The translations under genes were made by a program, and so were the position numbers. A stretch of 27,718 nt of DNA from a virus: UHGV virus genome UHGV-0268347; one strand, given 5' to 3'. Of the stretch, positions 1 to 27,718 are shown in pieces (the stretch's first letter is position 1; every line of letters begins with the position of its first letter). The notes beneath the pieces are model-generated. The model worked only from the letters and a program-made list of their open reading frames with translations. It searched no databases and was not told the origin of the DNA.

Positions 1-141
1 ATGCGGGCAACGGTGTTTAATTATATCGAATGTGATTACAATCGGTGGCGGCGGCACAGTTGGTGTGGCGGCCTCAGTCCGGAACAATTTGAAAACCAGA
101 ACCTCGCTTAAGCCTGTGTCCATATTACGTGGGTAGGATCA
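1..141 (+). mobile_element. insF: IS3 right end: 3' end of transposase orfB (InsF) plus terminal inverted repeat, cut by the window edge
   Basis: Translation of 1..111 is [36 protein letters not shown], which I recognise as the C-terminus of IS3 InsF; ...cacgtgggtaggatca ending at 141 matches the IS3 terminal repeat as I recall it. No search run. Confidence 0.8.
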
Positions 142-181
142 ATAATCGTATCTGTTGTAGCCACAGTCACGTCACATATAA

Positions 182-420
182 GAACTTGCTGGCCTAAGAA
201 GAATGCGCGCTGATTTTGAAGATAAAATCAGCGTTACAACGCCCGAAAGACCCGGGCTAAAAAATTTCTCAGGACATTATCGGCAGGTGACACTCTGGTG
301 GTCTGGAAACTGGATCGACTGAGGCGCAGTATGCGGCATCTTGTCGTGCTGGTGGAGGAACTGCGCGAAAGAGGCATCAACTTTTGCAATCTGACGGATT
401 CAATTGATACACAGTATCTT
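182..420 (+). pseudogene. Serine recombinase (Pin/Gin/Hin-type DNA invertase) remnant, N- and C-terminally truncated with an internal frameshift
   Basis: One frame gives ...FEDKISVTTPERPGLK, the next gives KFLRTLSAGDTLVVWKLDRLRRSMRHLVVLVEELRERGINFCNLTDSIDT; together these resemble residues about 30-95 of Pin-family invertases. The frame switches near the A-run at 255-262. The catalytic-serine N-terminus is absent and the sequence diverges after SIDT. Confidence 0.6.
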
Positions 421-545
421 GTTAACACCAACACATGGCTGCAGGAGGGATATTATCGGTACCCGATTTCAGGATACAGCGCCTGATTAGACTAAAGAGG
501 GGCTATATTGTAGAGTTTGCTAAATTTTTTTATAGGGTTAAGCAA

Positions 546-1616
546 ATGACAGTCAGGAACTACACTAATTTAAATTTAGATCGGACAACTATTGAGGCTA
601 CGTCTAGGGCATTTATTGAAAATAAAAACTATTCCGTCCATTCAATTGGACCAATGCCTGGTGCAAGAGCAGGACTTCGGGTTGTGTTTGCTAAACCAGG
701 AGAAGCTTTGGCAACTGTTAACATTTTCTATAATAACGGAGGGACGTCTACAGTCCAGTATCAAACAGGAGCTAATCATAATCTTGGAAAAGAGTTGGCT
801 GATGATCTCTATGAAACCATCAATCCTGCAGAATTTGAACAGGTAAATATGGTGTTACAAGGGTTCGTTGAAGCGAACGTTTTATCTGTACTTCAGCTCT
901 CAGCAGAGCAGCCACATATACAATTTTACGAATACTTACGGAACACTCATACAACGGTGTGGAAAATTCATTCGCCAGAATTTCAGGATGAGTTGACAGT
1001 TAGTCTGCATCACAGAAATGGAACACTACAAATACAAGGGCGTCCATTGTCATGTTATAGAGTGTTTATATTCAACTTGTCAGAGCTACTCGATTTACAA
1101 GGACTGGAAAAAGTTCTCATTCGTCAGGACGATGGCAAAGCGTATATAGTTCAGAAAGAAGTTGCTCGCTCACATCTAGAGTGTGAAATGGGGGATGCGT
1201 ACCCACTATTGCATAAGAATGTTGAAAAATTGCTCGTTTCTGGGCTGTGTGTTAAACTCGCCGCCCCCGATTTACCCGATTACTGTATGTTGTTGTATCC
1301 TGAATTACGTTCAGTTGAGGGAGTACTTAAATCAACAATGTACCGATATGGCATGCCAATCACGCAGGATGGTTTCGGGCGTTATTTTGATAAAATTGGG
1401 AGTGAATTTATTCTGAAACAACAATTTGGATGCAATTTATCGTCAGCTAAGGTTAAGACCATTAATGATGCCTATACTTTCTTTAACAGAGAACGTCATG
1501 GCCTGTTTCATATGGAGATAGTTGTCGACACAAGCCGTATGGTTTCTGACATGGCACGACTGATGACTAAGGCCAGACAGGCATGGGGAATTATTAAGGA
1601 TTTGTATATTGTTTGA
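546..1616 (+). CDS. rnlA: RNase LS toxin RnlA
   Basis: 356-aa product from ATG 546 (MTVRNYTNLNLDRTTIEA...GLCVKLAAPDLPDYCMLLYPELR...AWGIIKDLYIV); length and sequence closely resemble E. coli RnlA as I recall it. The ORF track's 435 start is an upstream in-frame extension. Confidence 0.8.
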   Translation: MTVRNYTNLNLDRTTIEATSRAFIENKNYSVHSIGPMPGARAGLRVVFAKPGEALATVNIFYNNGGTSTVQYQTGANHNLGKELADDLYETINPAEFEQVNMVLQGFVEANVLSVLQLSAEQPHIQFYEYLRNTHTTVWKIHSPEFQDELTVSLHHRNGTLQIQGRPLSCYRVFIFNLSELLDLQGLEKVLIRQDDGKAYIVQKEVARSHLECEMGDAYPLLHKNVEKLLVSGLCVKLAAPDLPDYCMLLYPELRSVEGVLKSTMYRYGMPITQDGFGRYFDKIGSEFILKQQFGCNLSSAKVKTINDAYTFFNRERHGLFHMEIVVDTSRMVSDMARLMTKARQAWGIIKDLYIV

Positions 1617-1971
1617 AATAACAGGTGTTAACGTCTCAGGGGCTCTCATTGCCGTCGTTATGGCGACTGGCTACGAGAACCCCTTGACTTCAGTTCACGA
1701 AATCGAGAAGAGGCTTTCTGTTATACTGGGCAATTCACAGGCTACAGGTGAGGTTTTGTTTGACCTTTTGTGTTCTAATGGTCCAGAGTGGAATCGCTTT
1801 GTTTCGCTGGAAATAAGGTGTGGCAGTATTTTGCTGGATACTGCCAAAATTGTGGATGAGCAAGAAATTCCAGCGCAGATCTTGAGACATCAGAGAGATG
1901 TATTACGTAACCACCCTGAGTACGTAGAAGACTCTGTGTTAACACCAGATGATGTTCTTTGTATTCTCTAG
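1609..1971 (+). CDS. rnlB: RnlB antitoxin
   Basis: 120-aa product MFEITGVNVSGALIAVVMATGYENPL...NHPEYVEDSVLTPDDV, resembling RnlB; overlaps the rnlA stop by 8 nt (operon arrangement); apparent TTG start. Confidence 0.75.
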   Translation: MFEITGVNVSGALIAVVMATGYENPLTSVHEIEKRLSVILGNSQATGEVLFDLLCSNGPEWNRFVSLEIRCGSILLDTAKIVDEQEIPAQILRHQRDVLRNHPEYVEDSVLTPDDVLCIL

Positions 1972-2108
1972 CTAAGAAATTTTGCACGAGAGGATTTTAA
2001 CCTCCTCCCCGACAGACATGACAGTGCCCAAATGTCTTAAGAACGTATGTACTTGAAATGGACATTGCTAATACCACTGGGTATTGATTAATTTGGGGCT
2101 GGTAAGCA

Positions 2109-2378
2109 TTACAAACCAATAATCTGGAATAGCGCGGTTGCTGCTGCAGACAATGCTGCAAATGAATTGTACTTAGATTGAAGCCGCGCAGTGGCGAAGA
2201 AATCATGGAGATTCACGTTAAGTTCGGGATCTTCATACGTAACCATGACAATTTTTTTGCCTAACTCAACTTTTGCTGTAGCAGATTTAATCCATAAAAT
2301 TGCAGATAAGACGCCAAAAGTTAATGACATCACATGATGATCTTTAATCCAACACATCACAAAAAGTAGATTTTCCAT
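2109..2378 (-). CDS. Hypothetical small hydrophobic protein (89 aa)
   Basis: ORF with a strong RBS (aggaaggtga) 4 nt upstream of ATG on the minus strand; no family recognised; could be a gene fragment. Confidence 0.25.
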   Translation of the reverse strand: MENLLFVMCWIKDHHVMSLTFGVLSAILWIKSATAKVELGKKIVMVTYEDPELNVNLHDFFATARLQSKYNSFAALSAAATALFQIIGL

Positions 2379-2521
2379 TAATCACCTTCCTGATAAAGAA
2401 CAGTGGCATTACAAATAAACAAGAAATCTCCTGTCGCAGGTACCTTGTCAATTTAACACCCACATCAATAAAGGCTGTTGTTCCGTTTGTGGCAGCTGAT
2501 GTATAGACATTTTTGCAGATG

Positions 2522-2548
2522 AAACGAAAAAGCCCGCAGATGCGGGCT
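2522..2548 (-). terminator. Rho-independent terminator (minus strand)
   Basis: Stem agcccgca/tgcgggct with 2-nt loop at 2531-2548, followed on the minus strand by a T-run (plus-strand gaaacgaaaaa). Confidence 0.6.
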
Positions 2549-2678
2549 TTCATGTCACTTGGGAGCCGCGGCTCCTTTGCGTATCCTTTTTTGTATCCTC
2601 ACCGTCTGGTCGGTGTCCTGCTGAGACTGCTAACTTCCTGTTTTTATTGGTGTTGTCCTTACACCGTCCAATCATGAT

Positions 2679-2723
2679 TGGTGGAGCTGGCGGGAGTTGA
2701 ACCCGCGTCCGAAATTCCTACAT
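2679..2723 (-). other. ssrA: Prophage attachment-site core: 45-nt duplicate of the 3' end of tmRNA gene ssrA
   Basis: Reverse complement reads ATGTAGGAATTTCGGACGCGGGTTCAACTCCCGCCAGCTCCACCA, identical to the ssrA 3' end as I recall it; the match stops abruptly at 2724, so this is a partial att copy, not the gene. Confidence 0.8.
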
Positions 2724-2808
2724 ACCATTTTCACTATAGCAAAAACATTAACTTGCGTTTAAAATCAGCAAGTTAGTATTATCTTGTGTTTGTCCGTTTT
2801 ACTCATTT

Positions 2809-3855
2809 TTAATGCTCTGTCGCCAATCTGTCGCCATTGTAGGTCAACGAAGGTTGAGCCTTCCCTTTGTTTGTTACAATTTCATCAAAGATAGCTGGAT
2901 TATTATCTTTCAGTAATCTTGCTAGTATAATGATTTGCCCAGACGAGCCATCATCCTTGAATGAAAGGAAATTATCGGTAATATCAAGAATATCAATGGT
3001 AAATTTGAAGTAGGTTTCAATTGTATCGCCAAGTTCAATGCTGGACATGAAGTTAGTAATCATTTCATATCCATCAAAGTATAAAGTTGCATGTTCATTT
3101 AACTCCATGGGAGTTAGGCAAAGCATTCGATTAAGTTCGGATAAGTGTTTTTCTATTGAATGAAGAGATTGCATTTGACGGATTAAAACTTCGTCAAACT
3201 GAGAGCCACGATTAGATGAATTTATCTTCTCTAGGTTTTTTAGTATATCAACCCAGTGATTATTTACTTCACGTATGTATTCTTTATCTGTATTTTTAGG
3301 CCGTCCCTTCTCTGGTGAGCTATTTATGAAAATATATCTATATAGATGTATTGGGTAGTTAATTTTATAACTTATCTCTTTAGTACCATAATGACGTTCG
3401 CGTTTAATGGTTTTGTTAGGTAAATTGGTGAAATAATCAGTAACGAACTTTAGATGGCTATAGTAGCTATCAGATAGATTCTTTTGCTTGGTTTCCTCAA
3501 TTTGTCGGTTTGTTTGAACTGTGCGGTGTATGTTTGCTACGACAGCAACAAATGGTATGGACAAAGAAAGTAAGGCGATAGGAAGCTTGCTAATTGCAAT
3601 GAAATTATTAAAGCCCTCACTATCAAATTGAGGGGAATGTCCAAGCCAGGAAAATATACCAAAGTATATCGCTGAAAATACAGGAATCCTAAGTGATTGT
3701 TTAAATAAGTATTGACTTGTTAATGGCCTTTCATCCATGTTAAAGCCTTTTTTTGATACGCATAGATATAATTCAAGGCATATATATATAAAATATATTA
3801 TGATAAGTAAGTACGATATCCATGGGTATTGTTGGATATAGTTATTAACAAGCAC
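2809..3855 (-). CDS. Hypothetical multi-pass membrane protein (348 aa), AT-rich integrase-adjacent moron
   Basis: ORF between int and att; N-terminus has about three hydrophobic helices (WISYLLIIIYFIYICLELYL, IPVFSAIYFGIFSWLG, LPIALLSLSIPFVAVVANI), then a roughly 230-aa soluble domain; visibly AT-rich. GTG start at 3855 overlaps the int stop, preceded by GGAG; the next in-frame Met is residue 40. Confidence 0.55.
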   Translation of the reverse strand: MLVNNYIQQYPWISYLLIIIYFIYICLELYLCVSKKGFNMDERPLTSQYLFKQSLRIPVFSAIYFGIFSWLGHSPQFDSEGFNNFIAISKLPIALLSLSIPFVAVVANIHRTVQTNRQIEETKQKNLSDSYYSHLKFVTDYFTNLPNKTIKRERHYGTKEISYKINYPIHLYRYIFINSSPEKGRPKNTDKEYIREVNNHWVDILKNLEKINSSNRGSQFDEVLIRQMQSLHSIEKHLSELNRMLCLTPMELNEHATLYFDGYEMITNFMSSIELGDTIETYFKFTIDILDITDNFLSFKDDGSSGQIIILARLLKDNNPAIFDEIVTNKGKAQPSLTYNGDRLATEH

Positions 3856-4885
3856 TTTCTAATTTTCTCCATCCAAGGTTAGCAAGAGGATTTTTGGTTA
3901 CAGCATCTTCCAGATGGTCGGGAGCGAAGTGGGCGTAAATCATTGTCATTTTTATATCGACATGGCCCAGAATATCGCGCAGCACCAGTATGTTTCCGCC
4001 ATTCATCATAAAGTGACTTGCAAATGTATGTCGTAATACGTGTGTGCATTGCCCTTCTGGTAGCTCGATACCAGCTCGTTTAACCGCACGTTCAAAAGCT
4101 TTCCTACAAGGTGTAAATAATTTTCCCCTATTCTTAGGCAGTTCTTCATATAAATCCTTTGAAATAGGCACTGTTCGGTTTTTCTTTCCTTTAGTCTTGG
4201 TATAAGTGATACGGTATTTTGATACCTGATGACTCTGTAAGTTTTCGGCTTCGCTCCAGCGTGCGCCGGTGGCCAAGCATATTTTTGCAATCATCAGCAG
4301 ACTGGGGCTTTGAGAATCAGCACAGGCATCCAGCAGACGTTTAATTTCTTCCGGGGTCAGGAACGCCAATTCACCCTCAGCAATTTTAAATGTTGGCAGC
4401 CCAGCAAGCGGGTTGGGGGCTGACCAGTGGCCCAGCTTTTTCAGTGTACCAAAAACAGATGATAGGTTGCGCTGTTCAAGATTTACCGTGCGGGGCTTAA
4501 CGGGCGACATAAGCGTGCCATCTTCATTTCGTACTTCACCTTTTAACCGTGCTTCGCGGTATTTCGTAAACTCACCAGCTGTCAGTTCTGAGGCGATGGG
4601 ATCGCCTAGACCATTACAGATAATTCTAAGTTTCGCCATGAGGCGCTTGGGGTCTGCGAGTGTTTGACCATACAGGGAATACCACAGCTCAATTAATTCT
4701 GATAGATGTCGCCGATCTTCCTTTTCCCCTAGCCATGGTTTTTTGTTCACTTCTTCCATTGTGAAGCTTTCAAACGCAATGGCTTCGCCTTTGGTAGCAA
4801 ATTGCTTACGCACGCGCTTACCATTGCGTCCATTGGGATAGCACTCACACAACCATTTTCCGTTCGGCTGTTTTCTGATGGTCAT
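3845..4885 (-). CDS. int: Tyrosine integrase (P2/186-type)
   Basis: 346 aa; C-terminal catalytic region with HVLRHTFASHF and MIYAHF (R..H-x-x-R..Y pattern); positioned next to att and the repressor as in P2/186. Confidence 0.93.
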   Translation of the reverse strand: MTIRKQPNGKWLCECYPNGRNGKRVRKQFATKGEAIAFESFTMEEVNKKPWLGEKEDRRHLSELIELWYSLYGQTLADPKRLMAKLRIICNGLGDPIASELTAGEFTKYREARLKGEVRNEDGTLMSPVKPRTVNLEQRNLSSVFGTLKKLGHWSAPNPLAGLPTFKIAEGELAFLTPEEIKRLLDACADSQSPSLLMIAKICLATGARWSEAENLQSHQVSKYRITYTKTKGKKNRTVPISKDLYEELPKNRGKLFTPCRKAFERAVKRAGIELPEGQCTHVLRHTFASHFMMNGGNILVLRDILGHVDIKMTMIYAHFAPDHLEDAVTKNPLANLGWRKLESAC

Positions 4886-4888
4886 AAG

Positions 4889-5527
4889 TTAGAGGTTCTT
4901 GATTACTTTGACTGCACGTCCTACGACTTCCACATCATCTACAGAACATTCAAATGAAGTGTCATCTTGGTTAACTACTATTTTGTTTCCGGGTATGCGC
5001 GCAATTTTGACGATGCTTTTAACTCCGTCCATATCGACTAACCAGAAGCCATTACTGACTTGTTTAACAGACGTATCCACTACAAAGCTATCATTAGCTG
5101 TTTTAACAAATAAAGCGTTGGATGAGTCACCATCGAGCAGGCTGCTATCAAGAAGAATTTCATCACTTGGCTGCAGTTCGCCGTTCTTCAGTTCAACACG
5201 TTTGATGCTAGGAGCAACGATCTTAGAAAGTGGTCTTACAGTGACGGAAGGTTCATTTTTGAGATTTATTTCTTCGTTCTCACACGCATACATATCTCCT
5301 TGACCAGTAGCCAGCCATAGAAGGGAAGCTCCTGTTTCAAGGGCACATTGGATTACCCATTCGGCAGGAAAGCTATCCCTTAAGTATCTGTTAGCCATAG
5401 TGCTTTTTGATACTTCCAGATGTTCGCAGAGCTGCTGTCGTGAGCTGAAGTTGTAAGCCTTAATAAGCCTATTAATCGCATCGCGCCCACCACTATCATT
5501 CCCCGCCTTGATTAAACTCATAATCAA
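4889..5527 (-). CDS. cI: CI-type lysogeny repressor
   Basis: 212 aa, divergent or convergent with the apl-cII operon and immediately upstream of int; N-terminal region resembles the phage CI-repressor HTH domain (186-like). Confidence 0.75.
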   Translation of the reverse strand: MIMSLIKAGNDSGGRDAINRLIKAYNFSSRQQLCEHLEVSKSTMANRYLRDSFPAEWVIQCALETGASLLWLATGQGDMYACENEEINLKNEPSVTVRPLSKIVAPSIKRVELKNGELQPSDEILLDSSLLDGDSSNALFVKTANDSFVVDTSVKQVSNGFWLVDMDGVKSIVKIARIPGNKIVVNQDDTSFECSVDDVEVVGRAVKVIKNL

Positions 5528-5532
5528 ACCTC

Positions 5533-5561
5533 TTGACGTATATAAAAAGTGATCTTAATAT
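5533..5561 (+). promoter_or_regulatory. Sigma-70 promoter, probably the lytic pR driving apl-cII
   Basis: TTGACG (5533-5538), 17-bp spacer, TAATAT (5556-5561), pointing rightward about 75 bp upstream of apl. Confidence 0.6.
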
Positions 5562-5637
5562 CCATTCATGGTTTGAAAAGCAAAACCAAACCACATAAAA
5601 CAAGATAAAACGAAACCAAACTAAGAGATACTGCACT

Positions 5638-5880
5638 ATGAGTACTGATATTTCAATTCGTGTACCAAAAGAGATGGCAACGCCTGCTGAGTTCGCGGAA
5701 TGGGAAGGTATCTCCCGCGGCTCCGTGTATCAAAAAATTCACCATGGTCAGCTTGCTAAATACATGGTCAAGAAAGAAAAAAACAAAGGCCGCGTAAGCC
5801 TGCGTTATTTAATGTACAAAACAGATCAGGTCCGTGAATCCCTCGGTCATTCCAACTTCCGCGTCATTGTTGGTAAGTAA
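5638..5880 (+). CDS. apl: Apl/Cox-like excisionase and switch regulator
   Basis: 80-aa first gene of the rightward operon opposite cI, with an HTH-like segment (ATPAEFAEWEGISRGSVYQKIHHGQL); position equivalent to 186 apl / P2 cox. Confidence 0.6.
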   Translation: MSTDISIRVPKEMATPAEFAEWEGISRGSVYQKIHHGQLAKYMVKKEKNKGRVSLRYLMYKTDQVRESLGHSNFRVIVGK

Positions 5881-5912
5881 GTTCAATTATGAGAACTTTC
5901 TAAGGGGGTAGC

Positions 5913-6422
5913 ATGTTTGATTATAAGATTTCCAAACACCCGCATTTTGATGAAGCCTGTAGAGCTTTTGCACTTCGTCATAATATGGCGAAGCTGGCAG
6001 AACGTGCAGGAATGAATGTCCAGACTCTGCGAAACAAACTCAACCCAGATCAACCGCATCAGCTCAATGCGCCAGAAATCTGGCTGCTTACCGATCTGAC
6101 TGAAGATTCAACGCTGATAGATGGTTTTCTGGCACAGATTCACTGCCTGCCATGTGTACCGATTAATGAGGTAGCAAAAGAGAAACTGCCGCATTACGTC
6201 ATGAGTGCAACCGCAGAGATCGGGCGTATTGCTGCAGGTGCGGTATCTGGCAATGTAAAAACCAGTGCAGGTCGTCGTGATGCTATCAGCAGCATTAACT
6301 CTGTAACACGACTGATGGCGCTGGCTGCTGTTTCATTGCAGGCCCGTTTACAGGCTAACCCGGCGATGGCGAGTGCAGTTGATACCATGACTGGCCTTGG
6401 TGCTTCATTCGGTTTGCTGTGA
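5913..6422 (+). CDS. cII: CII-type lysogeny-establishment regulator (186 CII-like)
   Basis: 169 aa, MFDYKISKHPHFDEACRAFALRHNMAKLAERAGMNVQTLRNKLNP...; close resemblance to phage 186 CII as I recall it; good RBS (aaggggg). Confidence 0.85.
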   Translation: MFDYKISKHPHFDEACRAFALRHNMAKLAERAGMNVQTLRNKLNPDQPHQLNAPEIWLLTDLTEDSTLIDGFLAQIHCLPCVPINEVAKEKLPHYVMSATAEIGRIAAGAVSGNVKTSAGRRDAISSINSVTRLMALAAVSLQARLQANPAMASAVDTMTGLGASFGLL

Positions 6423-6429
6423 GGTGTTT

Positions 6430-6726
6430 ATGCTGACGAAAGAACCATCATTTGCATCGCTGCTGGTAAAACAAAGCCCGGCAATGCACTACGGTCACGG
6501 CTGGATCACGGGTGAGGATGGAAAACGCTGGCATCCATGTCATTCACAAGATGAATTGCTGTCTGAATTGACCACGAGGAAACGGAGAAAGTCCAAATGT
6601 ATGTGGCAGAAAGTGAAGTGGTTTATCAGTTTCGTTACAGAGGGGAGAGTTATTCAGTACCTGAAGATGATTTGCTCTGTTGCTATCCGTCATTGTCGGG
6701 CGATGGCAGTTACTTTTTCACGTTAA
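6430..6726 (+). CDS. Fil-like small protein (3' end uncertain)
   Basis: MLTKEPSFASLLVKQSPAMHYGHGWITGEDGKRWHPCHSQDELL...; occupies the position of 186 fil after cII. Its 3' part overlaps the next ORF in another frame, so the true stop is uncertain. Confidence 0.4.
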   Translation: MLTKEPSFASLLVKQSPAMHYGHGWITGEDGKRWHPCHSQDELLSELTTRKRRKSKCMWQKVKWFISFVTEGRVIQYLKMICSVAIRHCRAMAVTFSR

Positions 6727-6821
6727 AGGATGGGACGTTTTTACGGGGAGAGCAGGTTAAAGAGACGATACGAAAAAATGTATCTCCTCTTGAGCGTTAC
6801 CGTAAGAACAAAAAACGATAG
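6597..6821 (+). CDS. Hypothetical phage early protein (74 aa)
   Basis: ATG preceded by RBS ggagaaag; overlaps the 3' end of the Fil-like ORF in a different frame. Confidence 0.45.
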   Translation: MYVAESEVVYQFRYRGESYSVPEDDLLCCYPSLSGDGSYFFTLKDGTFLRGEQVKETIRKNVSPLERYRKNKKR

Positions 6822-6843
6822 CTGCGTTTGGGGGATATGAAGT

Positions 6844-7185
6844 ATGGCAATTAATGGCGCTGCAGCAACTGTTCCATTAAGCCCCGGTGAACGCCTGAAT
6901 GGACTTAATCACATTGCGGAGTTAAGGGCGAAAGTTTTTGGCCTGAATATTGAGTCAGAGCTTGAGCGGTTTATTAAAGATATGCGTGATCCACGGGATA
7001 TCAATAATGAACAAAATAAACGGGCACTGGCTGCCATATTCTTTATGGCAAAAATTCCAGCTGAACGTCATAGCATCAGCATTAATGAGCTGACCACTGA
7101 CGAAAAGCGGGAGCTGATTAAAGCAATGAATCATTTTCGTGCAGTGGTGAGCTTATTTCCCAGACGGCTAACCATGCCGAATTAA
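6844..7185 (+). CDS. Hypothetical phage early protein (113 aa)
   Basis: ORF in the early rightward operon; no family recognised. Confidence 0.5.
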   Translation: MAINGAAATVPLSPGERLNGLNHIAELRAKVFGLNIESELERFIKDMRDPRDINNEQNKRALAAIFFMAKIPAERHSISINELTTDEKRELIKAMNHFRAVVSLFPRRLTMPN

Positions 7186-7252
7186 CCAACTAATGAAATT
7201 AATGGCGTAAACCCGCCGGGCATCCCTTTATCTAAATCCAGGAGAATTGATT

Positions 7253-7486
7253 ATGCGTAATATTGAAACCATCACGACTAAAACCGGACCGGATAATGCA
7301 GGGCTTAATATTTTACTGACAGAGGCTCGTCTGGAAGAACGCCGGGCAAGGGCTGAAGCAATGGCAGCTCGCCTTGATAGCCTGGCGTGTCATATCACAT
7401 CCCGCCAACTAAACCACGTCGAAGCGGCAGAACTGCTGCGTGTGACTGCTGAAGCAATCCAGAACGAAGCGCAGGAGATCCACTGA
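7253..7486 (+). CDS. Hypothetical phage early protein (77 aa)
   Basis: ATG at 7253 preceded by AGGAGA; its stop overlaps the next start (ATGA-type overlap). Confidence 0.5.
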   Translation: MRNIETITTKTGPDNAGLNILLTEARLEERRARAEAMAARLDSLACHITSRQLNHVEAAELLRVTAEAIQNEAQEIH

Positions 7487-7713
7487 TGGCTGATGCAATG
7501 GATCTCGTACAGCAGCGAGTTGAAGAAGAACGCCAACGTCATATCCGTGCTGCCCGTGCCAAAACGCCGGGCGTGTCCCGCGTGCTTTGCGTTGAGTGTG
7601 AAGCGCCAATTCCGCCAGCACGCCGCCGTGCCATTCCGGGTGTGCAGCTTTGCATTACCTGTCAGGAAATCGCAGAGCTGAAAGGCAAACATTACAACGG
7701 AGGTGCTGTATGA
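7486..7713 (+). CDS. TraR/DksA-type C4 zinc-finger protein
   Basis: 75 aa with CVECEAPIPPARRRAIPGVQLCITCQ (four Cys in C-x2-C...C-x2-C arrangement), as in the small zinc-finger ORFs of P2/186 early regions. Confidence 0.6.
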   Translation: MADAMDLVQQRVEEERQRHIRAARAKTPGVSRVLCVECEAPIPPARRRAIPGVQLCITCQEIAELKGKHYNGGAV

Positions 7714-8567
7714 GCACCATCCTGAAATGGGCGGGAAATAAAACCGCCATTATGTCCGAACTGAAAAAACACCTTCCTGCTGGCCCGCGACTGGTTGAAC
7801 CTTTCGCGGGTTCCTGTGCTGTGATGATGGAGACGGATTACCCCAGCTATCTGGTTGCGGATATTAATCCTGATTTAATCAACCTCTATAAAAAGGTTGC
7901 CTCTGATTGTGAATCGTTTATATCTCGCGCCAGAGTTTTATTTGAGATCGCAAACAGGGAGGTGGCTTATTACAACATAAGGCAGGAGTTTAATTACTCC
8001 ACTGAAATTACTGATTTCATGAAAGCGGTATATTTCCTGTATCTCAATCGTCACGGTTACCGTGGTTTATGTCGCTATAACAAGAGCGGGCATTTCAACA
8101 TTCCCTACGGTAATTATAAAAATCCGTATTTCCCTGAAAAAGAAATTCGCGCATTTGCAGAGAAAGCCCAGCGTGCAACGTTTATCTGCGCAAGCTTTGA
8201 TGAAACGCTGGCGATGCTGCAGGTGGGGGATGTGGTGTATTGCGATCCGCCGTATGACGGTACGTTTTCCGGCTATCACACTGATGGTTTCACTGAAGAT
8301 GACCAGTATCACCTGGCATCCGTTCTTGAACATCGGTCATCAGAAGGACATCCGGTCATTGTTTCTAACAGTGATACATCCCTGATCCGTTCGCTGTATC
8401 GCAATTTTACTCACCACTACATCAAGGCAAAACGCAGCATCGGTGTAGCAGCTGGTGAGAGTAAATCTGCAACAGAAATCATCGCTGTTTCCGGGCCGCG
8501 CTGCTGGGTGGGATTTGATCCTTCGCGTGGCGTGGATAGTTCTGCCGTGTACGGAGTGCGTGCATGA
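7710..8567 (+). CDS. dam: DNA adenine (N6) methyltransferase, Dam family
   Basis: 286 aa; N-terminal KWAGNK motif ([15 protein letters not shown]), [16 protein letters not shown], catalytic DPPY ([10 protein letters not shown]); start overlaps the upstream stop and the stop overlaps the A start. Confidence 0.9.
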
Positions 8568-10978
8568 GCCATGCTGATATGAACAACTGCAGCGGCTTTA
8601 ACAAGGTCGCCGCAGCATTCTCATGGAACAGCCCGAAAAAGGCCATTAACCCTTATCTGGACCCGGCGGAAGTTGCGCCGGTTTCTGCGCTTTCAAACCT
8701 GATCACTCTGTACGCTACCGATAACGAGCAGGAACAACTGCGCCGCGAGGCACTGAGTGATCAGGTCTGGGAGCGTTATTTCTTTAATGAATCCCGTGAT
8801 CCTGTCCAACGCGAAATGGAGCAGGATAAGCTCATTAGCCGGGCAAAGATGGCGCATGAGCAGCAGCGTTTTAATCCAGACATGGTCATTCTGGCTGACG
8901 TCAACGCCCAGCCTTCCCATATCAGCAAGCCGCTGATGCAACGTATTGAATATTTCAGCAGCCTGGGCAGGCCAAAGGCTTATTCCCGCTATTTGCGTGA
9001 GACGATTAAGCCATGTCTGGAACGACTGGAGCATATACGCGACAGCCAGCTATCTGCATCTTTTCGTTTTATGGCAAGCCATGAAGGGCTGGACGGTCTG
9101 CTGATCCTGCCTGAAATGAGTCAGGATCAGGTGAAACGCCTGTCTACCCTTGTCGCTGCGCATATGAGCATGTGTCTTGATGCCGCTTGTGGTGATTTGT
9201 ACGCCTCCGATGATGTTAAGCCAGAAGAAATCCGCAAGACATGGGAAAAGGTGGCTGCAGAAACCCTGCGACTGGATGTCATACCGCCTGCGTTTGAGCA
9301 ACTCCGCCGGAAAAGAAACCGCCGCAAACCTGTGCCTTATGAACTCATTCCGGGTTCGCTGGCGCGTATGCTGTGCGCCGACTGGTGGTATCGGAAATTA
9401 TGGAAGATGCGTTGCGAATGGCGGGAAGAGCAGTTGCGTGCTGTCTGCCTGGTCAGCAAAAAAGCATCTCCCTATGTCAGCTATGAAGCCGTGATGCATA
9501 AACGTGAGCAGCGCCGTAAGTCGCTGGAGTTTTTCCGTTCTCATGAACTGGTGAACGAAGACGGCGACACGCTGAACATGGAGGATGTGGTAAACGCCAG
9601 CAGCAGCAACCCGGCGCATCGCCGCAACGAGATGATGGCCTGTGTTAAAGGCCTGGAGCTTATCGCGGAAATGCGTGGTGACTGCGCCGTTTTCTACACC
9701 ATCACCTGTCCGTCACGTTTCCATTCCACGCTAAATAACGGCAGGCCAAACCCGACCTGGACCAACGCGACAGTAAGACAAAGCAGCGATTATCTGGTCG
9801 GCATGTTTGCTGCATTTCGTAAGGCTATGCACAAAGCCGGGTTGCGCTGGTATGGCGTGCGGGTGGCTGAGCCGCATCATGACGGCACAGTTCACTGGCA
9901 CCTGTTGTGTTTCATGCGCAAAAAAGACCGCCGCGCCATTACTGCATTGTTGCGTAAGTTTGCCATCCGAGAAGACCGCGAGGAGCTGGGCAATAACACG
10001 GGGCCACGCTTTAAGTCTGAGCTGATAAACCCGCGCAAAGGAACGCCGACAAGCTACATTGCGAAATATATCAGTAAGAATATTGACGGGCGTGGTCTGG
10101 CTGGCGAGATCAGTAAGGAAACGGGTAAATCCCTGCGTGATAACGCTGAATACGTTAATGCCTGGGCGTCTCTGCATCGTGTTCAGCAATTCCGCTTCTT
10201 TGGCATTCCGGGGCGTCAGGCTTACCGTGAACTGCGATTGCTGGCTGGTCAGGCGGCAAGGCAACAGGGTGACAAAAAAGCAGGTGCGCCGGTACTGGAT
10301 AACCCGCGCCTTGATGCCATCCTGGCTGCTGCTGATGCTGGTTGTTTTGCCACCTACATCATGAAGCAGGGCGGCGTACTGGTTCCCCGCAAATATCACC
10401 TCATCAGAACCGCTTATGAAATCAACGAAGAGCCAACCGCCTATGGCGATCACGGTATTCGTATTTATGGCATCTGGTCACCCATTGCAGAGGGCAAGAT
10501 CTGCACTCATGCAGTGAAGTGGAAAATGGTTCGTAAGGCCGTTGACGTTCAGGAGGCGGCTGCCGACCAGGGCGCTTGCGCCCCTTGGACTCGTGGCAAT
10601 AACTGTCCCCTTGCTGAAAATTTGTACCAACAAGGGAAAGACAAATCAGCTGATGGGGATACCAGAACGGATATCACCCGTATGGATGACAAGGAGTTGC
10701 ACGATTACCTGCACAGTATGAACAAAAAAGAACGCCGGGAACTGGCTGCAAGATTACGCCTGGTGAAACCGAAACGGCGTAGAGACTACAAACAGCGAAT
10801 TACAGACCATCAACGACAGCAGCTCGTCTATGAACTGAAGTCCAGAGGATTTGATGGCAGCGAGAAAGAGGTCGATTTACTCCTTCGCGGCGGCAGCATT
10901 CCGTCAGGAGCAGGCCTGCGTGTCTTCTATCGGAACCAGCGTTTGCAGGAAGATGATAAGTGGCGGAACCTGTATTAA
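8564..10978 (+). CDS. A: Replication initiation endonuclease A (P2 gpA / 186 A family)
   Basis: 804 aa; metal-binding HWH motif ([10 protein letters not shown]) and tyrosine region ([10 protein letters not shown]) typical of rolling-circle initiators; position after the early operon. Confidence 0.93.
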
Positions 10979-11070
10979 TTACGCGGGTTAACAATTCGTG
11001 CTCTTAATAATACCAGGCATATCAGGCTGATGAACGTAAAAAAACGTTTTACATCAGTAAGATTATTGTA

Positions 11071-11090
11071 TACTGTAAATATAAACAGTG
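11071..11090. promoter_or_regulatory. LexA (SOS) box
   Basis: taCTGTaaatataaACAGtg: CTGT-N8-ACAG with an AT-rich spacer, matching the LexA consensus, about 40 bp upstream of the next ORF. Confidence 0.7.
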
Positions 11091-11131
11091 GTTATGCATA
11101 CAGTATTGCGTGTGGTGTCATAGGAGGAAAG

Positions 11132-11320
11132 ATGCAGGACTATTTTTTGGAGTCTTTGAAGCTCCAGCGCATTGATTTTTTTCTTAAGCTTGTAGCGGCC
11201 AGTGAGTGTAGTGATGAAGAGAAGGGGCTGGCTCTGCAGTGGGTTTCTGAATTGACTGATGAACTCATGGCAAAAATCAGAACCCACGAATACAACCGCT
11301 CAATGGATGTCATCAGTTGA
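11132..11320 (+). CDS. Hypothetical SOS-operon protein (62 aa), tum-region ORF
   Basis: ATG with strong RBS (taggagg) directly downstream of the LexA box; no family recognised. Confidence 0.45.
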   Translation: MQDYFLESLKLQRIDFFLKLVAASECSDEEKGLALQWVSELTDELMAKIRTHEYNRSMDVIS

Positions 11321-11330
11321 GGTGACTTTT

Positions 11331-11564
11331 ATGCGCATTGAAATAATGATCGATAAAGAGCAGAAGATTAGCCAGTCTACCCTGGACTCCCTTGAATCCG
11401 AGCTTTACCGCAATCTGAGCCCCCTGTATCCCAAAGCGGTAATTCGTATCCGTAAAGGTAGCGCCAATGGTGTTGAACTGAGCGGGTTAAAACTGGATGA
11501 AGACAAAAAGCGAGTGATAGAAATCATGCAGCAGGTCTGGGAGGACGATAGTTGGTTACATTAG
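11331..11564 (+). CDS. DinI-family protein
   Basis: 77 aa, MRIEIMIDKEQKISQSTLDSLESELYRNLSPLYPKAVIRIRKG...IMQQVWEDDSW; resembles DinI in N-terminal MRIE and C-terminal acidic W motif; RBS gaggtga. Confidence 0.7.
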   Translation: MRIEIMIDKEQKISQSTLDSLESELYRNLSPLYPKAVIRIRKGSANGVELSGLKLDEDKKRVIEIMQQVWEDDSWLH

Positions 11565-11797
11565 CGAACAGAATTTAGCCAAGCGATAAGTCATTCATCC
11601 AAGGGGGCGGCGTTTGCCGCACTTTTATGGATGTTAGAACTAGTATTTTAGATCTTTATTTTATTTAACATTTTGATTGTTATGCATTTTATTTGTTTTT
11701 GTTACTTTTGTCTGTAAAAATTTTGTAGGGTAAAATCATCATCGAAGTCGAGTTAAAATGATGCTACAATCCTTCAAGTATAGAGGGAGGACTTATT

Positions 11798-12838
11798 TTG
11801 ATTAAAGTTGTTGATCTTTTTTGCGGAGCAGGTGGCTTAACTCATGGTTTGCAACGAGCAGGGTTGAATGTGGTTGCAGGCTATGATATTGATGCTACAT
11901 GTCGGTATGCTTATGAAAAAAATAACAATGCTTTATTTGTGCAAAAAAGCGTCACTGAACTTGATGAAGGGGAAATAAGTAAGCATTTTAAGGATGCATC
12001 AATTAAAGTTTTAGCTGGATGCGCTCCATGCCAGCCATTTTCTAGTTATACAAATACTGATAAATCAGTAAAAAAAATAAAAGACCATCGATGGTCTTTA
12101 TTGTATAGCTTTGCTAAGCAAATTCAATTATGTGCTCCAGATATAGTCACAATGGAGAATGTTCCAAGAGTTATTAACCACAAAGTTTTTAAAGATTTTG
12201 TGAAGACTTTAAAGTCTGAAGGGTATTTCGTTTGGTATGATACTGTATTTTGTCCTGATTATGGAATGGCCCAAAGCCGATCTAGATTAGTGTTATTAGC
12301 GTCCAAGTTTGGCGAGATAAAACTAATCCCGCCAACACATGATAAAAATAACTATAACACTGTACGTAGCGTTATTGGTGGATTGCCTCCTATTGATGCT
12401 GGATCGAGTGATGAGAAAGACAGACTTCATTATGCTGCATCTTTATCACCATTAAATATGGAGCGAATAAAACATTCTAAGCCAGGTGGAACATGGAAAG
12501 ATTGGCCTGAGTACTTACGGGCGTCATGCCACACCAAAGAATCAGGATCTTCTTACACTGCAGTTTATGGAAGAATGAGCTGGGATAAACTTGGCTCTAC
12601 AATTACAACACAATGTATAGGTTTTGGTAATGGTCGATTTGGTCATCCAGAACAAAATAGAGCTATTAGCCTAAGAGAGGCAGCTTTGCTTCAATCTTTT
12701 CCTCTAACTTATGAATTTTGGCCAGCTGAAGTAAAAGTTGAACTCAGGAATGTTGCACGACTGATTGGTAATGCTGTGCCGGTGAGGCTCGGTGAAGTTG
12801 TTGGGCAAAGTATTATTGAACACCTTAAAAGAAAATAA
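11798..12838 (+). CDS. DNA (cytosine-5) methyltransferase
   Basis: 346 aa with canonical C5-MTase motifs: I DLFCGAGG, IV GCAPCQPFS (catalytic Cys), VI ENV, VIII QSRSRLVLL, X GNAVPV. TTG start with RBS agggagga and extended -10 (tgcTACAAT) upstream; visibly AT-rich. Confidence 0.92.
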   Translation: MIKVVDLFCGAGGLTHGLQRAGLNVVAGYDIDATCRYAYEKNNNALFVQKSVTELDEGEISKHFKDASIKVLAGCAPCQPFSSYTNTDKSVKKIKDHRWSLLYSFAKQIQLCAPDIVTMENVPRVINHKVFKDFVKTLKSEGYFVWYDTVFCPDYGMAQSRSRLVLLASKFGEIKLIPPTHDKNNYNTVRSVIGGLPPIDAGSSDEKDRLHYAASLSPLNMERIKHSKPGGTWKDWPEYLRASCHTKESGSSYTAVYGRMSWDKLGSTITTQCIGFGNGRFGHPEQNRAISLREAALLQSFPLTYEFWPAEVKVELRNVARLIGNAVPVRLGEVVGQSIIEHLKRK

Positions 12839-12863
12839 AAAGGGCGAATCGCCCTTTTTTTTA
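12839..12863. terminator. Bidirectional rho-independent terminator shared by the convergent gene pair
   Basis: Stem agggcg-aat-cgccct flanked by an A-run on one side and a T-run on the other (aaaagggcgaatcgcccttttttttag). Confidence 0.75.
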
Positions 12864-14819
12864 GATACCATCAACAATTTTCATTATTCGTGCAGCATCA
12901 TCTTTTTTGCTCTGATACTCAGAGTATGCTTGTTTGGATTGTATTATAAGATCGCTATATGTTAATACCTTTGCATTTATAGATTGTAGCTGTGAGCGAA
13001 TATAATTATCTCCACTTCCGTCATAACCTTTGCCGACAAGAAAAACTACATCTATCGGTGGTATTTTTCCGGCAGGGCAACTATTTGGGTTGTTTCTAAA
13101 CCACTGCTCTGTGGCAACAACATATTTCCTTCCTTGACCTACTAATGCCAAAATATCAGGATATACATTTGGTCTTTTCATTTCAATGATGACGTGTTTA
13201 CCTGAAACGGTTTTGAAGGCTATATCAATTCTTGCACCACTTTCAGCGTCAGGGTTAACCTCTTTCAATTCCTTAGTCAGGGTTTGTTCCATAACTGTAG
13301 AACCAGTAACCCTCTCCCATGATGGGTCTAACAGCCATAAGTGGTCATAAAGATATTTTTGTACAGCCTTCTCTAACTCATTGTCATCGGTGATTTTTTG
13401 AAATTTCTCAATAACTTTCAATCGCTGTGATGTAATCTCATAAAAAAGGCTTGCCTCAATATCATTTACAGAAGCAAAAACCTCCCTAAAATGTTCTGAG
13501 TTTAAATCGCTAATTTTATCTAAAGCCTCAAGGTTATCTTTTATTCTTAATCTTTCAAAAGCAAGAACTGTATTTTTTAATACGGTTTTTTTTGCAATTT
13601 TCTGGTTTTCTTCATCTCCAGAAAATCTAAATGTGTTAATTTTGCCTAGTAATTTTTCGGCGCTGTTTCTTTCATGTTTTGACATGGAATCAAGCCAATC
13701 ACTTACAGCAGGTGAAGTTTTTTTAACCTCGCTAAGACCTTTTGCTCTTCGCCATTCATCCCATTCTTTATCTATTTTTTGTAATGTCCGTTCTAAGAAA
13801 CCCTTAATCACAGGATAGCGTGGATCATTCTGCTGTAATTTCTGTCGGGATGAGGTTGCCATGTCAGGTTTTTCATTTTCATCTAAAAAATCTGCGACAA
13901 GTTCCCCTACTAAATAATTTGTAAAAACCTTTGCGCTTCCGAATTCAAGCAATATATCTTCTTCAAATACCCGCCCATTTGATATTACGGTTATCGTGTT
14001 GTTAGATATTTCAGGGTCTTTTTTAAGTTGAGATGGTTTCTCAACACTTCCTACATAACCAGTAATGAAATAATCTACGCCTTCAAAAGATAATTTGTTA
14101 TCTAGAAGGCTTTTTTTAGAAAGATTTTTGCAAGATTTTACTCTTGCGGGATCTGAACTACCAAACTCCCATAAAAATTCAAGATCTGAAAGGAAGTCTC
14201 TATCTTCAGTAGTTATCTCAGTGTCATTGATTTTAACTATAAAATCATGACCAGGACCAATTATGCTAAACCGTCTGGCAAGTCTTTTTCTTAGATAGGT
14301 CTGAGTTCTATCAATGGATTTTTTTAAATCCATAAGAACTATTGTCGTCCCTATACTAAAGTCTTTCGGAACATTAATAATATTTGCAACATATTGTTTA
14401 CTGCTTTTTATACAGCGTTGCAATTCATCAACGTCAACTTCAAATCCCTGAGGCGTTTGGCCAATTTTGTGAGAAAATACTTGGATTTTGTTAGCTAATG
14501 AAAACATTGCTAATTTACCAATGCCTTTTCTACCCATGACTTGTCGTTGTAATCCATCACTTTTATACCTTCCACTTTCTCTTCTGGCATATCCAACTTT
14601 TAGGAATTTATTAATGATGTCATCTTTTGACATTCCATGTCCATCATCTTTAATTATTACCTTTTCATTTTCAACATCTAGAGTGATGTCTACATTTTTA
14701 GCATCCGCATCCCAAGCATTTGAGATTATTTCAGTTAGAACAGCTGGTGTGTTAGAGTAAAGACTCATACCTAAATGATTCAATACATTCAGGTCTATTT
14801 TAATTTCGAAATCGGACAT
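12861..14819 (-). CDS. GHKL-family ATPase fused to a C-terminal PD-(D/E)xK nuclease domain (652 aa); candidate restriction/defence effector
   Basis: N-terminus has Bergerat-fold motifs: N-box EIISNAWDADAKN, G1 IKDDGHGMS, G2 GRKGIGKLAMFS. C-terminus has GARIDIAF...GKHVIIEMKRP (acidic D532 and E546-x-K548 after hydrophobic strands). RBS aaggaaagga; visibly AT-rich. Confidence 0.85.
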   Translation of the reverse strand: MSDFEIKIDLNVLNHLGMSLYSNTPAVLTEIISNAWDADAKNVDITLDVENEKVIIKDDGHGMSKDDIINKFLKVGYARRESGRYKSDGLQRQVMGRKGIGKLAMFSLANKIQVFSHKIGQTPQGFEVDVDELQRCIKSSKQYVANIINVPKDFSIGTTIVLMDLKKSIDRTQTYLRKRLARRFSIIGPGHDFIVKINDTEITTEDRDFLSDLEFLWEFGSSDPARVKSCKNLSKKSLLDNKLSFEGVDYFITGYVGSVEKPSQLKKDPEISNNTITVISNGRVFEEDILLEFGSAKVFTNYLVGELVADFLDENEKPDMATSSRQKLQQNDPRYPVIKGFLERTLQKIDKEWDEWRRAKGLSEVKKTSPAVSDWLDSMSKHERNSAEKLLGKINTFRFSGDEENQKIAKKTVLKNTVLAFERLRIKDNLEALDKISDLNSEHFREVFASVNDIEASLFYEITSQRLKVIEKFQKITDDNELEKAVQKYLYDHLWLLDPSWERVTGSTVMEQTLTKELKEVNPDAESGARIDIAFKTVSGKHVIIEMKRPNVYPDILALVGQGRKYVVATEQWFRNNPNSCPAGKIPPIDVVFLVGKGYDGSGDNYIRSQLQSINAKVLTYSDLIIQSKQAYSEYQSKKDDAARIMKIVDGI

Positions 14820-15059
14820 ATCCTTTCCTTGCTGAAGCTTGTAGGCAGAGCTTAAGCCTACTCATGTGAACAAAATCCCTCGAAACTAAACATTGATTTT
14901 GACTAAATGTCAAATGTAGATGTTGCCTTGTGTAATGCATATCTATGCTGCATGAATACGCATGATCTCTTAAGGATCGCTTTTGTTGAAGCACGCCAGA
15001 ATTGGCGGGCTTTTGCTTATGTCATGCATGTGCATGAAAACTACTACATGAAGCGGGCA

Positions 15060-15078
15060 GGCGTGGCGGGGATACGAG
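15060..15078. other. Probable cos site (cohesive-end region)
   Basis: ggcgtggcggggatacgag shares its first 13 nt with the 186/P2 cohesive end as I recall it (GGCGTGGCGGGGA...), at the expected place between the cargo hotspot and portal gene Q. Confidence 0.5.
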
Positions 15079-15166
15079 CGCGCGCAGCGGGGTAAAATGG
15101 CCAAAATCCGGCGCAGCCTCTGGCCCGCTGGTGGCCTCATTTTGCGTAGGGGGGATAAATGTCAGG

Positions 15167-15202
15167 ACAAAAAGAAACGCCCCGCAGAATGCTGCTGGGG
15201 CG
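15167..15202 (-). terminator. Putative terminator downstream of Q (minus strand)
   Basis: Imperfect GC stem (cgcccc...ggggcg) followed on the minus strand by a T-rich run. Confidence 0.45.
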
Positions 15203-15239
15203 TTGTGAGAATTGGTCAGTTATTGATGTTGTGAGTATG

Positions 15240-16289
15240 TCAGCCTCGTTTGCTCTTAAGTCCTAAGTCATAGGCTTCAAAACGGATCACCTCTTCACCC
15301 AGCCAGTTGTTAAGCTCCTGCAGTCGCTTTTGCAGTGGCATCAGTTCATTGCGGACGAAAACACGGCTCGCCTTTTCCACATCACCGAAGCCACCAGTGT
15401 TGTTGGGAATGATACCCATCATTTGCGGCGGCACACGATGCGCCGCCATCATGTCGTCCCGGCTTACGTTCTTGATGTTCAGAAACTCATCCTTCGCCGC
15501 GACTTCTGATAACGGGATAATCTGAAGTCCGTCCTTTTTGCCGTTAGGAGAGTACATAAACAGATTGCGGAAGTTACCTGGTCCTTTGGCGCTTTTCATT
15601 GCATTGCGGAGGTTGTTCACATCCTCCTGGTTTTGTGCGGCGTCGGTCATGTACATGATGAAGCCTGCATGACTGCCGTTGATGTAATACTTCCGGCGGA
15701 ACAGCGTGGCGGACTCGTTGAGCAGGGCTGACGGAATGGCAGAAAGATAACCGGGCAGGCCGTAGATCTCCTGGTTGATGTCCGGTTCCATCAGATGAAA
15801 AATGCTGCCTTTCGCGAACTGATACGGCTGGGTTGTCATACCGTATTGCACAAACCAGTAGGTATCCAGGTCTAACCCGCGTCGGGTGTATTTTGCCAGA
15901 GCAGGCTCTAGGGCGATAACTTCACCGAAGCGGTTCGTGCGTTTCTCCAGGTAGGCGTTACCAAATACCAGATAGTCCTGCACAAAACGTGAAAAAGCCT
16001 GCTGGCTGAGCAGCGGGTGAGGGATGTAGGTGCTGGTCAGAATGTTGCATTTCACCGCAATCGGTGAGCTGTGATGCACGGCGGCGCGGAAGGTTCGCGC
16101 CAGTCCGTCGAAACTCACAGGCGGCTCATACCAGCGATCCATCTGTACGCATTCCACATAGTCCAGCAGTTCACGGCGGTCCAGAACAGGAACGGGATCG
16201 CCGAAGCTGAATGCTTCGGCTGTAGTTTGACTTTTAAGCTGGATCTGTTTCGTCGCCGCAGCGCGGTTCTTCTTACTCTTTCCCATCAA
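15240..16289 (-). CDS. Q: Capsid portal protein Q
   Basis: 349 aa; size, position next to cos and upstream of the terminase ATPase, and sequence match P2 gpQ. Confidence 0.9.
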   Translation of the reverse strand: MMGKSKKNRAAATKQIQLKSQTTAEAFSFGDPVPVLDRRELLDYVECVQMDRWYEPPVSFDGLARTFRAAVHHSSPIAVKCNILTSTYIPHPLLSQQAFSRFVQDYLVFGNAYLEKRTNRFGEVIALEPALAKYTRRGLDLDTYWFVQYGMTTQPYQFAKGSIFHLMEPDINQEIYGLPGYLSAIPSALLNESATLFRRKYYINGSHAGFIMYMTDAAQNQEDVNNLRNAMKSAKGPGNFRNLFMYSPNGKKDGLQIIPLSEVAAKDEFLNIKNVSRDDMMAAHRVPPQMMGIIPNNTGGFGDVEKASRVFVRNELMPLQKRLQELNNWLGEEVIRFEAYDLGLKSKRG

Positions 16290-18052
16290 AAAATCTCCAC
16301 AATATTGCTGGTATTGGCGGATTCGCCCTGCAGCGGTTCGTTAAACAGTGCGTGCATCGTTGCCCAGGCCAGATCCGCATGGCTGGCTTCTTCGCTGCGG
16401 CTGGCTTCATAGGTCGGGCGGTTGCCACTGGCGGTGGTGGAGCGACGGATTGCCATAAAGGACTGCGCTATGTCGGTGTGTCCGGCGTCAAACTCCAGAC
16501 GGCGGTGGCTGATAATGTCGTAGGCCTTGAGTACCAGGGCGTTTTTAACGTTGGGGTTGTAGACAAACTCCCGGACGGCAGGAAAGAATGCTTTCACGTT
16601 CTCGTAAACCCCGTGGCCGACGCCAGTTGAGTCGATGCCGATGTATGTCACGTTGTACTGTTCGGTCAGTTTTTTGATGGCGTCAGCCTGGGCGCGGAAG
16701 TCCATCCCGCGCCACTGGTGACGCTCAAGAATGCGGAACTTACCGCCCGGCACGGCTGGCGGTGCCACCACCACGCACCCGGCGCTGTCGCCGTTCTGCG
16801 TACCTTTTGCCGGGTCATAACCGATCCACACCTCGCGCCAGCCAAACGGGCGCAGCGCCAGTGCATGAAAGTCGGTCCAGACTTCCCAGCTGTCCACCAT
16901 GCACGCCTGCAGCTCGCTGAGCGGGAACACGGACGCGAGATCGTCCACAAACTCGCACATCAGCAGGTTCTGGTATTCGTCCGGGCTGTACTCCATGCGC
17001 AACTGGTCAAGGTCGAACAGGTTACAGCCGCCGCGCACCGCATCTTCCACGGTGACTATCTGGCGGTACTGCCCGTCTGCGCACAGCAGGCCGGGGGCCA
17101 GATTGCGGTGGGACAGGTCGATGTCCACCTTATCGGCTTTGTTGCGCCCTCGGTTGAACAGCGCACCGGACCAGAACGGATAAGCACTGTGTGTCAGGCT
17201 GGATGGCGTGGAAAAATAGGTTTGTCGCCATTTTTTGTGAATAGCCATACCGGAAGCCACTTTGCGCAGCTCCTGGAATTTCGGTATCCAGAAATATTCA
17301 TCCAGATACAGGTTGCCGTGGTAACTCTGGGCCGTGCGGGCATTGGTGCCGAGGAAGTAAAGCGTGGCCCCGTTAGGAAGCACCATCGGATCGCCTTTCA
17401 GCTCCACCTCCACTTCTTTGGCGAAGTCGATGATGTACTGCTTAAAGACGTGGGCCTGTGCCTTACTGGCGGAAAGGAAAATCTGGTTACGCCCGGTAAG
17501 CAGGGCGTCAATCAGGGCTTCACGGGCAAAGTAAAAGGTCGCGCCGATCTGGCGTGACTTCAGCAGATTGCGGATGCGGTTGGTTTTTCCGGCTTCCCAC
17601 CAGTGGCGCTGGTAGTTGAACATGGAGGAATGGAAGATTTCTTCCAGCTTCTCAATCTGCTCATCGGTGAAAACATTCTTTTCCGGCTGACGGCGTGGGC
17701 CTTTGTTGCGGTTGGCGACGTTTGGGTTTAAGTCGGCTTCGTTGCCGCCATTGTTAAACTTGCCGATCCGCGCGTGGCGCTCCGACTGGCGCGCCAGCAG
17801 GTCAATCTCTTTGAAATCTTTCCCTTCTTTGTGCTCCTTCATGATGAGCTGACAGTAGCGTGCGGCGGTGGTGAGCTGCATCTGATCCAGCGGACCATAG
17901 TCACCCCACTTGTCGCGTTTTTTCCAGCTGTGAACGGTTGCAACTTTCTCGCCCAGCATTTCAGCAATGCGGGCTACGCGGTATCCCTGAAAGTACAGCA
18001 GCATGGCCTGCCGACGGGGATCGAGATCTGCGGGTGTCAGTGTGGTGTTCAT
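16286..18052 (-). CDS. P: Terminase ATPase (large) subunit P
   Basis: 588 aa; P2 gpP-like, overlapping Q by 4 nt; Q-P leftward operon as in P2. Confidence 0.9.
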   Translation of the reverse strand: MNTTLTPADLDPRRQAMLLYFQGYRVARIAEMLGEKVATVHSWKKRDKWGDYGPLDQMQLTTAARYCQLIMKEHKEGKDFKEIDLLARQSERHARIGKFNNGGNEADLNPNVANRNKGPRRQPEKNVFTDEQIEKLEEIFHSSMFNYQRHWWEAGKTNRIRNLLKSRQIGATFYFAREALIDALLTGRNQIFLSASKAQAHVFKQYIIDFAKEVEVELKGDPMVLPNGATLYFLGTNARTAQSYHGNLYLDEYFWIPKFQELRKVASGMAIHKKWRQTYFSTPSSLTHSAYPFWSGALFNRGRNKADKVDIDLSHRNLAPGLLCADGQYRQIVTVEDAVRGGCNLFDLDQLRMEYSPDEYQNLLMCEFVDDLASVFPLSELQACMVDSWEVWTDFHALALRPFGWREVWIGYDPAKGTQNGDSAGCVVVAPPAVPGGKFRILERHQWRGMDFRAQADAIKKLTEQYNVTYIGIDSTGVGHGVYENVKAFFPAVREFVYNPNVKNALVLKAYDIISHRRLEFDAGHTDIAQSFMAIRRSTTASGNRPTYEASRSEEASHADLAWATMHALFNEPLQGESANTSNIVEIF

Positions 18053-18097
18053 GGCACAAACCTACAGCCTTGAATGAAGGCTTTCCCCGCCTGCGGT

Positions 18098-18115
18098 TTG
18101 TGTGGTTGTCGGTAC
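18098..18115. promoter_or_regulatory. Putative Ogr/B late-activator site (TGT-N12-ACA) in the divergent P/O late promoter region
   Basis: TGTgtggttgtcggtACA in the 142-bp intergenic region between divergent P and O. Confidence 0.45.
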
Positions 18116-18194
18116 AAATACCGCGCATTGTTTCACTGCCCCCATCACCGCAACCATAAGGCTCCAGTAAGTTTTTTCTAACGGAGCACGGCTC

Positions 18195-19028
18195 ATGACA
18201 GTGAAAGCAAAGCGTTTTCGCATCGGGGTGGAAGGTGCCACCACCGACGGACGCGAAATCCAGCGTGAATGGCTGGAACAGATGGCAGCCAGCTACAACC
18301 CGGCGGTGTATACCGCGCTGATTAACCTTGAGCACATCAAGTCTTATCTCCCGGACAGCACCTTTAACCGCTACGGCAAGGTGACAGCGCTGTTTGCTGA
18401 AGAAATCAAGGAAGGTCCGCTGGCAGGCAAGATGGCGCTGTATGCCGACGTTGAGCCAACGGAGTCCCTGGTGGAACTGGTGAAAAAAGGCCAGAAATTA
18501 TTCACCTCTATGGAAGTCAGCCCGAAGTTCGCTGATACGGGCAAAGCCTACCTGGTCGGCCTGGCTGCCACTGATGACCCTGCCAGTCTGGGCACTGAAA
18601 TGCTGACATTCAGCGCCAGTGCAGCCCATAACCCGCTGGCAAACCGCAAGCAGAATCCCGCCAATCTTTTTACCGCTGCAGAGGAAACGGTGATCGAACT
18701 GGAAGAAATCCAGGATGACAAACCGTCCCTGTTTGCCCGTGTCACGGCGCTGTTCACCAAAAAAGAGCAGTCCGATGATGCCCGGTTCTCTGATGTGCAT
18801 AAGGCCGTGGAACTGGTCGCCACTGAGCAGCAGAACCTGAGTGCGCGCACCGAAAAATCCCTGTCTGAGCAGGAAGAACGCCTGTCTGAGATGGAGACTG
18901 CCCTGCAGGCACAACAAGCCGCCTTTAACGAACTGGTGGACAAGCTGAGCCATGAAGACAGCCGCCAGGACTACCGCCAGCGTGCAACAGGCGGTAACGC
19001 CCCCGCTGACACTCTGACCAATTGCTGA
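18195..19028 (+). CDS. O: Capsid scaffolding protein O
   Basis: 277 aa; first gene of the rightward late operon, before the major capsid gene; P2 gpO-like. Confidence 0.88.
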   Translation: MTVKAKRFRIGVEGATTDGREIQREWLEQMAASYNPAVYTALINLEHIKSYLPDSTFNRYGKVTALFAEEIKEGPLAGKMALYADVEPTESLVELVKKGQKLFTSMEVSPKFADTGKAYLVGLAATDDPASLGTEMLTFSASAAHNPLANRKQNPANLFTAAEETVIELEEIQDDKPSLFARVTALFTKKEQSDDARFSDVHKAVELVATEQQNLSARTEKSLSEQEERLSEMETALQAQQAAFNELVDKLSHEDSRQDYRQRATGGNAPADTLTNC

Positions 19029-19044
19029 TGGAGCACAAAACCTG

Positions 19045-20103
19045 ATGAAGAAGAATACCCGCTTTGCTTTTAACGCTTACCTGCAGCAACTGGCACGTCT
19101 GAACGGTGTGGCAGTTGAAGAACTGTCCAGCAAGTTCACTGTAGAGCCGTCTGTGCAGCAGACGCTGGAAGACCAGATCCAGCAGTCCGCTGCTTTCCTG
19201 ACGCTGATTAACGTCACGCCAGTGACTGAGCAGTCCGGTCAGCTGCTGGGGCTGGGGGTTGGCAGCACCATTGCCGGAACCACTGATACCACCGCGAAAG
19301 AGCGAGAACCTGTCGATCCGACGCTGATGGTCGATGTGGAATACAAATGCGAACAGACCAACTTTGACACGGTGCTGACCTACGCGAAGCTGGACCTGTG
19401 GGCGAAGTTTCAGGATTTCCAGGTGCGTATCCGTAACGCCATCGTGAAACGTCAGGCACTGGACCGCATCATGATCGGCTTTAACGGCGTGAAGCGTGCG
19501 AAAACCTCCAACCGTAGCGAAAACCCGCTGCTGCAGGATGTGAACAAAGGCTGGCTGCAGAAAATCCGTGAGGATGCACCGGATCACGTCATGGGCAGCA
19601 CCACCACGGGCGGTGAAACCACACCGGGCGCGGTGAAAGTCGGTAAAGGTGGCGAATATGCCAACCTGGACGCCGTAGTGATGGATGCCGTCAATGAGCT
19701 TATCGACGTGGTCTACCAGGACGATGACGATCTGGTGGTGATTTGCGGTCGTGAACTGCTGTCTGACAAGTATTTCCCGCTGGTCAACAAAGAGCAGGAA
19801 AACAGTGAAAAACTGGCTGCCGATATGATCATCAGTCAGAAACGCATGGGTGGCCTGCAGGCCGTGCGTGCGCCGTTCTTTCCGCCGAATGCACTGCTGA
19901 TCACCCGTCTGGATAACCTGTCCATCTACTGGCAGGAAGACACCCGCCGCCGTTCAGTTATCGACAACCCGAAACGTGACCGGATTGAAAACTTTGAATC
20001 CGTTAACGAAGCCTATGTGGTTGAGGACTATCGCTGCGCTGCACTGGTGGAAAACATCCAGATTGGCGATTTTAGCGCCGCCGCAGCAGAAACCGGAGCG
20101 TAA
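19045..20103 (+). CDS. N: Major capsid protein N
   Basis: 352 aa; P2 gpN-like by size, position and sequence. Confidence 0.9.
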   Translation: MKKNTRFAFNAYLQQLARLNGVAVEELSSKFTVEPSVQQTLEDQIQQSAAFLTLINVTPVTEQSGQLLGLGVGSTIAGTTDTTAKEREPVDPTLMVDVEYKCEQTNFDTVLTYAKLDLWAKFQDFQVRIRNAIVKRQALDRIMIGFNGVKRAKTSNRSENPLLQDVNKGWLQKIREDAPDHVMGSTTTGGETTPGAVKVGKGGEYANLDAVVMDAVNELIDVVYQDDDDLVVICGRELLSDKYFPLVNKEQENSEKLAADMIISQKRMGGLQAVRAPFFPPNALLITRLDNLSIYWQEDTRRRSVIDNPKRDRIENFESVNEAYVVEDYRCAALVENIQIGDFSAAAAETGA

Positions 20104-20106
20104 TTC

Positions 20107-20757
20107 ATGAGCCTGAGTCCCGCACGGCAGCATCGCCTGCGCGTTCAGGCTGAACAGGCCGCCCGTGAGGGCGGCAGCGTTCGCCACGCGTCGGGCTATG
20201 ACCTGATGTTGCTGCAACTGGCGGAAGATCGCCGCCGTCTCAAGGGCGTTCAGTCCACGGTCAAAAAAGCGGAAATCAAAGTAGAGCTGCTGCCGAAGTA
20301 CGCCGCCTGGGCGGAGGGTGTCCTGGCTGCCGGAGGCGCTCAACAGGATGACGTGCTGATGTACGTGATGCTGTGGCGCATTGATGCCGGAGATTATGCC
20401 GGGGCGCTGGAGATCGGGCGTCATGCTCTGCGTCATGGCTGGGTGATGCCGCTGGGTAACCGCAACGTGCAGACTGTGCTGGCAGAGGAAATGGCAGACG
20501 CGGCACAGAGCGCAATGCTTGCCACTACCGGCTTTGATGTCGATCTGTTGATGCAGACGCTGGAGCTGACAGACGGTCTGGATATGCCGGACCAGTCACG
20601 GGCGCGTCTGCATAAAGCGATTGGCGCAGTCCTGAGTGAAAGCAATCCGGCTTCCGCCCTTAATCATCTCAACCATGCGTTACAGCTCGATCCCCGCTGT
20701 GGCGTGAAAAAAGACAAACAGCAGCTGGAGCGCAGACTGCGCAATGACAGCCGCTGA
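20107..20757 (+). CDS. M: Terminase endonuclease (small) subunit M
   Basis: 216 aa; P2 gpM-like, immediately after N. Confidence 0.88.
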   Translation: MSLSPARQHRLRVQAEQAAREGGSVRHASGYDLMLLQLAEDRRRLKGVQSTVKKAEIKVELLPKYAAWAEGVLAAGGAQQDDVLMYVMLWRIDAGDYAGALEIGRHALRHGWVMPLGNRNVQTVLAEEMADAAQSAMLATTGFDVDLLMQTLELTDGLDMPDQSRARLHKAIGAVLSESNPASALNHLNHALQLDPRCGVKKDKQQLERRLRNDSR

Positions 20758-20852
20758 CAGAACGTGCCCCCGCGCACGGGCGGCACGGGGGGGCGAAAGG
20801 CACAGCCACATCAAAACCCCGTCCACCGCCCTTTATTTCAGGAGAAAGCAGC

Positions 20853-21317
20853 ATGAAGTTTGTTGCGCCAGAACAGGCACCGGAACAGGCGGAAATCATC
20901 AGAAATACGCCGTTCTGGCCTGATGTGGACCTGTCGGAGTTTCGCAGTGTCATGCGCACTGACGGCACGGTGACGCAGCCGCGTTTAAAGCAGGTTGCGC
21001 TGTCGGCAATTTCGGAGGTCAACGCAGAGCTGTATGAGTTTCGCAGACGCCAGCAGATGCTGGGGTATGCCTCGCTGGCAGAGGTTCCGGCGGAACAGCT
21101 GGACGGCAAAAGTGAGCGCATTCAGCACTATTTCAACGCGGTTTACTGCTGGGCACGCGCCATGCTCAACGAACGTTACCAGGACTATGACGCCACGGCA
21201 TCCGGTGTGAAGCGGGGCGAGGAACTGGCGGAAGCCAGCGGTGATTTATGGCGTGACGCCCGCTGGGCCATCAGCCGGGTACAGGACGCGCCGCACTGCA
21301 CAGTGGAGCTTATCTGA
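20853..21317 (+). CDS. L: Head completion/stabilisation protein L
   Basis: 154 aa; P2 gpL-like. Confidence 0.85.
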   Translation: MKFVAPEQAPEQAEIIRNTPFWPDVDLSEFRSVMRTDGTVTQPRLKQVALSAISEVNAELYEFRRRQQMLGYASLAEVPAEQLDGKSERIQHYFNAVYCWARAMLNERYQDYDATASGVKRGEELAEASGDLWRDARWAISRVQDAPHCTVELI

Positions 21318-21520
21318 TGAAAGTGCGTGCGCATCAGTATGACACGGTGGACGCGCTTTGCTGGCGTCATTACGGGCGCACGCAGGGTGTCACGGAGCAG
21401 GTACTGAAGGCAAATCCGGGGCTTGCCGAATATGGCCCCTTTTTACCTCACGGGCTGCAGGTGGAGCTGCCGGACATTCCGACAACCACCACCGTGCAGA
21501 CCGTCCAGCTATGGGACTGA
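21317..21520 (+). CDS. X: Tail protein X
   Basis: 67 aa; P2 gpX-like small protein after L; start overlaps the L stop. Confidence 0.75.
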   Translation: MKVRAHQYDTVDALCWRHYGRTQGVTEQVLKANPGLAEYGPFLPHGLQVELPDIPTTTTVQTVQLWD

Positions 21521-21523
21521 ATT

Positions 21524-21739
21524 ATGACGCTTGAGCGAATCAGCGCCTTTATCACGTATTGCATCGCCGTCGTGCTGGCCTGGCTGGGCGATTTGTCCAT
21601 CAAGGATGCCTCAACGCTGGGCGGCCTGATGATCGGTGTGCTGATGCTGGCTATCAACTGGTACTACAAACACAAAGCCTACCAGCTTCTGCGCGACGGG
21701 CAGATCACGCGGGAGGACTATGAATCCATCAATCGTTAA
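21524..21739 (+). CDS. Holin
   Basis: 71 aa with two hydrophobic segments and a charged C-terminus, immediately upstream of the endolysin. Confidence 0.7.
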   Translation: MTLERISAFITYCIAVVLAWLGDLSIKDASTLGGLMIGVLMLAINWYYKHKAYQLLRDGQITREDYESINR

Positions 21740-22232
21740 ACGCTGCCTTGTCGGGACCGTGCTGGCTATTGCTGCCACGCTGCCGGGTTTTCAGCAGCTT
21801 CACACCTCCGTGGAAGGACTGAAACTGATTGCCGATTACGAAGGCTGTCGTCTGCAGCCGTATCAGTGCAGCGCGGGTGTATGGACTGACGGCATTGGTA
21901 ATACGTCGGGCGTCATTCCCGGCAAAACCATTACGGAACGACAGGCAGCAGAAGGGCTTATCTCCAACGTGCTGCGTGTGGAGCGGGCGCTGGAAAGATG
22001 TGTGAAGCAACAGCCGCCACAAAAGGTGTATGACTCGGTGGTGTCGTTTGCCTTCAACGTGGGGACAGGCAATGCCTGCAGCTCCACGCTGGTGAAATTG
22101 CTCAATCAGCGGCGCTGGGCGGATGCGTGCCGACAGTTGCCGCGCTGGGTTTATGTAAAAGGTGTGTTTAATCAGGGGCTGGATAACCGCCGTGCGCGGG
22201 AGATGGCCTGGTGTTTACAGGGAGCAAACTGA
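21720..22232 (+). CDS. Endolysin (phage lysozyme), probably signal-anchor-release type
   Basis: 170 aa; lysozyme-like core (GLKLIADYEGCRLQPYQCSAGVWTDGIGNT) preceded by a hydrophobic N-terminus (LVGTVLAIAATLPGF). Confidence 0.85.
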   Translation: MNPSIVKRCLVGTVLAIAATLPGFQQLHTSVEGLKLIADYEGCRLQPYQCSAGVWTDGIGNTSGVIPGKTITERQAAEGLISNVLRVERALERCVKQQPPQKVYDSVVSFAFNVGTGNACSSTLVKLLNQRRWADACRQLPRWVYVKGVFNQGLDNRRAREMAWCLQGAN

Positions 22233-22233
22233 A

Positions 22234-22611
22234 ATGAAAAAGAAATTAATCAGCGGACTGTTTCTGATGTTATGGATGGCGTTGTTAATCGCAGCAATGG
22301 TGTATCCGCAGGGGATTTTTCCGGTACTGGCAGCGTCCGGCGTTTGGGTAGCCTGTTTGCTGACATGGGCGGTAATTCCGGTAGCACTGGCTGCGTTAAT
22401 TAAGAATGGCCCGCTCTGGCAGGAGTTAAGGGCATCTTTGCTGAAGACAATTACCCGAAAAGAAAACGTATTTATCAGTTGGGTGATGCGATTGCTGATT
22501 GTCGTAAGTCTCGCCTGGACGGGGTGGGCTATTACCCTGGTCTTTTATCTGCTGACCGTTATTGCCTTCTGGATCACCCGTAATCAGATGGCGCAACAGG
22601 TAGCAGCATGA
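22234..22611 (+). CDS. lysA: LysA-like lysis-accessory membrane protein
   Basis: 125 aa with about four hydrophobic helices; RBS agggag; position equivalent to P2 lysA. Confidence 0.6.
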   Translation: MKKKLISGLFLMLWMALLIAAMVYPQGIFPVLAASGVWVACLLTWAVIPVALAALIKNGPLWQELRASLLKTITRKENVFISWVMRLLIVVSLAWTGWAITLVFYLLTVIAFWITRNQMAQQVAA

Positions 22612-23036
22612 ACCGGTTGCTGCTGGTTGTGCTGGCGTTATTACTGGCGGCGCTGGGCTGGCAGACGTGGCGGCTGGCTGATGCCAGCCAGACCATCAGC
22701 ACGCAGTCAGACGAGCTGCAGAGCAAAAGCCAGGCACTGGCAAAGAGCAACAGCCAGCTTATTAGCCTGTCCATTCTGACTGAAACCAATAACCGGGAGC
22801 AGGCGCGGCTCTATGCCGAAGCAGAACAGACCAGCGCGCTGCTGAGACAACGACAACACCGGATCGAGGAGCTGAAACGTGAGAACGAGGATTTACGCCG
22901 CTGGGCTGATACTCCTTTGCCTGCTGACATTATCCGGCTGCGGGAACGTCCGACACTCACCGGAGGTGCAGCTTACCGTCAGTGGTTGTCCGCGAGTGAC
23001 GCCGTGTCGGCTGGAGCAGGCAACGCCGCGCACTAA
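22608..23036 (+). CDS. lysB: LysB-like inner-membrane spanin (Rz-like)
   Basis: 142 aa; N-terminal TM (LLLVVLALLLAALGW) followed by a coiled-coil-like charged region. Confidence 0.6.
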   Translation: MNRLLLVVLALLLAALGWQTWRLADASQTISTQSDELQSKSQALAKSNSQLISLSILTETNNREQARLYAEAEQTSALLRQRQHRIEELKRENEDLRRWADTPLPADIIRLRERPTLTGGAAYRQWLSASDAVSAGAGNAAH

Positions 23037-23169
23037 CGGTGAGCTGGACGCGTTGCTGGATGAAACGGAGGCCGCCTGGGCGGTCTGTGCAGACAAAGTG
23101 GACATGATTATTGCGTGTCAGGAGCGAAACAGTGAACAAACCACAATCCCTGCGCCACGCCCTCAATAA
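22879..23169 (+). CDS. lysC: LysC-like outer-membrane lipoprotein spanin (Rz1-like), overlapping lysB
   Basis: 96 aa with signal peptide and lipobox (LLTLSGC), encoded in another frame overlapping the 3' end of lysB. Confidence 0.5.
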   Translation: MRTRIYAAGLILLCLLTLSGCGNVRHSPEVQLTVSGCPRVTPCRLEQATPRTNGELDALLDETEAAWAVCADKVDMIIACQERNSEQTTIPAPRPQ

Positions 23170-23563
23170 AGCGGTGCCTTATGTCCGCAATAACCCGGAC
23201 AAACTGCATCTGTTTGTGGATAACGGTTCGCTGGTTGCCACGGGGGCCAGCTCCATGTCGTGGGAGTACCGTTACACCCTGAACGCGGTGATTGAGGATT
23301 TCAGCGGCGACCAGAATCTGCTGATGGCCCCGGTTTTGCTGTGGCTGAGGGATAACCAGCCCGATGCCATCAATAACCCGGCGTTACGGGAAAAACTATT
23401 CACCTTTGAGGTGGATATTCTGCGCAACGATGTCTGTGATATCAGCCTGAACCTGCAACTGACGGAACGTGTGCTGGTCAGCACTGACGGCAGTGTGTCG
23501 AGCGTTGAAGCTGTAGCGGAACCCGATGAACCTGAAGAAATGTGGACGGTGAAACGTGGCTGA
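23132..23563 (+). CDS. R: Tail completion protein R
   Basis: P2 gpR-like; GTG 23132 with RBS caggag chosen as start (the ORF track's 23111 is an upstream extension); stop overlaps the S start. Confidence 0.75.
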   Translation: MNKPQSLRHALNKAVPYVRNNPDKLHLFVDNGSLVATGASSMSWEYRYTLNAVIEDFSGDQNLLMAPVLLWLRDNQPDAINNPALREKLFTFEVDILRNDVCDISLNLQLTERVLVSTDGSVSSVEAVAEPDEPEEMWTVKRG

Positions 23564-24002
23564 ACTGCAGAAGGTGGACGACTGGCTGAGTGCTTTGCTG
23601 GCGAATCTGGAGCCAGCCGCCAGAAGCCGCATGATGCGCCAGCTGGCGCAGGAACTGCGCCGGACACAGCAGCAGAATATCAGGATGCAGCGCAACCCTG
23701 ACGGCAGCAGCTATGAGCCGCGACGGGTAACAGCACGAAGTAAAAAAGGGCGCATCAAACGTCAGATGTTTGCAAAGCTGCGCACCACAAAATACCTGAA
23801 AACCGCCGCCAGCGCCGACTCTGCCAGCGTACAGTTTGAAGGTAAGGTGCAGAGCATTGCCCGCGTTCACCATTATGGCCTGCGTGATCGCGTCAGCCGC
23901 AAAGGACCGGAGGTCCGTTACGCAGAGCGTCGCCTTCTGGGTGTAAATGATGATGTTGAGGCAATGACCCGCGACATGATTCTGCAATGGCTGGCGGGGT
24001 GA
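23556..24002 (+). CDS. S: Tail completion protein S
   Basis: 148 aa; P2 gpS-like; GTG start. Confidence 0.75.
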   Translation: MAELQKVDDWLSALLANLEPAARSRMMRQLAQELRRTQQQNIRMQRNPDGSSYEPRRVTARSKKGRIKRQMFAKLRTTKYLKTAASADSASVQFEGKVQSIARVHHYGLRDRVSRKGPEVRYAERRLLGVNDDVEAMTRDMILQWLAG

Positions 24003-24070
24003 TCTTTGTATCAGCACTGATACAAGTTGCAGCACTGCCGCCTTTCTTCCCCTGATGGCAACCTTTCCCT

Positions 24071-24649
24071 ATGAACGCACAATTAACCGAAATCATGCGC
24101 CTTATCACCAACCTGATCCGCACAGGTGTAGTCACCGAAGTGGACCGGGAAAACTGGCTTTGCCGGGTGAAAACGGGCGAGCTTGAAACTAACTGGATCA
24201 GCTGGCTGACGCTGCGTGCCGGGAATGCCCGCACATGGTGGCGACCATCGGAAGGTGAGCAGGTGGTGCTGCTGAGTCTGGGCGGCAATCTGGAAACCGC
24301 CTTTGCGTTACCCGCCATCTATTCGAATCAGTTCGCGCCACCGTCGACGTCGGCGGACGCCTGCGTGACAGAACATCCTGACGGTGGCTGGTTTGAATAC
24401 GAACCCGCCACCGGGCGCTGGTATGTCAGGGGCATCAAATCAATGGTCATTGAGGCCGCTGACAACATCACCATGAAAACCAGTGAGTTTGTACTGGAGG
24501 CTGACCGCACGCGCATTAACAGTGAAGTGGTGATCAATGGTGGCGTTACCCAGGGCGGCGGAGCGATGAGTTCTAACGGGATCGTGGTTGATGCGCATCA
24601 GCATACTGGCGTCCTGAAAGGCGGCGATACAACCGGAGGCCCGGTATGA
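24071..24649 (+). CDS. V: Baseplate spike protein V
   Basis: 192 aa; P2 gpV-like. Confidence 0.88.
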   Translation: MNAQLTEIMRLITNLIRTGVVTEVDRENWLCRVKTGELETNWISWLTLRAGNARTWWRPSEGEQVVLLSLGGNLETAFALPAIYSNQFAPPSTSADACVTEHPDGGWFEYEPATGRWYVRGIKSMVIEAADNITMKTSEFVLEADRTRINSEVVINGGVTQGGGAMSSNGIVVDAHQHTGVLKGGDTTGGPV

Positions 24650-25005
24650 CGCTTTATAGCGGGATGAACAATACCAGCGGTAAAGCCATTACTGATATTG
24701 ACCATCTGCGCCAGTCGGTGCGGGACATTCTGCTGACGCCGCAGGGTAGCCGCATTGCTCGCCGTGAATATGGTTCCCTGCTGTTGGCACTGATAGACCA
24801 GCCACAAAATCCGGCGTTACGTCTGCAGGTCATGTCGGCAGTGTATGTGGCGCTGAGTCGCTGGGAACCACGGCTGACGCTGGATTCCATCACCATCAAC
24901 AGCCATTTTGACGGTTCAATGGTGGTGGCGCTGACCGGGCGGCGGAATAACGGTGTGCCTGTTTCCCTTTCCGTATCAACAGGAGCAGAGAATGGCAGTG
25001 ATTGA
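24646..25005 (+). CDS. W: Baseplate wedge protein W
   Basis: 119 aa; P2 gpW-like; overlaps V stop by 4 nt. Confidence 0.85.
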   Translation: MTLYSGMNNTSGKAITDIDHLRQSVRDILLTPQGSRIARREYGSLLLALIDQPQNPALRLQVMSAVYVALSRWEPRLTLDSITINSHFDGSMVVALTGRRNNGVPVSLSVSTGAENGSD

Positions 25006-25900
25006 CCTTTCGCAGTTGCCTGCGCCGCAGATTGTGGATGTGCCGGACTTTGAGACGCTGCTTGCCGCACGCAAGGCAGAATTTGTGGCGCTTCATCCGA
25101 AAGATGAACAGGAGGCTGTGATGCGTACCCTGGAACTGGAATCTGAACCCGTCACCAAATTGCTGCAGGAGAATACTTACCGTGAGTTGCTTCTGCGCCA
25201 GCGCATTAACGAAGCCGCGCAGGCGGTGATGGTGGCTTACGCGATGGGCGGCGATCTGGACCAGCTCGCTGCCAACTACAACGTGACACGCCTGACGGTG
25301 ACGCCTGCTGATAATGACGCTGTGCCGCCCGTTGCGGCTGTGATGGAAAGCGATGAAGCGTTACGCCTGCGTGTGCCTGCAGCATTTGAAGGACTTTCAG
25401 TTGCGGGGCCAACTGCAGCTTATGAATTTCATGCCCGAAGCGCCGACGGTCGGGTGGCGGATGCCAGTGCAACCAGTCCGGCACCTGCAGAGGTGGTGCT
25501 GACTGTCCTGAGCCGCGAAGGCGATGGAACAGCAGAAAAAGACTTGCTGGATGTGGTGGAGAAAGCCCTGAACAGTGAGAACGTCCGCCCGGTGGCTGAC
25601 CGTCTGACGGTTCGCAGCGCAGAAATCATCCCGTACCGTGTGGAAGCCACCATTTTTCTTTATCCGGGACCGGAAGCAGAGCCGGTAATGGCAGCGGCAA
25701 AAGTCAGCCTGCAGAGGTACATCGCCAGTCAGACGCGGCTCGGTCGGGATATTCGCCGTAGTGCTATTTTTGCCGCGCTGCATGTTGAGGGTGTTCAGCG
25801 TGTGGAACTGGCTTCACCGCTGGCTGATGTGGTCCTGAACAAAACACAGGCCGCATCATGTACGCAGTGGAGCGTAACCAACGGAGGAACGGATGAATAG
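24992..25900 (+). CDS. J: Baseplate assembly protein J
   Basis: P2 gpJ-like; ATG 24992 with RBS aggagcagag chosen over the longer 24953 ORF-track start. Confidence 0.88.
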   Translation: MAVIDLSQLPAPQIVDVPDFETLLAARKAEFVALHPKDEQEAVMRTLELESEPVTKLLQENTYRELLLRQRINEAAQAVMVAYAMGGDLDQLAANYNVTRLTVTPADNDAVPPVAAVMESDEALRLRVPAAFEGLSVAGPTAAYEFHARSADGRVADASATSPAPAEVVLTVLSREGDGTAEKDLLDVVEKALNSENVRPVADRLTVRSAEIIPYRVEATIFLYPGPEAEPVMAAAKVSLQRYIASQTRLGRDIRRSAIFAALHVEGVQRVELASPLADVVLNKTQAASCTQWSVTNGGTDE

Positions 25901-26498
25901 TCTGCTGCCACCGGGTTCAACTTCACTGGAGCGCCGACTGGCGCAGACCTGTAGCGGGATTTCTGATCTGCAGGTGCCGCTGCGTGACTTGTGGAATCCG
26001 GCGACCTGTCCGGTCAGTTTCCTTCCTTATCTCGCCTGGGCGTTCTCTGTGGATCGCTGGGACGAGGGCTGGACAGAAAGCGTCAAGCGCCAGGTGGTGA
26101 AGGATGCTTTTTATATTCATCAGCATAAAGGGACCACCAGTGCCGTGCGGCGGGTGGTGGAGCCGTTCGGCTTTCTGATCCGCATTATTGAGTGGTGGCA
26201 GACCGGAGAAACACCGGGCACGTTTCGCCTGGATATCGGCGTGCAGGACCAGGGCATCACTGAAGATACCTATCTGGAACTTGAGCGGCTGATAAGCGAT
26301 GCCAAACCATGTAGCCGCCATCTGATCGGCATGTCCATCAATCTGCAGACCAGCGGCCCGCATTGGGTGGGGGCTGCCAGCTATCTTGGCGAAGAAATCA
26401 CGATCTATCCGTATATCAACGAAACAATTATTTCCGGCGGCACCGCGCATGAAGGCGGGGCGGTCCATGTTATTGACACAATGAGAGTGAATCCATGA
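25893..26498 (+). CDS. I: Tail/baseplate protein I
   Basis: 201 aa; P2 gpI-like; overlaps J and H. Confidence 0.85.
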   Translation: MNSLLPPGSTSLERRLAQTCSGISDLQVPLRDLWNPATCPVSFLPYLAWAFSVDRWDEGWTESVKRQVVKDAFYIHQHKGTTSAVRRVVEPFGFLIRIIEWWQTGETPGTFRLDIGVQDQGITEDTYLELERLISDAKPCSRHLIGMSINLQTSGPHWVGAASYLGEEITIYPYINETIISGGTAHEGGAVHVIDTMRVNP

Positions 26499-27718
26499 GC
26501 ACAAAATTTTATACCCTGCTGACGGATATTGGCGCGGCGAAACTTGCCAGCGCCGCCGCGCTCGGTGTGCCGTTAAAAATTACCCATATGGCGGTAGGCG
26601 ATGGCGGCGGAACATTACCAACGCCGGACGCAAAGCAGACGGCACTGGTAAATGAGAAACGCCGGGCTGCGTTGAATATGCTCTATATCGACCCGCAGAA
26701 CAGTAGCCAGATTATTGCTGAACAGGTGATCCCTGAAAACGAGGGCGGTTGGTGGATACGTGAAGTGGGCCTGTTTGATGAGTCCGGGGCATTGATTGCC
26801 GTGGGAAACTGCCCGGAAAGCTATAAACCGCAACTGGCTGAAGGCAGCGGGCGCACCCAGACCGTACGCATGGTGCTGATTACCAGCAGTACGGACAATA
26901 TCACCCTGAAAATCGACCCTGCTGTAGTACTAGCAACTCGCAAGTATGTGGATGATAAAGCACTGGAGCTGAAGGTGTATGTGGATGACCAAATGGCAAA
27001 ACACCTTGCCGCAGCGGACCCACATTCACAGTATGCGCCCAAAGAAAGTCCGACATTTACCGGGACACCCAAAGCGCCAACGCCAGCAGCAGGGAATAAC
27101 ACCACGCAGATTGCGACCACCGCGTTTGTTCAGGCGGCTCTGACGGCTCTTATTAATGGTGCGCCAGCCACGCTGGACACGCTGAAAGAAATAGCCGCAG
27201 CCATTAACAATGATCCGAAATTCAGTACCACCATTAACAATGCGCTGGCACTAAAAGCACCGCTGTCGAGTCCGGCACTCACCGGAACGCCAACCGCACC
27301 TACTGCGGCACAGTCGGTCAACAATACACAGATTGCCACTACAGCTTTTGTGAAATCAGCGATTGCAGCAATGGTGGGTTCTGCACCTGCGGCACTGGAT
27401 ACACTGAACGAACTGGCGGCGGCACTGGGGAATGATCCGAACTTTGCCACGACAATGCTTAATGCGCTGGCAGGTAAACAACCGCTGGACAATACGCTGA
27501 CTAATTTGAGTGGAAAGGATGTAGCTGGTCTTCTCGCATACCTTGGTTTGGGAGAAGGTTCGGCATTACCCGTTGGCGTGCCTGTTCCGTGGCCTTCCGC
27601 CACTCCGCCAACAGGCTGGCTGAAATGCAACGGGGCGGCTTTTTCTGCTGAAGAATACCCGGAACTGGCAAAGGTTTACCCGACAAATAAATTGCCTGAT
27701 TTACGCGGTGAGTTTATT
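26495..27718 (+). CDS. H: Tail fibre protein H, N-terminal 408 codons, truncated by the window end
   Basis: Open frame from ATG 26495 (overlapping the I stop) to the window end with no stop: MSTKFYTLLTDIGAAKLASAAALGVPLKITHMAVGDGGG..., the conserved P2-like gpH N-terminus. Absent from the ORF track because no stop lies in the window. Confidence 0.9.
   Translation, partial: MSTKFYTLLTDIGAAKLASAAALGVPLKITHMAVGDGGGTLPTPDAKQTALVNEKRRAALNMLYIDPQNSSQIIAEQVIPENEGGWWIREVGLFDESGALIAVGNCPESYKPQLAEGSGRTQTVRMVLITSSTDNITLKIDPAVVLATRKYVDDKALELKVYVDDQMAKHLAAADPHSQYAPKESPTFTGTPKAPTPAAGNNTTQIATTAFVQAALTALINGAPATLDTLKEIAAAINNDPKFSTTINNALALKAPLSSPALTGTPTAPTAAQSVNNTQIATTAFVKSAIAAMVGSAPAALDTLNELAAALGNDPNFATTMLNALAGKQPLDNTLTNLSGKDVAGLLAYLGLGEGSALPVGVPVPWPSATPPTGWLKCNGAAFSAEEYPELAKVYPTNKLPDLRGEFI

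Follow-up and report, generated by a model that had tools for sequence, protein, structure and literature searches.

A tandem 74-residue module in the predicted P2-type tail fibre gene H of an Escherichia coli prophage and its counterpart in phage P1

The predicted tail fibre gene H of a P2/186-like prophage encodes two abutting copies of a 74-residue module. Very probably these are ancient paralogous modules of the fibre shaft, which are shared as a pair with phage P1 and whose number is altered by rare unequal crossover. Repeats of this kind are already known as b1/b2 in the P1/P2 fibre family, and the prophage allele that carries this one is common; the repeat separates the attachment domain from the switchable distal portion of the fibre and is conserved at the protein level. 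The additions to the known picture are small, namely a missing curated model for the module and natural one-, two- and three-copy alleles with mapped exchange points.

Gene H and its internal repeat

The stretch of DNA analysed (hereafter the window; 27,718 nucleotides) is 100% identical to positions 1264963-1292680 of E. coli HS4 (NZ_CP142035.1), and within it lies a P2/186-like prophage, from the integrase and CI repressor genes to the tail-fibre gene H. The H product is 100% identical to HS4 VJY30_RS06270, a 514-aa "phage tail protein". The gene order in the RefSeq annotation of the identical HS4 locus is V-W-J-I-H followed by a tail-fibre assembly gene, and the N-terminal domain, which is also present in P2 gpH, matches its Pfam profile over the full length; on these grounds H is assigned to the P2 gpH-type tail fibres, and together with the distal Collar domain they bear out the identification as tail fibre H that the first-pass annotation had made. 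The N-terminal domain is presumed to attach the fibre to the baseplate. The features of H are as follows.

26495..27718, + strand: gene H, predicted P2 gpH-type tail fibre (translation, frame 1; 408 of 514 codons, the rest beyond the window end)
26495..26944, + strand: N-terminal tail-collar-fibre domain, aa 1-150 (Pfam PF12571, E 4.6e-65, profile positions 1-150 of 150)
27047..27268, + strand: module copy 1, aa 185-258; corresponds to "repeated element b1" of P1 gpS
27098..27129 (partner 27320-27351), + strand: conserved patch 1, which codes NNTTQIATTAFV; direct repeat D1, 32 nt, 78% identical
27239..27250 (partner 27461-27472), + strand: conserved patch 2, AATGCGCTGGCA, which codes NALA; the longest exact in-register run, 12 nt
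27269..27490, + strand: module copy 2, aa 259-332; corresponds to "repeated element b2" of P1 gpS and to the one module in P2 gpH
27531..27557, + strand: cix/gix-type invertase crossover site TTCTCGCATACCTTGGTTTGGGAGAAG, an inverted repeat that ends the constant part of H
27575..27718, + strand: start of the distal Collar domain, aa 361-408, its first 48 residues (Pfam PF07484, E 2.9e-14)

The repeat unit is 74 aa (222 nt), and the two copies abut exactly, head to tail; their ungapped alignment has 46 of the 74 residues in common (BLASTP E 5e-29). When the whole 514-aa protein is plotted against itself (windowed BLOSUM62 dot-plot, 25-aa window), the diagonal at offset 74 scores 92 and the next best 33, and this pair is the sole internal repeat that the plot reveals; BLASTP of the full protein against itself gave the main diagonal only. 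The first-pass annotation had described an internal tandem repeat here and had named a dot-plot devoid of significant internal similarity as the outcome that would speak against it. The offset-74 diagonal is clear, and both of the peptides quoted are present in the frame 1 translation of 26495-27718, so the repeat itself stands, but not the size and boundaries given for it (modules of about 55 aa at 27100-27480): the pair extends over 27047-27490, and the units as first drawn lacked the first 16-17 residues of each copy (SPTFTGTPKAPTPAAG and SPALTGTPTAPTAAQSV). A weak similarity at half the period (offset 37, score 28) within a module is not significant. Upstream, the linker that leads from the N-terminal domain to module copy 1 has GTATGTGGATGA as an exact direct repeat of 12 nt at 26944-26955 and 26977-26988 (33 nt apart), which encodes YVDD twice (KYVDDKALELKVYVDD).

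The H allele family is common. Of 5,426 complete E. coli genomes, 2,406 gave a match to a 1,719-nt query that runs from the 3′ part of gene I through the portion of H inside the window; in 872 genomes the match extended over 80% or more of the query.

The crossover site begins 40 nt after copy 2 and aligns with the annotated cixR region of P1. Its partner lies 1.9 kb downstream, outside the window (the inverted-repeat arms, at L002 6532-6558 and 8500-8526, are 81% complementary). Between the arms HS4 has the rest of H, the assembly gene, and an inverted assembly gene with a 164-aa alternative C-terminus, and a recombinase gene lies just past the right arm, likewise outside the window. The H gene of pro483 carries in frame the alternative C-terminus that HS4 has on the inverted strand; therefore both orientations are used in nature. 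Judged from this arrangement, the prophage appears to hold a P1/Mu-style host-range switch in a P2-like context. The Collar domain, whose in-window stretch matches residues 27-78 of the T4 gp37 tip (2xgf_A) in sequence, is the variable, switchable part of the fibre, and the obvious host-range device is the invertase-switched C-terminus, not the repeat. It had been stated that the receptor-binding C-terminus lies outside the window; this is correct only in part, as the crossover site and the first 48 Collar residues (27575-27718) are inside. Among related phages the main break in similarity also falls at the crossover site (query position about 1063, window position about 27557) and not in the repeat, and it is this cix-like site that marks the boundary of the constant part and the point at which host-range cassettes are swapped. 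In the prophage with a three-copy H gene (L003 4001-6339) the sheath gene comes immediately after the assembly gene, and no gene is called there for an inverted cassette or a recombinase; this lineage appears to have lost the invertible segment.

Two further parts of the window deserve mention. Two cargo genes (11795-14819) separate the replication gene from the portal gene, at a position that in P2-like phages often holds anti-phage defence cargo, and the genes at 1-3738, which adjoin the prophage integrase, suggest another integrated element beside the prophage.

11795-12838, + strand: DNA cytosine methyltransferase (cargo)
12861-14819, - strand: 652-aa "ATP-binding protein" (cargo)
1-1288, - strand: truncated ATP-binding protein gene
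1307-2494, - strand: second integrase-domain gene
2809-3738, - strand: hypothetical gene

Distribution and predicted structure of the module

Residues 185-332 of H match no Pfam domain and nothing significant in NCBIfam, and a full-text literature search with the module motif as the string returned nothing relevant. A profile of the two-copy module was searched against 1.84 billion representative proteins (clusters at 50% identity) and matches 40,583 clusters at E ≤ 1e-3 and 13,652 at E ≤ 1e-10. The module is thus present in more than 40,000 protein clusters, yet no Pfam-A or NCBIfam model covers it, and in the absence of such a model this region stays unannotated in fibre proteins. Besides P2-type fibres, the family is found in lambdoid side tail fibres and in Actinobacteria phages. 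The 150 best matches, a set biased towards many copies, contain from 0 to 11 full modules per protein, and the longest tandem run of full modules is nine (P0122); representatives with the P2-H N-terminal domain have one to four, which mostly start near residue 185. Copy number is far more uniform close to H, where 118 of the 120 closest clusters have two modules, one (P0003, 14 member sequences) has three, and one has four by way of a 254-aa duplication. This last protein (P0001; 768 aa, Salmonella Typhi, known from one contig) has two Collar domains as well as four modules, and its internal duplication is joined at an NNTT microhomology that the C-terminal domain (MPNNTTDIG) shares with module 1 (GNNTTQ); either illegitimate recombination or an assembly artefact would account for this protein.

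The module can be divided into two halves, each of which is also found without the other. Some very long fibre proteins (P0124, P0127 and P0129 among them) have arrays of 10-23 units made of the first ∼35 residues alone (SPxxTGxPxAPT...QIATTAFV), and the second half (APxxLDTLxELAxALgxDPnF) stands by itself in minor tail or collar-fibre proteins of mycobacteriophages (262 Mycobacterium phage records; genes 4-7).

Partial matches to solved fibres, together with secondary-structure prediction, are the grounds on which we infer a fold and a shaft role. Residues 128-176 of the phiTE long tail fibre (9cuy_g) match aa 178-226 of H (E 1.5e-5), that is, the residues just upstream of the module and the module's first 42, and the cyanophage A4 fibre (9k09) matches its first 30 residues (E 4e-4). 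The helical half is matched by Bxb1 gp4 (9d93, residues 196-244; E 4e-12) and by the 80-alpha-type "Fiber Upper, gp68" (6v8i; E 0.009). None of the solved structures detectable by sequence covers the whole module. Each module would probably consist of a short beta segment (SPxxTGxPxAPT) and then helices (TQIATTAFVxxAL..., APxxLDTLxELAxAL and NDPxFxTTxxNAL) within the fibre trimer, and would form one unit of the trimeric shaft that adds a fixed increment of length. An AF2 monomer model of aa 178-338 gives coil and three helices in both copies, but at a pLDDT of 37.6 it is unreliable (the alignment was shallow, its 16 sequences all being 94% or more identical across the region modelled), and it was rejected as a query for fold searches, in which such a value would make any match meaningless.

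If the modules are shaft units of this kind, then gain or loss of one would, judging from protein length, change the shaft by a fixed step. The first-pass annotation, which linked such modules to fibre length and host range, may thus be right about length; its host-range effect finds no support here. A stronger reading makes module number an evolvable ruler, in which rare crossovers at the two microhomology patches add or remove 74-residue units; fibre reach would then be tuned to the thickness of the host O-antigen or capsule, and adsorption efficiency or host range would shift independently of the invertase-switched tip. We consider this possible but unlikely.

It is quite improbable that the modules themselves bind something, be it the assembly protein, a surface polysaccharide (weakly) or, in the retracted state, the baseplate or sheath. 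Such a role would fit the strong purifying selection on both copies (see below), the very wide conservation across unrelated phages, those of Actinobacteria included, and the proximity of the matching N-terminal stretch of the phiTE fibre to its baseplate contacts. However, a copy number that ranges from one to nine and halves that stand alone in long arrays are typical of structural building blocks, the module is far from the C-terminal region next to which the tfa genes are encoded, and no family with a binding function matches it.

Origin of the pair and exchange between its copies

The shaft-module reading, in which the pair is old, draws on P1. A tblastn search of phage genomes located the pair in P1 and P7, where the full 148 residues align at 82-83% identity (for P1, 82.4% over 148 aa, E 2e-54), and in the P1 entry (GenBank AF234172) the very same stretch bears the annotations "repeated element b1" (223 nt) and "repeated element b2" (222 nt). 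The P1 elements lie in the constant part, Sc, of gene S, directly upstream of cixR and the Cin-invertible segment. The pairing is one to one: copy 1 is identical to b1 at 60 of 74 residues and to b2 at 45, and copy 2 to b2 at 62 of 74 and to b1 at 50. The two-copy state therefore predates the sharing of the block between P1-type and P2-type fibres. With a 222-nt unit, this pairing, and a place in the constant part upstream of the crossover site, the H repeat has the features of the P1 b1/b2 module, and P2-type and P1-type fibre genes appear from these alignments to have the two-module block in common as a unit.

Tail-fibre genes are mosaic and the module is common to P1, P7, lambdoid side tail fibres and others, so the two diverged modules might instead have been acquired separately, by independent horizontal-transfer insertions, rather than as a duplicated pair. 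We think this very unlikely: P1 keeps the order of the two types and their exact 222-nt register, again beside a cix site, the junction between the copies is seamless, and a single transfer of the whole pair is far more economical than two.

At the DNA level the copies are identical at 138 of 222 positions (62%). Identity by codon position is 51/74, 61/74 and 26/74 (69%, 82% and 35%), with third positions near saturation, and from this pattern it follows that the duplication is old and that both copies are under purifying selection. Tandem Repeats Finder returned 0 rows for the DNA because the copies are too diverged; this blank result and the 62% identity mean that the repeat is one of protein and not a DNA tandem array.

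Relatives of H nevertheless differ in copy number, and their modules carry traces of exchange. Modules of relatives were scored at the sites at which the two copies in the window differ, with Fisher tests for a change along the module; the segment limits were chosen after inspection of the data, so the p values that follow are somewhat optimistic. In the three-copy allele (P0003/L003) nt 1-84 of the middle module have 22 copy-2-like and 4 copy-1-like sites, and the remainder has 48 copy-1-like and 2 copy-2-like sites (p 5e-13), which places the switch at or just after the 3′ end of patch 1. This middle module looks like the product expected of an exchange at the conserved NNTQIATTAFV patch. 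The single module of Fels-2 switches in the same region (head 15 copy-1-like vs 9, tail 8 vs 41 copy-2-like; p 1e-4) and, although its head is only moderately copy-1-like, it would be the reciprocal, deletion-type product; in both cases the informative sites change over near module nt ∼72-84. The single modules of pro483 and MET_P1_103_31 have 63 and 59 copy-1-like sites, respectively, vs 7 copy-2-like to nt 192, and then 0 vs 7 in each (p about 1e-6), so that they switch at AATGCGCTGGCA (after NNAL; module nt ∼193-204). Chimeric modules of the sort that unequal crossover leaves over evolutionary time are accordingly found in the three-copy P0003/L003 and in the single-copy Fels-2, pro483 and MET_P1_103_31 genes. 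Unequal crossover between the copies at the two short conserved patches would give one-, three- and four-copy alleles, and parsimony favours a two-copy ancestor as the starting point of both deletion and expansion. Natural alleles with one to four copies and mapped patches would mark the points at which P2-type fibres, or tailocins, could be engineered to a different length.

Such events are rare. When the real three-copy junction was used as a query against the 5,426 complete E. coli genomes, the best-ranked matches were all in two pieces at no more than 94.7% identity; synthetic one- and three-copy queries gave only two-copy loci among the matches listed, in a ranking that treats one- and two-piece matches alike and may hold rare variants lower down. 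Two copies in 118 of the 120 closest clusters and two-piece matches at the junction mean that the repeat is stable and not hypervariable. The first-pass annotation had called fibre repeats of this kind recombination-prone and had proposed a comparison of copy number among related prophages. On an evolutionary time scale that holds, given relatives with one, two, three or four copies and chimeric modules, but near-fixation at two copies and exact runs no longer than 12 nt show that instability was overstated.

The same evidence makes it extremely unlikely that the pair arose recently as an unstable tandem DNA duplication, of the VNTR or contingency-locus type, whose frequent copy changes vary the fibre within a population. 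Copy numbers of one to four among relatives and the existence of chimeric modules would be expected of such a locus, but so would near-identical copies detectable by Tandem Repeats Finder and variation among close relatives, and neither is found; the saturated third positions, the short exact runs and the uniform best-ranked junction matches all speak against it, and P1 has the same two diverged copies.

Finally, Ala, Thr and Asn are abundant in this region, and a mechanical reverse-strand ORF overlaps it.

27130-27630, - strand: 166-aa ORF, TTG start, antisense to the repeat

Neither a composition artefact nor an antisense gene explains the similarity, and both can be dismissed: the copies score 231 in a Smith-Waterman comparison where 2000 composition-preserving shuffles give 36 ± 6.7 with a maximum of 66 (z = 29), in agreement with the dot-plot, and the + frame runs unbroken into recognised domains on either side, has conserved counterparts in thousands of proteins and alone fits the codon-position identities. 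The ORF is probably a side effect of the Ala-rich GCN codons in H.

Comparison with P1, P2 and related fibres

The shaft repeat family that does have a curated model is a different one. PF03406 (Phage_fiber_2, "phage tail fibre repeat") is, like the present module, a short shaft repeat found in P1 S and P2 H, but its motif is different and its unit is the "a" repeat of about 40 aa; in those two proteins it covers the "a" repeats only. H has no match to it at E ≤ 1, and P0122, with its nine tandem modules, has none at E ≤ 0.1.

The closest parallel is P1 gpS, whose repeated elements b1 and b2 were reportedly described by Sandmeier, Iida and Arber (J Bacteriol, 1992). Both proteins have two tandem 74-aa units in the constant part, upstream of a cix-type site, and an invertible segment with alternative C-termini. 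They differ in that the N-terminal anchor of H is of the P2 gpH type (PF12571) and not of the P1 S type, P1 has "a" repeats (PF03406) before b1 that are absent from H, copy 2 and the crossover site are 40 nt apart in H and about 150 nt apart in P1, and the distal part is a Collar domain in H, whereas P1 S has a Gp34_trimer match. P2 gpH, in turn, resembles H in its N-terminal domain, its place in the tail gene cluster and in having one module of the family, a copy-2-like one at aa 256-328 (112.8 bits). Unlike H, P2 has one such module rather than two, with two PF03406 "a" repeats upstream of it; its C-terminal part also differs, and the features listed after H and G include no invertase gene. 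The H proteins of Fels-2, pro483 and MET_P1_103_31 (Peduoviridae) share the N-terminal domain and, as in the window, the module starts at residue 185, but it is single and chimeric relative to copies 1 and 2; at the crossover region pro483 and MET_P1_103_31 have LAYLGLGE in common with H, and Fels-2 has LTYLGLGE.
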